This document shows positions 1 through 64,000 of a stretch of 64,000 nt of DNA, one piece after another; position 1 is the stretch's first letter, and each line of letters begins with the position of its first letter. This DNA comes from Eubacteriales bacterium. GTDB lineage: Bacteria > Bacillota > Clostridia > Oscillospirales > CAG-272. The DNA is taken from the NCBI GenBank assembly GCA_045596865.1, contig JAZODF010000077.1, positions 4,589-68,588 of the forward strand, given 5' to 3'. The position numbers and the translations under genes are program-made. The notes beneath the pieces were generated by a model, which did no database searches, was not told where the DNA came from, and saw only the letters and a program-made list of their open reading frames with translations.

Positions 1-1787
1 TCGGTGATGCCGGGGTATTCAAGATACTTTGCATTGATGAGGTCGAGCTGTGCATTATCGGCGGGGGGAGTCGTTCCCTCCTCGTATGCACCGCGGGATG
101 CGGCATCAAGCGCGCTCTTCTTTGCAGAGAGGTACTGAGAATACTCGGCGCGGCGGACGTTGAGGATGAAGTGGTCGCAGACGTTGATGGCGATGGTCAT
201 CTCATCCTTGAGCGCGTTATAGGTAGCGAGGATAGCGTCGATTCCGTCGTAGGCGGCGTCATCGAAGTAGTTCTCGTTTGCGGCGGTGTATGCGGCAAAT
301 CTGGTGCCGAAGGTGGCGGTGGTATCAGCGCCGGCAAGGACGTTCGCGTGGAAGGCCTTAGCCTTTGCGTCGAGGGCCTCAAAGCGCTCGATTACCACGT
401 CGCGGGCGTTGCAAAGATCGTCGACACCGGGATAGCCGGCGTAGGGCTGAAGATTGACAACGGCGTCATAATAGGGCTTAAGGTAGCCGTAATTTCTGAC
501 GTTGGTATTGGTAAGCTCGGCATCCGAGAGGGCGGCGATAAGCGCCTCGGAGTCGGTCTTAAGCTGCTCAAGGGAGTTGTACTTTGCATTGTACTTCTCG
601 ATAACCGCGGTGATAGCGGCGGCATCATCACCCATGAAGGAGTAGTCCGCGGGGATGAGGTCGGCATAAAGCTTATACGAGGTGACGTGCTCAACAAGCT
701 GATCGTAGGAGCAGCCCTCGACGATGGTGAAGAGGCACTCGGAGAGCTTGTTAGCGAAGAGCTGAACGCCGACCTTGTTAAGGGCGAGGACGTTAGCCTT
801 AGCCTCATCGGTGGTGCCGACGAAGCCGTGCTCGTTAATAAGAGCAAGACCGGTGCTGAGGACGGCAACCTTATCGGCGACGGTGTAATCGTTGCTCTCA
901 CAGATGGTGAGGAAGTCGGCGATTGCGCGCTCGGTATCGGGGATCTTGTTCTCCTCGAGACGGGTGAAGGAGCCGCCGGATGCGATAACGTTGTCGAGGT
1001 CGATCTGGTTCTGGAAGGCAAGCTCAAGCATCGCGGAGCCAAGACGGATGCTACCAACCTTCTCGGTCGGGAGAGCAACGTCGGTGAGAGAGTAGACCGC
1101 GCTACCGTCGGATGCGAGGGTGACGGTAAGGCTGACCTTGCTGTTAACAACGCTATACTCAATGGCAACGTGATACTCGGTATTTGCGGCGATGCCGGCG
1201 GAGGCGGTGGTAACACTACCCGCTACGGCAGGGTCATAATACTGAACGTTACCCTTATTGAAATCGAACTTGAAGAGGTTGGTACCAACGGGAGTGCTAC
1301 CAACAATGTCGGTGGAGGATACCGCAGAGTCACAAACGAACACGCTGAAGATGAGGTTTGCGGCGCCCATCGGCATATTGTTCTTCATCAGAATGTCAAA
1401 CTCGAGGTTGAAGTCGTCGATCTCATCCCCCTCTGCCGCATTCCAATTGAGGTAGGTGGGAGTGGTGAGTGCGGGGTTAGCGCCACCCTTGATGGTAAGG
1501 TGCTTGTCACCCGAGCCACCGTCAACGATGGAAATCGTGGTAAGTGACTGATTGTTGACGTTGACGTTCACGAGCTGGTCGTTCGTGTAGCCGGATGCAA
1601 CCGCGTCAAGGTCGTCAAAGGCGTATCCGAAGATGATGGGCTCCTCGTAATACTCGAGAACGGTTTTGTGGTTCCCGACGTGGTACTTAAGCCCCTCGTT
1701 ACCTGCGGCAGATCCGACCATCGCAAAGAGCGAAACGGAAAGCGCGAGGACAACGAGACAAACGAAAATCCTCTTGGACATTTTCAT
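1..1787 (-). CDS. Large secreted/surface protein of unknown function (3' end runs off the window)
   Basis: Absent from the ORF track because it runs off the edge. ATG at 1787 follows a GGAG RBS. Translation begins MKMSKRIFVCLVVLALSVSLFAMVGSAA (signal peptide) and I read the frame as open to the window edge. The + ORF 171..1547 is its antisense shadow. Confidence 0.85.
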   Translation of the reverse strand, partial: MKMSKRIFVCLVVLALSVSLFAMVGSAAGNEGLKYHVGNHKTVLEYYEEPIIFGYAFDDLDAVASGYTNDQLVNVNVNNQSLTTISIVDGGSGDKHLTIKGGANPALTTPTYLNWNAAEGDEIDDFNLEFDILMKNNMPMGAANLIFSVFVCDSAVSSTDIVGSTPVGTNLFKFDFNKGNVQYYDPAVAGSVTTASAGIAANTEYHVAIEYSVVNSKVSLTVTLASDGSAVYSLTDVALPTEKVGSIRLGSAMLELAFQNQIDLDNVIASGGSFTRLEENKIPDTERAIADFLTICESNDYTVADKVAVLSTGLALINEHGFVGTTDEAKANVLALNKVGVQLFANKLSECLFTIVEGCSYDQLVEHVTSYKLYADLIPADYSFMGDDAAAITAVIEKYNAKYNSLEQLKTDSEALIAALSDAELTNTNVRNYGYLKPYYDAVVNLQPYAGYPGVDDLCNARDVVIERFEALDAKAKAFHANVLAGADTTATFGTRFAAYTAANENYFDDAAYDGIDAILATYNALKDEMTIAINVCDHFILNVRRAEYSQYLSAKKSALDAASRGAYEEGTTPPADNAQLDLINAKYLEYPGIT

Positions 1788-1838
1788 ATTTGCTTTCTCC
1801 TTAAAATAATATGCAGAAAAATATTTTTGCTCGTAATA

Positions 1839-1867
1839 ATTATAACATTATTCCGTCAAAAAATCAA
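1839..1867 (-). promoter_or_regulatory. sigmaA-type promoter for the secreted protein gene
   Basis: Minus strand TTGATT-N17-TATAAT. Confidence 0.65.
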
Positions 1868-1957
1868 CTCGACAATATGGCAAAAATTAGAGGTGGTATT
1901 TGTTTCTTTTGCACAAGCGCAGGTGCAAAAAATGTTCTAAATATTTTAGGGTTTTCC

Positions 1958-1986
1958 TTGATTTTTTAACACGGGTATGGTATAAT
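1958..1986 (+). promoter_or_regulatory. sigmaA-type promoter for the helicase gene
   Basis: TTGATT-N17-TATAAT with extended -10 TG. Confidence 0.7.
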
Positions 1987-2086
1987 TAGGTTGAGTTATT
2001 ATATTCGACCGTACTCGCCCTATTGGCGATTTTCACATATTTTCGGGCTGCGATGCGTCGCAGTCATCTTAATGAAAGGAGTTAAA

Positions 2087-5000
2087 ATGGCAAAAAGTAT
2101 TTACACGCACTACAAGGAACGCCTCATTGAGATCGGTGGCAACAACAAGTGCCTGTTTTTGAAAAGTATTGTTCGCAAAAGCGCATATGATATAGGCCGC
2201 ATTTTCGAGGGTCGCGATGATAAGGTCGCGGAGTTCGTCGACTTCCTCTGGACCGGGAGGAGATTCCCCCTGACCCTCATCGGCAATTCCGAAAAGTCCG
2301 CAATCCTCGCAAACCTCTCCGTCAAGGAAAGGACCGCCGCGGAGGACGCAACCGACGCCGACAGAAAGAAGGTTGCAAAGCTCAACAACGAGGCGAAGGA
2401 GCGAGCCATCGAGAACGAGATCACCAAGCTCAAGGAGCTGAAGCGCGAGGTTGAGGAGATCGAAAAGGAGACGGGAAGATACGAGCTGTATATCGGCTAT
2501 CCCTTCGTTTTCGGTTGTATTCCGCAGGGCGCGACTAAGACGCTTATCAAGGCACCCCTGATGCTCTTCCCCGTCAAGATCGATTTCCCCGACGAGAAGA
2601 CCGTCGAGCTGTATATCAACGAGGCGGAAAAGATACATATCAACCACGCGCTGGTGTACGCCTACGCCCAGTCGAAGAAGCTGAATATCGAGGACCTGGA
2701 CCTCGAGTTCGACGATTTATCGAAATTCCCGAACGTGAAGTCGGTCATCGACTACCTCGCGGCGGCGCACGTCAAGATCGATTGCACCAACTCGAAGAAC
2801 GTATACAATTACGGCAGATTCAAGGAGCCCGACGGAAAGGCGGACCTCTCCGTAAGATACGGCGCGGTCGTTGCGCGCTTCCCCCTCTCCAACTCGATCT
2901 ATCACGATTATACCGAGCTCGAGAAGAAAAAGCTGTATAACGACGCGGTAAACGAGCTGTTACAGCTCAAAAAGCCGAGGCGTGTCAAGAAAAAGAAGAA
3001 GCCCGCGAAGGTTGAGGCAAAGCAGAGCTACGTCGTCAAGATGCTCGACTACGCGCAGTCGCAGGTCGTAAAGAAGGTTGACGAGAACGGAAACATGGTT
3101 ATCTACGGCCCGCCCGGCACGGGTAAGTCGCAGACCATCGTCAACATTATCACCGACGCTATATGCAAGAAAAAGCGCGTGCTCGTCGTATCGCAGAAGA
3201 AGGCGGCGCTGGACGTCGTTTACAACCGTCTCGGCGTTCTTAACGCGAAGGCGATGTATATAAGCGACGAGATGCGCGAGAAGAGATCCTTCTACGAGCG
3301 TTGCCTTGCCGCGCACCAGAACGATATGCTCGAGTCGCTTGAGGACGTCAGCGCGCTTGAGACCAAGTACAACGAAATCGAGGATAAGATCCGCGCCGAG
3401 GAGGAGAAGCTTGAGCTGATCGCATCGACGCTGACCGACGTGCGGCCGTTTGGCCTTTCCCTCTCCGAGATGTATTCGATGTCGGTGAACCTTGCAAAGA
3501 GCTCGTCCGAATACAATACCTATCTCAAGATGATCGAGGACAAGGAGCTCATGGCTCTTGATTACAAGGCGCTTTACGACGCTTTGTTCGGAATCAAGGA
3601 GATGAACCTTGCCGAGATGTATTACGATTTCCTGCAGGACAAGGAAAAGAACCCGCTCATCGACAATATGCAGTCCGACCTCGACATTCGCACCCTCAGT
3701 GAGGTCAAGGGTCAGCTTGAGGAGATACAGAAGTCGCGCAAGGGCCTGTTCAACACGGCGAAGTACCCCTACTATCGCCTTGTGCTCGCCTACTATCACG
3801 ATATAAAGAACGACGGCGTTCTCGACGCGGTGGTGCGTATGCAGCGCCAGCTCGAATACCCCGACAAGCATTTCGGCGTTTCCAAGCTTGAAAAGGCGAT
3901 GAAGGAGGAGATGCTCGACACCCTTGACGCGATCGAGAAGTACATCAAGGATTACGATTGCCTTGACAAGGTGCTGACCGCGGACGGTTATCTGTCGGTT
4001 ATTGACAATATTTTAAGAGGTAACACCTCTTACATCCGCCTCGTTTACGACGCGCTGGACAATTACATTTCCCTGCGTGACGTTAACAAGCTCATCGACA
4101 GTCTTGACAAGAACAAGCAGACGGTGCTGAATTTTGCCTACAAGACGTCGAAGAACCGCACCAATTTCTTCGATATTATTTCAAAGCTGATGGACATCAG
4201 GATCTACCACGAGGTGCTCGTTTACGAGGAGAGCCTCAAGGACGATCTGTCCGTAATTCTCGATTTCGCAAACATCACGGCGAAGATATACAAGCTCAAG
4301 GAGGAGCAGCTTGATATTGCATACAAGCTCTGCTCCGGAAAGAACAGCCGTGAGTACGAGACGCTCTACGAGACCTCGAAGGATAACAAGGATTACCTGT
4401 ACCAGATATCGAAAAAGCAGAAATACTGGCCCATCCGTCAGACGATGGAGGTGTTCGGTAAATTTATTCTGACGCTCTTCCCCTGCTGGCTTCTCTCCCC
4501 CGAGAACGTTTCAAACCTTCTTCCCCTTGAGAAGAATATGTTCGACATCGTTATATTCGACGAGGCGTCGCAGGTATTCATTGAGAGCACTATCCCGACA
4601 ATTTACCGCGGTAAGTCCATCGTAGTTGCGGGAGATGACAAGCAGCTGCGCCCGTCGGCGACCTTCATGAAGAGGTACCTCGGTGCGGATCCCGAGCTGC
4701 TCGAGGATTACTCGGTTCAGGCGGCGCTGGAGGTTGACAGCCTTCTCGATCTTGCGGTCGCGAGATACGATAGCGCAAACCTGACCTATCATTACCGCTC
4801 GCGCAATCAGGAGTTGATCGATTTCTCCAACGCGGCGTTCTACTCCTCCTCCCTACAGATCGCGCCCAATATCTCGAAGAACAAGACCCAGCGACCCATC
4901 GAGAGATACAAGGTTGCGGGCAAGTGGATCGACAGGCGCAACCCCGCCGAGGCGAAGAAGATCGTCGAGCTGTTAAAGGAGATATTCGCGACGAGGAAGA

Positions 5001-5827
5001 ACAACGAGTCGATCGGTATTATCACCTTCAACAGCGAGCAGCAGGGCTGTATCGCGGATGCGATAGATTACGCGATGGCGCGTGACCCCGAGTTCCGCTC
5101 CGCCATCCTCAAGGAGCGTCACAGGATCGACGGCGGCGAGGACACGAGCATGTTCATCAAGAACCTTGAGAACGTGCAGGGTGACGAGAGAGATATCATC
5201 ATCTTCTCCATCGGTTATGCGGAGAACGAGTCGGGCAAGCTCTACACCTCCTTTGGCTCGCTGTCGATGGAGGGTGGTGAAAACCGCCTCAACGTCGCTA
5301 TCACGAGAGCGAGGACAAAGATCATCGTCGTTACGAGCATTGAGCCCGAGGAGCTGAAGGTCGAGGGATCAAAGCACCTTGGACCGAAGCTGTTAAAGAA
5401 GTACCTGACCTACGTTCGTGCGGTTGCGAAGAACGACCCCGAGGAGGTCAAGGTCATCCTCTCCGAGCTCAATCCCGCGGAGACGAAGGCGGCGAGCCTT
5501 TACACCGCGCTGGCAACGGTTGAGGATCAGATCAAGGAGAGGCTCGAAAAGCTCGGCTACCACGTTGAGACGGCGGTAGGAAACAGAAACAACCGCGTTT
5601 CGCTGGCGGTTTACGATCCGAAGACGGACAGATACCTCGTCGGCGTCGAGCTCGACAAGGATGCGTTTGCAAGCTCCACCTCCTGTATGGAGCGGGACGT
5701 TTACAAGCCGAGATTCCTTGAATCCCGCGGATGGACGGTTATGCGCGTTTGGTGCCGTGATTGGTGGCTTTCCCCCGCGAAGGTCGTCAAGAGCATTGCA
5801 CAGGCGGCAGAGAAAAACAAAAAATAA
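2087..5827 (+). CDS. DUF4011-type superfamily 1 (Upf1/Dna2-like) helicase with C-terminal Vsr/DUF559-like domain
   Basis: RBS AAAGGAG before ATG 2087. Helicase motifs GPPGTGKSQT, DEASQ, GDDKQLRP, HYRS, VQGDERD, RLNVAITRAR. N-terminal LYIGYPFV...APLMLFPV segment typical of DUF4011. C-terminal FLESRGWTVMRVW. Confidence 0.85.
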   Translation: MAKSIYTHYKERLIEIGGNNKCLFLKSIVRKSAYDIGRIFEGRDDKVAEFVDFLWTGRRFPLTLIGNSEKSAILANLSVKERTAAEDATDADRKKVAKLNNEAKERAIENEITKLKELKREVEEIEKETGRYELYIGYPFVFGCIPQGATKTLIKAPLMLFPVKIDFPDEKTVELYINEAEKIHINHALVYAYAQSKKLNIEDLDLEFDDLSKFPNVKSVIDYLAAAHVKIDCTNSKNVYNYGRFKEPDGKADLSVRYGAVVARFPLSNSIYHDYTELEKKKLYNDAVNELLQLKKPRRVKKKKKPAKVEAKQSYVVKMLDYAQSQVVKKVDENGNMVIYGPPGTGKSQTIVNIITDAICKKKRVLVVSQKKAALDVVYNRLGVLNAKAMYISDEMREKRSFYERCLAAHQNDMLESLEDVSALETKYNEIEDKIRAEEEKLELIASTLTDVRPFGLSLSEMYSMSVNLAKSSSEYNTYLKMIEDKELMALDYKALYDALFGIKEMNLAEMYYDFLQDKEKNPLIDNMQSDLDIRTLSEVKGQLEEIQKSRKGLFNTAKYPYYRLVLAYYHDIKNDGVLDAVVRMQRQLEYPDKHFGVSKLEKAMKEEMLDTLDAIEKYIKDYDCLDKVLTADGYLSVIDNILRGNTSYIRLVYDALDNYISLRDVNKLIDSLDKNKQTVLNFAYKTSKNRTNFFDIISKLMDIRIYHEVLVYEESLKDDLSVILDFANITAKIYKLKEEQLDIAYKLCSGKNSREYETLYETSKDNKDYLYQISKKQKYWPIRQTMEVFGKFILTLFPCWLLSPENVSNLLPLEKNMFDIVIFDEASQVFIESTIPTIYRGKSIVVAGDDKQLRPSATFMKRYLGADPELLEDYSVQAALEVDSLLDLAVARYDSANLTYHYRSRNQELIDFSNAAFYSSSLQIAPNISKNKTQRPIERYKVAGKWIDRRNPAEAKKIVELLKEIFATRKNNESIGIITFNSEQQGCIADAIDYAMARDPEFRSAILKERHRIDGGEDTSMFIKNLENVQGDERDIIIFSIGYAENESGKLYTSFGSLSMEGGENRLNVAITRARTKIIVVTSIEPEELKVEGSKHLGPKLLKKYLTYVRAVAKNDPEEVKVILSELNPAETKAASLYTALATVEDQIKERLEKLGYHVETAVGNRNNRVSLAVYDPKTDRYLVGVELDKDAFASSTSCMERDVYKPRFLESRGWTVMRVWCRDWWLSPAKVVKSIAQAAEKNKK

Positions 5828-5890
5828 CCCCCGCACGGTTTCCCGTTTGATTACGGGTGGCGTGAGGGGCGGTAAAGGCAAATTATACGA

Positions 5891-5926
5891 AAACGGCAAG
5901 CACGTCGGTTGTGCTTGCCGTTTTTA
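5891..5926. terminator. Bidirectional intrinsic terminator
   Basis: AAAACGGCAAGCAC-loop-GTGCTTGCCGTTTTT between convergent genes. Confidence 0.8.
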
Positions 5927-6014
5927 TTTTGAGATGAGGTGATGAGTATCCCCTTTCGGGTTGAGGGTGCTCCGTTTTGGGTTGAGGGTATTCCCTCCCT
6001 AGTGGTAGCGACGG

Positions 6015-6224
6015 TCAGTCGAAGCGGATGCCCGGGTTCATAATCGCGGGTGATTTCCAGACGATGCCGTAATCGGAGAGGAGGATGTCCCTCTTGGTTG
6101 CCCAATAGAGGTGACAATAGCCCATGCCGCGATTTTCGCCGATTTTTGCGAGGATCTTTTCCTCGAGCTCCTTTTCGATTGCCTTATACTCGGGGGTATC
6201 CTCGATGGGGTCGTGTTTAAGCAT
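6015..6224 (-). CDS. Small hypothetical protein (69 aa)
   Basis: AGGAGG RBS before ATG 6224. Sequence MLKHDPIEDTPEY...GMGYCHLYW...WKSPAIMNPGIRFD. Starts 11 nt after the upstream stop. Confidence 0.75.
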   Translation of the reverse strand: MLKHDPIEDTPEYKAIEKELEEKILAKIGENRGMGYCHLYWATKRDILLSDYGIVWKSPAIMNPGIRFD

Positions 6225-6235
6225 AATACGCCTCC

Positions 6236-6787
6236 TTACGAATATTCCTGCATTATTGCGACGTCGGTAAAGCCCGTGGTATCCTCGCCGAGGGTGAGAT
6301 AGGTGTAGCCGTCCATAAAGGAGAGGAAGTCGAGCGCGTCGTCGTAGTGATCGACCTGCATAAGCAGGCGGGCGGGCTCGCCCTCGTATTGCCAATCGTT
6401 ACAGAAGCCGAGCAGCTTCATCCCGTCGGCGTAATCGTCACACTCAAAGAACTCAACGGCGACGTCGGAGGTGTATTTTTCAAAGCCCGGGACCTCCGAA
6501 TTGAAGTCGGTAAAGACGGCGTCGGGGGAATCGGAGTAGCGAACGATGGGCAGAAGGTTGTATTCCCCGCCCTCGGTATCGAGGAAGATATAGAGGAAGC
6601 CCTCGCGCGGCAGGACGCCGTCCTTATCGAAGGGGGCAGCCTCCTCGAGGTTGATTTGACAGAAAAAGAGGGTGTCGTCATAAAAATCGTCACCCCATGC
6701 GAGGGGCATTGTGGGTGAGCCGAAGAATTTCGAGCGCACGGGCGAGAGAGGCTCGGCGCATTTTGTCAGCTTCATTCCGATAGCCAT
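6236..6787 (-). CDS. DUF1963/YwqG-like protein
   Basis: SKFFGSPTMP and FFCQINLEE...LPREGFLYIF motifs. GGAG RBS before ATG 6787. Confidence 0.7.
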   Translation of the reverse strand: MAIGMKLTKCAEPLSPVRSKFFGSPTMPLAWGDDFYDDTLFFCQINLEEAAPFDKDGVLPREGFLYIFLDTEGGEYNLLPIVRYSDSPDAVFTDFNSEVPGFEKYTSDVAVEFFECDDYADGMKLLGFCNDWQYEGEPARLLMQVDHYDDALDFLSFMDGYTYLTLGEDTTGFTDVAIMQEYS

Positions 6788-6889
6788 GGTTTTACTCCGT
6801 TTCGTGATTATTTTGATATTTCCTTCCCTCTCGGGATAGGAGAAAGCACCCCTTGTGCGAGGCAAGGGGTGCGGATAAATGCGGGTAAA

Positions 6890-8524
6890 TCAATGAGTGA
6901 GAACGTTGGTGGTAAGATAGATGCGCGCTTGGTTTACGTAGACCGGCTGCTTTTCCTTGCCCCAAGGGAGAATCTCCTCCTCGAGCTCGGGGATAGAGTC
7001 GATCTTGCCGCTGACGTAATCGAGCAGACGGCGGCGGCAGGCGGAGGTGCGGCGGATGATGGCGCCGATGCGGACGTCCTGAACGTCAAAGCCGCAGGGC
7101 TTGTTATCCGCGAACCACTGCTTTTCAAAGGCGAGGCCGAAGGCGTTGATTGCCTTTTCCGCCTTGACGTAATCGTTTTCGGCGAGGGCGCGGAGAGTCT
7201 CCATATCGCCGCTCTTGTATGCGGCACGGGTCTTTACACCGAGCTCGTACTTAACGGCGAGGGCCTCGCAGAGCCTTGCCGCGGTGTTGAAGAGGTAGCC
7301 GAATTTGCGGGACTTTTTCGCGATTTTTGCAAGCTCGGGCACGAGGGCGGCGTACTTTTCGGACGCGCCGGGAACAACGGTATAATCGAGGAAGCCGTTG
7401 AAATAGTCGGAATAGAGCATATATTTCGAGGGATTGACGGGACTGTTGCCCTCGAAGCATGCCTGAGGCTCGTCGGAGAGGATGTTGTTGGGTGCATCGA
7501 GCAGCATGAACTCGTCAAAGGTGATGCCGCCGGTGAAGCGAACGAACTTCTCCTTAATGGACTCCATATCCTCGTTACCCTTTGCAATCTCGGATACGTA
7601 GAAGAGCGAGGGGAGAAGCGAGAATTTCGAGCACTCGGCACCGTCGTCACCCCACATAGTCATAAAGACGTTCTTGACCTTATTTTTCTTGCAGGAGTGG
7701 ATAGCGGCGCTCATCATTTTCATAGAGAAGCCGTTATGAGGCATAAAGCCGCCCCAGGACCACACGCCGCCCGCGAACCAAACGTTCTTCGAGAGCTGAC
7801 GGTGCATATCGAACATTACGTCGTACTGCTCCTCACGCTGGTGGTAGTAATCCCAATATACGGGGATGACCGATTCGGGCACGGAATCCTTTACGTCGGC
7901 GGGGAGGTCGCAGACCTCCTTGAGGTAATAGCCGCCGTCCTTCGTCCAGCAGCGGAAGAACATATCCGACCAGAGCATGACCTCGTAGTCGAATTTTTCG
8001 GCGATCTCGCAGACCTTGGCGAGATGGCGCTTCATAATCGCGCTCTTCTCCTCGTAGCCGAATTTATCAAGGTGTCTGCCCCTTCCGAGCATGTGTGCCT
8101 CGTCCATGCCGACGTGAAGCTTGCGGGAACGGAAGCACTCGGAGAGGGTGGTGAACATATGCTCAATAAGCTCGTAGGTGCGGGGGTCATCGGCAAGGAG
8201 GATGTCGTCGCAGTCGACCGGGAACTGATTCCAGCGGATGGTGCCGTTAAGGTGAGCGAGAGTCTGGATGCAGGGGATAACCTCAATACCGATGGAGGTG
8301 GCAAAAGCATCAAGCTCCTTCATCTCCTCCTTCGAGTATCTGCCGCGCATATAGCCGAATTACGGCTCGCCATCGACCTCGTAGGTATCCTCAACGTAGA
8401 GGAAAACGGTATCGTAGCCCATTTTGCGAATAATGGGAAGGAAACGCTTGAGCGACGGGAGGCTCATAACCGCGTTTCGCGACATATCAAGCATAACGCC
8501 AAAAGATTTGTAGCCCTTAGCCAT
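6890..8524 (-). pseudogene. GH20-family beta-N-acetylhexosaminidase interrupted by an in-frame TAA at 8360-8362
   Basis: Fragment MAKGYKSFGVMLDMSRNAV...EDTYEVDGEP* continues in frame as FGYMRGRYSKEE...IPCIQTLAH...HVGMDEAH (catalytic DE pair). The TAA sits where Tyr of EPYFGY is expected. Confidence 0.8.
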
Positions 8525-8567
8525 TTTTATTTCTCCTTTTCGGTGCGAGGTATCGCACATCAAGGTC

Positions 8568-8596
8568 ATTATACATAATTTACAGATTTTAGTCAA
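8568..8596 (-). promoter_or_regulatory. sigmaA-type promoter for the GH20 gene
   Basis: Minus strand TTGACT-N17-TATAAT. Confidence 0.7.
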
Positions 8597-8644
8597 CAGA
8601 AATTTCGTATTTTTTCATATTTTTAAAAAAATTGACGTTAGGTA

Positions 8645-8673
8645 TTGAATTATTAACATTTTCGGTGTATAAT
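8645..8673 (+). promoter_or_regulatory. sigmaA-type promoter for yajC
   Basis: TTGAAT-N17-TATAAT. Confidence 0.7.
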
Positions 8674-8708
8674 ATGTGAGAAAATAAAATGAAAGGTATG
8701 TCAAAGAG

Positions 8709-9089
8709 ATGTTCAATTTTCTTATTGAGACCACCTCCAACACCGCATCCAATGCACTCGGCTCGCTTATGCCGATTATCGGTATCGTGCTTCTCATCGT
8801 GTTCTTCTATTTCTTCATGATACGTCCCCAGAAGAAGCAGGAGAAGAAGGATGCGGAGATGCGTGACTCGCTTCAGGTTGGTGACGAGGTTACCACCATC
8901 GGCGGTATTATCGGTAAGGTTGTTTCCATCAAGGAGGAGACCTTCGTCCTTGAGACCACCAAGGATCGTACCAGAATCCGTTTCCTTCGCGGCGCTATCA
9001 GAAGCGTTGACGTGAAGATCGCCGACGTTGTTGCCGCTCAGAAGGCAGAGGCCGAGGAGGCAACGGCAGACACCGAGGAGAAGAAGTAA
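8709..9089 (+). CDS. yajC: Preprotein translocase subunit YajC
   Basis: FYFFMIRPQKKQEK...LQVGDEVTTIGGIIGKV signature. Confidence 0.95.
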   Translation: MFNFLIETTSNTASNALGSLMPIIGIVLLIVFFYFFMIRPQKKQEKKDAEMRDSLQVGDEVTTIGGIIGKVVSIKEETFVLETTKDRTRIRFLRGAIRSVDVKIADVVAAQKAEAEEATADTEEKK

Positions 9090-9104
9090 TTCCCCCCTCA
9101 TACG

Positions 9105-9138
9105 AAAACGGCAGGGCAAGAAGTGCCCTGCCGTTTTT
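9105..9138 (+). terminator. Intrinsic terminator after yajC
   Basis: AAAACGGCAGGGCA-loop-TGCCCTGCCGTTTTT. Confidence 0.8.
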
Positions 9139-9147
9139 CTGTTTTCG

Positions 9148-9176
9148 TCATATTTTGGAATCACGGTGAATATCAT
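9148..9176 (+). promoter_or_regulatory. Candidate sigmaE (sporulation) promoter
   Basis: TCATATT...AATATCAT, i.e. ATA-N16-aATAnnnT spacing as in the B. subtilis sigmaE consensus. Confidence 0.4.
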
Positions 9177-9208
9177 TCAGTAGAAATGAAAACCGAAAGG
9201 AAAAGGAT

Positions 9209-9607
9209 ATGACGAGAAAACGGAGAATAATCGGGGATAGCTCCCCTATGGTATACGTTCTGATTTCTGTGGCGGGGTCCTATCTCGTTCTGGCGATTTG
9301 CGCGATGGTGATGGCGGGGGTATGCAGTCTCACCGCCGACCCGTCGGCGCTGACGGGGGCGGCATCCTTTGCCGCGCTGCTGCTTTGCGCGGGGGTGAGT
9401 GGATTCCTTATCTCACGGCTGCGGGGTGAGGGAGGATTTTTGTGCGCGATGCTGGCGGCGGCTCTGTTCGTCGTCGTGCGGATCGTGATATCCATTTTCC
9501 TTGTCGGTACGGACATTTCCGACCTGCTTGACTATGCCTGCTATCTCGGTATCGGGGCGATTTTTGCCCTGATCGGACAGAGGAAAACGCGAAGAAAAAG
9601 AAGATAA
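9209..9607 (+). CDS. Four-TM membrane protein (TIGR04086/YrzE-like)
   Basis: Four hydrophobic segments and a basic C-tail, located after yajC as in other Bacillota. Confidence 0.65.
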   Translation: MTRKRRIIGDSSPMVYVLISVAGSYLVLAICAMVMAGVCSLTADPSALTGAASFAALLLCAGVSGFLISRLRGEGGFLCAMLAAALFVVVRIVISIFLVGTDISDLLDYACYLGIGAIFALIGQRKTRRKRR

Positions 9608-9641
9608 AAGGATGGCTCCCTTCGCAGGGGGCCATCCTTTT
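9607..9641. terminator. Bidirectional intrinsic terminator
   Basis: AAAGGATGGCTCCC-loop-GGGGGCCATCCTTTT. Confidence 0.75.
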
Positions 9642-9656
9642 GTATTGTGGGCAAAA

Positions 9657-10484
9657 TCAGCCGATCAGGGAGATATAATACGGCAGAGCCTGCTCGAAAT
9701 TAACGCCGTAGGGACGGTGGTCGGGGTCGGCGAGGGTCAGCCGCATACATTCAAGGGTGAAGTCGACGGCAATGCGGAGAGCGTCGGCGGTGGATTTACC
9801 GCGCATCATTGCACCGACGGTCGCGGAGGCGAAGATGTCGCCCGTGCCGTGGAACTGGACGGGGAGCTTTTCATTATAATAGGAGTAGTATTCATCCCTC
9901 TCGCCGTCGTAGTAATAGACGCCGATCTTATCGGGAGTGAGGGACACGCCGGAGATGGCGGCGCTCTTGCAGCCGAGGGTAGTGAGCCGCTTCAACACGT
10001 CGCGGATATACTGCTCATCATAATTCGGGTTATAGGGGATGCCGAGCATAAAGGATGCCTCGGTGAGGTTAGGTATGATGAGGTCCGCCTTGCCGCAGAG
10101 GGTTGCCATCGCGGAGGCAAACTCGGGCGAAAAGCCCTTGTAGAGCACGCCGTTATCCGCCATTACGGGGTCGATGACCTTCACGGCGTGGGCGCCGAAG
10201 CGGTCGAACATATCGCCGACGAGGGCGAGCTGACGGTGGGAGCCGAGGTAGCCCGTATATATTGCGTCAAAGTCGATATTAAGCGCGTGGAGGGTGTCCG
10301 AGATGGGTGCGATCTCGTCGGTAAGGTCGCAGAAGGTGTACTTGGGAAACTGCGTATGCGTGGAGAGGACTGCGGTAGGAAGGACTGCCGCCTCTACCCC
10401 CGCGGCAGAGATGATCGGCAGGGCGACGGTCAGACTGCACTTGCCGACGCAGGAAATATCCTGAACGGTTATTATTCTTTTCAT
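9657..10484 (-). CDS. pdxK: Pyridoxal/pyridoxamine kinase
   Basis: QDISCVGKCSLTVALP, TGYLGS, DPVMADNG, PNLTEA and HGTGDIFAS motifs. Confidence 0.9.
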   Translation of the reverse strand: MKRIITVQDISCVGKCSLTVALPIISAAGVEAAVLPTAVLSTHTQFPKYTFCDLTDEIAPISDTLHALNIDFDAIYTGYLGSHRQLALVGDMFDRFGAHAVKVIDPVMADNGVLYKGFSPEFASAMATLCGKADLIIPNLTEASFMLGIPYNPNYDEQYIRDVLKRLTTLGCKSAAISGVSLTPDKIGVYYYDGERDEYYSYYNEKLPVQFHGTGDIFASATVGAMMRGKSTADALRIAVDFTLECMRLTLADPDHRPYGVNFEQALPYYISLIG

Positions 10485-10530
10485 ATATCCTCCGAGGGAT
10501 GCCGCCGTGGCGGCTTAAATTTACGCGTAT

Positions 10531-10559
10531 ATTATAAGACAAACGGACGGATTTGTCAA
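10531..10559 (-). promoter_or_regulatory. sigmaA promoter for pdxK
   Basis: Consensus TTGACA-N17-TATAAT on the minus strand. Confidence 0.8.
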
Positions 10560-10588
10560 GAAGGCGCGCGGAAAAATGCGGGATTTTT

Positions 10589-11812
10589 TTATAGAGGCGA
10601 GTATTCGACGTCGGCGCCGATGGAGCAGAGCTTTTCGGTGAGGCGGGAGTAGCCGCGCAGGACGGTAGATGCCGAGCCGATCTCAGAATAACCGTCGGCG
10701 GCGAGGGCGCAGATCACGGAGGCGGCACCGCCGCGAAGGTCGGTCGCGTTTGCCGAGCCGCCCAGTGGGCGGGATGGGCATATCAGGGCACCGCGGTCAT
10801 CAATAACGTAGCTGACGCCGAGGCGGGCGAGCTCGCCGAGGTAGCCGTACCTGTCGGGCCAGACGGTGTCGAAGATGCGGCCGCCGTGACAGACCGCCAT
10901 GAGGGGTGCGAGGATTGGCTGAAGGTCGGTGGGAAAGCCCGGGTGCGGGCGGGCGACGACCGAGATAGGAGAGGTGATTTCGCCCGTGACCGAGATGCCG
11001 AGATTGGTATCGACGCGTGCACCGCCGTCGGCGAGGAGGGACAAGAGGGGGTCAAGCTCGCGCGGGTCGGCACCGAGGACGCGGACGGAGCCGCGCGTGG
11101 CGAGGGCGGCACAGAGGTAGGTGCCCGCCTCGATAGGGTCGCCGCCGATATGTACCCTGCCGCCCGAGAGGCCGCCGCCGAGGACGGTGAGCGAATCGAC
11201 GTCGCGGGTGATGACGGCGCCCGCCGAGCACAGAAAGTCGATGAGGGTATCTATATGCGGCTCGGTCGCGGGGGAATACAGTCGACTCTCCCCCTCAGTC
11301 GAGGCGGCGAGGATGAGGAAATTGACGGTGGCGCCGACGGATGCGCGAGGCAGGCGGACGGTGGCGGGTTTGAGGCGGGGTGAGGTGAGGGTGTCCCCTT
11401 CCCTTTTTGCGCCCATTTCGGTAGCGAGAGCGAGATGAAAGTCGATCGGGCGGTAGGAGAAGGAGCAGCCGCCGTAGCTACCGAGCTCGATGCGGCCGAA
11501 GCGGGCAAGGCAGGCGCCGATGAGGTAGGTGGAGGCGCGGAGGCGGGATACGAGCGAGGCGGAGGGGGTGACGTAGCAAAGGTCGGTGGTATCGATATAG
11601 GTAACTTCGCCGCGGTGGGTGACGGTGGCGCCCTGCTCACGGACAAGGTCGAGGGCGACGCGGACGTCGCCGATGTCGGGCAGGCCGACGAGCTCCGACC
11701 TGCCGAAAAGCGAAAGGCAGGCGAATATGACGGGGAGAGCGGCGTTTTTTGACCCGCTGACGCACACGCTGCCACAGAGGGCGTTACCGCCCCTGATTAT
11801 AAATTTTCCCAT
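10589..11812 (-). CDS. murA: UDP-N-acetylglucosamine 1-carboxyvinyltransferase (divergent copy)
   Basis: SGSKNAALP, LRAS, GGCSFSYRPIDFH (catalytic Cys), SVGAT, PGFPTDLQP, DLRGGA and RGY motifs. Confidence 0.9.
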   Translation of the reverse strand: MGKFIIRGGNALCGSVCVSGSKNAALPVIFACLSLFGRSELVGLPDIGDVRVALDLVREQGATVTHRGEVTYIDTTDLCYVTPSASLVSRLRASTYLIGACLARFGRIELGSYGGCSFSYRPIDFHLALATEMGAKREGDTLTSPRLKPATVRLPRASVGATVNFLILAASTEGESRLYSPATEPHIDTLIDFLCSAGAVITRDVDSLTVLGGGLSGGRVHIGGDPIEAGTYLCAALATRGSVRVLGADPRELDPLLSLLADGGARVDTNLGISVTGEITSPISVVARPHPGFPTDLQPILAPLMAVCHGGRIFDTVWPDRYGYLGELARLGVSYVIDDRGALICPSRPLGGSANATDLRGGAASVICALAADGYSEIGSASTVLRGYSRLTEKLCSIGADVEYSPL

Positions 11813-11872
11813 TTTTCCCTCCCGTTAATTGATATTACATTCTATTCGGGAAAGGAAAATGGGTTAACGAGG

Positions 11873-11905
11873 GAGCGAGCCGCACCTTGACGGTGCGGCT
11901 CGCTC
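11873..11905 (-). terminator. Stem-loop after the DUF3810 gene
   Basis: GAGCGAGCCGCAC-loop-GTGCGGCTCGCTC. Confidence 0.55.
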
Positions 11906-11915
11906 TGTTTGGTGT

Positions 11916-13013
11916 TTATTGATACGTGCGGTAGTATCCGACGGTAAGGCGGACGGCGTAGCCGTAGGTGACGACGCCCTCGGTGCCGTTGAATTTGAGG
12001 TAGCGGTCATTGAGGCGGTCGTTGATTTTGCCGAGGAGACTATCCTTATGACGTGCGGTGACGGCGCTTGCGGCGCGGATGTCGGAGAGGACGCGCTCGC
12101 TCGTGCCCGCGAGGAGGTCTTGATACAGCTCCTTATCGGTTGCATAGACGGCGCTCATAAAGTAGCGGAGCATTGAGAGATAGCCCGAATATCTGACGAA
12201 GGGGTCATCCGAGACGATGCAGACGAGGAATGCGATGAAATTCGCCTCGTTTTCGCGGGCGATTCCCCGCTGGTGTGCCATTTCGTGGGCGGCGGAGTAG
12301 ACGATCTCGTGGTGGGGGTATTCGACGTTTACGTTAGCCTCGCCCGTCGGGAAGCCGTAGATGCCCGTGATGCCCGCGTCGGACATTATCCCGCTTGCGA
12401 GGACGGGCTTGACGCGGCTATCAAAGGTTTTGACTGCGGGGTATTTTTCGGAGAGGGCGACGTAGGCGTCACACAGGCGGTCGGATGCCTCGCCGAGAGT
12501 GTAGCCCATCACCGATTCGCCGTTTTTATAGGTGAGGTCGGCGGAGAGGGCGTTGGCCTCGTCGCGGAGGAGGGTGGCGACCGAATAAAGCTCGCTCGCG
12601 GTGACGTCACGGGCGTCCTCGATACCCATTTGCGCGGTGATGGGGGTGGTGCGATAGCCGACGCCGAGAGTGAAGATATAGGTGGTGATGATAGTAGAAA
12701 TGAGGGCGAGGATGGCGAAGACGTTACGAACGAGCGACGCCCTGTCGCGGGCGCGGCGGACGGTGAGGATGACGAGGAGGAGGACGAGCGGGAGGGCGAG
12801 GATGATAAGCAGCTCAAAGAGCGAGAACGGCAGCCATCCCGTAAGTGCCGCGAGGATGCGGCGAAGCAGGGCGCCAACGGTGGAATTAAGGAAATCCGCG
12901 AGGGGGCGGACGTATATTGAGATAAGATACAGGATTCCCGACGGGAGGAGGATGAGAAGGGCGACGAGGGCGGGAACCGGGATATATTTGCGTAAAAATG
13001 CGATAATTTTCAT
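11916..13013 (-). CDS. DUF3810-type membrane protein with HExxH motif
   Basis: N-terminal TM helices, PFSLFE, GIYGFPTGEANVN and HEMAHQRGIARENEANFIAF. Confidence 0.8.
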   Translation of the reverse strand: MKIIAFLRKYIPVPALVALLILLPSGILYLISIYVRPLADFLNSTVGALLRRILAALTGWLPFSLFELLIILALPLVLLLVILTVRRARDRASLVRNVFAILALISTIITTYIFTLGVGYRTTPITAQMGIEDARDVTASELYSVATLLRDEANALSADLTYKNGESVMGYTLGEASDRLCDAYVALSEKYPAVKTFDSRVKPVLASGIMSDAGITGIYGFPTGEANVNVEYPHHEIVYSAAHEMAHQRGIARENEANFIAFLVCIVSDDPFVRYSGYLSMLRYFMSAVYATDKELYQDLLAGTSERVLSDIRAASAVTARHKDSLLGKINDRLNDRYLKFNGTEGVVTYGYAVRLTVGYYRTYQ

Positions 13014-13104
13014 ATTTGCTCCGATTGGTTTTCTCGGTCAAAGTATATCATACACAAACGTGGTTGTCAATTATACCGAATGTAAACTTTTTCGCTCGGG
13101 TCGG

Positions 13105-13133
13105 TTGACTTATTTTCCCGCGTGCGGTATAAT
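13105..13133 (+). promoter_or_regulatory. sigmaA-type promoter
   Basis: TTGACT-N17-TATAAT. Confidence 0.7.
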
Positions 13134-13158
13134 AAAGAAAAAAGGGTATGGAGGCAAT

Positions 13159-14613
13159 ATGCTAAACGAGAAATACGTAAGCTATGAGGATTTCGGTGCT
13201 ATCGGCGACGGTAAGACCGACGATATGCCCGCCATCGTCAAGGCACACGAATATGCAAACGAGCATTCCCTGCCCGTCCGTGCAAGGGACGGAGCGGAAT
13301 ATTACATAGGTGGCAAAAGCCTCACCGCGACGGTGATGACCGACGTTGATTTCGGTACGGCAAAATTCATCATTGACGACACCGTGCTTGAAAACGTAAA
13401 GGCGAACATTTTTAACGTGGTTTCGGCACACAAGACGTTTCAGCCGAATATCACGAGCCTCGCACCCGGGCAGAAGCATATCGACTTCGAGCACGAGGGG
13501 CGCACCTACGTCAGGGTTTACAACAGCGAAAAACGCATTTTCAGACGCAAGGGCGAGAATGCCAACAACGGCGTGGATGCGACCGACTGCTTCGTCGTGG
13601 ATGCGGACGGTAATATCGAGAACGAGATAATCTGGAATTACCCGAGTATTTCGAGGGCGGTAGCAAAGAGCGTTGAGGACGCGCCCATCACGATAAAGGG
13701 CGGTGTTTTCGTCACTATTGCAAACCGTTGGGAGCGGGTTTATAACTATCACGCGCGCGGATTCAATATCACGCGCTCGAACGTAACGGTGAGCGGCATC
13801 ACCCACCTCATCGAGGGGGAGGGTGAGACGGGTGCGCCCTACTCAGGATTCCTCACGGTTTCCGAGGCGGTGGACGTCAGCCTGGTCAATTGTACGCTGA
13901 CCCCGCACAAGACGTATATGACCAAGGATTCGAATCCGCCCTTCTACGTCAACAGGATGGGAACCTATGAGCTGAACCTCGGTGCGACGATTCGCACGCG
14001 CCTTATCGGTATTCGTCAGACAAGGGATATTACCGACACCCGCTTCTGGGGCCTTATCGGCACGAATTTCTCGAAGGAGATCTACATTGAGGGGTGCGAG
14101 ATGTCTCGCTTCGACGCACACATGGGTGTTACGGGGGCGACAATCAAAAACTCGCGCATCGGTCACCAATGCCTGTCGCTCATCGGTTACGGTGATTTCT
14201 ATATTGAAAACTCCTTCGTGCTTGGATATTCCTTCGTCGCGCTACGCGGGGATTACGGCTCCATCTGGCACGGAAATATCACCATCAAGGATTGCGTTTG
14301 GAAGCCCGTCAACAAGGGCGAGATGTGGATATTCAACGCGCACAACACGGGTGACCACGATTTCGGATACGAGTGCAGGATGCCCTCGCGGATCGTTATC
14401 GACGGGCTGAAGATACTTGACGGCGAGGTGAACGAGGGAGCAAAGCTCTACGTCCTGCCCGATTATGACAGGGATTTCAAGGCGGGAAAGCCCTATCCCT
14501 ACCGCCCCGTCGAGGAGCTTCACGCCTGCCGAATCGAGACCGAGCAGGGCAAGGCTGCCCTTCCCTTTGAGAAGCCCGAGCAGTACGTCGGAACGGTCGT
14601 GGATATAAAATGA
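13159..14613 (+). CDS. Right-handed beta-helix (pectate-lyase-superfamily-like) protein of unknown function
   Basis: GGAGG RBS before ATG 13159. N-terminal VSYEDFGAIGDGKTDD motif, repetitive beta-strand pattern, no signal peptide. Confidence 0.7.
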   Translation: MLNEKYVSYEDFGAIGDGKTDDMPAIVKAHEYANEHSLPVRARDGAEYYIGGKSLTATVMTDVDFGTAKFIIDDTVLENVKANIFNVVSAHKTFQPNITSLAPGQKHIDFEHEGRTYVRVYNSEKRIFRRKGENANNGVDATDCFVVDADGNIENEIIWNYPSISRAVAKSVEDAPITIKGGVFVTIANRWERVYNYHARGFNITRSNVTVSGITHLIEGEGETGAPYSGFLTVSEAVDVSLVNCTLTPHKTYMTKDSNPPFYVNRMGTYELNLGATIRTRLIGIRQTRDITDTRFWGLIGTNFSKEIYIEGCEMSRFDAHMGVTGATIKNSRIGHQCLSLIGYGDFYIENSFVLGYSFVALRGDYGSIWHGNITIKDCVWKPVNKGEMWIFNAHNTGDHDFGYECRMPSRIVIDGLKILDGEVNEGAKLYVLPDYDRDFKAGKPYPYRPVEELHACRIETEQGKAALPFEKPEQYVGTVVDIK

Positions 14614-15161
14614 GTTATTTCGTTAGCTTTTTCAAGCACCTCGGCGTCGTGACGCGGCACAGATTCCGCGTGATGACGCATTGCGCGCGGTGCGGAATAT
14701 TATGGCGCGGACTGGTGCACGATCTATCGAAGTATTCGCCCGTCGAGTTTTTCGAGAGCGTGCGGTATTTCCGCGGCTATCGCTCGCCCATCGGGGCGTG
14801 CCGCGAGGACAAGGGATACAGCAACGCGTGGCTTCATCACAAGGGTAGAAACAAGCACCATATCGAGTACTGGCAGGATGACGATTGCGCGGAGCACCCC
14901 GTAATGCCCTACAAGTACGCGGTAGAGTGCGTGTGCGACAAGTTAGCCGCGACGAAGATATACGCGGGCAAGGATTACACCGAGGAGCTGCCCATCGCGC
15001 ACTGGGAAAAGCGCGGAAAGTACGTCAGGGGCAACCCGCGGACGCTGGAATTCGTGCGGCGCGCGCTTGACGATATTCGTATTCACGGCGAGAGGTACGT
15101 TATCAACCCCGAGTATATGAAGCGCACATACGCCGAGGTTTGCCTCGGTGAGGATAAATAA
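14610..15161 (+). CDS. DUF5662-type HD-like protein
   Basis: RGLVHDLSKYSPVEF and AWLHHKGRNKHHIEYW motifs. ATGA overlap with the upstream gene. Confidence 0.75.
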   Translation: MSYFVSFFKHLGVVTRHRFRVMTHCARCGILWRGLVHDLSKYSPVEFFESVRYFRGYRSPIGACREDKGYSNAWLHHKGRNKHHIEYWQDDDCAEHPVMPYKYAVECVCDKLAATKIYAGKDYTEELPIAHWEKRGKYVRGNPRTLEFVRRALDDIRIHGERYVINPEYMKRTYAEVCLGEDK

Positions 15162-15162
15162 G

Positions 15163-15199
15163 AAAATGCTCACTGCACTACGGTGCGGTGAGCATTTTT
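15163..15199. terminator. Bidirectional intrinsic terminator
   Basis: AAAATGCTCACTGCAC-TACG-GTGCGGTGAGCATTTTT. Confidence 0.8.
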
Positions 15200-15212
15200 G
15201 CTTCGGTGGTAA

Positions 15213-16490
15213 TTAAGAGATCGTAATCTTCTCGCCACGGTATGCGACGGTGGACGAGTAGAAGGCGCGGGTGGCGGTGATCATCGGCTCGAGGTCGGCG
15301 ACGGCGGCGGTTTCGGTCGCGGAGTGCATTGCAAGCTGGGGGAAGCCGATATCGACGGTCGGGACGCTGACGCGGGTATTGGAGATGGAGCCGAGGGTGG
15401 AGCCGCCCGGGAGGTCGGCGCGGTTATAGTAGCGCTGTGCTTTCACGCCCGCGCGATTGCATATTTCGAGGAAGAGGGCGTGGGAGATGCCGTCGGTGGC
15501 ATAGCGCTGATTTGCGTTGAATTTGACCACGATTCCGCCGCCGAGGGTGGGGGCGTTTTCCCTGTCGGACATTTCGGGGCGGTTGGGGTGGAGGGCGTGG
15601 GCGTTATCGATGCTGAGCATCATCGAGGATGCGACGAGGCGGTTGTAATCCGAGCCCGCGATGCGGGTGAGGACGTCATAAAGGAGGGTGGATGCGGCGC
15701 CCTGCTTGGTTTCGGAGCCGACCTCCTCGTTATCGAATACCGCGAGGACGGGGATGGATGCCGAGGGGGATGCCTCGGTGAAGCCGCAGTAGGCGGCATA
15801 CACGCTCTCGAGGTCGTCGAGGCGGGGGGAGAGGATAAGCTCGTTATTTGCGCCGAGGGTCCTTCCCTGCTCTCTGTTATAGAGGAAGAGGTCGTGAGAG
15901 AGGATGGAGTCCGCGCTGACGCCCGCCGCGGAGGCAACGAGGGTAAGTATATCCGCCTTATCGAGCGAGAGGAGCGGGAGCATATCGGTGGCGGGGTTGA
16001 AGGATGCGCCGTCATTTACGCCGCGATTGAGGTGGATGGCAAGGCTCGGGATAGTGACGAGGTCACGGTCGATATTGACGAGGCGGGATTCGACGCCCGT
16101 GTCGGTTGCGACGACGACCCTGCCCGCGACGGAGAGCGGGCGGTCGAGCCAGGAGTAGTATATCATTCCGCCGTATTTTTCGACGTCGAGACGGGAGTAT
16201 GCGCCGCTCTTGTTGCCCGAGAGCTTCACACGGAAGGAGGGGCTGTCGCTATGGGCGGCGGCAATCATAAAGCCGCGGGGGGATTTGACGGTGCGGAAGG
16301 CGATGATGGACGTGCCGCCGCGGATGACGAAATATTTGCCGCCGTCGGTGAGCGACCACTCGTCGGACTCGTAGAGCTCGGTATAGCCGTCAGCCACGAG
16401 GAGGGTGCGGAGGCTGTCAACCGCGTGGTGCGCGGTGGGCGAGCCGTTGATATAATTAAACAGGCCGTTAAGGTAATTCATTTTTTGCAT
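15213..16490 (-). CDS. M18 family aminopeptidase
   Basis: SPTAHHAV, AHSDSP, WLDRPLSVAGRV, IPSLAIHLNR, RLDDL, FDNEEVGS, DNAHALHPN and LAMHS motifs. Confidence 0.92.
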   Translation of the reverse strand: MQKMNYLNGLFNYINGSPTAHHAVDSLRTLLVADGYTELYESDEWSLTDGGKYFVIRGGTSIIAFRTVKSPRGFMIAAAHSDSPSFRVKLSGNKSGAYSRLDVEKYGGMIYYSWLDRPLSVAGRVVVATDTGVESRLVNIDRDLVTIPSLAIHLNRGVNDGASFNPATDMLPLLSLDKADILTLVASAAGVSADSILSHDLFLYNREQGRTLGANNELILSPRLDDLESVYAAYCGFTEASPSASIPVLAVFDNEEVGSETKQGAASTLLYDVLTRIAGSDYNRLVASSMMLSIDNAHALHPNRPEMSDRENAPTLGGGIVVKFNANQRYATDGISHALFLEICNRAGVKAQRYYNRADLPGGSTLGSISNTRVSVPTVDIGFPQLAMHSATETAAVADLEPMITATRAFYSSTVAYRGEKITIS

Positions 16491-16557
16491 ACTGCCTTTC
16501 TTTTTCTTTATTTTACATATATTTTACATCTAAAAAAGGAAAAAGTCAACTTTACTG

Positions 16558-16586
16558 TTGAAAAAGGCGGCGGTTTGTAGTAAAAT
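16558..16586 (+). promoter_or_regulatory. sigmaA-type promoter for the pepD operon
   Basis: TTGAAA-N17-TAAAAT. Confidence 0.6.
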
Positions 16587-16620
16587 ATATGCGTAAAACT
16601 GTATATACGAGGTAATTATA

Positions 16621-18117
16621 ATGCTTAACATACCCGAATACGCGGCGCACGAGGCGATTTTCCGCCATTTCGAGGCGTTTTCAAAAATCCCGCACGGCTC
16701 GGGAAATACCGAGAAGATAGCCGATTTCTTCGTCGAGTTTGCGAAGGAGAGAGGTCTTGAATGCTACCGCGACGGGGCGAACAACGTGGTTATCAGAAAG
16801 CCCGCGACGGCGGGCTACGAGGACCGTCCCGCGGTGATCTTCCAGGGTCACCTCGACATGGTTGCCGAGAAGGTGACGGGGGCGGCGATAGATATGGAGC
16901 GCGACGGGCTGACGCTCTATCGCGATGGGGATTTTATCCGCGCGAAGGACACCACCCTCGGAGGTGACGACGGTGTGGCGCTGGCATACGCAATGGCGGT
17001 GCTTGATTCGGATGATATTCCCCACCCCGATTTCGAGGCGGTGTTCACCTCGGACGAGGAGATCGGCCTGCTCGGTGCGGTTGCGCTCGCACCCGAGGCG
17101 GTGAAGGGCCGCCTGCTCATCAACATTGATTCGGACGCCGAGGGTGTGTTCACCGTCGGTTGTGCGGGCGGTGTCAGAAGCGACATTTCCCTGCCCGTCG
17201 GGTATGAGAAGAACAGCTTCCCGAAGGCGTACAGAGTCCGCCTTCACGGCTTCAAGGGCGGGCACAGCGGCGTTGAGATCGACAAGGGTCGCGCAAACGC
17301 GGTGAAGGTGCTCGGTGAGATTATGAATATGCACTACCCCTACGAGATGCGGATCGCATCCATTTCGGGCGGTAACGCGGACAACGCGATCCCCCGTGAG
17401 TGTGAGGCGGTTATTTGCGGCGGCGAGGAGCTGGCAGGGGCGTTTGCCGAGATATTTGAGCGCAGACGCGGGATGATGGCGGTGATGCCCGACAGAATGA
17501 CGACGGAGGAATACCGCGCGCTCGACAAGACGGGCAGACTGCTCGCAGACGTTGAGCCTGATGCGACCCTCGAGGTCAGTGAGGTAGAGCCGCCCGAGCT
17601 CGTGCTCGACGAGGAGAGCCACACCGACCTCGTTTGCCTGCTGATTCAGCTTCCGAGCGGGGTCATCGCGATGAGCAAGGCGTTACCCGACCTTGTCGAA
17701 ACCTCGCTTAATCTCGGTATTCTTCGGCTCGGGGAGCGGGCGGAGATCTCCTTCTCCGTGCGGTCGGCGGTCGGTGCGGCAAAGCGCGCGCTGTGCGAGA
17801 GGCTCGAAGAAACGGCGAAGAAATTCGGCGCGGATTACGGCGAGCGCGGAGAATATCCCGCGTGGGAGTACCGCGAGGAGTCGCACCTGCGCGACGTGAT
17901 GGTCGAGGTATATGAGAAAATGTACGGCAAAAAGGCGGAGGTCGTGACGATACACGCAGGCCTCGAGTGTGGTATATTTGCCGAGAAGCTGCCCGGGATC
18001 GATTGCGTGTCGATCGGGCCTGATAACTACGATATTCACACGACGGAGGAGAGGCTTTCAATTCCCTCGTTCGTGCGGGTATGGGAATATTTACTCGAAG
18101 TTCTTAAAAATATATAA
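16621..18117 (+). CDS. pepD: Aminoacyl-histidine dipeptidase (M20C)
   Basis: IPHGSGN, QGHLDMV, TTLGGDDG, DEEIGL, GGHSG, IHAGLECG and IHTTEE motifs. Confidence 0.92.
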   Translation: MLNIPEYAAHEAIFRHFEAFSKIPHGSGNTEKIADFFVEFAKERGLECYRDGANNVVIRKPATAGYEDRPAVIFQGHLDMVAEKVTGAAIDMERDGLTLYRDGDFIRAKDTTLGGDDGVALAYAMAVLDSDDIPHPDFEAVFTSDEEIGLLGAVALAPEAVKGRLLINIDSDAEGVFTVGCAGGVRSDISLPVGYEKNSFPKAYRVRLHGFKGGHSGVEIDKGRANAVKVLGEIMNMHYPYEMRIASISGGNADNAIPRECEAVICGGEELAGAFAEIFERRRGMMAVMPDRMTTEEYRALDKTGRLLADVEPDATLEVSEVEPPELVLDEESHTDLVCLLIQLPSGVIAMSKALPDLVETSLNLGILRLGERAEISFSVRSAVGAAKRALCERLEETAKKFGADYGERGEYPAWEYREESHLRDVMVEVYEKMYGKKAEVVTIHAGLECGIFAEKLPGIDCVSIGPDNYDIHTTEERLSIPSFVRVWEYLLEVLKNI

Positions 18118-18127
18118 GAGGTAAAAA

Positions 18128-19354
18128 ATGAACAAGACAAGACTTAAAAGGTATGCAAATTTGATTGCACGGTGCGGCGTCAACGTGCAGAAGGGACAGG
18201 AGGTCATGATCTCCGCTCAGCTCGATCAGCCCGAGTTCGTCAAGATGGTTGTGGACGAGTGCTACAAGGCGGGAGCAAGGAAGGTTTCGGTTGACTGGAT
18301 CTACGAGCCGCTGACGAGATCGAACGTAAAATACTGCTCTGCCAAGGTGCTTGGAGAGATGGAAGAATGGCAGCTCAAGAGATGGGAGAGACAGGCAGAG
18401 GTGCTGCCCTGCAAGATCTACCTCATTTCGGAGGACCCCGACGCGCTCGAGGGCATTGACCAGGCAAAGTATGCAAAGGCGATGGCAAATCGCAGTAAGC
18501 AGATAAAGCCCATCCGAAGAAGGATGGAAAACAAGTACCAGTGGTGTATCGCCGCCGTGCCCGGAAAGGCGTGGGCGAAGAAGATATTCCCCGGTGAGAG
18601 AGCAAGCGTTGCGATCGAGAAGCTGTGGGAGGCTATACTATCCACCTCGCGCGTTGACGACGATCCCATCGCGGCGTGGAAAAGACACAACGAGGATCTG
18701 GCAAAGAGGTGCGAATACCTCAACTCGCTCGGCATACGTCAGCTGAAGTACAAGGCGTCAAACGGCACAGACCTTGTAGTCGGGCTTATTCCGGATGCAA
18801 TTTTCATGGGCGGTGGCGAGAATGCGCAGGGCTCGGGCATTTATTACAACCCGAACATTCCCTCGGAGGAGGTATTCACCTCGCCGATGAAGGGTGAGGC
18901 AGAGGGTATCGTTTACTCATCCCGCCCCCTTTGCTGTAACGGTGCGCTTATCGAGAATTTCTGGGTTAAGTTCGAGGGCGGCAAGGCGGTTGACGTCGGT
19001 GCGGAAAAGAACGAGGAGGTACTTCGCGAGCTTATCAAGATGGATGAGAATGCGGCGTATCTCGGCGAGTGCGCGCTCGTTCCCTACTCCTCCCCGATCC
19101 GTGAGTCGGGCCTACTCTTCTACAACACTCTCTTTGACGAGAATGCGGCATGCCATCTGGCGCTCGGCCGCGGGTTCACCAACCTTCTTCGCGGTTATGA
19201 GAACATGACCGAGGAGGAGGCACACGCGAAGGGTATCAACGATTCGATCGTTCACGAGGACTTCATGATCGGAACGGCGGACATGTCGATTATCGCGGTT
19301 TGCGCCGACGGGCGCGAGGTTGCCATCTTCGAGAGTGGCGAATGGGCGTTTTAA
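18128..19354 (+). CDS. M29 family aminopeptidase (PepS/AmpS-like)
   Basis: GVNVQKGQ, PNIPSEEVFTSP, YLGECALVP, NTLFDENAACHLALG and SIVHEDFMIG motifs. Confidence 0.92.
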   Translation: MNKTRLKRYANLIARCGVNVQKGQEVMISAQLDQPEFVKMVVDECYKAGARKVSVDWIYEPLTRSNVKYCSAKVLGEMEEWQLKRWERQAEVLPCKIYLISEDPDALEGIDQAKYAKAMANRSKQIKPIRRRMENKYQWCIAAVPGKAWAKKIFPGERASVAIEKLWEAILSTSRVDDDPIAAWKRHNEDLAKRCEYLNSLGIRQLKYKASNGTDLVVGLIPDAIFMGGGENAQGSGIYYNPNIPSEEVFTSPMKGEAEGIVYSSRPLCCNGALIENFWVKFEGGKAVDVGAEKNEEVLRELIKMDENAAYLGECALVPYSSPIRESGLLFYNTLFDENAACHLALGRGFTNLLRGYENMTEEEAHAKGINDSIVHEDFMIGTADMSIIAVCADGREVAIFESGEWAF

Positions 19355-19374
19355 TGTAAATAGTTATTTACAAC

Positions 19375-19411
19375 AAAACAACGGACCAATTTGGTCCGTT
19401 GTTTTGTTTTT
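19375..19411. terminator. Bidirectional intrinsic terminator
   Basis: AAAACAACGGACC-AATTT-GGTCCGTTGTTTTG followed by a T run. Confidence 0.8.
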
Positions 19412-19491
19412 TGCGTTTAATGTGACACGGGTATGTGGATATGGCCGTATCAGGGACTGATATATCATCCTTGGCGGCGTGATGCTAAGAT

Positions 19492-21078
19492 TCAGATTTT
19501 GGAACAGGAGAGGATAAGTGCCTCGGCAGAGCGGATGCCGTCGGTCGCGCTCGAGATAATGCCACCCGCGTATCCCGCGCCCTCGCCCGCGGGATAGATG
19601 CCCGCAAAGCCATCAGCGGTGCGATCCTCGGAGCGGAGGATGCGGACGGGGGAGGTGGTGCGCGTTTCGGGCCCCGTGAGGGTGGCGTCGGGATAGTAAT
19701 AGCCGCCGAGCCAGGCATCAAAATCGGGCATTGCCATTTTGAGCGAGTCGGTGATGAAATCGGGGAGATATTCGGTCGGGCTATGTGGGACGGTGCCGCG
19801 TGGGTAGCTCGGCTTCACGGAGGCGAGGGTTGTAGCCCCCTTCCCCTTCATGAAGTCATCGAGGCGGAAGGCGGGTGCGCAAAAATCGGTGGTGAGGTCG
19901 AAGGCACGCCGCTCGATTTTACGTTGCAGATCAAAGCCCGCGAGGGGGTGGTCTGAGGCAAAATCGGCGGGTGTGACAGACACGAGGAGGGCGGAATTTG
20001 AGTTATCTGCCATTCGGTCATATTCGCTCATACCGTTTGTGACGATGCCGCCCTGCTCGCTCGCGGCGGCGACGACCGTGCCACCCGGGCACATACAGAA
20101 GCTATACACGCTACGGCCGCTTGCGAGGTGGGTGACGAGGTGGTAGGATGCCGTTTCCTCGATATACGGGCGATCGTTTTTATACACGATTTCGTTGATA
20201 TACTCGCGGGGATGCTCAATACGCAGGCCGATGCCAAAGCCGCGTGCCTGCATCGACAGGCCGCGCTCGTGGAGCATTTTTATAGTATCATGCGCGCTGT
20301 GCCCCGTGGCGAGGATGACGGCGCGGGTGGGGATAGTTTCGGTCCCACCATCCTTTTCGTAGGTGACGGCGGTGAGCCTACCGTCGGTGACGGCGATGTC
20401 GGTCATACGCGCGCCGAAGATAACGGTGCCGCCGAGGCTCTCGATTTTCTTACGGATCTCACGGACGATTGAGGGCAATTTATCCGTGCCGAGGTGGGCG
20501 GTGGAGGAGTACATAATATCCTCGGTTGCACCTGCGGCGACGAATTCGGCAAGTGCCTTTTGCTTATATTTATCCATGGCGCCGCTTTTGAGCTTGCCGT
20601 CCGAGTAGGTGCCCGCGCCGCCCTCGCCAAACTGGACGTTACACTCGGGGTCAAGGATGCCGAGGCGATTAAAGAGGTCGACGCGCGCGGTGCGCTCCTC
20701 CACGGGGAGGCCGCGCTCAAGGAGGATGGGATTTGCGCCCGATTCGGCAAGGGTGAGTGCGGCAAACAGACCCGCGGGGCCCGCGCCGACGACAACGGGG
20801 GCAAAGCCGCCCGTAAAAGCGGGGATGTCGAAGGCGAGGTCCGGACAGGACATGACGCGGCGTTTTAGTTTAAGGAGAGATGCCTCCCTCTCGGGGGTGA
20901 GGTCGAGGGCGACGGAGGCGCGGTAATGCGGATTACCGTCACCGTTTGACACGAGGGTGCGGCGGATGAGGCGGAAATCGCCAAGCTCGCACGCGCGGAC
21001 GGGGGCGGCGGCGGTCAGGGCGACCCTGACGTCATCGGCGGTATATTTAATTGGCAGGTCAATATCGATGCGGATCAC
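19492..21078 (-). CDS. Conserved NAD(P)/FAD-dependent oxidoreductase
   Basis: VVGAGPAGLFAA, QFGEGGAGTYSDGKL, YSFCMCPGG, ETRTTSPVRI and GEGAGYAGGI motifs. Confidence 0.88.
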   Translation of the reverse strand: MIRIDIDLPIKYTADDVRVALTAAAPVRACELGDFRLIRRTLVSNGDGNPHYRASVALDLTPEREASLLKLKRRVMSCPDLAFDIPAFTGGFAPVVVGAGPAGLFAALTLAESGANPILLERGLPVEERTARVDLFNRLGILDPECNVQFGEGGAGTYSDGKLKSGAMDKYKQKALAEFVAAGATEDIMYSSTAHLGTDKLPSIVREIRKKIESLGGTVIFGARMTDIAVTDGRLTAVTYEKDGGTETIPTRAVILATGHSAHDTIKMLHERGLSMQARGFGIGLRIEHPREYINEIVYKNDRPYIEETASYHLVTHLASGRSVYSFCMCPGGTVVAAASEQGGIVTNGMSEYDRMADNSNSALLVSVTPADFASDHPLAGFDLQRKIERRAFDLTTDFCAPAFRLDDFMKGKGATTLASVKPSYPRGTVPHSPTEYLPDFITDSLKMAMPDFDAWLGGYYYPDATLTGPETRTTSPVRILRSEDRTADGFAGIYPAGEGAGYAGGIISSATDGIRSAEALILSCSKI

Positions 21079-21146
21079 GGGTGCACCCTCCTTCCCTTTT
21101 TTATTAATTGTAGCATATTATACGGTTATTTGCAAGGGGCAAAAGA

Positions 21147-21175
21147 AAAACCGAGCCTTACGCGGCTCGGTTTTC
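21147..21175 (-). terminator. Intrinsic terminator of the liv operon
   Basis: Minus strand GAAAACCGAGCC-loop-GGCTCGGTTTTTCTTTT. Confidence 0.75.
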
Positions 21176-21194
21176 GTTAGGTTTTGGGGCTGTA

Positions 21195-21905
21195 TCAGCC
21201 GCCGAGGTAGGCGCGCTTGATATCCTCGTCACCGAGGAGCTCCTCACCCGTGCCCGTTTTCGTCATATTTCCGATTTCGAGGACGTATGCGCGGTTGGCG
21301 ATGGATAGCGCCTTCTTCGCATTTTGCTCAACGAGGAGGACGGTGGTGCCCATATCGTTGACCTTCTTTATCATTTCGAAGATGGTATTGACGTAGAGGG
21401 GGGAGAGGCCCATGCTCGGCTCATCGAGCAGGAGAAGTCGGGGCGAGGACATCAGGGCGCGGGACATTGCGAGCATTTGCTGCTCGCCACCCGAGAGGGT
21501 GCCTGCAATCTGATTTTTACGCTCGGCAAGGATTGGGAAGTAGGAGTACATTTCATCGAGCTTGCGAAGGAACTCTGCCTTATCGCGCTTGATGTAATAG
21601 CCCATACGGAGGTTTTCGATGACCGAGAGCTCCTGGAAGATGCGGCGTCCCTCGGGGACCTGTGCCATTCCCATATAGACGAGCTTGTGCGCGGGGGTGA
21701 CCGTTACGTCGGTGCCGTCGAAGACGACGCTTCCGCCCGCCTTCGGGATTATGCCGCCGAGGGCGTGCATAATGGTGGTTTTACCCGCGCCGTTGGCGCC
21801 GATCAAGGACACGATCTCGCCCTCGTTGACAGAGAAGCTGACCCCCTTTACCGCCTTGATAAGGCCGTAGGAGACGGAGAGATTATTAACTTCAAGTAAT
21901 GCCAT
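21195..21905 (-). CDS. livF: Branched-chain amino acid ABC transporter ATP-binding protein
   Basis: GANGAGKTT, VPEGRRIF, LSGGEQQMLA and DEPSMGLSP motifs. Confidence 0.95.
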   Translation of the reverse strand: MALLEVNNLSVSYGLIKAVKGVSFSVNEGEIVSLIGANGAGKTTIMHALGGIIPKAGGSVVFDGTDVTVTPAHKLVYMGMAQVPEGRRIFQELSVIENLRMGYYIKRDKAEFLRKLDEMYSYFPILAERKNQIAGTLSGGEQQMLAMSRALMSSPRLLLLDEPSMGLSPLYVNTIFEMIKKVNDMGTTVLLVEQNAKKALSIANRAYVLEIGNMTKTGTGEELLGDEDIKRAYLGG

Positions 21906-21914
21906 ATTCCCTCC

Positions 21915-22685
21915 TTAATCGCCGAGATACGCCTTGACAACGGCGGGGTCATTCAAAACGGTATTGACGTCGCCCTCGGCGAGAGTGACGCCGAAGTTCA
22001 GCACGGTCAGGCGGTCACAGATGCCAGAGACGAGCGACATATCGTGCTCGATAAGGAGGATAGTCATATCGAAGTTATCGCGCACGAAGCGGATGGTTTC
22101 CATAAGCTCCGCCGTTTCCTGCGGGTTCATGCCCGCGGCGGGCTCATCAAGCAGGAGGAGCTTCGGCGAGGTTGCCATAGCGCGGGCAATCTCAAGGCGG
22201 CGCTGCTTGCCGTAGGGGAGATTGTAGGCGAGCTGATTGCGCTCCTCGTAGAGGCCGAAGATCTTCAGAAGCTCCTTCGCCCTTTCGCGCATTTCTCGCT
22301 CGACGCGGAAGTGACGGGGGAGGCGGAGCATGCTCTCGATTATCGAGCACTTGAACTCATCCGAGTTATGAAGGCCGACCATGACGTTACGGACGACGGT
22401 CATATTGTTGAAAAGACGGATGTTCTGGAAGGTGCGGGCGATGCCCTTGTGGTTGATCTGCTCCTGCTTTTTGCCCTTGAGCTCCTCACCGCAGAGGTAG
22501 AAGGTGCCGGTGGTAGGCTGATAGACGCCCGTGAGCATATTGAAGACGGTGGTCTTACCCGCGCCGTTAGGGCCGATGAGGCCGTAGATCTCGTTCTTTC
22601 TGATTTCGAGGTTAACGTTCTGGACAGCCTTGAGGCCGCCGAAGGAGATGCCGAGATTTTCGGTTTTTAAGACGGTTTCTTTCAT
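21915..22685 (-). CDS. livG: Branched-chain amino acid ABC transporter ATP-binding protein
   Basis: FGGLKAV, GPNGAGKTT, ARTFQNIRLF, LPYGKQRRLEIARA and DEPAAGMN motifs. Confidence 0.95.
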   Translation of the reverse strand: MKETVLKTENLGISFGGLKAVQNVNLEIRKNEIYGLIGPNGAGKTTVFNMLTGVYQPTTGTFYLCGEELKGKKQEQINHKGIARTFQNIRLFNNMTVVRNVMVGLHNSDEFKCSIIESMLRLPRHFRVEREMRERAKELLKIFGLYEERNQLAYNLPYGKQRRLEIARAMATSPKLLLLDEPAAGMNPQETAELMETIRFVRDNFDMTILLIEHDMSLVSGICDRLTVLNFGVTLAEGDVNTVLNDPAVVKAYLGD

Positions 22686-23839
22686 TTAGGTCTTTCCTCC
22701 TTATCCGGCTTCATTGTGCTTTCGGTGACGATAAGGTCGGTGGAGAGGACCTCGTCCATATCGATCTTGGTGGGAACGACGTCCCAACGGGCATCGTCAT
22801 CGCCCGCGTAGCCTGCGCCACGGCGCTTCACCATCATGCGGCGGAGGATCGCGCGGAGGTTGTACTTCTCCCTGAAGCCCTTGAGGGCGGGGGCGTTGTT
22901 GTAGATGACCATGAGGACGAGGATGAGCGAGTAGATGATGTCCTTCAGGACGGCGAGGTCGCCCGAGAGGAGGGTCTGCAGCTCGGTATTGAGGATGGTG
23001 ATAAGGGTGGCGGAGATTATCGCGCCCGTGATATTACCCATACCGCCGAGGACGACCATAACGAGCATTTCGATGGAGTAGTTATAGTCGAATATTTCGG
23101 GGCGGACGTTGAAGTTAGCGAAGCTGTAAAATACGCCCGCGACACCCGCGAAGGCGGCGGAGATGATGAAGCCGAGGAGCTTGTATTTAGTGACGTTGAT
23201 GCCCGTTGCGCGTGCGGCGATCTCGTTATCGCGGATCGCGGTGATGGCGCGGCCGTGCTTCGAGCGGATGGTGTTCTGTATCACAAAGAGGGTGATAAGA
23301 ACGAGGGTAAAGCCGATGATAAAGAGATAGTTTTTATCAAAGCGGGGGGTGCGGATGCCCATGGGGCCACCAAAGCTCTCGGGCGAGGAGTTCTGGAACA
23401 CGGTTTTGACGATTTCGCCGAAGGCGAGGGTGACGATCGCGAGGTAGTCGCCCTTCAGACGGAGGGCGGGCAGGCCGATAACGAAGCCGAAGATGCCCGC
23501 GACGATAGCGCCGACAACCGTGGAGATAAGCAGATTCAGGATGCCGTCACCGAGCGCGGTCGCGGCGAGGACGGTTGCCATTTTGCCGCCGATATACGCG
23601 CCGATGCACATAAAGCCCGCGTGGCCGAGCGACAGCTCACCAAGGAAGCCGACGACGAGCGAGAGCGACACGGCGAGGATGACGTTCAGGGTGATGTTTT
23701 CAAGCAGGTAAAGAAGCGAAGATTTCGGCGAGCCGATGAGCGTCATAAGCGTGAAGACGAGCATGGCGAGGGTGACGCCGATATAGTTGATATAGTGCTT
23801 CCATTTGACGTTTTTGAGGGTTGAGAGGATCTTCGTCAT
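22682..23839 (-). CDS. livM: Branched-chain amino acid ABC transporter permease
   Basis: GELSLGHAGF, LRLKGDYLAIVTLAFGEI and AIRDNEIAA motifs. Confidence 0.93.
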   Translation of the reverse strand: MTKILSTLKNVKWKHYINYIGVTLAMLVFTLMTLIGSPKSSLLYLLENITLNVILAVSLSLVVGFLGELSLGHAGFMCIGAYIGGKMATVLAATALGDGILNLLISTVVGAIVAGIFGFVIGLPALRLKGDYLAIVTLAFGEIVKTVFQNSSPESFGGPMGIRTPRFDKNYLFIIGFTLVLITLFVIQNTIRSKHGRAITAIRDNEIAARATGINVTKYKLLGFIISAAFAGVAGVFYSFANFNVRPEIFDYNYSIEMLVMVVLGGMGNITGAIISATLITILNTELQTLLSGDLAVLKDIIYSLILVLMVIYNNAPALKGFREKYNLRAILRRMMVKRRGAGYAGDDDARWDVVPTKIDMDEVLSTDLIVTESTMKPDKEERPK

Positions 23840-24744
23840 ACCTTTTCCCTCCTTTTCTTACCGAGGATGCCGGTGGGCTTGACGAGGAGGATGACGATGA
23901 GGATGGCAAACTCGATGGCGATGGTATAGGGTGCGACGGCGGGGATGGAGTTGCAGATGCACTCGACAACGCCGAGCAGGATACCGCCGAGCATTGCACC
24001 CGGGATGGAGCCGATACCGCCGATGACGGCGGCGGTGAATGCCTTAATACCCGGGAGGGCACCGAAGGTGGAATTCATATAGGGCACGTCAAGCAGGCTG
24101 AAAAGGCCCGCGAGCGCGGCGAGAGCCGAGCCGATGGCAAAGGTGACGGTGATTATGCGATTAATATTGATGCCCATCAGGCGGGCGGCATCGCGGTCCT
24201 CGGACACGGCGACCATTGCCCTACCCGTTTTCGAATACTTGACGAAGAGGGAGAGCGCGGTCATAATGACGACGGTCGCGACGAGGGTGATGATTGTGCT
24301 GACCTTGATCTGCAATTCGCCAAAGCGGACAACGCCAAGGCGGAACACCTCAACGACGCGGGTGTTTGCACCGAAGATGATGAGGGCAAGGCTCTGCAGC
24401 AGGTAGCTGACGCCGATGGCGGTGATAAGGACGGCGAGGGGGGATGCGCCGCGAAGTGGGCGGTAGGCAACCCTCTCCATCGTTATGCCAAGGAGGACAC
24501 AAACGACGACCGAGGTGATGATCGCGATTATGGGCATAAGGATTGCCCAGACGGGATCGGGTATGAACTGCGGCACGGAGGCGGAGACGAACACGAAGAG
24601 CGTGTAGCCGCCGACCATAATGACGTCACCGTGGGCGAAATTCAACAGCTTCGCAATGCCGTAGACCATCGTGTAGCCGAGCGCGATCATCGCGTAGACA
24701 CCACCGAGGCTAAGTCCGTTGAACAAAGTTATGATAAAATCCAT
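23836..24744 (-). CDS. livH: Branched-chain amino acid ABC transporter permease
   Basis: YAMIALGYTMVYGI, NFAHG and KAFTAAVIGGIGSIPGA motifs. ATG 24744 follows AAGGA. Confidence 0.93.
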   Translation of the reverse strand: MDFIITLFNGLSLGGVYAMIALGYTMVYGIAKLLNFAHGDVIMVGGYTLFVFVSASVPQFIPDPVWAILMPIIAIITSVVVCVLLGITMERVAYRPLRGASPLAVLITAIGVSYLLQSLALIIFGANTRVVEVFRLGVVRFGELQIKVSTIITLVATVVIMTALSLFVKYSKTGRAMVAVSEDRDAARLMGININRIITVTFAIGSALAALAGLFSLLDVPYMNSTFGALPGIKAFTAAVIGGIGSIPGAMLGGILLGVVECICNSIPAVAPYTIAIEFAILIVILLVKPTGILGKKRREKV

Positions 24745-24819
24745 AAAATTCCTTTTTCCTATTACATGACGATTTGCCGACACGGAAAATCCGCGTCAGC
24801 AAATCGGAAAATTTGTTAT

Positions 24820-26034
24820 TTATGCGCCGGTAACGCCCTTTACAGAGTAAGGAACGGCGGTCTTGTTAACGAATCCGTTATCGGTCCAGGAAATGTTGGA
24901 ATATCCGTTCGCCTCGGGTGCGCCCGTGATACCGTGGAATACGAAGGAATCGTTGTTGAACACGTCGGTGAGGATGTCGCAGAAGTCGGATGCGGAGGTG
25001 GAGGCGGAGAATTCAACGCCGTTGCTCTTCGCAAACTTCAGTGCCTCGTAGATCGCGTAAACGCAGTCATACGCGGATGCGCCAAACTGGTTGAGGGGCT
25101 CCTTTACCTCGTCGTAGGTGTCGTTGTACTTCTTGATGAAGTCGGCGGCGGCACCCTCGGTTGCCATGGAGTTGAAGTGAGAGAGATAGGAAACGGCCTG
25201 GGTGATGGAGTTGATGTCGAAGCCGTCGATAGCGTCGATACCGTCAAGACCGTCGCAGCCGAAGTAAACGGCATCAGCCTTTACGGTGTTGGCGGCCTGC
25301 ATCATGAACTGAGATGCGGGGGTGTAGTAGATGGGCATAAAGATGACGTCGCAGTCCTTCAGCTCCTGAATCTGGGAGGCGAAGTTGGTTTCCTTGCCCA
25401 TGAAGGAGGCGGTCTTTACGGTGAAGGAGGAGTCAAGGGCGGCGAGGAATTTGTCCTTGATGCCGTAGGAATACTCATCGTCGGATTTGAAGAATACGCC
25501 GACGGTCTTGCCCTTGTAGGTTTCGTTAAAGAGCTGAGCGGAGGCGGTACCCTGGTTAGAGTCAGCAAAGCACATCTGGTATGCGTTATCGTACTCGGGA
25601 ATTGCGTCGCCGGAGGCGGAGGGAGTGAGGACGAATACGTTATCATCCTTCGCGAGCTCCTTGAACTCGAGGCCGGGGGCGGTAGTAACGGTGCCAAGGG
25701 AGATCTGCATTCCGTTTTCAAACATGGTTGCATAGTTGTTGGTAACAAGGGATGCGTCGTGCTTGTCATCGGTGAACATAAGCTCGAAGGTCATGCCGAG
25801 AGGGCCGTTGCCGTCCTTCTCAATTGCGTTGATCTCATCAACGGCAATCTTTGCCGCGTTGCGGACGGCGACACCGTAAACGGCGGCGTCACCCGTAAGG
25901 GGGCCGGAGAAGCCGATCTTGACGGTATTGCCGTTATCCTGCTTGCAGGAGACCATACCGAATGCCATACATACCATCATAACGCCGACGAGGGCGACGG
26001 AGATAACCTTTTTCATAAAGTGATTGTTGCTCAT
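24820..26034 (-). CDS. Branched-chain amino acid ABC transporter substrate-binding lipoprotein (LivJ/LivK family)
   Basis: Lipobox MVSC and VKIGFSGPLTGDAAVYG motif. First structural gene of the liv operon. Confidence 0.9.
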   Translation of the reverse strand: MSNNHFMKKVISVALVGVMMVCMAFGMVSCKQDNGNTVKIGFSGPLTGDAAVYGVAVRNAAKIAVDEINAIEKDGNGPLGMTFELMFTDDKHDASLVTNNYATMFENGMQISLGTVTTAPGLEFKELAKDDNVFVLTPSASGDAIPEYDNAYQMCFADSNQGTASAQLFNETYKGKTVGVFFKSDDEYSYGIKDKFLAALDSSFTVKTASFMGKETNFASQIQELKDCDVIFMPIYYTPASQFMMQAANTVKADAVYFGCDGLDGIDAIDGFDINSITQAVSYLSHFNSMATEGAAADFIKKYNDTYDEVKEPLNQFGASAYDCVYAIYEALKFAKSNGVEFSASTSASDFCDILTDVFNNDSFVFHGITGAPEANGYSNISWTDNGFVNKTAVPYSVKGVTGA

Positions 26035-26122
26035 TTTTATTTACCTCATTAATTATTTTTAGTTTGGAAGGAAAACGTGGGGCAGTGCCCCGTTGCCGCC
26101 GTTCTTCGGCACGCGGCAAAAT

Positions 26123-26157
26123 AAAAAAGCGGCCTACCCGTGTAACAAGTAGCCGCT
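26123..26157 (-). terminator. Attenuator-type intrinsic terminator in the liv leader
   Basis: Minus strand AGCGGCTACTTG-TTACA-CGGGTAGGCCGCT followed by a T run, between the promoter and the first gene. Confidence 0.75.
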
Positions 26158-26184
26158 AAATAATTCGACTGTCAAGCGGTCGAA

Positions 26185-26286
26185 TCATAGTCGAGGTGCC
26201 TCGTAAATGCACGGATTATTTTTCACCATATTCACAAGCAAAATCACGGGTATAGGTAGCGAAATATTAATTAGATTCGATAGCAT
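26185..26286 (-). CDS. Putative Leu/Ile/Val-rich leader peptide MLSNLINISLPIPVILLVNMVKNNPCIYEAPRL
   Basis: RBS AGGGAGAGGA-AATA-ATG. 14 of 33 codons are L/I/V. Ends 27 nt before the terminator stem. Confidence 0.7.
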   Translation of the reverse strand: MLSNLINISLPIPVILLVNMVKNNPCIYEAPRL

Positions 26287-26327
26287 TATTTCCTCTCCCT
26301 TCTGCTTTAGTGGTGAAACATGCTCAA

Positions 26328-26356
26328 ATTATACTACTTTAATACCCTTTTGTCAA
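26328..26356 (-). promoter_or_regulatory. sigmaA promoter of the liv operon
   Basis: Consensus TTGACA-N17-TATAAT on the minus strand. Confidence 0.85.
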
Positions 26357-26560
26357 CAGTTTTAATTATGACATTTTCTAATACCCTCTTGGAGGTTATT
26401 TATATGTGAAAAATATATGGGCATTGTTTACATTTTGCGCGGTGTTTCCCCTTTCCTTTTTGGCAATATTCACCCGTTTTTGTTGACTACTCCAAGGGGC
26501 GTGTTACGCGAATTAATAATTATTAAGAATTGTAAATAACTATTTTCGCGGTAGCATACG

Positions 26561-27015
26561 TCAAGAGAACAAAAAACAGGGCGGACCGAGGTCCGCCCTG
26601 TGAAATTATTAATTATCGAATCATCGAACTCGAAGGAAATTTCGAGCAGAAATTGGTGTTCTTCACCCCGTCCGCCGTTGTTACCTACGGCAAGGGGAAA
26701 CCCAACCCAACTCGAAGGAAATTTTGATGGAGTTGGCGGAAATGCGACCCGTCAGCCGTATCAAGACAACAAAAAGCAGGGCGGACCGAAGTCCGCCCTG
26801 TGAAATTATTAATTATCTAATCATCGAACTCGAAGGAAATTTCGAGCAGAAATTGGTGTTCTTCACCCCGTCCGCCGTAGTTACCTACGGAAAGGGGAAA
26901 CCCAACCCAACTCGAAGTAAATTTCGATGGAGTTGGTGGAAATGCGACCCGTCAGCCGTAGTTACCTACGGCAAGGGGAGCAGTTGCGACAAATCCGCGA
27001 AATTTACGAAGAGTT
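26561..27015. repeat. Nested tandem repeat: two 200-bp units (26561-26760, 26761-26960) containing ~81-bp hairpin subunits
   Basis: Manual alignment gives 9 mismatches in 200 bp. Core GCCGTAG-TTAC-CTACGGC occurs three times plus one truncated copy. AACTCGAAGKAAATTTYGA occurs four times. Confidence 0.9.
26571..26600 (-). terminator. Intrinsic terminator of the sugar ABC operon (second copy at about 26771-26800)
   Basis: Minus strand CAGGGCGGAC-CTCG-GTCCGCCCTG-TTTTTT. Confidence 0.75.
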
Positions 27016-28076
27016 TAGCCGACGAGACCCGAACGCTCGATACCCTGTACCAGGTAGCGCTGGCAGAAGAGGTACAGAATGATCAGGGGAGCGATGATAA
27101 GCATACCGCCCGTGTTGGTGACGACGTTCTCGTAGAGGGCGGTGCCCGCATACTCGACGCGCAGAGGCTTCGGAACCTTATAGACGTCGGGCATGAGGTA
27201 GACCTTGTTAATCTCACCGTCGTAGAAGAAGAGCGAGGTGTAGAATTCGTCGGTCCACTGCCAGGAGAAGGAGAACAGGAACACCGTGATCATCATAGGT
27301 ACGGCGAGAGGAAGGATAATCTGGAAGAAGGTGCGGAAGAAGCCCGAGCCGTCAACGTATGCAGACTCCTCCAACTCGTCGGGGACGCCCTTGAAGAACT
27401 GACGCATCAGGTAGATGTAGAGTCCGTTCTTAAACGCGAGACCGAATACGGAAAGGATGATCAGGGGGGCGAAGGTGTTAACGAGCTGGAGGGGCTGACC
27501 CGTTATGAGCTCGATAATACCGGGGTAATCCCAGGAGATTACGGTGGCAAGGTCGAAGGAGGTGAAGTGCTTACCAAGCGAGAGCTTCAGAGCGCCGTGG
27601 GGGATAACCATCGTTACAACGACGAGGCCCATCAGGAGCTTATTACCCTTGAACTTAAACTTTGCAAGACCGTAGCCGACGAGGCAGGAGACGATCATCT
27701 GAATAAGTGCGCAGGCAAGAGAGAGAAGAAGCGTGTTGATAAGTGCCTCGAAATAATGGTTTTCGACGATTAGCGCCTTGTAAATCTCGAGGGTGGGATG
27801 CTTGGGTATCAGAGAAATGGTGGAGTCGATGACGTCCTCCTTCGTCATGAAGGAGCCCGCGATACGGGCGATGAAGGGGTAAATGATGACGAAGGACACG
27901 CCGAGCATGATGAGGAAGCGGAATACCGACACAGCGGCGGTAACCCAGGTGTTGGATGCGCGCAGCTTGTGCATGAGGCGTTCCTTAAAGGTGAGCTTGC
28001 CTTCATAGTCAACGCGGATCTTGTTCTTGGTTTCCTTGGTTACAAGCGGGGTCGCCTGATTATTAGTTGAATCCAT
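27015..28076 (-). CDS. Carbohydrate ABC transporter permease (MalG-like)
   Basis: RQFFKGVPDELEESAYVDG EAA loop and QRYLVQGIERSGLVG. GGAGG RBS before ATG 28076. Confidence 0.9.
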   Translation of the reverse strand: MDSTNNQATPLVTKETKNKIRVDYEGKLTFKERLMHKLRASNTWVTAAVSVFRFLIMLGVSFVIIYPFIARIAGSFMTKEDVIDSTISLIPKHPTLEIYKALIVENHYFEALINTLLLSLACALIQMIVSCLVGYGLAKFKFKGNKLLMGLVVVTMVIPHGALKLSLGKHFTSFDLATVISWDYPGIIELITGQPLQLVNTFAPLIILSVFGLAFKNGLYIYLMRQFFKGVPDELEESAYVDGSGFFRTFFQIILPLAVPMMITVFLFSFSWQWTDEFYTSLFFYDGEINKVYLMPDVYKVPKPLRVEYAGTALYENVVTNTGGMLIIAPLIILYLFCQRYLVQGIERSGLVG

Positions 28077-28089
28077 GTCAGCACCTCCT

Positions 28090-29022
28090 TTAATCTTTTC
28101 TCTGGTAGAAGATGAACGTGGAGATGACACCCGCAATCACCGCGATGATGGCGATGATGATAACGAAGTAGATCCAATACATTGCAGTTGCCTGCGACTG
28201 GTTAGCGACGTTAGTGGAGATGTAGCTCATCGTTACGTTCGTGCTTCGTGTAAAGGAGTCAATAACCGTGTAGACCGCGTTTACAAGGATCATGGGGGAG
28301 ATCATCGGGAAGGTAACCTTCCAGAAGGTTTCCCATCCTGTTGCACCGTCGATGCGGCACGCCTCGTAAATGGATTCGGAAATCGACTGCAGGCCTGCGA
28401 GGAAGATAAGCATCTGAACACCCGAGTAGTTGATGATATTGTAAATATCATTAACCAGCTGGACAACGACGGTAACGAGGTCGCCACCGATCGCCATATT
28501 TTTGAACAGCGCCTCAACCTCCAGGACGTTGATAATTCCGCCCCCGCCCGAGCCGTCGTCGATACCGCCCGCCATCTCGCTCGACGCCATGTCATTGGCG
28601 TTAAGGGTCGTCATAATACCCGTCGAGATAATAACGGGGACGAAGAAAATGGCACGGAATGCGGCACGGCCCAGCATCTTGCCATTGAGGACAACGGCAA
28701 TGAAGAGGGAGAAGATGATTACGGCAGGTACCTCAAACACCAGCTGCTGAAGTCCCGCAAGCAGCTTCGACACGAAGGCGGGCGAATCGCGGAATGCAGA
28801 CACGTAGTAGGTGTAGTTGGGCACCAGCACCTCGGTGGGGATACCGTCGGGGTACTGCGTCGTAATGTCATGGAAGGAGAACCAAACCGAGTCAATAAGA
28901 ATCGGAATGTAAACGAGAAGGATTCCGAGGATGAAGGGGAGGACGAAGACGTAGCCCGCCCTCGCCTTTCTCGAGTCGAGGGAAACCTTACGGCGTCTCT
29001 TGATTTTTACAGAGTTATCCAT
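28090..29022 (-). CDS. Carbohydrate ABC transporter permease (MalF-like)
   Basis: FLAGLQSISESIYEACRIDGATGWETFWKVTFPM EAA loop. Confidence 0.9.
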   Translation of the reverse strand: MDNSVKIKRRRKVSLDSRKARAGYVFVLPFILGILLVYIPILIDSVWFSFHDITTQYPDGIPTEVLVPNYTYYVSAFRDSPAFVSKLLAGLQQLVFEVPAVIIFSLFIAVVLNGKMLGRAAFRAIFFVPVIISTGIMTTLNANDMASSEMAGGIDDGSGGGGIINVLEVEALFKNMAIGGDLVTVVVQLVNDIYNIINYSGVQMLIFLAGLQSISESIYEACRIDGATGWETFWKVTFPMISPMILVNAVYTVIDSFTRSTNVTMSYISTNVANQSQATAMYWIYFVIIIAIIAVIAGVISTFIFYQRKD

Positions 29023-29037
29023 AATACACTTCCCTCC

Positions 29038-32000
29038 TTAATCAATTCTTACATAGCCGTATTCACCGAGGGTGATACGGGTGTTTGCGTCGAGGACGAC
29101 CTCAACGGCGTAGATGTTATAGTTGAGGATGAACACAACCTCATCTCCCGTTGCGACGTCAACGTACTTAACCATGGTAACAAGGTGGTTATCCACGGTA
29201 AATTCGGTGTAATCGTAGTTTTCATCGGTTGCGAAGGAGTCGGTCACGTAATCGTAGCCCGAAACGTAGTCAACCGCGGTGAAGTCGACCCGTACCGAAT
29301 CGGCGGTGCCCGCATAGCGTGCGGTGTATTCGGCAGCGATGGCGGCGATGCGCTCGTCAACGTCGGTTGCCGTGAGCTCGTCAAGGTCAAGGTTAAGGAT
29401 AACCGAGAGCTGATTTACGAGGGCGGCGGTGTCGACGGTGAGCTTAACGCCCTTGCCGTAGTTGGCGGGGTCGCCGTAGAGGCTGTCGAAGGCGTCGCTG
29501 ACAGCGGCGACGATCTGATCCTCTACCATTTTTACGAACTCATCGATGAGGAGGACGGTGTTAGCCTTTTCCTGCTCGGCGGTGAGGACGCGCTCTGCCA
29601 CAAGGGTCTTGTGCTCGGTGATCTGATAGGATTGCAGGTCGCCGATGGCGTTATCAAGCTCGGTATACTGCTGAACGAGGGTGTGATACCAGTTCTTGAA
29701 GTCGACGCCGAAGTACTTGTTAAGGACCTCGTCATCCTTCATAAGCTCGGTATTCTGCATTGCGAGAGTGTAATACAGGCTCGCACCGTTTTCGATAGAG
29801 TGAAGGAGCTCGTACGCGGGGGTACCGGAGTAGTTCATTTCACCGCCAGCGTAGTTAACGAAGCCGTGCAGGACAAGTCCCGTGAAGGGCACGTTGTACG
29901 AGGAGTAGGTGAAATGGCTGGAGTCGATGCTGATGTCGACGATGTGGTCGGCATATTCAACGGCGTAGATATTACCCTTGTTGATCATGAGGCTATACTC
30001 ACTAGCCATGGTGTCAAGCATCTCGGTGACGTAGGACTGTGACTGGTCACGGTTGATGGGGTTATCGTCGTCGAAGTTAGAGTTAAGGTCGGAGCCGAGG
30101 GTGGATACCGAGAGGCCGTCGAAATCGTATTTCGAATACTTCTTATAGAATTTGCCGTACAGTCTTTCAAGCGCGTCGGGGGAGATGATCATCGAGAAGA
30201 AGGACTCAAACTCGCCGGTGACGGTGTTATAAAGCTGCTTGGAGGCGTAGCGGTTATCAACCATGCGGGAGATGTTGTTACGCTTGCCGATTCCGTCGAA
30301 CAACGAGGTGTTGTTCATATACTGGAAGTCGAACTCGGGGTAGATGCCGAGGCGGTTGCCCTCGATCTCGTTGAGGCGGTCAGCCTCAATGAGCATTTCA
30401 CGAACGCCCTTCTTGCCGCCGAGGCAACGCTCCCATTTAACGCGCACGGGGTAGGTGTAATACATACCGTCGTTGGCAAATCCGGTTAGCTTGAAGTTGA
30501 CGTTGGTGATATTCTTTACCTCATCTGCGAGGCGGCGGTACTCGTTTGCGCGTCCCTCGTACTGCTCACGAAGGGAGATGTCATCCTCCTCGGCGGCGGC
30601 GAGTGCTTCATAGCGCTCCGCCTCCTTGATAAACTCGGCGCGGGCGTCGGAGAGGAGATTATACATCTCGATAACGTCCTCAAAGGTGGTGAGGGGTACG
30701 TCAACGGTTATCGGGAAGGAGAGGAATTTCTCAATCTTCTCCATCGAGCCGAGAGCCTCGATGTAGAGGGGAAGATCTTCGTGCACGTTTTCAAGCGCGC
30801 TGATGGTGCCGTTATCGATCAGATACTGTCTGTAATACTCTGCCATTCCATTGTAATCGGGGTTGGACGCGGATGCGTCGAAGTTGGAGAGCATTACGTA
30901 ACGGGTGACGTAGGAGCCGGTGTACTTCGACTCGGAGACCATGGTGTACGAGCCCTTGGCACCGACGGAGATGGTGGTGGAGAGGTCGTATTCATCCGAG
31001 GGGTACGGGGTGAACTGCGCATAGGTTGCGGCGTAGTCGTGGTCGGTACCCTTGATGGACACCATAAGGTTTGCGAGGGATGCACCCTCCTCAAGGATCG
31101 CGAAATAGCCCGTCTTGGCGGTTTCGCCACAGCCGGTGAGTGCCTGCATCGCGGGGGAGGTGGGATAGGTCGAAACCATACCGTAAACGGGCATGGTGAC
31201 CTGCTCACGGTGCTTGCCCGAGATCTTCGAGTAGCAGTAATCGGTGCCGTAGACCGAGAGGCTCAGGGTGAGGGCCGAGAAGTCCTCGTACTCTATTACC
31301 GAGCCCGAGCCGTCGGGAACGAAGATATAGCCGTCATCCGAGATATTACCGCTTCCGAAATACGGAAGGGGGGTAATGGTTTTGAAGGTGTAGAGGGTCT
31401 CATCAAAGATGATGGAGTTTGCGGGGAGACGAACGTTAAGCGAGCCGTCGTCGTTGAAGGTGTACTCGAGAGCGAGACGGAACGAGGGCTTGTTCTTAGC
31501 GTCGTAGACGTAGGAGCACTCCTCCTCTGCCGCGTACATATCGTTGAAGGTATATTCGGGGCAGTAAAGACGGAGGATTGCAGAGTGGGTGCGCTGGTTC
31601 TTGATTACCGACATGCTCTTGTAAGCGTATACAGCGACGCCCTCCTTGGTCAGGGGTGCGATGTTGTAATACTCCTCAAGGTTGACGGAATTTGCACCGA
31701 TGGGGTTGATAAGACGGTAGCTGCCGTAGAAGTCCTCGATATTTCTGCTGACGGTTTTCAGCGAGTCACGGATGTTCTTGTCATCCAGGCGGCTGTAATA
31801 GTCGGACATATCGGAGAGGTAGCTGCTGATCGCCTTGCTATTGATGTACTCGTTCTTATAGACGGGGGTGCCGTCGTATTCATCGGAGGCAAAGAGATCG
31901 AACACGGCGTCGGGGTTATCCGCGCGGCAATACTCCTCGAGCATGAGCTCGTAGTGCTTGAGCATCGGCTTGAGAATATCGTTCTCAAAGCGCTCGCCCG

Positions 32001-32562
32001 AGATCTGGCCCGGGATGAGGAAGCGGGTTGCGGTATCACCCATCGTGTAGTTGACGCGGAGACCGCCCTTGATTGCGGTGACGGCGATCTGCGCGTACTC
32101 TGCCGCCCACTGCGAGCTGTTGTAGGTGGGGTTATCGGCGGAGTTTGCGGTGACGATGAAGGAGATGTCAACCTGGCTCATGAGGGCGCGCTGTACGGTG
32201 ATGGCGTTGGTCTCGGTGCCGGGGTTGTAGGGGTTACTCGTGAGGATCTCACCGGTGGTGTTGTTCTTATAATAAAGGACGCCGGTGTATCTGTTCACGT
32301 AGATCGAATACCTGTTACCTGCGGAGTGGACGTAATCAAGGTAGCCCTCGGAGAGCTCGTAATCGAGCATTTCGGCGGCGTTGTTGAAGGTGTATCCGTA
32401 GGAGGTGGTAACGATCTCCTTGATCTGCTCCTTCGTATAGGTGGACTCGGTATTCACCGAGGGGGAGTGAGCCGCGGAGGTCCTCACGGGAATGAGGATC
32501 GCCGCCGCGCTGAACACCATAAGGACGGTAAGGACAGACGCTAATATTTTCTTCATATTCAT
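29038..32562 (-). CDS. Large secreted DUF5696-type protein
   Basis: Signal peptide MNMKKILASVLTVLMVFSAAA. GYIFVPDGSGSVI, MPVYG, PLTTFEDV and VLHGFVNYAG segments. Operon context. Confidence 0.7.
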   Translation of the reverse strand: MNMKKILASVLTVLMVFSAAAILIPVRTSAAHSPSVNTESTYTKEQIKEIVTTSYGYTFNNAAEMLDYELSEGYLDYVHSAGNRYSIYVNRYTGVLYYKNNTTGEILTSNPYNPGTETNAITVQRALMSQVDISFIVTANSADNPTYNSSQWAAEYAQIAVTAIKGGLRVNYTMGDTATRFLIPGQISGERFENDILKPMLKHYELMLEEYCRADNPDAVFDLFASDEYDGTPVYKNEYINSKAISSYLSDMSDYYSRLDDKNIRDSLKTVSRNIEDFYGSYRLINPIGANSVNLEEYYNIAPLTKEGVAVYAYKSMSVIKNQRTHSAILRLYCPEYTFNDMYAAEEECSYVYDAKNKPSFRLALEYTFNDDGSLNVRLPANSIIFDETLYTFKTITPLPYFGSGNISDDGYIFVPDGSGSVIEYEDFSALTLSLSVYGTDYCYSKISGKHREQVTMPVYGMVSTYPTSPAMQALTGCGETAKTGYFAILEEGASLANLMVSIKGTDHDYAATYAQFTPYPSDEYDLSTTISVGAKGSYTMVSESKYTGSYVTRYVMLSNFDASASNPDYNGMAEYYRQYLIDNGTISALENVHEDLPLYIEALGSMEKIEKFLSFPITVDVPLTTFEDVIEMYNLLSDARAEFIKEAERYEALAAAEEDDISLREQYEGRANEYRRLADEVKNITNVNFKLTGFANDGMYYTYPVRVKWERCLGGKKGVREMLIEADRLNEIEGNRLGIYPEFDFQYMNNTSLFDGIGKRNNISRMVDNRYASKQLYNTVTGEFESFFSMIISPDALERLYGKFYKKYSKYDFDGLSVSTLGSDLNSNFDDDNPINRDQSQSYVTEMLDTMASEYSLMINKGNIYAVEYADHIVDISIDSSHFTYSSYNVPFTGLVLHGFVNYAGGEMNYSGTPAYELLHSIENGASLYYTLAMQNTELMKDDEVLNKYFGVDFKNWYHTLVQQYTELDNAIGDLQSYQITEHKTLVAERVLTAEQEKANTVLLIDEFVKMVEDQIVAAVSDAFDSLYGDPANYGKGVKLTVDTAALVNQLSVILNLDLDELTATDVDERIAAIAAEYTARYAGTADSVRVDFTAVDYVSGYDYVTDSFATDENYDYTEFTVDNHLVTMVKYVDVATGDEVVFILNYNIYAVEVVLDANTRITLGEYGYVRID

Positions 32563-32583
32563 TATATTATTAACCTCCAATCC

Positions 32584-34794
32584 TTACATTCGGTTTCCGA
32601 TCTCCTTGACAAGCGAGATGACGAAGGTGATCATCTTCATCATAAGGCTTCCAAAGAGGATAACGAGGAACATTATGATTGCCATTGCAAGAATTGTACC
32701 GAGCATGGTAACGAAGTTCTTGCTGAGCGAGTAATCGTGGGTGACGAGCATACCGAAGAAGATCAGTATGAGCGCCCATATAAGACCGATAATCAATACG
32801 AGATTGACGATCTTGCCCTCGGTGGTGACGAGGATGTTGGAAAGAATAGTAGATGCGATGAGGAATACGGGAAGGGGTGCGAGTGCGTAGCAGGTCGCGA
32901 TGTAGATATCCTTGAAGCTACCCTCACCGTCAAACAGGGTGGTCAGACACCAGTTGGCGATGATCCAGAGCATTACGGGAACGCCGACGGAGAGAATTGA
33001 AACGAAGATAGAGCTGTAATTACCCTTCGCGTTGAAGAGGTAGCCCTTACCGATCATATTATAGAAGAAGGATACGATGGTCAGGGCGAAGATGGTGCTT
33101 GCCGCTCTTACAGAGCCGCGCTTCTCATGCTTGAGGTCCCAGAAGCCGTCAAACGGATGGAACACAAGGTGGAAGGCGAAGAGCAGCTCCTCCCAATAGG
33201 TTTTCCTACCGACCTTGAGGGTGGTTGCCTTGTTCTTCTTCTTCGCGTAGCCGAGGAATTTCACGGCACCGACGAGGAGGATGATAACGAGGGGCAGGAT
33301 CCAGAGGATGTGCTTATTGATGAACTCCTTACGCATTTCGGCGTATGCCTTGGAGGCGTAGGTGGTTTCGTAGGCGTTCTGAAGAATCTCATACGCCTCG
33401 TCGTACTTACCCTGGCTGAAGAGTGCCTTACCGATACCGATATAGGCGAGGTCGAAGTTGGAGTTACGCTGGAGGACCTCCTCCCAATAGTCGATGGATG
33501 CGGTGTACTTGTTTTTATTCTGGCTCTCAAGAGCGCTCATAAGGATGTCGCAATACTCGGTGGGGGTATAAACGACGATCTGGTAGCCTGCCGCGCTGTT
33601 ATCGAGGACGAGGAGGCGGGATTCGTACTTCCCTTCATCATCGTCCCAGACGCGCTGGTAGGTGATTGCCTTGAAATCGCTGCCGCTACCGATCTGGTCG
33701 CCCTGGTCGCCGAAGGCGAAGAGGAGGTTACCGTCCTGGTCGTAGGTGAAGAGCCTGATACGGCGCTTGTTTCCAAGGGGGGTGTTATCGAGGATGGTCC
33801 AGGTTCCCTGCTCTCCAAGGGCGACGTCCTTGATCTTCGAGACCTCGCTTGCCTGGAATACGTCGACCTCTCCACCGGGGTCAAAGAAGCCGTTACGGTT
33901 AAGGATCTGCGATCCCTGAGAGTTGAGCTTCTTTACGGGGGAGTAGTCGGGTGCCTTGGACTTGATTGCGGCGAGCTGCTTGGCATTATCGATTGCGTCG
34001 GAGGTGACGTATACGAAGCCGTCGTCGTCAACCGTGATGTTGTTATATGCAACCGAGATGTTCTTTACCGCCTGTGCCTTCTGCTCATCCGTCTGGAAGT
34101 TACGCCAGATCATCTGAAGGAGGCTGTACGTTACCTTCTGTGCACCGATGTAGCCCGTGAAGGCACCGTTGCTGGAGATAACGATGACGCCCTCGAAGGA
34201 GGTGGAGGATACGACGAAGATTCTGCCGTAGATGTCAACCGCGATCGAGATGGGGGTGAAACGGTCGGGGGGGAGAAGCGGGCTTTCCGGGCAGTCGATG
34301 GTGCGAACGTGATTGTACTGACGGTCGAACACGACGATGCGGCGGTTACCGGTATCGCAGACGTAGATGAGGCTCTCACCGCTTGCGGTCTTGGTCGAGT
34401 CGGTGACGAAGAGACCGCGGGGGCCGTTGAAGCTCTCGGTCTGGCCGGAGACGGAGTCGACGAAGGAGCTCAGCACCTTGACGACGCGATAGCTGCTATC
34501 GAGGATGACGATACGGTTATTCGCCCTGTCGGCGATGTATACGTTACCGTCCTGGTCGGTGACGATGTCGGTCGACTCACCGAGGGTGATGCCGCCGTAT
34601 TTGGGATCAAGCAGACCCATTTCAGCAACGGTGACCGAGCGGTGGATGTCGTAGGCATCGGGCGACTGAAGCGGGATACCGTCGATAGAGTAGGTGTAGG
34701 TATCGTAGGGATTTTCGGCAAAGACGGTCATGCCGCCGAAGAGGAGGACGAAGGCGAGGGCGAGAATCAGTATTTTGAATATTCTGTTTTTCAT
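32584..34794 (-). CDS. NHL-repeat beta-propeller + TPR-like + YIP1-type membrane domain protein
   Basis: Signal peptide, PYDTYTY, VYIADRANNRIV and IYVCDTGNRRIV (NHL), YIGIGKALFSQGKY (TPR-like), HPFDGFWDLKHEKRG, NWCLTTLFDGEG, five to six C-terminal TMs. Confidence 0.8.
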   Translation of the reverse strand: MKNRIFKILILALAFVLLFGGMTVFAENPYDTYTYSIDGIPLQSPDAYDIHRSVTVAEMGLLDPKYGGITLGESTDIVTDQDGNVYIADRANNRIVILDSSYRVVKVLSSFVDSVSGQTESFNGPRGLFVTDSTKTASGESLIYVCDTGNRRIVVFDRQYNHVRTIDCPESPLLPPDRFTPISIAVDIYGRIFVVSSTSFEGVIVISSNGAFTGYIGAQKVTYSLLQMIWRNFQTDEQKAQAVKNISVAYNNITVDDDGFVYVTSDAIDNAKQLAAIKSKAPDYSPVKKLNSQGSQILNRNGFFDPGGEVDVFQASEVSKIKDVALGEQGTWTILDNTPLGNKRRIRLFTYDQDGNLLFAFGDQGDQIGSGSDFKAITYQRVWDDDEGKYESRLLVLDNSAAGYQIVVYTPTEYCDILMSALESQNKNKYTASIDYWEEVLQRNSNFDLAYIGIGKALFSQGKYDEAYEILQNAYETTYASKAYAEMRKEFINKHILWILPLVIILLVGAVKFLGYAKKKNKATTLKVGRKTYWEELLFAFHLVFHPFDGFWDLKHEKRGSVRAASTIFALTIVSFFYNMIGKGYLFNAKGNYSSIFVSILSVGVPVMLWIIANWCLTTLFDGEGSFKDIYIATCYALAPLPVFLIASTILSNILVTTEGKIVNLVLIIGLIWALILIFFGMLVTHDYSLSKNFVTMLGTILAMAIIMFLVILFGSLMMKMITFVISLVKEIGNRM

Positions 34795-34803
34795 ACGACC
34801 TCC

Positions 34804-35679
34804 TTAATCCTTCATACCCGACGAGCCCATCGTTTCAATGATCTGGCTCTGGTTGAGGACGAATACCGTGATCGGCACCGCCATCATGATAACCGTGGAT
34901 GCCGCGCCGGCACCCGAACGGGCAATACCGCCGGAGACGATCTGCTGAATAGCGTAGTTGAACGTTTTAAGCTCCTCGGAGTGAATGTAGATCGACGAGC
35001 CCGAATTCCAAAGGGATTTGAAGCACTCGATCATAAGTGTGAGCCACGCGGGCTTAACCATCGGCATTGCGATAGTCAGGTAGGTCCTGAACTCGCTGGC
35101 GCCGTCAAGTCGCGCGGATTCGAGTACCGTATCGGGAACCGAGGTCTCCATGAACTGCTTCATAAGGTAAAGACCCATGGTGGTTGCCATCGAGGGAACG
35201 ATAATCGACATATAGGTATCAATCCATCCGAACGAGGAAAGGATGATGAAGTGGGTTACCTGGTTTACGGTAGAGTGGAACATCAGCGAGGTGACGATAA
35301 GCTGGAAGATCGCGTTTCTACCGGGGAATTTCAGCTTCGCAAGCGAATAGGCCGCCATGGAAGCGAATACAAGGTTACCGAGGGTACCCGCAACCGTGAT
35401 AAGCACGGTGTTGAATATGTATCGCGAGAAGGGCACCCAAGAGTCACTCATAAGAGTGAACAGGTCGCCGAAGTTCTCAACCGTGGGGTTGATAACGTAG
35501 AAGCGAGGGGGGAACATAAAGAGCTCGTCAAGGGGCTTGAATGCCTGTATTACAACGTAGTACATAGGCATAAACATAAACACACCAAGAAGAGTGAGCA
35601 TGATGGTGATACCCGTATCACCGCCCGCCGAACGGTTAAGTACGACGCGATGTCCTCTGGTTCTTAATTTCTGTGCCAT
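34804..35679 (-). CDS. Carbohydrate ABC transporter permease (MalG-like)
   Basis: AFKPLDELFMFPPRF and LESARLDGASEF...MPMVKPAWLT motifs. Confidence 0.9.
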   Translation of the reverse strand: MAQKLRTRGHRVVLNRSAGGDTGITIMLTLLGVFMFMPMYYVVIQAFKPLDELFMFPPRFYVINPTVENFGDLFTLMSDSWVPFSRYIFNTVLITVAGTLGNLVFASMAAYSLAKLKFPGRNAIFQLIVTSLMFHSTVNQVTHFIILSSFGWIDTYMSIIVPSMATTMGLYLMKQFMETSVPDTVLESARLDGASEFRTYLTIAMPMVKPAWLTLMIECFKSLWNSGSSIYIHSEELKTFNYAIQQIVSGGIARSGAGAASTVIMMAVPITVFVLNQSQIIETMGSSGMKD

Positions 35680-35681
35680 GC

Positions 35682-36629
35682 TTATTCACCTACCTTCGCA
35701 AGAGCCTTCTTGATAATAATATTCGCGGAGAACATTATTACGAAGAGAATTACGGCGATGGCCGAGGCGTAGCCGACCTCGTATCGTGCGCCACCGTAGT
35801 CACTCAGGTGGTGCATGATAGTATGTGCGGCGTAGTCAACCGACGGGAAGCCGCAGAGTGCGTCAACGACAGAGCCGAAGCCGAAGGAGTTGGTGATCGA
35901 GAGGACCGCACCGAACATCAGCTGAGGACGCATGGTGGGGAGGGTGATGTACCAAAGCTCCTGCCATCTGTTCTTGATTCCGTCAACTGCGGCGGCCTCG
36001 TACATCGAGCGGTCGATGGTCTGGAAGCCCGCGATGAAGGAAAGGAATGCGGTACCGAGCGAGGTCCAGAGTGCGACGACGATACAAAGACCCATTACGT
36101 AATCGGCATCCTGGAACCACAGGATAGGCTCGGCAATGATGCCGTATTTAATGAGCACCGCGATCGCCCAACCGTAGGAGTCGGAGGAGAACAGGGTTTT
36201 CCAAATCAGGTACGCCTGACCCGAGATGGAGGGGGCGTAGAATACGAGGGTTACAACCGCGCGGATCTTGGGGGGCAGCTCGTTGATGAACCACGCAACA
36301 AGAAGGGCGAGGATGTAGGAAACGGGGCCGGTTACCGCCGCGAAGATCAGTGTGTTCTGGCAGGCGAGGATGAATATCTCGTCATTTAAGAACAGTCGCA
36401 TAAAGTTGTCGATGCCGACGATCTCGGGCATTTCCAGCATGTTGAAGTTGGTAATACTCAGGAAGATGGAAAGAAGAACGGGAAGAACGGTGAAGATAAT
36501 GAAGAGGAGGAAGAAGGGCGCGAGCATGAAGTACGCGGTCTTGTTATTCTTCATTTCCTGCCAGGTCCAACGGAGCTTCGACACTTCCGAGCGCTTTACC
36601 GGACGGGATGCCTCATTTTTAGCTGACAT
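35682..36629 (-). CDS. Carbohydrate ABC transporter permease (MalF-like)
   Basis: YEAAAVDGIKNRWQELWYITLP and GYASAIAV motifs. Confidence 0.9.
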   Translation of the reverse strand: MSAKNEASRPVKRSEVSKLRWTWQEMKNNKTAYFMLAPFFLLFIIFTVLPVLLSIFLSITNFNMLEMPEIVGIDNFMRLFLNDEIFILACQNTLIFAAVTGPVSYILALLVAWFINELPPKIRAVVTLVFYAPSISGQAYLIWKTLFSSDSYGWAIAVLIKYGIIAEPILWFQDADYVMGLCIVVALWTSLGTAFLSFIAGFQTIDRSMYEAAAVDGIKNRWQELWYITLPTMRPQLMFGAVLSITNSFGFGSVVDALCGFPSVDYAAHTIMHHLSDYGGARYEVGYASAIAVILFVIMFSANIIIKKALAKVGE

Positions 36630-36643
36630 TTCGTTCTCCTTTC

Positions 36644-39600
36644 TTATTTATTACGGCCGTCGAGCTGGGGAGGCTCGTCGGTGCTGTTTTCGGGCGTCCA
36701 AAGACCTGCGTCCTTGAACTCCTCACGCTTACGCGTGATCTCAATATTGATCGCGTCGATGTAGCCGCGCATTGCGTCGACGGGGTTAGCGTTCTCGTTT
36801 ACGACGTCGAAGAATGCGAACTGCATGTATCTGTTGATAATGTAGGAGCCGGGGTAGTTTACGATAGAGGACATGTGGTCCATCTGGTTCATAATTGCCT
36901 TCTTCTCCTTTGCAGTCCAGGAGAGGTTGTTGATCGCCTCAAGGTTAGCGGTCTCGTACTTAGCGGAGGGACCGATAAGAGCAACCATGCGGTTACCGTA
37001 CTCAGCCTGTGCCTCCTTGCCGGTCTGCCACTGAACGAACTGCCATGCGGGGAGAAGGTCGGCGCCGACACCGTGAAGGATTACCGTCGCGCTGACGCCC
37101 GCGAGCGAGTCGTAGTTGAAGCTACCGTCCTCTCTGTGCGAGCCGGGAAGCGAGCAGAACTCCCAAAGACCCTCGATCTCGGTTGCGTATACGGTGAGCT
37201 GGTTGTAAATGCCCGCGTAGTCGCCGATGATCAAAGGCATCTCACCCGTTCTGAAGCGGTTTGCCGCGTCGTAGGATACGGGGAACGAGTAGTCGGTGTA
37301 AAGACGGGTGGTGAACTTGAACGCCTCGAGAGCGATGTTGGTATCGAGGGCGATACGCGCACCCGCGTACTTACTGTCGTAAAGGTCCTTTTCGGTATAC
37401 ATCCACATGCTGCCGCCCTTCTGATAGATCATGAAGTCGAGAGCGCTGAGGTAGGATACGCCGATGGACATATTGTTAGCCTGAAGAACGTTGAGTATAG
37501 AGAGCATTTCATCCCAGGACTCGGGAACCTCGACACCGAGCTCGGCAAGGACGTCCATACGGTAGAACATCATTGCAAATCCCATGGTCTGAGGAATACC
37601 GTAGCCGACGTCAAGAAGGGTTACGGTATCGAGTGCCGCCTGAGAGAAGGTTTTGCCGGGAGCGATGAATTCGTCGTAGGGGCGGGACACGAAGCTTGCA
37701 GTCTCGCCAACGCGCTCCTCGGTCACGGTAGAATAGCTACCGTCCGCATTCTTGTAAGTGTAGTAGGTGGTCGAGAAGACCGCGTTATCCGCGTCGGTCC
37801 AATCGTTGCCCGTCTTTGCATTTCCGCTGATGCCGACGACGGCGTTACGAATGGCGTAGTTGATAACGTCGGAGGCACCGAGGCCAATGTAGACGTCGGG
37901 GCCCTTGCCCGAGAGGATCGAGGGCAGGAGCGTACCGCCCGTGACGAGCTTCAACGCGACGGCGTTGCCCGTGGAGTCGGTATAGCTGCCGCTGGCGTCG
38001 ATCATGGTACGCCAGATCTGCGACTGGTCACGGCCGGATGCGAGCCAGACGTCGATGGTGGTGGTGTTCTCGTCGGGGATGGTGGTCAGACCCATCTGAT
38101 CGTACTCGACGAAGAAGGAATTCCAGAAGGACTGGATCTCGAACCAGAGCGACTTGTACCAGGGAGCCTTTGCCCTGGGAAGTGCGTCGGTGTCGGACAC
38201 GGCGTCGGAGCCGGATTCCTTAGCGGGGACGACCCAGATGGAATCGACGACGACGGTGCTACGCTTGGAGTTATTGATCCAGGTACCGAGAGTACCGAGG
38301 TAGGACTTGAAGGTGCTCATATTCTGAGCGATGTCCTCGCCCTCGTCCTTACCCATGGTATCGAGAAGGCGTGCAACCGTTTCAAGCGTCGCGGTATGCG
38401 AGCCGCTCGTGCCGCAGAGGGCCTCGAGCTCCGCCTTGATCTCCATGAGCTCTACCGCGTTTTCAAGAAGGCTGACGAGCACCTCGGGCATGATGGAGAT
38501 GAAGCCGTAGTCACGGTTCTCGTCGGGGTCGGTACCGGTGAGCTGGAGGATGGAGAGATAGCAGGCGTTGACCTCCTCAAGGACGGTCTCGGCGCGCTGA
38601 ATAAGGTCCTTAAGAGTACCGAGCGAGCACTCAAGGTACACGGTGTACTCTACCCCCTCCTCAAAATAGAAGAGGAATTCGGTATCGCCGTATCCGACGT
38701 AGCCGGACTGCCATTTCTTGCTGTAATGGAACTCCGCGTCGCTTGCCTCGATGAAGGGGGAGGTAGGCGTTCCGTCGGCGAGGCCGTAGTCACCGCCCGA
38801 GAGCTTGATCGAGCGACAGACGTACATACCCTCAAGGGCGCTCTGCTTATATCTCATAGCGAGGTTATAGAAGCCGTCCTCGGTTACGCGGAACTTATAT
38901 GCGGCCCACTGACCGACCGAGTTGTAGCTGTTCTCGCCGATTACGTTAAACAGCTGGCTGTCGGCGGCGATGGGATAGGTGATGGCGGAGGTGTTATCGT
39001 TGGTGGGGGCAACCGAGGAGTCGGAGATCCTGTCGGGGAACTCCGCCTGGATTTCGACAACGCTGCCGTTCTGCGGAACGGGAAGCTTGCCGCCGTTCAT
39101 CTGCTTGTACGAATCGAGGTACTGCTGATAGCTGGGGGCGGTACCGGATACGTCGCCGGCGGGGATGAGCTTGATCGAGCGGACGATCATGGGCTCACGC
39201 TCGGCCTCGAGGGTGATGGTACGGGTACCCGACGCCATGTAGATCGCAAAATACTCGGTATAGTAACCGGTAGAATCCTGGACGAAGTAGGTGTTCCAGG
39301 TGGGCGAGGTTACGGGCGTGGGGGACATCGAGTTGCCGTTGATATCCTTAGTGAGGGTGTAGGTCGTGACGGTCTTGACCCCGTCCTTGACCTCGGTGAT
39401 GATTTTGAAGTAGCCGTCGGCGTTGTTATCGTAATCAACGTCGTAGCTGTCAGGCTCGCCTGCCGCGCTCTCTGTCTTTACGGTGACGTTATCGTAAATC
39501 CAGTTCTTATTAAGATTGAGGGTAGATACCTCGTCAAAGGGTACCTTACCGTCGATCTTAAGCTTGCGCTCGATGGACGAGATACTCGACTGAGAGGTGT

Positions 39601-40060
39601 TGCAGTCGTAATATTCGATTTGAATATAGTAGAAGCCTGCCTCCTCCTCAGTGAAGGTGACGTTCCAGGAGACCGAGCCCGTCGCATCGAGGTACACCGA
39701 TTTATCAGCGTAGTCCCCGAAGGTTGCCCAGGCATCCGGGTTGTCAATCCTCGAGTTTTTGTAATAGTCGCTGTCGCTGACCTTCTCGCCACCGACGCAG
39801 TCAAGGATGTCCGTGACCTCCTTGGCGCTCAGCTCCTTATCGAAGCCGATACCGTCTTTAAGGAAGCTGTTAACGTACTCCTCGTAGGATAGGGTACCTA
39901 CAAGTGACTTCATCTCCTCAAGCGTTGATGCGCTGTACGGATTTTCCTCATTGGGATCCGTTTTGAGGGAAGCCGCAGAAACAGTGAATCCAAAGCCGGT
40001 AGCCAGAAGCGTTACAGAAAGCAACAGGCATATTACTCTCTCTAACATTTTGTTCTTCAT
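36644..40060 (-). CDS. Very large extracellular solute-binding protein (about 1138 aa) with N-terminal beta-sandwich-like region
   Basis: GGAGG RBS before ATG 40060. Signal peptide ending VSA-A. C-terminal SBP motifs GRDQ, MMFYRMDVL, PESWDE, NRFRTGEMP, YATEIEGLW. Confidence 0.85.
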   Translation of the reverse strand: MKNKMLERVICLLLSVTLLATGFGFTVSAASLKTDPNEENPYSASTLEEMKSLVGTLSYEEYVNSFLKDGIGFDKELSAKEVTDILDCVGGEKVSDSDYYKNSRIDNPDAWATFGDYADKSVYLDATGSVSWNVTFTEEEAGFYYIQIEYYDCNTSQSSISSIERKLKIDGKVPFDEVSTLNLNKNWIYDNVTVKTESAAGEPDSYDVDYDNNADGYFKIITEVKDGVKTVTTYTLTKDINGNSMSPTPVTSPTWNTYFVQDSTGYYTEYFAIYMASGTRTITLEAEREPMIVRSIKLIPAGDVSGTAPSYQQYLDSYKQMNGGKLPVPQNGSVVEIQAEFPDRISDSSVAPTNDNTSAITYPIAADSQLFNVIGENSYNSVGQWAAYKFRVTEDGFYNLAMRYKQSALEGMYVCRSIKLSGGDYGLADGTPTSPFIEASDAEFHYSKKWQSGYVGYGDTEFLFYFEEGVEYTVYLECSLGTLKDLIQRAETVLEEVNACYLSILQLTGTDPDENRDYGFISIMPEVLVSLLENAVELMEIKAELEALCGTSGSHTATLETVARLLDTMGKDEGEDIAQNMSTFKSYLGTLGTWINNSKRSTVVVDSIWVVPAKESGSDAVSDTDALPRAKAPWYKSLWFEIQSFWNSFFVEYDQMGLTTIPDENTTTIDVWLASGRDQSQIWRTMIDASGSYTDSTGNAVALKLVTGGTLLPSILSGKGPDVYIGLGASDVINYAIRNAVVGISGNAKTGNDWTDADNAVFSTTYYTYKNADGSYSTVTEERVGETASFVSRPYDEFIAPGKTFSQAALDTVTLLDVGYGIPQTMGFAMMFYRMDVLAELGVEVPESWDEMLSILNVLQANNMSIGVSYLSALDFMIYQKGGSMWMYTEKDLYDSKYAGARIALDTNIALEAFKFTTRLYTDYSFPVSYDAANRFRTGEMPLIIGDYAGIYNQLTVYATEIEGLWEFCSLPGSHREDGSFNYDSLAGVSATVILHGVGADLLPAWQFVQWQTGKEAQAEYGNRMVALIGPSAKYETANLEAINNLSWTAKEKKAIMNQMDHMSSIVNYPGSYIINRYMQFAFFDVVNENANPVDAMRGYIDAINIEITRKREEFKDAGLWTPENSTDEPPQLDGRNK

Positions 40061-40197
40061 GTTCTGTTTTCCTCCGTAAAATTCTCTATACAAGGCGCCG
40101 AGGCTTTTGCACCCCAGCGGTAATATCAGCCTGCCCCCTGTGCTCGTTTAGAGTGCAGACTGATACCACCGCGGTTACGCGCGATATATATAAATGA

Positions 40198-40226
40198 ATT
40201 ATAACACACGCGCCGTGTTTTGTCAA
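40198..40226 (-). promoter_or_regulatory. sigmaA promoter of the sugar ABC operon
   Basis: Consensus TTGACA-N17-TATAAT on the minus strand. Confidence 0.85.
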
Positions 40227-40668
40227 TAGAACCAAATCCACCCAGGCGGGTCCAAAAAACGAACGCGGACACGGGCGAAAAAATAAATGTAAACAATTGT
40301 TTACGCGGTTTTTGAGAATCGATGATATTTGATTTTTTATTGTAAATTGTATTTACCTTGATTTCAAGAGTTTTTGACACATTGCGGGGGTATATTTCGT
40401 AAATGTAAATTGGATTTACCCAAAATTGCGCATTTTTCGATTTGAAAAAGCAAGAAAGATTCGATTGGATAAAGTGCACAAAAGGGGGTCGAAAATTTCT
40501 ACACCGCAAAATCGCGAACGGTTTTCGGATAATTGTAAATTTGAGCGGATTTCGGTGCGATTTTACAAATTTTTCGGCAAGGGTGAGGGGGTGCAGAGTG
40601 GATGATGGAGGGTTGACAGAGAGCGCGAAGGATATAGAAAACGAGGCGCACCGAGGATTGATGACAAC

Positions 40669-40698
40669 AAAAAAACGCACCGCGAGGGTCGCGGTGCG
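40669..40698 (-). terminator. Intrinsic terminator after mnmA
   Basis: Minus strand CGCACCGCGA-CCC-TCGCGGTGCG-TTTTTTT. Confidence 0.8.
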
Positions 40699-40740
40699 AA
40701 CGAGGAATATAGATTAATTTTCCACAACGGTGCGCGGGTA

Positions 40741-41775
40741 TCATGAGTCGATAAAGCCGCCGAGGAGGACGGTATCACCGTCGTAGGCGACGAGCGACTG
40801 ACCCGGGGCGACCGAGGCGACGGGCTCGTCAAGGGTAACCGTAGCGGTCGAGTCGGACGTGAAGGTCAGCGTGGCGGGGACGGGCCTTGCGTGGTAGCGG
40901 ACCTTGACGAGGGCAGAGAGGCTATCCCCTTCCCTACGAGCGGAGGCACCGCTGAAAACGATATCGCTGATGCCGAGTGAGGTAACGGCGGTTGCACCCG
41001 TGGAGAGTGTGATCTCGTTGGTTTTCGGATTGATATGGCTGACGAAGGCGCGCTCGCCGAGGGAGATGCCGAGCCCCTTGCGCTGGCCGACGGTGTAGCC
41101 GATAATTCCCTTGTGAGTGCCGAGGACCTTACCCGTAGTATCGATGAAGCTACCCTCGGGGAATTTGCCAACGCGATGCTCGATATAGGAGCGGTAGTCG
41201 TTATCGGGGATGAAGCAGATCTCCTGACTTTCGGAGGTGCCGTGGTCGATTATCCCCGCCGCCTCGGCGCGGGGGGTGACCTCGCATTTCAGCTCGTCGG
41301 CGAGAGGTAAATATAAATAGGATAGAATTTCCTCGGGGAGGCGGTAGAGCATATAGGTCTGATCCTTTGAGAGGTCGCGGGCAGACGCCACGGCGTATCG
41401 GGTGACACCGTTATCCGTGCGGGTGACGATGCGGGCGTAATGCCCCGTCGCGATCCTGTCAAAGCCGTGTGCGACGGCGTAATCGTAGAGGCACCTGAAC
41501 TTCACTTCCCTGTTACAGACGATGCAGGGGTTGGGTGTGCGAGCGTGGGTGTATTCGTTGACGAAGTAGGATTTTACCCGCTCCTCAAAGCGGTCGGTGC
41601 AGTCGATTTCGACGAGCGGGATGGCGAGGCGGGACGCCGCGGTGCGGGCGGCGGTGAGGTCGGTGTACTCGTGCATTTTGAGGATGGCGCCGACGACCTC
41701 GTGCCCCTCGTTAATCATTTTGAGAGCGGCAAAGGTACTGTCGATTCCGCCGCTCATACCAAGCAATATTCTCAC
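40741..41775 (-). CDS. mnmA: tRNA 2-thiouridylase MnmA
   Basis: GMSGGIDS, TPNPCIVCN, ATGHYA, KDQTY, SQEICF, YTVGQRKGL and APGQ motifs. Confidence 0.95.
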   Translation of the reverse strand: MRILLGMSGGIDSTFAALKMINEGHEVVGAILKMHEYTDLTAARTAASRLAIPLVEIDCTDRFEERVKSYFVNEYTHARTPNPCIVCNREVKFRCLYDYAVAHGFDRIATGHYARIVTRTDNGVTRYAVASARDLSKDQTYMLYRLPEEILSYLYLPLADELKCEVTPRAEAAGIIDHGTSESQEICFIPDNDYRSYIEHRVGKFPEGSFIDTTGKVLGTHKGIIGYTVGQRKGLGISLGERAFVSHINPKTNEITLSTGATAVTSLGISDIVFSGASARREGDSLSALVKVRYHARPVPATLTFTSDSTATVTLDEPVASVAPGQSLVAYDGDTVLLGGFIDS

Positions 41776-41897
41776 GTTTTTGCCCTCCCATCATGGTAAA
41801 AATTCTTTGTTTTGTTACATTTTTTGCCGACTTTGCGTTTTTTCGGCAATTATCCGTCATAAAAGGATACGGACTGCGATTGCAGTCCGTTCGGGTA

Positions 41898-42335
41898 TTA
41901 GTCCTCGTCCTCGTCGCCGTGGTGATCGTCGTCATCCTCGGGCAGCTCGAAGGGTACTTCCCTTCCCGAGCGCTTAAGGAAATCGGCGATGGCGTGCTTG
42001 ATGGCATCCTCGGCAAGAACCGAGCAATGCACCTTTACGGGCGGGAGCCCCTCGAGCGCCTCGACAACGACGGCATTGGTGATCTCAAGTGCCTCCCAGA
42101 TGGTTTTGCCCATAATGAGCTCGGTCGCCATGGAGGAGGTCGCGATTGCCGCGCCGCAGCCGAAGGTCTTAAACTTACAATCAGTGATGACGTCGTTTTC
42201 GTCAACGACCAGATATATTCTCATAATATCGCCACACTTGGCGTTACCAACGGTGCCAACGCCGTCGGCGTTCTCGATCTCACCGACGTTGCGGGGGTGA
42301 GTGAAGTGGTCCATTACCTTTTCGCTGTACTGCAT
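41898..42335 (-). CDS. iscU: Fe-S cluster scaffold protein (IscU/NifU-type)
   Basis: YSEKVMDHFTHPRNVG, CGDIM, KFKTFGCGAAIA and KVHCSVLAE motifs. Confidence 0.93.
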   Translation of the reverse strand: MQYSEKVMDHFTHPRNVGEIENADGVGTVGNAKCGDIMRIYLVVDENDVITDCKFKTFGCGAAIATSSMATELIMGKTIWEALEITNAVVVEALEGLPPVKVHCSVLAEDAIKHAIADFLKRSGREVPFELPEDDDDHHGDEDED

Positions 42336-42442
42336 GATAATTCCTATCTTTCTTTTTTTGTTCTGCCCGCGCGGTGAGGATTCCGTCCGTCCCGCGTGGG
42401 TGCTTGGTTGTCCACCGATCGGTGGGTATTCGCGTATTGCTA

Positions 42443-43621
42443 TCAGCCGTTCTTCTTCAGCTCGTCCTCCCAGAGGGGAGAAAGCTCACGGAGGCGGGCG
42501 ACGATGGGCGGGAGTGTTTCGATGATGTAGTCGATATCCTCGTCGGTGGTGTCGTGCGAGATGGACAGACGGATGGAGCCGTGTGCACGCTCGTGGGGGA
42601 CGCCGATTGCGAGGAGGACGTGCGACGCGTCGAGCGACGCGGAGGAGCAGGCAGAGCCCGTGGAGGCACAGATGCCGGACATATCCAGCCACATAAGCAC
42701 GCTCTCACCCTCGATGAACTCGAAGCCGATATTGACGTTACCGGGGAGGCGATGCTCACGGGAGCCGTTGAGGGTGGAATAGGGTACCTTCAGGAGCTCG
42801 TCGATGAGGCGGTCGCGCATGGTGCGGACGCGGTCGAGCTCGGGGAGGCGCTCCTTGGCGATCTCCATCGCGCGGGCAAGGCCGAGGATGTAGGGCACGT
42901 TTTCGGTGCCGCCGCGCTTACGCTTCTCCTGACCGCCGCCGTCGATGAGGTTTTTGATGCGGACGCCCTTTTTGACATAGAGGAGTCCGATGCCCTTAGG
43001 TGCGTGTATTTTATGGCCCGAGAGGGCGAGCATATCGACGCCGAGCTCGGGTATTGTGAAATCAATATTTCCGATGGCCTGAACGGCGTCGGTAAACATC
43101 AAAGCCCCGACCCTGTGTGCGATTTTCGCGATTTCCGCGACGGGCTGGATCGTGCCGATCTCGTTATTTGCGAGCATTACCGCGACGATGGCGGTGCGCT
43201 CGTTTACTGCCGCGGCGACGTCCTCGGGACGGACGATGCCCTCGGGGGTGACGTCAACGTAGGTGACGGTGAAGCCCTCCTTTTCAAGTGCGGCGCAGGT
43301 GTGAAGGACGGCGTGGTGCTCGATCTTGGTGGTGACGATGTGGTCCCTGCCCTTCGCACGGAGCTGATATGCGGCGCCCTTGATTGCCCAGTTGTCACTC
43401 TCGGTGCCGCAGGAGGTAAAGTATATTTCGTCGGGGCGACAGCCGAGCACGGCGGCAATGCGCGAGCGTGCGCCGTCCACAAGTGCCTTCGCCTCGTATC
43501 CCTTGCCATGCTGGCTCGAGGGGTTGCCCCAAGAGTCAAGGAAGGCGGGGGTCATAGCCTCCACAACCTCGGGAAGGACCGGGGTAGTGGCGGCGTTATC
43601 AGCATAAACGAATCTTGCCAT
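42443..43621 (-). CDS. iscS: Cysteine desulfurase (IscS/NifS-type)
   Basis: YADNAATT, GNPSS, EHHAVL, NNEIGTIQP, SGHKIHAPKG and STGSACSS motifs. Confidence 0.95.
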   Translation of the reverse strand: MARFVYADNAATTPVLPEVVEAMTPAFLDSWGNPSSQHGKGYEAKALVDGARSRIAAVLGCRPDEIYFTSCGTESDNWAIKGAAYQLRAKGRDHIVTTKIEHHAVLHTCAALEKEGFTVTYVDVTPEGIVRPEDVAAAVNERTAIVAVMLANNEIGTIQPVAEIAKIAHRVGALMFTDAVQAIGNIDFTIPELGVDMLALSGHKIHAPKGIGLLYVKKGVRIKNLIDGGGQEKRKRGGTENVPYILGLARAMEIAKERLPELDRVRTMRDRLIDELLKVPYSTLNGSREHRLPGNVNIGFEFIEGESVLMWLDMSGICASTGSACSSASLDASHVLLAIGVPHERAHGSIRLSISHDTTDEDIDYIIETLPPIVARLRELSPLWEDELKKNG

Positions 43622-43813
43622 GTGATATACCTTTTAATAAAAATTTATTGATTATTTTAGCGATATTTCGCGCATTTTGTTTTTCCGATATATTCTATAC
43701 CAATTTCGTGTATTTTTCAATACGTTTAGAAAATTTCTAGGCGTACAAATGTTAATTTTCTGTGAACAGGGGGCTTTTTTCGCCGTTTAGTGCCGCGGGG
43801 GCGAATTACGCAC

Positions 43814-43843
43814 TTGACAAAGTGGGAGAATTTTTATTATACT
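43814..43843 (+). promoter_or_regulatory. sigmaA-type promoter for the ROK kinase
   Basis: TTGACA-N18-TATACT. Confidence 0.65.
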
Positions 43844-43895
43844 AGGCTTAGAAATACGCGCGCGATTTATACGGCGCGATAATTAAGGAGATAAT

Positions 43896-44858
43896 ATGTA
43901 TACAATTGGCGTTGATCTTGGCGGAACGAATATTGCCATCGGGCTTTGTGACGAGAGCTGCAGCATCGTTGACAAGGGCTCGGTGCCCACGCTGGCAAAG
44001 AGGGATTCCGAGCTGATCATCAAGGATATGGCGGAGCTCGCAATGAGAATCGTTGAGCGCAACCACCTGACCCCCGCGGACATCGAATACGTCGGAATTG
44101 CCGCACCAGGCAGCGTAAACCCCGAGACGGGTATTATCGAGTATTCAAACAATATTCAGATGAAGAACTTCCCCATCGTTGAGATATTCAAGAAGTATTT
44201 CCCCATAGAGCGCGTGTATATCGCTAACGACGCGAATGCCGCCGCTCTCGGTGAGGCCTACGCAGGGGCGGCAAAGGGCGCACCCACCTCGCTTATGATA
44301 ACCCTCGGCACCGGTGTCGGTGGCGGTATCGTTATCGACGGCAAGATTTACGCGGGTGGCGTAAACTTCGGCGGTGCGGAGCTCGGCCACACGGTTATTG
44401 CCGCCGGTGGCAGACAGTGCACCTGCGGTAGACGCGGCTGCTTCGAGGCTTATTGCTCGGCATCGGCGCTTTCCGCGATGACGAGGGAGAAGATGCACGA
44501 GCTCACGCTCAAGGGTATTCACTCCATCCTCTTTGACGAGGAGAAGAAGGACGGCAAGGTTTCAGCACGCACCGCGTTCAACGCGATGAGAAAGGGCGAC
44601 GTTTACGGAAAGATGATCGTTGACGAGTATATCGGCTATCTTGCAATCGGTATCACCAACATGATCAATATATTCCAGCCCCACGTCCTCTCGCTCGGCG
44701 GCGGTGTTTGCAACGAAAAGGAATACCTCACCGTGCCGCTCAACAAGCTTGTCAGCCGTGAGCAGTACACGAGAGATAGCGCTCACAAGACCAAGATAGT
44801 CACCGCTACCCTCGGGAACGATGCGGGTATCATCGGTGCCGCCTGCCTTGGCAAATAA
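43896..44858 (+). CDS. ROK family sugar kinase (glucokinase-like)
   Basis: IGVDLGGTN, NDANAAALGE, TLGTGVGGG and ELGH...CTCGRRGCFEAY motifs. No N-terminal HTH. Confidence 0.92.
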   Translation: MYTIGVDLGGTNIAIGLCDESCSIVDKGSVPTLAKRDSELIIKDMAELAMRIVERNHLTPADIEYVGIAAPGSVNPETGIIEYSNNIQMKNFPIVEIFKKYFPIERVYIANDANAAALGEAYAGAAKGAPTSLMITLGTGVGGGIVIDGKIYAGGVNFGGAELGHTVIAAGGRQCTCGRRGCFEAYCSASALSAMTREKMHELTLKGIHSILFDEEKKDGKVSARTAFNAMRKGDVYGKMIVDEYIGYLAIGITNMINIFQPHVLSLGGGVCNEKEYLTVPLNKLVSREQYTRDSAHKTKIVTATLGNDAGIIGAACLGK

Positions 44859-44939
44859 TTAACGGTTTATTTACGGTTTGGATATTTTCCGTCATATTTT
44901 TGGTGGTAAAATAGACGAATCAACGTTACGGAGTAATTT

Positions 44940-46808
44940 ATGAAAAGATTATTAGCACTTTTATTAACGCTGGCGCTTATTATCGGCGCCTGCTCGGTGC
45001 TCACCGCATGCAAGCCCGACACGGGAAATGACCCGAGCGGCGTGACACCGACACCCGACCCCACACCGAATCCCGGTGACGGCGAAAACGACGGACCGAC
45101 GGTCATCACGCCCGAGTTCAAGGATTACGGACGCGGAACGGTCAACTTTGACGAGCTCACCTACGAGAGGCCCGACATTGCCGCGGTCATTGCGGCGTTC
45201 GAGGCGGTGAACGCACAGATCCGCGCGAACGAAAAGACGGTTGACGAGCTCATCGAGCTTATTGACGAGCTGAACGGACCGTACGAGCAGGTTTACACGA
45301 TGTATACCATTTCCGAGATCAACAACTCGCGGGATTCCTCGGTTACCTTCTGGGCGGATGAGTACGAGTACATTTCGACCAACCTGTCGGCATTCTCGCA
45401 GGCGATTGAGGATATGTACGTAGCGGCGGCACAGTCGCCGAACAAGACCGAGTTTGAGGAGAAATACTTCCTCGAATCGCTCGACGAGTACGTTGACGGT
45501 GGCGTGTATACCGACGCGCTGGTTGAGCTGCTTGCCGACGAGGCAGAGCTTATCGCAGAATACAACGCCTTCTCCACCGCGACGGTCGAGATCACCCTCA
45601 AGGACGGAACGAAGGGCACGGTTGACGCGCTGATGGAGAGCGTGCCCGAGAACAAGAAGCAGGCAACGCTCGCCCTATATATGCAGTATTATCAGGATGA
45701 GGTGACCCGCCTGTCGACCGATATTTACGTCGAGCTCGTCAAGGTTCGTATGCTTATCGCGGACGAGATGGGCAAGGACAGCTACCTCGAGGTGGCGTAC
45801 GAGGACCTCGGTCATGAGTACACGCCGGAGCAGATGCTGGCATTCCTCAAGAGTATCAAGGGCACGGTTGCGATTTCGAGCGATCTGTATATGAATAATT
45901 TCTATCACCTCTACAACGAGATCGAGCCTAGCGCGAACCCCGTGGACGTTATCAACGAGCTCTACGCCCTTTACGGCGAGGTTGATACCGAGATTGCGGA
46001 CATTTACGCATACATGCTTCAGCACGGGCTGTACGACGTGGCACCCGCGGGCGGCAACCGTCTTGAGGCGGCGTACACCACCTACATTTACTCGAATGCG
46101 TCGCCCTTCATTTTCATGACGGCGACCGAGAAGTACAGCGATTACGTCACCCTCTCGCACGAGTTCGGACATTTCGTCGACAATTACATCAACTACGGTA
46201 ATCAGGCGTCGCTCGACCTTAGCGAGGTTTACTCGACCGCATGGTCCTATCTGACTCTCCTCGAGCTTGAGGACGAGATGTGCACCACCACAGCGGGCGA
46301 AAAGGCGTACAGGTACATGCTTCACAACGAGATGGCAATGATCTCCGACACGCTTATGTATCAGGGATATCTTGCGGCGTTTGAGCATCTTGTGTTCGGC
46401 CTTGAATACGATGAGGTATCCAAGGAGAGCATCGAGGCGCTGATGGACGATGCGCAGAGGATGACCTGGGGCTACGAGATAGAGGAGCTTGCCGCCTGGG
46501 AGGCGGTGCTGATGGTGCATACCGTTGAGTACCCCTGCTACGTTCAGTCCTACTGCACCTCTCTTGTAGCGGCGGTTGAGATCATGCTGATGGAGATCGA
46601 GGAGGAGGGCGCGGGTCTTGCCGCGTTTAAGACTCTCGTTGACCGCGAGGGCTTCGAGGATCTGACCTTCGAGGAGCAGCTTGAGCGTGCGGGAATCGCT
46701 TCCCCGCTTCGCACTCTTTCAACCGTCGAGATGATCAAGGGCGTTTACCGTTACATCACCGGCAAGGATTACGGTAGCGGTACGAATAAGCTGCCCGATG
46801 CGGCGTAA
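44940..46808 (+). CDS. Lipoprotein M3-family (oligoendopeptidase F-like) zinc peptidase
   Basis: Lipobox LTAC, Pro/Thr linker, LTYERPD, HEFGH, downstream LSEVYS and YVQSY. Confidence 0.75.
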   Translation: MKRLLALLLTLALIIGACSVLTACKPDTGNDPSGVTPTPDPTPNPGDGENDGPTVITPEFKDYGRGTVNFDELTYERPDIAAVIAAFEAVNAQIRANEKTVDELIELIDELNGPYEQVYTMYTISEINNSRDSSVTFWADEYEYISTNLSAFSQAIEDMYVAAAQSPNKTEFEEKYFLESLDEYVDGGVYTDALVELLADEAELIAEYNAFSTATVEITLKDGTKGTVDALMESVPENKKQATLALYMQYYQDEVTRLSTDIYVELVKVRMLIADEMGKDSYLEVAYEDLGHEYTPEQMLAFLKSIKGTVAISSDLYMNNFYHLYNEIEPSANPVDVINELYALYGEVDTEIADIYAYMLQHGLYDVAPAGGNRLEAAYTTYIYSNASPFIFMTATEKYSDYVTLSHEFGHFVDNYINYGNQASLDLSEVYSTAWSYLTLLELEDEMCTTTAGEKAYRYMLHNEMAMISDTLMYQGYLAAFEHLVFGLEYDEVSKESIEALMDDAQRMTWGYEIEELAAWEAVLMVHTVEYPCYVQSYCTSLVAAVEIMLMEIEEEGAGLAAFKTLVDREGFEDLTFEEQLERAGIASPLRTLSTVEMIKGVYRYITGKDYGSGTNKLPDAA

Positions 46809-46842
46809 ATGTAAATTATTATTTACACAAGAGAGATAAGAG

Positions 46843-46871
46843 AAGGCACCCGCCGAGTGGCGGGTGCCTTT
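46843..46871. terminator. Intrinsic terminator between convergent genes
   Basis: AAGGCACCCGCC-GAGT-GGCGGGTGCCTTT. Confidence 0.75.
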
Positions 46872-46976
46872 GTCATTTTGTCCGTGAAATTTGACACGGG
46901 TGCGGGGTAAATGCGTTTTTGGGGGTGTTTCGTGCGGTGTGGCGCGTGACGTGCGTGCGAAAAGCGCGCGGTGCGG

Positions 46977-48893
46977 TTATTCACCGTCGGGGGCGGTGAG
47001 GTCAATGCCTGTATAACGCTGTGCCTGGATGGTGAAGAGGTTATAGTAATTGCCCTTTTTACGCATAAGCTCATCGTGCGAGCCGACCTCGATCACCCTG
47101 CCCTCGTCGAGGACGACGATCTTGGTTGCGCTGACCGCGCTTGAGAGCTTATGGGAGACGAAGACGGATATTTTCCCCTTCGCAAGGGCGGCGTACTGGT
47201 CGAACACCTCGCGCTCGGCGATGGGGTCGAGGGATGCGGTGGGCTCGTCCATTATGAGGATTTCCGAGTCGTTATAGAAGGCGCGGGCGATGGACAGCTT
47301 CTGCCACTGGCCGCCCGAGAGCTCGACGCCGTTTTCCTCAAACATACGGGTGAGGGGGGTATCGTAGCCGAGGGGGAGATCGTCGATGAAATCGGCGGCA
47401 CCGCCGCGACGTGCGGCGAGTGCGACGGCGGTGTCGCTATGCTCGGCATCGATATCGCCGAAGCGGATATTCTCCGCCGCGGTTTCGGCGTAGTGACCGA
47501 AGTCCTGGAAGATTATGCCGAAGGCGGAATAGAGTGATTCGGTATCGTATTCGCGAAGGTCATGGCCATCGAGATATATTGCGCCCCCGGTGGGGTCGTA
47601 GAGGCGGGTTAAGAGCTTGATAAGCGTGGTTTTTCCCGCGCCGTTAAGTCCGACGAGGACGACAGATTCGCCGTGATCGATACGGAGATTGACGTCGGAG
47701 AGGACGGTGCGCGAGGTGCCGGGATAGGCGAAGCTGACGCCCTTTATTTCGATAGTATGGGGGACGCCGCGCTCGACGGTGAGCGGCTTTTCTGCCTTCG
47801 GGATGATTTTCGGCTCCTCATTCATAAAGGTGATCATATTATCAATGAAGAGGGTGCCCTCGTAGATGGTAACGCTGGCGGCGAGGAGCGTGCCGACGTA
47901 ATTGGAGATAGAGGTGAGCGCGCCCGAGTAGAGCGAGTAATCGCCGACCTGTCCGTCGCCGAAGATAACGCTGTATGCGACGAATACGAAGAGCGCGGAG
48001 GAAACGACGGTCGAGAGAAGTCCGACGAGAATCTGCATAATTCCCTCGCGGACGATGATGCGCTTCAGGCCCTTGTAGTATTTGGCGAATACCGCCTTGT
48101 ACTTTGCGATGAAGGTGTCGCCGAGGCCGAGAATCTTGATTTCCTTTACTCTATCCTTATTAACCATAAGGCCGGAGTAGTAGTTCATCTGCCGTCTTTC
48201 CTTCGAGTGGCGGCGGATGTAGCGGAAATTGCGGTTGCGGAAGTAGAAATTGACGAATGCGCCGGGAATCGCGGCGAGGATAATAAGAAGGGGTGCCCAC
48301 GGGCTCATCGTGCTGAGGACGGCGATGAAGGAAACCGCGCTGATGACCGCGCTGATTACGTTAAAGGATGCAGTGAGGATGTGGATGGGGCGCATTCCCG
48401 CCTCGCGGTTGGCGTTTTCGAGCTTTTCGTAAAACTCGGGGTCATCGTACGAGGAGAGATCGACCTCCTTTGCCTTACCGATTATCATCAGCTTAATGTG
48501 GTTTACAACGAGCTCGCCCGCGATGGAGGAGGTCATCGTGCTGAGCTTAGTCAGCACCTTTTTACCGAAGAGGTAAACAAGATTCAATATGAATAAGAAG
48601 AGGAGCGGGCGGAGTGCCTCGAAGGCGGCGGAGTCAAGTGCGCCGAGGGCGTTTTCGCCGATGAGGCGGGCGATCTCATTCAAGAGGTCGCGGGAGATAT
48701 ACGCGCCGAGGACGGGCAAAATACCGTCGGCAAGGCAGAAGAAGACGAGGAGGACGAGGAGGGCGGGTGCCGCCTTCCACACGAGGGAGAATATGTAGAA
48801 GAGGCGGGTGAGGAACCCCTTGACCGTGGCGAGGATGCCGCGGCGGGGCTTGTCCGCCTTTTCGTTATTACGGGATTTTGAGGAGGTATTCAT
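46977..48893 (-). CDS. ABC exporter, fused permease/ATP-binding half transporter
   Basis: N-terminal TMs, GLNGAGKTT, LSGGQWQKLSIARAF and DEPTASLD motifs. Confidence 0.9.
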   Translation of the reverse strand: MNTSSKSRNNEKADKPRRGILATVKGFLTRLFYIFSLVWKAAPALLVLLVFFCLADGILPVLGAYISRDLLNEIARLIGENALGALDSAAFEALRPLLFLFILNLVYLFGKKVLTKLSTMTSSIAGELVVNHIKLMIIGKAKEVDLSSYDDPEFYEKLENANREAGMRPIHILTASFNVISAVISAVSFIAVLSTMSPWAPLLIILAAIPGAFVNFYFRNRNFRYIRRHSKERRQMNYYSGLMVNKDRVKEIKILGLGDTFIAKYKAVFAKYYKGLKRIIVREGIMQILVGLLSTVVSSALFVFVAYSVIFGDGQVGDYSLYSGALTSISNYVGTLLAASVTIYEGTLFIDNMITFMNEEPKIIPKAEKPLTVERGVPHTIEIKGVSFAYPGTSRTVLSDVNLRIDHGESVVLVGLNGAGKTTLIKLLTRLYDPTGGAIYLDGHDLREYDTESLYSAFGIIFQDFGHYAETAAENIRFGDIDAEHSDTAVALAARRGGAADFIDDLPLGYDTPLTRMFEENGVELSGGQWQKLSIARAFYNDSEILIMDEPTASLDPIAEREVFDQYAALAKGKISVFVSHKLSSAVSATKIVVLDEGRVIEVGSHDELMRKKGNYYNLFTIQAQRYTGIDLTAPDGE

Positions 48894-49037
48894 ACAGTTC
48901 CCTTTCCGTAGTTATTGTAAGCCGCGAGGGGTGCGGCGGAGTATGCGAATTTGGGTGCGGCGAATAGTGCCGCGGGGTGTCGGGTTTTAGGGTAATTTCG
49001 CGAGATAAGTCGGGGGACGTGTGCGAAAACGGGGGTA

Positions 49038-49532
49038 TCAGAGGTCCATTTTGGAGAACAGGACGCCGCCGTCGGTAATGGTGAGGATGCCCGCGGTCGC
49101 GTAGCCGAAGCCGCCCTTGACCGAGCCCGGGTTGAAGTAGTAGACGCCGTGTATATACTCCTCGTGATACTCGTGAGTATGGCCGAAGAGGATGACGTCG
49201 GCGGAAGTTTGCTCGGCGAGGCGGATGAGCCCGTCCATGCCGTATTTAACGCCGTAGAGGTCGCCGTGGGTGAAGATGATCTTCTTGTCGCCGAGGGTGA
49301 TGCTGTCGACCTTGTAGGTAGGGCGATCCATATAGACGCCGAAATCGCAGTTGCCCTTCACGGCGAAGAGCGAGGTGGTGGGTGAGATATCGTTTCGCAC
49401 CGCCTCGAGGTCGTTAAGACCGTCGCCGAGGAAGAAGACGGCGTCGACGTCAGGCCGGCGTTTTATGGCGGTGCGCAATGCCTCCGCGCGACCGTGAGAG
49501 TCGGAGAGGACAAGACATTTTATTTGATTCAT
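49038..49532 (-). CDS. YfcE/YsnB-like metallophosphoesterase
   Basis: SDSHG, LGDG, VKGNCD, THG, FGHTH and NPGS motifs. GGAGG RBS before ATG 49532. Confidence 0.9.
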   Translation of the reverse strand: MNQIKCLVLSDSHGRAEALRTAIKRRPDVDAVFFLGDGLNDLEAVRNDISPTTSLFAVKGNCDFGVYMDRPTYKVDSITLGDKKIIFTHGDLYGVKYGMDGLIRLAEQTSADVILFGHTHEYHEEYIHGVYYFNPGSVKGGFGYATAGILTITDGGVLFSKMDL

Positions 49533-49556
49533 ATATAGGCCTCCCGAAATTTGGTC

Positions 49557-49583
49557 ACAGTTTTGCCTCTCCTGCATAGGATA
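49557..49583 (+). promoter_or_regulatory. Candidate sigmaK/sigmaE (mother-cell) promoter
   Basis: AC-N16-CATAGGATA matches the B. subtilis sigmaK consensus spacing. Confidence 0.45.
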
Positions 49584-49614
49584 GACTAGAAAGCACGAAA
49601 GGAGCACAAGCGGT

Positions 49615-49845
49615 ATGAAGATTGACAAGGATAAGCTGAGGGCGGTGGCGGCATTGCCCGACGACGAGCTGTGGCGGCTGATAAGAGAGATAGCCGCGGG
49701 GCACGGATTCACCCTGCCCGAGAGGACGCCGTCACACGGCGAGCTTGAAAAGATACGCACGGCGATAAGTCACGGGGCGAGCCCGAATATTGCCGAGGCG
49801 CTAAGGGTAATCAAGGATTACAAGAGGGGGAATAAAAATGGCTGA
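49615..49845 (+). CDS. Small hypothetical protein (76 aa)
   Basis: AAAGGAG RBS. First of three overlapping ORFs. Confidence 0.7.
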   Translation: MKIDKDKLRAVAALPDDELWRLIREIAAGHGFTLPERTPSHGELEKIRTAISHGASPNIAEALRVIKDYKRGNKNG

Positions 49846-50131
49846 TGCACCGAGCATATCAAGGATTGTCGGCCTGCTCAGCGAGCATCCCGAGATCATC
49901 GGGCAGATCACCGCCCTGCTCGGTAATGAGGAGGCGATGCCCGCCGCGGAGGAGCCAAGCGAGTCGGTCGCGTCGAGCACTGCGGAGGTGCATATCCCCG
50001 AGAGACGGCGGAGTGACAGAGCGCGCCTGCTCGGCGCGATGAAGCCGTATTTGTCAGAAAGCAGGTCGCGGGCAGTGGAAACGATGATCACCGTCAGCGA
50101 GATTTTAGAGAGCATGAGAGGAGGGGGATAA
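49838..50131 (+). CDS. Small hypothetical protein (97 aa)
   Basis: RBS GAGGGGG, overlap coupling, RARLLGAMKPYLSESR segment. Confidence 0.7.
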   Translation: MADAPSISRIVGLLSEHPEIIGQITALLGNEEAMPAAEEPSESVASSTAEVHIPERRRSDRARLLGAMKPYLSESRSRAVETMITVSEILESMRGGG

Positions 50132-50481
50132 TGTATACGCGAAGCTATCCCGAGAGGGGTGCGGGGGTATTGCCCGAGGGTTATTCGGGCAGCGCGATAC
50201 GCGAGGAGCACGAGGAGGAGCCCGTGCGCACCGAGGCGGAAAACAGGAATCCGTGGGAGGCGGGCGAGGATGCCGAGCCCGCGAGCGCGGAGGCAAAAAG
50301 CGAGCTTAGCGGTCTTATTGGCGGCGGTTTTTTATCCGACCTGTTCCGCGGGGGCAAGCTGAATATACGGGCCATCGGGTTTGAGGAGATACTCATCATT
50401 GCCGCGGCGGCGTATATGCTGATTTCACGCGACGGAGATCGCGAGTGCGGTGTGATGCTACTTATTCTTTTGCTAATATAA
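50131..50481 (+). CDS. Small hypothetical protein (116 aa) with hydrophobic C-terminal hairpin
   Basis: TAATG overlap, GGAGGG RBS, EEILIIAAAAYMLI...VMLLILLLI. Confidence 0.7.
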   Translation: MYTRSYPERGAGVLPEGYSGSAIREEHEEEPVRTEAENRNPWEAGEDAEPASAEAKSELSGLIGGGFLSDLFRGGKLNIRAIGFEEILIIAAAAYMLISRDGDRECGVMLLILLLI

Positions 50482-50493
50482 GTTTACATTTTC

Positions 50494-50535
50494 GGGTAAC
50501 GCGGGGCTAAATTTTTGCCCGCGCGTTACCCTTTT
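50494..50535. terminator. Intrinsic terminator between the small-ORF operon and polC
   Basis: GGGTAACGCG...CGCGTTACCCTTTT. Confidence 0.65.
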
Positions 50536-50594
50536 GATTTTTGCCCGTTCCAGGGCGAAATAGCGAATAAGTATGGGGGCGTGTCAAATTTCGG

Positions 50595-53500
50595 TTAGTC
50601 GCCCATGGGGGTATCGAACTGGAAGATGGAGTACTGGTCGGTTTCGTTCAGCCCGTCGAGGACGCCGTTGCGGCGAAGAATCTCGATGACCGATTTAGAG
50701 ATGCCCGTACGGAGGCGGAGCTCCTCGACCGAGTAGAGGTCGTACTCCTCACGCGCGGCAATAATCTTTTCTGCCGCGGTGTCGCCAAGGCCCGAGAGGC
50801 TGTTGAAGGGCATACGGATCTTTCCGTTCTCGGGAAGGAAGGCGGTGGCGTGGGATTTTTTGAGGTTGACGTTAAGGAACTGGACGCCGCGGGCCATAGC
50901 CTCTCTGACGAGGTAAAGGGTGGTGCACTGCTCGTTTTCCTTCTGGGTGGCGTCGTTGCCCTTCTCCTCAAGCTCCCTGATCTTCTCGGACACGCCGTTA
51001 TAGCCGCGGTTGACGATCTCGGCATCGAAGCCGCCGGGGGCAACCGTTAAGAAGGCGGCGTAGAACTCCATCGGGTAGTATATCTTATACCACGCAAGGC
51101 GGATAGCCGACATGACGTATGCGGCGGCGTGTGCCTTCGGGAACATGTACTTGATCTTCTTGCAGGAGTCCATATACCAATCGGGAACGCCGTGCTCGCG
51201 CATCATTTCCTCCCACTCGGGCTTTAATCCCCTGCCCTTACGGACGCTCTCCATAATATTGAAGGCAGAGGAATTGTCAAGACCGTAGCGGATCAGCGTG
51301 TTCATAATATCGTCGCGGCATCCGATAACGTTGGAAATGTCGCAGATGCCGTTTCTGATAAGCTCATCGGCGTTGCCGAGCCAGCAGCCCGTGCCGTGGG
51401 TAAGTCCCGAGATCTGGAGAAGGTCGGCGAAGTTTTTCGGCTTGGCATCGATAAGCACCTGCTGAAGGAAGCGCGTACCCATCTCGGGGATGCCGTACGT
51501 GCCGATCTTGCACCCGCCGATGTCATCGGGGGTGATGCCGAGGGGACGGGTGGAGGAGAACAGCTCGTAGACCGCCTTATCGTTCATTTTAACGTCGAGG
51601 ACGGAGGTATTCGTATAGCGCTCGAGCATCTTATACTTGGTAGGCATATCGTGTCCGAGCTCATCAAGCTTCAGTATCGTATCGTGAAGATAGGAGAACT
51701 GGAAGTGGGTGGTGATGATGTCGGATTTCGGGTCGTCCGCGGGATGCTGAACGGGGGTGAAATCATAGATTTCATATTCGGTCGGTACGACGATGATGCC
51801 GCCCGGGTGCTGACCCGTCGTGCGCTTGATTCCGACGAGCTTCGACACCATGTGGGCGACCTCGGCGGGCGGGATCTTTATCCTACGCTCCTCGAGGTAT
51901 TTCTTAATGAAGCCCCACGCGGTCTTATCCGCGAGGGTGCCCGTCGTGCCCGCACGGAACACGTGTCCTTCACCAAAGAGCTCCTCGGTGTATTTATGCA
52001 CCTTACCCTGCACGTCGCCCGAGAAGTTCAGGTCGATATCGGGTGATTTATCGCCGTAGAAGCCGAGGAAGGTTTCAAAGGGGATATTGTGACCGTCGGC
52101 GTACATTGGCGTGCCGCAGACGGGACAGACCTTGTCGGGCAGGTCAAAGCCCGAGCCGACCGAGCCGTCGAGGATAAACTCGCTATGGCGACATTTGGTG
52201 CAACGGTAGTGCGGCGGGAGCGGGTTAACCTCGGATATGCCGGACATCGTAGCGACGAAGGAGGAGCCGACCGAGCCACGCGAGCCGACGAGGTAGCCAA
52301 GGCTCTCGGAATATGCGACGAGCTTGACCGCGATCATATAAAGGACGGCGAAGCCGTTTTTGATAATGGAGGTGAGCTCCTTGTCAAGGCGCTTCTCAAC
52401 CACCTCGGGCAGGTTGTCACCGTACCACTCGTGTGCGCGATTCCAACAGGATTCGGTGAGCTCGTCCGCGGCGCCCTCGATATTAGGCTCGTATCTGCCC
52501 TCGGGAATGGGGCGGATGACGTCGCACATATCGGCGATCTTATTCGGGTTGGTGATGACCACCTCGCGCGCGGTTTCCTCACCGAGATATGCAAACTCGG
52601 CGAGCATTTCCTCGGTGGTGCGGAGGTAGATGGGGGTGGGCTTGTCCGCGTCGGCAAATTTTCTGCCCGCGAGGATGATGCTTCGGTAAATCTCGTCCTC
52701 CTTGTCCAAAAAGTGGGCGTCGCAGGTGGCGCAGACGGGCTTACCGAGCTTTTTACCGAGGGCGACGATCTGGCGGTTGATGTCCATAAGGTCGGCGTCG
52801 GTGTTGATGGAGGGCAGATCCTTGTCATCAAACATGAATCGGTTATTACCGAGCGGCTGAATTTCAAGGTAATCGTAGAAGGATGCAATCTCCTCCAGCT
52901 CCTGCGTGGAGGCGCCCTTCTTGATTGCGGAATAGAGCTCGCCCGCCTCGCAGGCAGAGCCGATGATAAGTCCGTCGCGGTACTGCTCGAGGACGGATTT
53001 CGGGATTCGGGGCACGCGGCGGTAATAGTTAAGGTAGCTCATCGAGATGAGCTTATAGAGATTGCGAAGACCGTCGCGAGTCCTCGCGAAGATGATCATG
53101 TGTCGGGGGCGGATCTGGAGCGGGTCGGCGCTCTCGGACATTGCCTCCATAACGCGGTCGAAGCTGTCGACACCCTCCGAGCGGAGGCGGTCAAGCATAA
53201 CGAAAAAGATGCGTGCGAGCATTTCGGCATCGTCATCCGCGCGGTGGTGGTGGAACCCACCGAGGCCGTAGTGGTCGGCGATGATATTCAGCTTATGCTG
53301 CTTCAACTCGGGGTTGACGTAGCGGGAGAGGCCGACGGTGTCGAGGTAGGAGTTCGTGAAGGGGAGCTCCTGCCTTTCGGCGGCGACGCGGATAAAGCCG
53401 ACGTCGAAGCCCGCATTGTGCGCGACGAGCATAGAGTCGCCCGCGAATTTCAGGAACATCTCAAGCGCTTCCCTCTCCTTCGGTGCGCCCTTCACCATAT

Positions 53501-55040
53501 CGTTGGTGATAGAGGTGAGCTTGGTGATCTCCTCGCTGATCTCGCACTCGGGATCGACGAAGGTATCCATACGGTCGATGATCTCGCCGTTCTTGATTTT
53601 CACCGCGCCGATTTCGATTATCTTGCAGACCTTCGGGGAGAGGCCGGTGGTCTCGAGGTCGAATACGACCATTTCACCGTCGAAGGCGGGGTAATTGCCG
53701 CCGAAGATGCATCGGGCGGTATCGTTGACGAAGTATGCCTCCATACCGTAGAGGACCTTGAGGTCGCCCTTGCCCGCCTTCTTCGCCTTTTCGAGGGCGA
53801 GCATGACCTCGGGGAAGGATTGCACGTTTCCGTGGTCGGTGACGGCGATGGCAGGATGGCCCCAGCGGATGGCGGTATTAACCAGCTCGGACGGGGTGAT
53901 GATGGCGTCCATCGAGGACATATTGGTGTGGAGGTGGAGCTCAACGCGCTTTTCGGGCGAGTTGTCCATACGCTCGATCTTCTTTATTTTCTTTATTCCG
54001 CGGGGGAACAGGTATGTATCGTTATCGAAGTTATCAAGGCGGGTCTTGCCGAATACGGCGACGTGGGTGCCAATCTTCAGCCCGTCGAGCCAGCCGAGCT
54101 CATCGGGGGCAAACGGCCTTTTGATATAGACGCCCGAGGCGCCGTCGGAGATACCGACGGTGAGGTTGAGCTTATCTCCGCGGCGGGTCTCCTTGGTGGT
54201 GACCTCAAAGACGGTGCCGAGGAAGATGGTGTTCGTGCGGCTTTTAAGGACGTCGGAGAGGGGGGTAGGCTCGGAGATATCAAAGTCCTCGCCCCATATT
54301 GGCTCGGCGCCCTCGGTGTTATAGGTGCTCGCACCCATGCGGAATTTGGTATCGCTGATGACGCTGTTCTGCCCTGTCAGGGAGGACAGGCCTGCGCGCG
54401 CCTCAAAGTCATACTGCGGGTCGCGTGCGCGCTCCTCTGCTATTCTGTCCGCTTCTCTTTGCGCGCGCTCGCGTGCGGCGCGCTCGCGGTTGTCCGCCTC
54501 GGCGGTTTCGAGGGTCTGTCGCCTGCGCTCCTGCATACTGCGCTCGAAGTCCTCGGCACCCCTGCCCTCCTCGATAACAACCCTACGGGTCACGCCGTAG
54601 CGGGAGAGAAGGATGCGGGAGAGGATCGCGCCCGTGTCGGCGTGGTTGACGAAGCCGACGCCAATCTCGTTAAACGGGATGGAGATATGTACGGTTTCGC
54701 CGTCGTCCGAATACTCGGCAAGCGACAAAAAGCCGCGGGTGACAGCACCGAAGAGGGATGCCTCGTAGGCAATCTCGCTCCAACGGGTGACGTTATACTC
54801 GCTCGGTGGGAAGTGGACGAGGAGCTTAAACACCTCGGCAAGATAGAGGGTGCGGCACTCGTCCTCAATATCGTATAGTATATCGGCGTCGATATGCTTG
54901 TCAAAGGAGATATTCACCTCGACGCGCAGAGGCGCCTTGTTAAGTATTCTTACCTGAACGTCGGTTGCACCTTCGAGCAGCTGACGCTTTTTGGTATCCG
55001 GATTATATCGTGTAAAGACGTCAAAGAAGCCCTTCTTCAA
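50595..55040 (-). CDS. polC: DNA polymerase III PolC-type alpha subunit
   Basis: RVELHLHTNMS (PHP), VFDLETTG (exonuclease), GSRGSVGSS, PDIDLNFSG, RTTGQHPGG and YMFPKAHA motifs. Start taken as TTG 55040 after GAGG; alternative ATG 55076. Confidence 0.97.
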   Translation of the reverse strand: MKKGFFDVFTRYNPDTKKRQLLEGATDVQVRILNKAPLRVEVNISFDKHIDADILYDIEDECRTLYLAEVFKLLVHFPPSEYNVTRWSEIAYEASLFGAVTRGFLSLAEYSDDGETVHISIPFNEIGVGFVNHADTGAILSRILLSRYGVTRRVVIEEGRGAEDFERSMQERRRQTLETAEADNRERAARERAQREADRIAEERARDPQYDFEARAGLSSLTGQNSVISDTKFRMGASTYNTEGAEPIWGEDFDISEPTPLSDVLKSRTNTIFLGTVFEVTTKETRRGDKLNLTVGISDGASGVYIKRPFAPDELGWLDGLKIGTHVAVFGKTRLDNFDNDTYLFPRGIKKIKKIERMDNSPEKRVELHLHTNMSSMDAIITPSELVNTAIRWGHPAIAVTDHGNVQSFPEVMLALEKAKKAGKGDLKVLYGMEAYFVNDTARCIFGGNYPAFDGEMVVFDLETTGLSPKVCKIIEIGAVKIKNGEIIDRMDTFVDPECEISEEITKLTSITNDMVKGAPKEREALEMFLKFAGDSMLVAHNAGFDVGFIRVAAERQELPFTNSYLDTVGLSRYVNPELKQHKLNIIADHYGLGGFHHHRADDDAEMLARIFFVMLDRLRSEGVDSFDRVMEAMSESADPLQIRPRHMIIFARTRDGLRNLYKLISMSYLNYYRRVPRIPKSVLEQYRDGLIIGSACEAGELYSAIKKGASTQELEEIASFYDYLEIQPLGNNRFMFDDKDLPSINTDADLMDINRQIVALGKKLGKPVCATCDAHFLDKEDEIYRSIILAGRKFADADKPTPIYLRTTEEMLAEFAYLGEETAREVVITNPNKIADMCDVIRPIPEGRYEPNIEGAADELTESCWNRAHEWYGDNLPEVVEKRLDKELTSIIKNGFAVLYMIAVKLVAYSESLGYLVGSRGSVGSSFVATMSGISEVNPLPPHYRCTKCRHSEFILDGSVGSGFDLPDKVCPVCGTPMYADGHNIPFETFLGFYGDKSPDIDLNFSGDVQGKVHKYTEELFGEGHVFRAGTTGTLADKTAWGFIKKYLEERRIKIPPAEVAHMVSKLVGIKRTTGQHPGGIIVVPTEYEIYDFTPVQHPADDPKSDIITTHFQFSYLHDTILKLDELGHDMPTKYKMLERYTNTSVLDVKMNDKAVYELFSSTRPLGITPDDIGGCKIGTYGIPEMGTRFLQQVLIDAKPKNFADLLQISGLTHGTGCWLGNADELIRNGICDISNVIGCRDDIMNTLIRYGLDNSSAFNIMESVRKGRGLKPEWEEMMREHGVPDWYMDSCKKIKYMFPKAHAAAYVMSAIRLAWYKIYYPMEFYAAFLTVAPGGFDAEIVNRGYNGVSEKIRELEEKGNDATQKENEQCTTLYLVREAMARGVQFLNVNLKKSHATAFLPENGKIRMPFNSLSGLGDTAAEKIIAAREEYDLYSVEELRLRTGISKSVIEILRRNGVLDGLNETDQYSIFQFDTPMGD

Positions 55041-55101
55041 CTTGTCTGCCTCGCTTTCGTTTACTGTCGGCGGCATGCCGCGGGTTGCGATGTGCCGTGG
55101 A

Positions 55102-56175
55102 TTATTTGCCAATAAGGCCCTTGATTTCAAGGATGAGCTCGTCAAGAAGCCTGTCCTCGGGGACCTTGCGAAGGATCTCGCCCTTTTTAAAGATAAGGCC
55201 CTCGCCGTTTCCGCCCGCGATGCCGAGGTCTGCCTCGCGTGCCTCGCCGGGTCCGTTGACGGCACAGCCCATCAGGGCGACCTTGATATTCAGGGAGTCG
55301 AGCCCCTCTCTCCTCACGCGCTCCTTGAACTCGCGAAGGAGGGGGATAAGGTTGATCTTCGTGCGCCCGCAGGTCGGACAGGCGACGATATCCATGCCGC
55401 CCCGTTTATCGAGGGCGAGGGCGCGGAGAATTTCGCGCGCGGCGTAAATTTCGTTTACGGGGTCATCGGTCAGGGACACGCGGACGGTGTCGCCGATGCC
55501 CTCGGCAAGGAGGGTGCCGATGCCGATTGCGCTTTTTACAAGGGCGCTGTCCCCTCCGCCTGCCTCGGTAACGCCGAGATGGAGGGGGTAATCGGTTTTT
55601 TCGGCGAGGATGCGGTTTGCCGCAATCATCGTGCGGGTGTCGGATGCCTTGACCGAGAGGAGGATGTTTCGGTAGTCGTACCGCTCAAGGAGAGAGGCGT
55701 GATATAGCGCGCTCTCGGCAAGGGCGGCGGCGGTGGGGGCGCCGTGGCGGGCGAGAATATGCTTTTCAAGCGAGCCCGAATTGACGCCGATGCGGATAGG
55801 GGTATTATTCCTGCGGCAGGCCTCGACAACGGCGGCGACGCGCTCGTCGCTACCGATATTGCCGGGGTTTATTCGTATCTTGTCCACGCCCGCATCCGCG
55901 CAGGCGATGGCGATCTCGTGATTAAAGTGGATGTCCGCGACGAGGGGCACGGGGACGCCGCGTGCCTTCAGTACCTCAAACGTTCTGACGCTTTCGAGGT
56001 CGGGCGCGGTGATGCGGACGACGTCACAGCCCGCCTCGTAGAGGCGCATCGTCTGGTCATAGGTGGCGTCGATATTATGGGTGTCGGTGTTGGTCATCGA
56101 CTGAATGGAGATCGGGCTGTTACCGCCAATCTCAACGCCGCCGACGTTGACGGTGCGGGTATTTCTGCGTATCAT
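55102..56175 (-). CDS. ispG: HMBPP synthase (MEP pathway)
   Basis: IQSMTNT, ADIHF, RINPGNIG, RIGVNSGSL, HLGVTEAG, CPTCGRT and MGCAVNGPGEA motifs. Confidence 0.97.
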   Translation of the reverse strand: MIRRNTRTVNVGGVEIGGNSPISIQSMTNTDTHNIDATYDQTMRLYEAGCDVVRITAPDLESVRTFEVLKARGVPVPLVADIHFNHEIAIACADAGVDKIRINPGNIGSDERVAAVVEACRRNNTPIRIGVNSGSLEKHILARHGAPTAAALAESALYHASLLERYDYRNILLSVKASDTRTMIAANRILAEKTDYPLHLGVTEAGGGDSALVKSAIGIGTLLAEGIGDTVRVSLTDDPVNEIYAAREILRALALDKRGGMDIVACPTCGRTKINLIPLLREFKERVRREGLDSLNIKVALMGCAVNGPGEAREADLGIAGGNGEGLIFKKGEILRKVPEDRLLDELILEIKGLIGK

Positions 56176-56228
56176 ATCACGCCTCCTTTTCGTTTTTCAG
56201 TGGTAATGCGCGGGTATTATCCTATAGG

Positions 56229-57311
56229 TCAGACAAAGAGCTGGAAGATATCCTTCGCCATTATGACGACCGAGAGAAGAAGCAGCGCGGCGAGGCCGAC
56301 GGCGTTGATGATGCCCTCAACCTTGGCCGGCATTTTCTTGCGGGTGATCATCTCGATAAGGATGACCGCGATTCTGCCACCGTCAAGTGCGGGAATGGGC
56401 AGAAGGTTCATAAAGCCGAGGTTAATGCTGATTATGACGGTGATATTAAGCAGAGAGAGGATGCGCTGGGCGAAGGTGCCGACGCTGACCGCCTCGCCAA
56501 TTGCGGAGGAGATGCCGACGGGGCCGGAGATGGCGGCGACGGTATATCTGCCCGTCAGAAGATCGAAGATGGATTCCCAGCACATACGCATAACGAGGCA
56601 TGCCTTGCGGAAGGCGATACCAAAGGTATCGAAGAAGCCCTTGTCAATAGCGGTGACATAGAAGTCCATGCTGCCGAAGGTCTGTCCCTGGTCGGTGGCG
56701 GTGGGGAAAATGACGTCCTCAATAACCTTCACCTCCCCGTTACGAAGGACGGTGAGGTCAACCGGCTCGTAGCCTTGGCGCATAATCTCGTAGGAGAGCT
56801 CGTCGGCGATCTTAACGCGCTTGCCGTTGACGTGGGTGATGGTGTCACCCGCCATAAGACCGTAGTCGGACGAGGGTGCGACGTAGGTGTAGCCCTCCTC
56901 CGCGGGGAAGGAATCGGCGGGAATAAAGCTATGGACGGTGGTGTTACCGACCCTTATCGAGGCGGTGATGATTATCATTGCAAGGAAGCCGACGAGAATA
57001 TTGACGGTGGCACCCGCGGCGGTGATTATAAAGCGCTGCCATGCGGGCTTTTTATTAAAGGCGTTGGGGTCGTCGGAGTCCTCGTCCTCGCCAACCATGG
57101 CGACGTAGCCGCCAATCGGGAACATTCCGAGCGAGTAGTTTATATTGGTTTTTTTAGAGGTGTAGGTGACGAGCTTCGGTCCCATGCCGATGGAGAAGTC
57201 GGTGATGGTGACCTTGAAGATGCGTGCGGTGATATAGTGTCCGAACTCGTGGATGAAGATAAGGAATCCGAACACGAGAAGTGCGAGAATAACGGTTAGT
57301 GCGGTGCCCAT
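56229..57311 (-). CDS. rseP: RIP metalloprotease RseP/RasP (M50)
   Basis: HEFGH, FSIGMGP, PIGGYV, a PDZ-like region and NLLPIPALDGG. Confidence 0.93.
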   Translation of the reverse strand: MGTALTVILALLVFGFLIFIHEFGHYITARIFKVTITDFSIGMGPKLVTYTSKKTNINYSLGMFPIGGYVAMVGEDEDSDDPNAFNKKPAWQRFIITAAGATVNILVGFLAMIIITASIRVGNTTVHSFIPADSFPAEEGYTYVAPSSDYGLMAGDTITHVNGKRVKIADELSYEIMRQGYEPVDLTVLRNGEVKVIEDVIFPTATDQGQTFGSMDFYVTAIDKGFFDTFGIAFRKACLVMRMCWESIFDLLTGRYTVAAISGPVGISSAIGEAVSVGTFAQRILSLLNITVIISINLGFMNLLPIPALDGGRIAVILIEMITRKKMPAKVEGIINAVGLAALLLLSVVIMAKDIFQLFV

Positions 57312-58478
57312 TTAGTAAGTCCCCTTGATTTTGCTGATTTCTTCGTTGGCGAGCCTGCGTGCCTCTCGGTCGGCAGAGATAATGCCGTCGAGATCGCGGG
57401 TGGTTTTATGCTCCTCCATACGGGAGAAGGTGTTGATGACGGTATCAAAAATGTCGGTGAAGCCGATTTCCCCGTCAAGGAAGGCGGCGACGGCGACCTC
57501 GTCCGCGGCGTTCATAATCGCGGGCATAGCACCCCCGAGGGTTATCGCCCGCTCGGCAAGGTCAAGGAACGGGAATGCGGCGCGGTCGGGTGCGGCGAAG
57601 GTGAGGCTGCCGATCTTCGTGAGGTCGAGGGGCGCGGACGCGCTCGGCTCACGGTGGGGGTAATCCACCGCGTACTGAACGCACATGCGCATATCCGGTA
57701 CGGAAAACTCGCCCACGACGCTGTTATCAATATATTCGACGGCGGAGTGCAGTATGCTCTCACGGTGTATTGTGACCTTAATACGGTCGGGTGATACCGA
57801 GAAGAGGTGGACCGCCTCGATAAGCTCAAAGCCCTTGTTCATAAGAGTTGCCGAGTCGACGGTGATTTTACGACCCATTTTCCAGGTCGGGTGGGCGAGC
57901 GCGTCGGCGAGGGTGACGGTGGCGAGCCGCTCACGCGAATAGCCGTAGAAGGGGCCGCCCGATGCGGTGAGGATGATGGATTTGACCTCACCGTGGTTAC
58001 CCGATTTCAGGGATTGGAAGATCGCGGAATGCTCGCTGTCGACGGGTATAATTTCAACGTCCCGATCGCGTGCGCGGGACATAACGATATCGCCCGCGAT
58101 GACAAGGCTCTCCTTATTTGCGAGGGCGAGGCGCTTGCCCGCGTCGATGACGGCGAGAGAGGGGAGGAGCCCCGCCTCACCGAGGATGGAGTTGACGACG
58201 GTGTCGGCGCGGGTTTCGGAAATGGCGGCGAGCATCGCCGCCTCGCCCGCATAGACGCGCACGGGGGTATCGGCGAGGGCGGTGGCAAGTGCCCTGCCCG
58301 CCTGCTCGTCGGCCATGGCGACGGCGCGGGGATGAAGCTCACGCGCGGCGGCCTCGATAGCGGCGACGTCGCGGTTGGCACTCAGAAGGTCGACCGAGTA
58401 GCCGCGGGAGCGGACGACGTCAAGTGCCTGCATTCCGACGGAGCCCGTGGCACCGAGTATTGAAACGGTTTTAGACAT
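57312..58478 (-). CDS. dxr: 1-deoxy-D-xylulose-5-phosphate reductoisomerase
   Basis: ILGATGSVG, LANKESLV, PVDSEHSAIFQ, TASGGPF and HPTWKMGRKITVDSATLMNKG motifs. GGAGG RBS before ATG 58478. Confidence 0.97.
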   Translation of the reverse strand: MSKTVSILGATGSVGMQALDVVRSRGYSVDLLSANRDVAAIEAAARELHPRAVAMADEQAGRALATALADTPVRVYAGEAAMLAAISETRADTVVNSILGEAGLLPSLAVIDAGKRLALANKESLVIAGDIVMSRARDRDVEIIPVDSEHSAIFQSLKSGNHGEVKSIILTASGGPFYGYSRERLATVTLADALAHPTWKMGRKITVDSATLMNKGFELIEAVHLFSVSPDRIKVTIHRESILHSAVEYIDNSVVGEFSVPDMRMCVQYAVDYPHREPSASAPLDLTKIGSLTFAAPDRAAFPFLDLAERAITLGGAMPAIMNAADEVAVAAFLDGEIGFTDIFDTVINTFSRMEEHKTTRDLDGIISADREARRLANEEISKIKGTY

Positions 58479-58639
58479 AATTGTCCCTCCGATGGTTTTC
58501 ACATTTAGCGGGCAAAAATCGCCGCGGTGTACGCGGCGATTTTGCCGTGGTGGCGCAGCCACCGAATATGCTGACGTGCAGCGGTAATTCCCTTCCCTCT
58601 CGTGGGTCGGGTGTTATTGACGAATTAACGGGTCGGGTG

Positions 58640-59482
58640 TCAGACGAGCGCGAACGGCGGGAAGAGGATGCAGATGACCATAAGCACGGGCGACACGATA
58701 AGGATGGAGTCGAAGCGATCCATAATTCCGCCGTGGCCGGGGAGGATGGCGGAATAATCCTTGACCCCGTGCTCACGCTTGATGAGCGAGGCAAAGAGGT
58801 CGCCAATCTGCGAGATGACCGAGATAAAGAGGCCCGAAAGACAGAGGACGAGGTAGTTTGCATCGAGGTCGGAGATCGCCTCGATAATCAGGCCGTAGAC
58901 CGCGAATGCGGCAACGGTAAAGAGTATGCCGCCGACGGAGCCCTCAACGGTCTTTTTCGGGGATAGCTCGGGTGCGAGCTTATGCTTACCGAAAAGGCGG
59001 CCGGTGAAGTAGGCAAAGCTGTCACAGACCCACGCGCCGATGAATATCATCTCGAAGAGATAGACGCCGTTGCTCATATAGCGAAGCAGGGACATCGAGG
59101 TAAAGGACACGGTGGCGTAGGTGACGGCGGTGAATATTTTGGCAATATCGGTGTAGGTCGCATTGCCGCGGGACAGGACCGCGTAGGCGGCGAGGTACAA
59201 GAGATATGCAAACACGGCGAGTGCGACGATGAGAAGGTAGGTACCCTGCTTTTCCGACGGGAAAAACAGCGGGTAGGAGAAGAAGGGCAGGCAGGCCGAG
59301 AGTATATAGGTGGGAATTGCAATGGCGAGCCGCTTATGCATTCCGAAGACGCGAAGAAGCTCCCAGCAGGCAAGGGTAGCAAGGAGGGCAAGCGCAATCG
59401 GGTAAATTATATAGTCAGAGAATATCAAGAGCGGCAGGCCGAGGACGGCAATGCCGAGTGCGGTGAGCAATCTAACCTTCAT
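58640..59482 (-). CDS. cdsA: Phosphatidate cytidylyltransferase
   Basis: DSFAYFTG, SPKKTVEG, GDLFASLIKR and PGHGGIMDRFDS motifs. Confidence 0.95.
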   Translation of the reverse strand: MKVRLLTALGIAVLGLPLLIFSDYIIYPIALALLATLACWELLRVFGMHKRLAIAIPTYILSACLPFFSYPLFFPSEKQGTYLLIVALAVFAYLLYLAAYAVLSRGNATYTDIAKIFTAVTYATVSFTSMSLLRYMSNGVYLFEMIFIGAWVCDSFAYFTGRLFGKHKLAPELSPKKTVEGSVGGILFTVAAFAVYGLIIEAISDLDANYLVLCLSGLFISVISQIGDLFASLIKREHGVKDYSAILPGHGGIMDRFDSILIVSPVLMVICILFPPFALV

Positions 59483-59562
59483 TTTTGGTACCTTCTTTTA
59501 GCGGTGGATAAATGCGGGGTTCCCGCGGGAGACGTCTTCACATTTCCCGCGGGACAAAAACA

Positions 59563-60300
59563 TTATTCCGCGTCCTCGGGGTCAAGACCGCCGAAGCGAC
59601 GCTTTCTTTTGTAAAACTCCTCGACCGCACGGATCATCTCGTCGCGGTTGAAGTCCGGCCAGAGGGTATCCGTGACGTAATACTCGGAATACGCCCCCTG
59701 CCATATAAGGAAATTGGACACGCGAAGATCGCCGCCCGTACGGATGATGAGGTCGGGATCGGGCGAATCACAGGTATAGAGGTGGCGCTGAATGTCCGCC
59801 TCGGTTATCGGGGAGCAGCCCTCGGCAATGGCGGCGTTGACCGCGTGGACGATCTCATCCCTGCCGCCGTAGTTAAGTGCAAGGTTGCAGACGAAGGGGC
59901 GGTTTTTTGCCATTTCCTCAATTTCGATGCACTTATTACGCAGCTTCTCAGAGAGGACGGATTTGTCGCCGAGGAAGCGCATTGAAAAGTCCTTGTCGGT
60001 CTTTATCTTCTCTATAACGACCTCGTCGAGGTATTTATAGATGAGATCCATAAGCATATCAACCTCCTCCCTCGGCCGTTTCCAATTCTCGGTCGAGAAG
60101 GCGTAGAGGGTGATATGGTGCACGCCCATGGTGCGGAAGTCCTCGAGAATCTTCTGGATGATCTTCGCACCCGCGACGTGGCCGGCAGTACGCGGCAGCA
60201 TACGCTTTTTCGCCCATCTGCCGTTACCGTCCATTATGATACCGATCGACTGCAGGCGCGAGTCAACGGTGGGAAGGGCCTTTTCTGCCTTTGCCATCAT
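59563..60300 (-). CDS. uppS: Undecaprenyl diphosphate synthase
   Basis: IMDGNGRWA, YAFSTENWKRP, NYGGRDEI and IRTGGDLRVSNFLIWQ motifs. Confidence 0.96.
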   Translation of the reverse strand: MMAKAEKALPTVDSRLQSIGIIMDGNGRWAKKRMLPRTAGHVAGAKIIQKILEDFRTMGVHHITLYAFSTENWKRPREEVDMLMDLIYKYLDEVVIEKIKTDKDFSMRFLGDKSVLSEKLRNKCIEIEEMAKNRPFVCNLALNYGGRDEIVHAVNAAIAEGCSPITEADIQRHLYTCDSPDPDLIIRTGGDLRVSNFLIWQGAYSEYYVTDTLWPDFNRDEMIRAVEEFYKRKRRFGGLDPEDAE

Positions 60301-60854
60301 CAGATCTCCATGATTTCCTTGGTCTTAGCCGCGGTGATGCCGTCGATCTCCTTGATGTACTTATCGGTGAGGTCCTGGACCGCCTTATCGGAGGACTTAG
60401 CCTCATCCTCGGTCATGGTGGAATCCTTCTTCATTGCCTTGATCTTATCGTTTGCGTCGCGGCGAATGTTACGGATAGCGACCTTCGCATCCTCGCCCAT
60501 CTTGGAGATTTGCTTGGAGAGGTCGCGGCGGCGCTCCTCGGTCATCGGGGGGAAGGAGAGGCGGATCGCCGAGCCGTCGTTCTGAGGATTGATGCCGAGG
60601 TCGGAGGTGAGGATAGCCTTCTCAATGCCCTTCATTGCCGACTTGTCCCACGCGGTGATAACGATGGTGCGAGCGTCGGTAACCTTGATCTCCGCGATGG
60701 AGGAGATGGGGGTGGGAGAGCCGTAGTAATCTACCTGTATTTTCTTGAGAACGTCGGGATTTGCCCTACCCGCGCGGATGGTGGAGAGGTTGTCGGCGTA
60801 TGCGGCAACGCTCTTCTGCATTTTTACTTCGTATTCTCTGGTATCGAGCTTCAT
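60300..60854 (-). CDS. frr: Ribosome recycling factor
   Basis: IRAGRANP, VDYYG, LGINPQNDG, TEERR and AIRNIRRDAN motifs. Confidence 0.97.
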   Translation of the reverse strand: MKLDTREYEVKMQKSVAAYADNLSTIRAGRANPDVLKKIQVDYYGSPTPISSIAEIKVTDARTIVITAWDKSAMKGIEKAILTSDLGINPQNDGSAIRLSFPPMTEERRRDLSKQISKMGEDAKVAIRNIRRDANDKIKAMKKDSTMTEDEAKSSDKAVQDLTDKYIKEIDGITAAKTKEIMEI

Positions 60855-60884
60855 AGTAATTCTCCTTTGTTTATGTAAAATTTA

Positions 60885-61583
60885 TTATTCAGCGGTGATA
60901 ACGGTGCCGGGGGTCACGCCCTCGATAGCGCCGATGATGTCCTCGGGGCACTTAAGTCCGAAGACGCGGATGGGCATTCCCGTCGAAAGACAGAACGCGG
61001 TTGCGGTGGCGTCGATCGCCCCAAGGTTCATTGCGAGGACCTCGGATGCCTTGACGGTTTCGAGGCGCTTAGCCTCGGGGTTCTTGCGGGGGTCGTCGGT
61101 GTAGATGTAGTCGACGTTCTTTGCCATGAGCATAGCGTCTGCCCCGATCTCGGCAGAGCGGACGGCGCCCGCGGTATCGGTGGAGAGGAACGGGATTCCG
61201 AGGCCGCCGCCAAAGACGACGACGTGGCCACTCTCGAGGTATTCAACAGCCTTTTCGGCCGTGTAGGGCTCGGCGAAGGGGGACATCGGCACGGAGGTGA
61301 GCACCACGGCGGGTGCGCCCGCGCGCTCGACGGCGTCCTTGATGCAGATGGCGTTGATGACGGTGGCGAGCATGCCCATACGGTCGGCGGCGGTGCGGTC
61401 CATTTCCCCGCCCTGTCTGCCACGCCAGATGTTACCCGCGCCGACGACAACGGCGAGCTGATAGCCCTTGTCGGTACAGCTCTTCAAGGCGGCGGCAACG
61501 CGGTCAACGAATTCGATATCATAGATATCGCCCGAGCCGTTTGCGAGTGCCTCACCGGATAATTTCAGTACAATTCTATTCAT
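60885..61583 (-). CDS. pyrH: UMP kinase
   Basis: LKLSGEAL, GAGNIWRG, DRMGMLATVIN, STDTAG and YTDDPRKNP motifs. Confidence 0.95.
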   Translation of the reverse strand: MNRIVLKLSGEALANGSGDIYDIEFVDRVAAALKSCTDKGYQLAVVVGAGNIWRGRQGGEMDRTAADRMGMLATVINAICIKDAVERAGAPAVVLTSVPMSPFAEPYTAEKAVEYLESGHVVVFGGGLGIPFLSTDTAGAVRSAEIGADAMLMAKNVDYIYTDDPRKNPEAKRLETVKASEVLAMNLGAIDATATAFCLSTGMPIRVFGLKCPEDIIGAIEGVTPGTVITAE

Positions 61584-62095
61584 TTTTCCTCCTCTTTCCG
61601 ATCGGGGATAGCGTCACGGAAGGTCTTTTCATTTATTTCGGTAAGATAGGAGATGTCCTCGTCGGTGACGTCGATGCCGAAGGCGGCACAGGTCATGCGA
61701 TAGACGAGAGGGTTGGGGTGATAGACGGCGCTGTCCCAGAGGTACAGGTCCTCACCGCCGAGGTAGCGGATGATGGCCGCGGCCATGCCCGCGCTACGCG
61801 ATTCGCCGTAGTCGCAGACGACGTAGAGCGAGGTGACGGAGATATTTGCCTCCACGCTACGGACGAGGGAGGCGACGCGAGATGCCATCTCGTCGGTATA
61901 GGCGTAGGGGTCGGCGGGGTCGATGACGTCGTCGTAGTTAAGGACGAGGCAGTCAAAGAATTTTTCGATATATTTCCACCGCGGCTCGGCCGAGGTGGAC
62001 AGGATGATCACCGATGTGTCGGCGTCGGTGACGACGCCCTCGTCGATGTCATAGATGAGCCGTTTAAGCCCGGAAACGATTACTTCACCGGTCAT
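61580..62095 (-). CDS. Predicted Cys-based (CX5R) protein tyrosine/dual-specificity phosphatase-like protein
   Basis: VVCDYGESRSAG P-loop and later HPNPLVY. ATGA overlap with pyrH. Confidence 0.65.
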   Translation of the reverse strand: MTGEVIVSGLKRLIYDIDEGVVTDADTSVIILSTSAEPRWKYIEKFFDCLVLNYDDVIDPADPYAYTDEMASRVASLVRSVEANISVTSLYVVCDYGESRSAGMAAAIIRYLGGEDLYLWDSAVYHPNPLVYRMTCAAFGIDVTDEDISYLTEINEKTFRDAIPDRKEEEK

Positions 62096-62108
62096 TGTTC
62101 CCTCCCGC

Positions 62109-63056
62109 TCACTTCTTAAGCGCGATGGCGGCGAGAGCCTTTTTCACGACGTTTTCGGCGGTGAGGCCGTAGATTTCAAGCAGCTCGGGCACCTTGCCGC
62201 TCTGGCCGTACTGATCCTCGACGCCGACGCGGAGGACGGGGACGGGATATTCGGCACCGACGGCCTCGCAGACGGCGGAGCCGAGTCCGCCGATAACGCT
62301 ATGCTCCTCGGCGGTGACGAGGGCGCCGCTACGCTTAGCGGCGGCGACGATGAGGTCGGTATCAAGCGGCTTGACGGTATGGATATTGATGACGCCCGCG
62401 TCGATGCCCTGTGCGGCGAGGAGGTCCGCCGCCTCGACGGCGAGGTGGACCATATAGCCCGTGGCGACGATGGTGACGTCCTTGCCCTCACGGTAGGTGA
62501 CGCCCTTGCCAAGCTCGAAATGATAGTCCGGGACGAGCTCGGGGGTGAGGTTGGGCACGGCGAATCTGCCGAAGCGGAGATAGACGGGACCCTCGTAGAG
62601 GATTGCCGCCTCGACAGCGGCGAATGCCTCGGTCGCGTCTGCGGGGCAGACGACGGTCATGCCGGGGATGGTGCGCATAAGCGCGAGGTCCTCGTTACAC
62701 TGGTGGGTGGCGCCGTCCTCACCAACGGTGATGCCCGCGTGGGTTGCGCCGATCTTTACGTTAAGGTGGGGGTAGCCGATGGAGTTGCGGACCTGCTCAT
62801 ACGCCCTGCCCGCCGCGAACATTGCGAAGGTGGAGGCGAAGACGGTGCGACCCGTGGAGGCGATGCCCGCCGCGACGCTCATCATATTTCCCTCGGCAAT
62901 TCCGCAATCGAAGAAGCGATCGGGATACGCCTTCTTGAAGCCGCCCGTCTTCGTCGCGGCGGCAAGGTCGGCGTCGAGGACGAGGTAGTCGTATTTTTCG
63001 CCAAGGGCGACGAGTGCCGCACCGTAGCTTTCTCTCGTTGCTTTCTTATCTGCCAT
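62109..63056 (-). CDS. Transketolase, C-terminal subunit
   Basis: ATRESYG, GIAEGNM, RAYEQVRN, GEDGATHQ and EEHSVIGGLG motifs. Confidence 0.93.
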   Translation of the reverse strand: MADKKATRESYGAALVALGEKYDYLVLDADLAAATKTGGFKKAYPDRFFDCGIAEGNMMSVAAGIASTGRTVFASTFAMFAAGRAYEQVRNSIGYPHLNVKIGATHAGITVGEDGATHQCNEDLALMRTIPGMTVVCPADATEAFAAVEAAILYEGPVYLRFGRFAVPNLTPELVPDYHFELGKGVTYREGKDVTIVATGYMVHLAVEAADLLAAQGIDAGVINIHTVKPLDTDLIVAAAKRSGALVTAEEHSVIGGLGSAVCEAVGAEYPVPVLRVGVEDQYGQSGKVPELLEIYGLTAENVVKKALAAIALKK

Positions 63057-63066
63057 TTCGTTCACC

Positions 63067-63906
63067 TCAATTCAAGCTTTCTTCAATAGCGGTAAGGTCG
63101 GCGATAGCGACGCGGTAGAGGTCCTCCTTGGGAGCCTGACCGTGCCACTCGCAGGCGTTTTCCATATACGAAACGCCCTTACCCTTGGTGGATTTCGCAA
63201 TAATTACGGTGGGCTTGCCCTTGACGGTGCGAGCCTCGGCAAACGCCGCCTCAAGCTGAAGAAAATCGTGTGCGTCGACCGTAATGACGTGCCAGCCGAA
63301 TGCCTCAAACTTCTTATCGTGGGGGGTGGGATTCATAACCTCGGTGATGGGGCCGTCGATCTGCAGGCCGTTCCAGTCGAGGATAGCGACGAGGTTATCG
63401 AGCTTGTAATGGGCGGCGAGCATAGCGGCCTCCCAGACCTGTCCCTCCTCACTCTCACCGTCGCCGAGGACGGTATAGACGCGGTAATCCTTGCCACCGA
63501 CCTTACCCGAAAGGGCCATGCCGCAGGCGGCGGAGATGCCAAGACCGAGCGAGCCCGTGGACATATCGACGCCGGGGACGCCCTTCATATCCGGGTGACC
63601 CTGCAGGCGGGAGCCGGTTTTACGGAGAGTTTTGAGCTCCTCCTTCGGGAAAAAGCCGCGCTCGGCAAGCGTCGAATAGAGCGCGGGGGCGGTATGCCCC
63701 TTCGACAGGACGAAGCGGTCGCGGTCCTGCCATTTGGGATCGGCGGGGTTGACGTTCATCTCCTCGAAATAGAGGTAGGTCAACACGTCGGCTATAGAGA
63801 GCGAGCCACCGGGATGGCCGCAGCCGGCGTTATAGACCGCCTCGATTATTCCGAAGCGGATGGAGTTTGCGAGTTTTTTCAGTTCAAGGTGCCGTTTGTT
63901 ATCCAT
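63067..63906 (-). CDS. Transketolase, N-terminal (TPP-binding) subunit
   Basis: GHPGGSLS, DRFVLSKGH, LQGHP, STGSLG and GDGESEEGQVWEA motifs. GGAGG RBS before ATG 63906. Confidence 0.93.
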   Translation of the reverse strand: MDNKRHLELKKLANSIRFGIIEAVYNAGCGHPGGSLSIADVLTYLYFEEMNVNPADPKWQDRDRFVLSKGHTAPALYSTLAERGFFPKEELKTLRKTGSRLQGHPDMKGVPGVDMSTGSLGLGISAACGMALSGKVGGKDYRVYTVLGDGESEEGQVWEAAMLAAHYKLDNLVAILDWNGLQIDGPITEVMNPTPHDKKFEAFGWHVITVDAHDFLQLEAAFAEARTVKGKPTVIIAKSTKGKGVSYMENACEWHGQAPKEDLYRVAIADLTAIEESLN

Positions 63907-63949
63907 GTTTCCTCCACGCACGCGCAAAACGCGCATAATATACGCTAAT

Positions 63950-63978
63950 ATTTTACTACACCGCGGGCGAAAAGTCAA
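63950..63978 (-). promoter_or_regulatory. sigmaA-type promoter heading the tkt...polC gene run
   Basis: Minus strand TTGACT-N17-TAAAAT. Confidence 0.65.
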
Positions 63979-64000
63979 TATTTTTTGCGCGCGACGGCAT

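Follow-up and report, generated by a model that had tools for sequence, protein, structure and literature searches.

A candidate ribosome-dependent attenuator in the leader of a Liv-type importer operon of uncultured Oscillospirales

The minus-strand leader of a putative Liv-type amino-acid importer operon, located in a 64,000-nt stretch of DNA from an uncultured Oscillospirales bacterium (the window), is best read as a ribosome-dependent transcription attenuator of the importer, a reading to which we assign a probability of somewhat under 0.6. Since related genomes share the design, stalling of ribosomes probably turns the importer on at a shortage of Leu, Ile or Val; we infer both the sensing of all three amino acids and this direction of the response. 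The features on which this reading is built are, in the direction of transcription:

26367..26385, minus strand: palindromic candidate operator (GGTATKA-N7-TMATA), preceding the -35 box by about 10 nt
26328..26356, minus strand: sigma-70-type promoter, with the -35 box at 26356-26351 and the -10 box at 26333-26328
26356-26036, minus strand: transcribed leader of the Liv-type importer operon
26291..26300, minus strand: ribosome-binding site of uORF1, AGGGAGAGGA, as read from the sequence
26185..26286, minus strand: uORF1, 33 codons, with a Leu/Ile/Val-rich run in codons 2-21 (26283-26224)
26200..26204, minus strand: 5' strand of the proposed antiterminator helix P1, in uORF1 codons 28-29, forming 5 contiguous pairs with 26149-26145
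26160..26188, minus strand: hairpin H, with arms 26188-26179 and 26169-26160, enclosing uORF2
26156..26188, minus strand: uORF2, 10 codons and a stop, its ATG overlapping the uORF1 stop (ATGA)
26155..26168, minus strand: invariant 14-nt block, linking hairpin H with the terminator
26118..26157, minus strand: intrinsic terminator T, with the stem at 26157-26128 followed by the T-run (-14.6 to -16.2 kcal/mol)
26094..26117, minus strand: hairpin X, lying between the terminator and livJ, whose stems covary and whose 8-nt loop (GCCGAAGA) is invariant
21195..26034, minus strand: liv-like operon, with a livJ-like binding-protein gene (26034-24820) followed by livH-, livM-, livG- and livF-like genes

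The promoter, ribosome-binding site, 33-codon uORF, hairpin, terminator and liv gene had been listed in the initial annotation and were all recovered at the same minus-strand positions, the uORF with the same peptide. The coupled 10-codon mini-ORF, the downstream hairpin with its invariant loop and the conserved palindromic operator are added here.

In Pfam terms, the five proteins of the operon are one Peripla_BP_6 binding protein, a pair of BPD_transp_2 permeases and a pair of ABC ATPases. NCBIfam gives each of the five a Liv name as its best, with every score under the curated cut-off (57.7 versus 477 bits for LivJ), and by best name the operon would encode a Liv-type amino-acid ABC importer with a putative substrate. 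A search for IlvD, IlvC and CodY detected none of these families in the genome, which is 80.6% complete. The promoter (TTGACA-17-TATAAT) matches 12 of 12 consensus positions with a 17-nt spacer, with transcription presumably starting near 26321; no other promoter-like site lies in 25500-27200. A DNA search within the genus gave matches in 45 of 213 genomes, mostly across the promoter, which is the best conserved part. The palindrome upstream of it is conserved in register across related promoter regions and has exactly two copies in the genome, one at the liv leader and one upstream of a gene for a peptide-binding-protein-like product. It is likely a transcription-factor site, and a second, protein-mediated control probably acts on the promoter through it. 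Terminator T precedes livJ, and no second promoter is present between uORF1 and livJ. Low-depth RNA contigs cover the leader; all come from one metatranscriptome study of the bovine gut, for which DNA carry-over is possible, and one of these contigs spans the terminator. One contig (single run, depth 2.8) stops inside the 3' arm of the terminator, at most a weak hint, and gaps in contig coverage across the four runs are given no weight.

uORF1 carries Leu, Ile or Val at 11 positions within codons 2-18, and these residues make up 55% of its first 22 codons past the start, versus 23.7% genome-wide. CTA is used for four of the six Leu codons, whereas across 947 long genomic ORFs it accounts for 2% of Leu codons (1.9 per 1000); the preferred Ile codon ATC is used in none of the five Ile positions. 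Both the richness in branched-chain residues and the four rare CTA codons had been pointed out in the initial annotation, and both held on recounting.

The same design is found ahead of other livJ genes. Among 25 livJ loci of public genomes with upstream sequence present, 16 were read as carrying an SD-led uORF with a terminator after it. The leaders analysed number 23 in all, from related uncultured Oscillospirales; they lie upstream of livJ orthologues and are homologous or analogous to the leader of the window. A Leu/Ile/Val-rich run, defined as at least 32% of these residues in the 22 codons past the start or past an internal hairpin, lies ahead of the final terminator in 20 of the 23, which were chosen by reading and include kin that are not independent. 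Over the 23 leaders the run averages 43% Leu, Ile and Val; the two remaining frames reach 28% and 11%, and the genome as a whole 23.7%. An SD-like motif at equal spacing is present in all 23 related uORFs and was itself a selection criterion. The related uORFs range from 29 to 100 codons, with homologues of uORF1 in leaders L020 and L022. The uORF1 frame of the window alone stays open in 8.8% of dinucleotide shuffles, and the long related uORFs in just 0.5-5%. As the proposal in the initial annotation foresaw, livJ orthologues again have a Leu/Ile/Val-rich uORF and a terminator upstream, although the leader sequences have drifted strongly.

Under the attenuator reading, a shortage of charged Leu, Ile or Val tRNA would stall the leading ribosome within the uORF1 run. 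The RNA trailing the polymerase could then form an antiterminator composed of P1, from the 3' part of uORF1, and hairpin H, which would take up the 5' arm of the terminator. With this arm occupied, transcription would continue to livJ. When supply is good, the ribosome would translate across the P1 strand and, by way of the ATGA overlap, pass into the 10-codon uORF2, melting hairpin H; the terminator would then form and transcription would end. The 5' strand of P1 is also an SD-like element for uORF2. In three of the eight leaders that bear the 14-nt block, the frame reaches the foot of the terminator, where a ribosome could block the terminator, so that the sign of the response could be either way.

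Support for the antiterminator differs between leaders. Pair tables were built on gapless 118-nt leader frames and contain compensatory double changes in P1 between the window and L022 (two positions) and between L025 and L056. In 9 of 22 leaders, at most 5 of 200 shuffles equal an antiterminator drawn from the 3' part of the uORF, and in 5 more leaders 9-23 of 200 do; the region searched for the strand largely coincides with the uORF 3' part, and the search itself thus partly dictates where the strand is placed. The 5-bp P1 of the window is equalled in 168 of 200 shuffles and the antiterminator of L020 in 147 of 200, and six further leaders are likewise no better than shuffles. Minimum-energy folds were also computed with a modelled ribosome placed codon by codon. 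With the ribosome over the last 8-12 codons, the terminator 5' arm is freed of its pre-pairing in all eight leaders folded. Such ribosome-constrained folding, suggested in the initial annotation, gave no switch in the window, where the minimum-energy fold keeps the terminator at every ribosome position. The alternative pairings proposed in the initial annotation are unconserved, and the conserved helix, P1, is a different one. The long-range helix between leader codons 9-15 and the 3' side of the terminator does exist (-17.7 kcal/mol, with 17 of 300 shuffles doing as well); since none of 11 related leaders contains it, it was left out of the model. A further pairing of 5 bp, within the hairpin loop, crosses hairpin H and is unconserved as well.

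A quite different interpretation of uORF1 is that it is a real gene for a small hydrophobic peptide, for instance a membrane-embedded transporter accessory, with its own leaky terminator, while livJ is expressed through constitutive partial readthrough. The hydrophobic product and the strong ribosome-binding site agree with this, as do the relatives of 90-100 codons, which resemble two-helix membrane peptides and contain 30-40 consecutive hydrophobic residues; by composition, some relatives are helix-like. Selection on the peptide nevertheless points elsewhere: over 12 pairs, dN/dS is 0.25-1.28 for the uORF peptides versus 0.03-0.22 for livJ, and the differences are spread evenly over codon positions without a third-position excess, unlike the purifying selection expected of a KdpF-like accessory subunit. 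This near absence of constraint on the peptide sequence fits what is expected of a regulatory leader peptide. The variation in length (29 to 100 codons) also counts against a peptide gene, as does composition: the window run has three Asn, two Pro and two Ser with no Ala, Gly or Phe, and the runs of group 2 have up to 27% charged residues. Furthermore, 17 of the 23 uORFs contain a terminator-like hairpin within the frame, and searches of 10 uORF peptides against Pfam and NCBIfam gave sub-threshold noise only, with no family, while an ESM Atlas query with one 100-residue relative returned no usable match. A small-peptide gene is considered improbable.

The block-bearing leaders raise further alternatives. 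The exact 14-nt block occurs at nine places in 213 genomes of the genus, eight of them upstream of livJ and the ninth (G088) in coding sequence, and a scan of 401 genomes across the family gave the window itself and one further raw match. Places with one mismatch in the 213 genomes are about as frequent as those of a reversed-pattern control, and of the block places inspected (30 search loci and 14 regions) all except the exact ones proved unrelated; a metagenome scan for the block, a gap and the start of a T-run gave 32 places, with none adjoining a livJ-like gene. In all eight block-bearing leaders, uORF2 has an identical frame, length and last three codons, ending in Arg-Ile-Ile-stop exactly at the terminator foot, and in three of them it is fused to uORF1. 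This constancy would be accounted for if a ribosome on Arg-Ile-Ile-stop, lying against the 5' arm of the terminator, physically prevents the hairpin, held there either because Ile runs short at the two adjacent Ile codons or because release at the stop is slow. In that case readthrough would need translation to the terminator foot (coupling of the pyrBI type), and uORF1 would mainly supply ribosomes. In line with such occlusion, the block is unchanged even where the partner arm of hairpin H is mutated (L056, L023 and L022), its sole substitution among the eight leaders is synonymous in the uORF2 frame, and a modelled ribosome on the last 4-5 codons abolishes the terminator in L020, L025 and L027. 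Yet occlusion requires a ribosome within about 15 nt of the polymerase, and in leaders outside the block-bearing group the uORF ends 15-35 nt ahead of the terminator and without the Ile-Ile end. Moreover, constraints from hairpin H could equally explain the constant length and open frame of uORF2, and the pattern comes from just eight sequences, some of them close kin. Occlusion as the main mode of control is unlikely, if slightly less so than the small-peptide gene. The same invariant elements could instead be contacted by a protein or small ligand that controls the terminator, with the block and/or the loop of hairpin X as its binding site on the RNA and a uORF that senses nothing. Two invariant single-stranded or loop elements amid drifting sequence, together with the weak antiterminator of the window, speak for such binding. 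These elements are limited to eight genomes of one genus, with hairpin X present in eight of eight block-bearing and none of 16 other leaders, whereas the uORF-plus-terminator design is far wider; binding would also leave the maintenance of the frame and its Leu/Ile/Val richness unexplained, and no Rfam family was matched. We rate it as improbable as the peptide gene. Control by a T-box or another known riboswitch is refuted at the sensitivity of Rfam 15 and can be given almost no weight: a permissive scan of 25000-27500 (E up to 10) gave no match within 26036-26400, in agreement with the initial annotation, which had seen no T-box motif, and the same genome has five T-box matches elsewhere.

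The attenuator reading can be extended, more tentatively, to a lineage-wide family of two-stage ribosome-dependent attenuators in uncultured gut Oscillospirales, an extension that we regard as possible with the odds somewhat against it. In this extension, a Leu/Ile/Val-rich uORF, long or short and often with a first terminator in its frame, would be coupled to a mini-ORF that parks a ribosome on Ile-Ile-stop, at the foot of a second terminator. If this were true, a branched-chain amino-acid ABC importer would for the first time be known to be under leader-peptide attenuation, which would replace control by CodY and T-boxes where CodY and the ilv pathway seem absent. The in-frame terminators and the mini-ORF set against a terminator also bear on the closeness of ribosome and polymerase in Firmicutes.

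Leader-peptide attenuation is textbook knowledge for amino-acid biosynthesis. In the full-text literature covered, with most subscription journals outside it, none is reported for a Liv-type importer or for Clostridia. An older comparative paper on proteobacterial attenuators reportedly predicted such control for some histidine transporters, and the principle is therefore not new. For Bacillota, the literature documents only a few ilv-leu and his cases (PMC6123439; PMC2965389), and the supplement of the latter contains attenuator candidates ahead of ABC transporters, which may bear on novelty. If the attenuator is confirmed, abundant uncultured gut anaerobes would adjust how much Leu, Ile and Val they take up to the charging of tRNA, and the leader would offer a small natural element for gene control that responds to amino acids.

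Among known systems, the leader resembles E. coli ilvL, ivbL and leuL and the ilv-leu leaders of S. aureus and L. monocytogenes, with an SD-led Leu/Ile/Val-rich frame followed by a terminator and, as in the attenuators of branched-chain biosynthesis, a proposed alternative fold that recruits the 3' part of the frame. In size and Leu/Ile/Val share, uORF1 is similar to E. coli leader peptides of 32 residues with 15 or 11 Leu/Ile/Val, as given in PMC6123439. It differs from the E. coli, Staphylococcus aureus and Listeria monocytogenes leaders in preceding an importer instead of a biosynthetic operon, and in belonging to uncultured Oscillospirales. Unlike leaders of the ilv-leu type, a coupled mini-ORF ends here at the terminator foot, relatives have frames of 60-100 codons with a further in-frame terminator-like hairpin, and the antiterminator of the window is weak; the likeness seen is one of design. 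T-box leaders (RF00230) read tRNA charging for amino-acid genes in Bacillota, transporters included (PMC2494555); the task is shared, while the T-box fold and sequence are absent from the liv leader. In Firmicutes, antibiotic-sensing uORF attenuators such as bmrB-bmrCD and vmlR sense drug-stalled ribosomes ahead of resistance genes. They share with the present leaders the longer uORFs and a translation state that would select between terminator and antiterminator, whereas the genes downstream here encode an amino-acid importer. In the E. coli pyrBI leader, the frame reaches the terminator and a closely following ribosome can hinder the hairpin, with polymerase pausing at low UTP as the signal. 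The leader frame described here likewise reaches the terminator and, unlike that of pyrBI, is rich in Leu, Ile and Val.

The leader of the Liv-like operon is most likely a ribosome-dependent attenuator that follows the classical model. The promoter, ribosome-binding site, 33-codon frame, hairpin, terminator and operon named in the initial annotation were all found on the minus strand, and the frame yields the peptide given there. The following features are relevant:

26367-26385, minus strand: palindromic operator GGTATKA-N7-TMATA, about 10 nt upstream of the -35 box, from conservation in promoters of the genus
26356-26328, minus strand: sigma-70-type promoter, 12/12 consensus positions, 17-nt spacer, from the sequence
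26300-26291, minus strand: purine-rich ribosome-binding site, from the sequence
26286-26185, minus strand: uORF1, the Leu/Ile/Val-rich leader frame of 33 codons, from sequence and translation
Immediately 3' of the uORF1 stop codon, minus strand: hairpin H, enclosing uORF2, from folding
26188-26156, minus strand: uORF2, 10 codons ending Arg-Ile-Ile-stop, its ATG overlapping the uORF1 stop (ATGA)
26204-26200 with 26149-26145, minus strand: P1, the candidate antiterminator helix, 5 pairs
26157-26128 (stem), minus strand: intrinsic terminator, stem followed by a T-run, from folding
26094-26117, minus strand: hairpin X, between the terminator and livJ, with the invariant 8-nt loop GCCGAAGA and stems wholly different between genomes, from comparison of leaders
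Starting at 26034, minus strand: five-gene operon of a Peripla_BP_6 binding protein (livJ), two BPD_transp_2 permeases and two ABC ATPases, by Pfam family

A ribosome stalling in the Leu/Ile/Val run would leave P1 and hairpin H free to form, and these would occupy the 5' arm of the terminator, so that transcription runs on. Unhindered translation would melt both, and the terminator would form. How the switch is tied to amino-acid supply, and in which direction it responds, is inferred.

The promoter is the sole promoter-like site within 25500-27200. The best NCBIfam names of the operon proteins are Liv in 5/5 cases, each with a score under the curated cut-off; the operon is therefore termed Liv-like, and its substrate is treated as putative. 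IlvD (PF00920), IlvC (PF01450) and CodY (PF06018) were not found in the host assembly (1.99 Mb, 80.6% complete); among 14 control genomes, the IlvD and IlvC families occur in 14/14 and CodY in 2/14. Among public genomes, the closest to the host are those of uncultured Clostridia, Eubacteriales or Oscillospiraceae from the guts of animals and humans; the host organism may lack the capacity to synthesise Leu, Ile and Val. The operator keeps its register in about 20 promoters of the genus and has two copies only in the host genome, one before the Liv-like operon and one (L160:1501-1519, contig C25) before a lipoprotein with an SBP_bac_5 match near threshold (31.2 vs 32.4 bits). The position of the second copy suggests one putative transcription factor common to the uptake of amino acids and peptides, and the pair may mark a regulon for such uptake in a genome that yielded no CodY match.

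At two loci of other genomes of the genus (L032 and L034) the same operator and promoter precede not livJ but a gene for a secreted protein with many Cys-containing repeats, separated from it by a long leader with no obvious uORF. The first transcribed bases past the -10 box (26321-26327, minus strand, and the equivalent positions in leaders L020-L047) are conserved in many promoters of the genus as a GAGCAT-like motif followed by T-rich sequence. Behind the upstream permease gene, at 26561-26960, a 200-nt unit is duplicated in tandem (96% identity), and both copies end with a strong GC-rich terminator hairpin; the plus strand of this region gives a weak, sub-threshold ylbH-leader match (26.9 bits vs a gathering score of 50).

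Eleven of uORF1 codons 2-18 encode Leu, Ile or Val. CTA makes up 4/6 of its Leu codons and 2% of those across 947 long genomic ORFs, and ATC, 62% of Ile codons in the same ORFs, is used for 0/5. Because the leader is AT-rich (38% G+C vs 55% for the genome), rare codons are expected from composition alone, and the frame of the window is open in 8.8% of dinucleotide shuffles. By itself, the window is therefore suggestive of an attenuator over chance, not conclusive.

Related leaders were collected by a protein-level search for orthologues of the binding protein (present in 18 of 61 genomes) and a DNA search with the leader (matches in 45 of 213 genomes of the genus, most of them to the promoter and the palindrome immediately upstream). 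Read by eye, livJ leaders are of two kinds, short without a frame, or long with a Shine-Dalgarno-led frame and then a terminator; 25 public-genome loci with upstream sequence comprise 16 of the long and 9 of the short kind. From 25 long leaders chosen by reading, 24 were re-analysed from coordinates, L067 being left out as it has no usable livJ start. A Shine-Dalgarno-led frame of 29-100 codons is present in 23/24 (the exception is L066), and ends 0-35 nt before the terminator or overlaps its first bases. Within this set of 23, which was picked by reading, includes kin and is neither an unbiased nor an independent sample, 20 frames reach at least 32% Leu/Ile/Val over the 22 codons that follow the start or an internal hairpin, and the mean is 43%. 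The same nucleotides give 28% and 11% in the other two frames, and the genome's proteins 23.7%. Below 32% are L070, L005 and L015, the L070 segment being wrong because the scan missed its internal hairpin. Most frames of 60-100 codons are open in only 0.5-5% of shuffles; read in either alternative frame, these stretches contain 0-8 stops. The leader elements and their conservation are established.

A terminator-like hairpin lies within the frame in 17/23 relatives' uORFs. With a T-run, it occurs in the longer uORFs of L023, L024, L025, L027, L031, L056, L062-L064, L068, L069, L071, L075, L076 and L008, and its arms covary among genomes; in some long leaders an upstream hairpin could build a 1:2 / 2:3 / 3:4 set with it. 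The window leader has no such in-frame first-stage hairpin.

A frame kept open might also encode a real small membrane peptide, an explanation that is ranked lower. Across 12 pairs, uORF differences are spread evenly over codon positions (14, 17 and 16 for the window vs L022), whereas livJ differences show a strong third-position excess; dN/dS is 0.25-1.28 for the uORF vs 0.03-0.22 for the neighbouring livJ, and Pfam and NCBIfam gave no family match for 10 uORF peptides. In several pairs the synonymous divergence of the uORF is below that of livJ, which points to constraint on the uORF RNA. Control by a known riboswitch is likewise placed lower: a permissive Rfam scan of 25000-27500 returned no match within the leader, in agreement with the earlier reading that a T-box is absent, and the five T-box matches of the genome, one above the gathering score, lie elsewhere. 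Terminator control by a protein or ligand bound to the invariant elements is also ranked below the attenuator. Such elements include hairpin X, found in 8/8 leaders that carry an invariant 14-nt block linking hairpin H with the terminator, and in 0/16 others. The block occurs in eight genomes of the genus (the host G000, G022, G098, G120, G134, G197, G226 and G235), whose leaders align without gaps from the antiterminator strand to the block. It is unchanged in L056, L023 and L022 despite a mutated partner arm in hairpin H, and its sole substitution is synonymous in the uORF2 frame.

The length and last three codons of uORF2 are identical in 8/8 of these leaders, and the foot of the terminator begins with the uORF2 stop triplet. 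It is separate in 5/8, overlapping or abutting the uORF1 stop, and fused to uORF1 in 3/8; in the alignment, read by eye, the Shine-Dalgarno-like purine run 7-10 nt upstream of its ATG is the P1 strand. Conservation of uORF2 and the block among eight partly related sequences may reflect either coding or RNA constraint, and under either a ribosome finishing uORF1 is predicted to be carried through hairpin H to the terminator foot. The main alternative starts from this point: a ribosome held on the Ile-Ile-stop of uORF2 would directly block the terminator, and readthrough would then be signalled by complete translation of the frame or by a local shortage of Ile. In models, a ribosome placed on the final 4-5 codons abolishes the terminator in the three fused leaders.

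For the classical attenuator, the best duplex of the terminator 5' arm and loop with the 90 nt upstream was compared with 200 shuffles for each of 22 leaders. It was matched by at most 5/200 shuffles in nine, by 9-23/200 in five and by at least 59/200 in eight, including the window (168) and L020 (147). In the clear duplexes the upstream strand falls 3' of the Leu/Ile/Val run, in the frame's final 15 codons, a placement partly forced by the search range. All eight leaders folded with a 30-nt ribosome mask have 0.5-0.9 of the 5'-arm bases pre-paired with the ribosome upstream, and lose this pairing with the ribosome in the last 8-12 codons. Pair tables place P1 in each block-bearing leader, in three different registers (9 contiguous pairs in L022, 6 plus 2 in L020). 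It seems to be under selection, given compensatory double changes, two between the window and L022 and two between L025 and L056, the latter at terminator-loop bases without a role in the terminator itself. The interpretation in the initial annotation is partly supported: it gains support from the recurrence of the design in relatives and the lack of an Rfam match, but not from the window's own fold, in which P1 is weak, the alternative with the terminator 3' arm held open reaches -17.2 kcal/mol, mostly from hairpin H, vs -30.0 for the terminated fold, and the minimum-energy fold retains the terminator at all modelled ribosome positions.

Metatranscriptome contigs from two bovine-gut samples of one study cover the leader at a depth of 2-3, with DNA carry-over possible: a 253-nt contig (26291-26039) bridges the terminator, and a 160-nt contig (26290-26131) ends within its 3' arm. 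RNA contigs of two samples differ from the window at 26250 by G>A (plus strand), a substitution that makes uORF1 codon 13 Ser instead of Pro and puts G-U in place of one G-C pair in the long-range helix of the initial annotation.

The window leader shares its design with the leader peptides of ilv and leu. For the ilv-leu operons of S. aureus and Listeria, attenuation mediated by ribosomes is documented (PMC6123439), and regular leader peptides have been proposed for Firmicutes hisS and hisZ (PMC2965389). A full-text literature search turned up no report of leader-peptide control of Liv-type importers, nor of any such control in Clostridia. An older comparative study reportedly predicted such control for some histidine transporters, and transporter control by a leader peptide is therefore not new in principle. 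Compared with known ilv and leu leaders, the window leader differs in gene class, lineage and architecture: it has a coupled mini-ORF at the terminator foot, and its relatives have long frames with a terminator-like hairpin inside (17/23).
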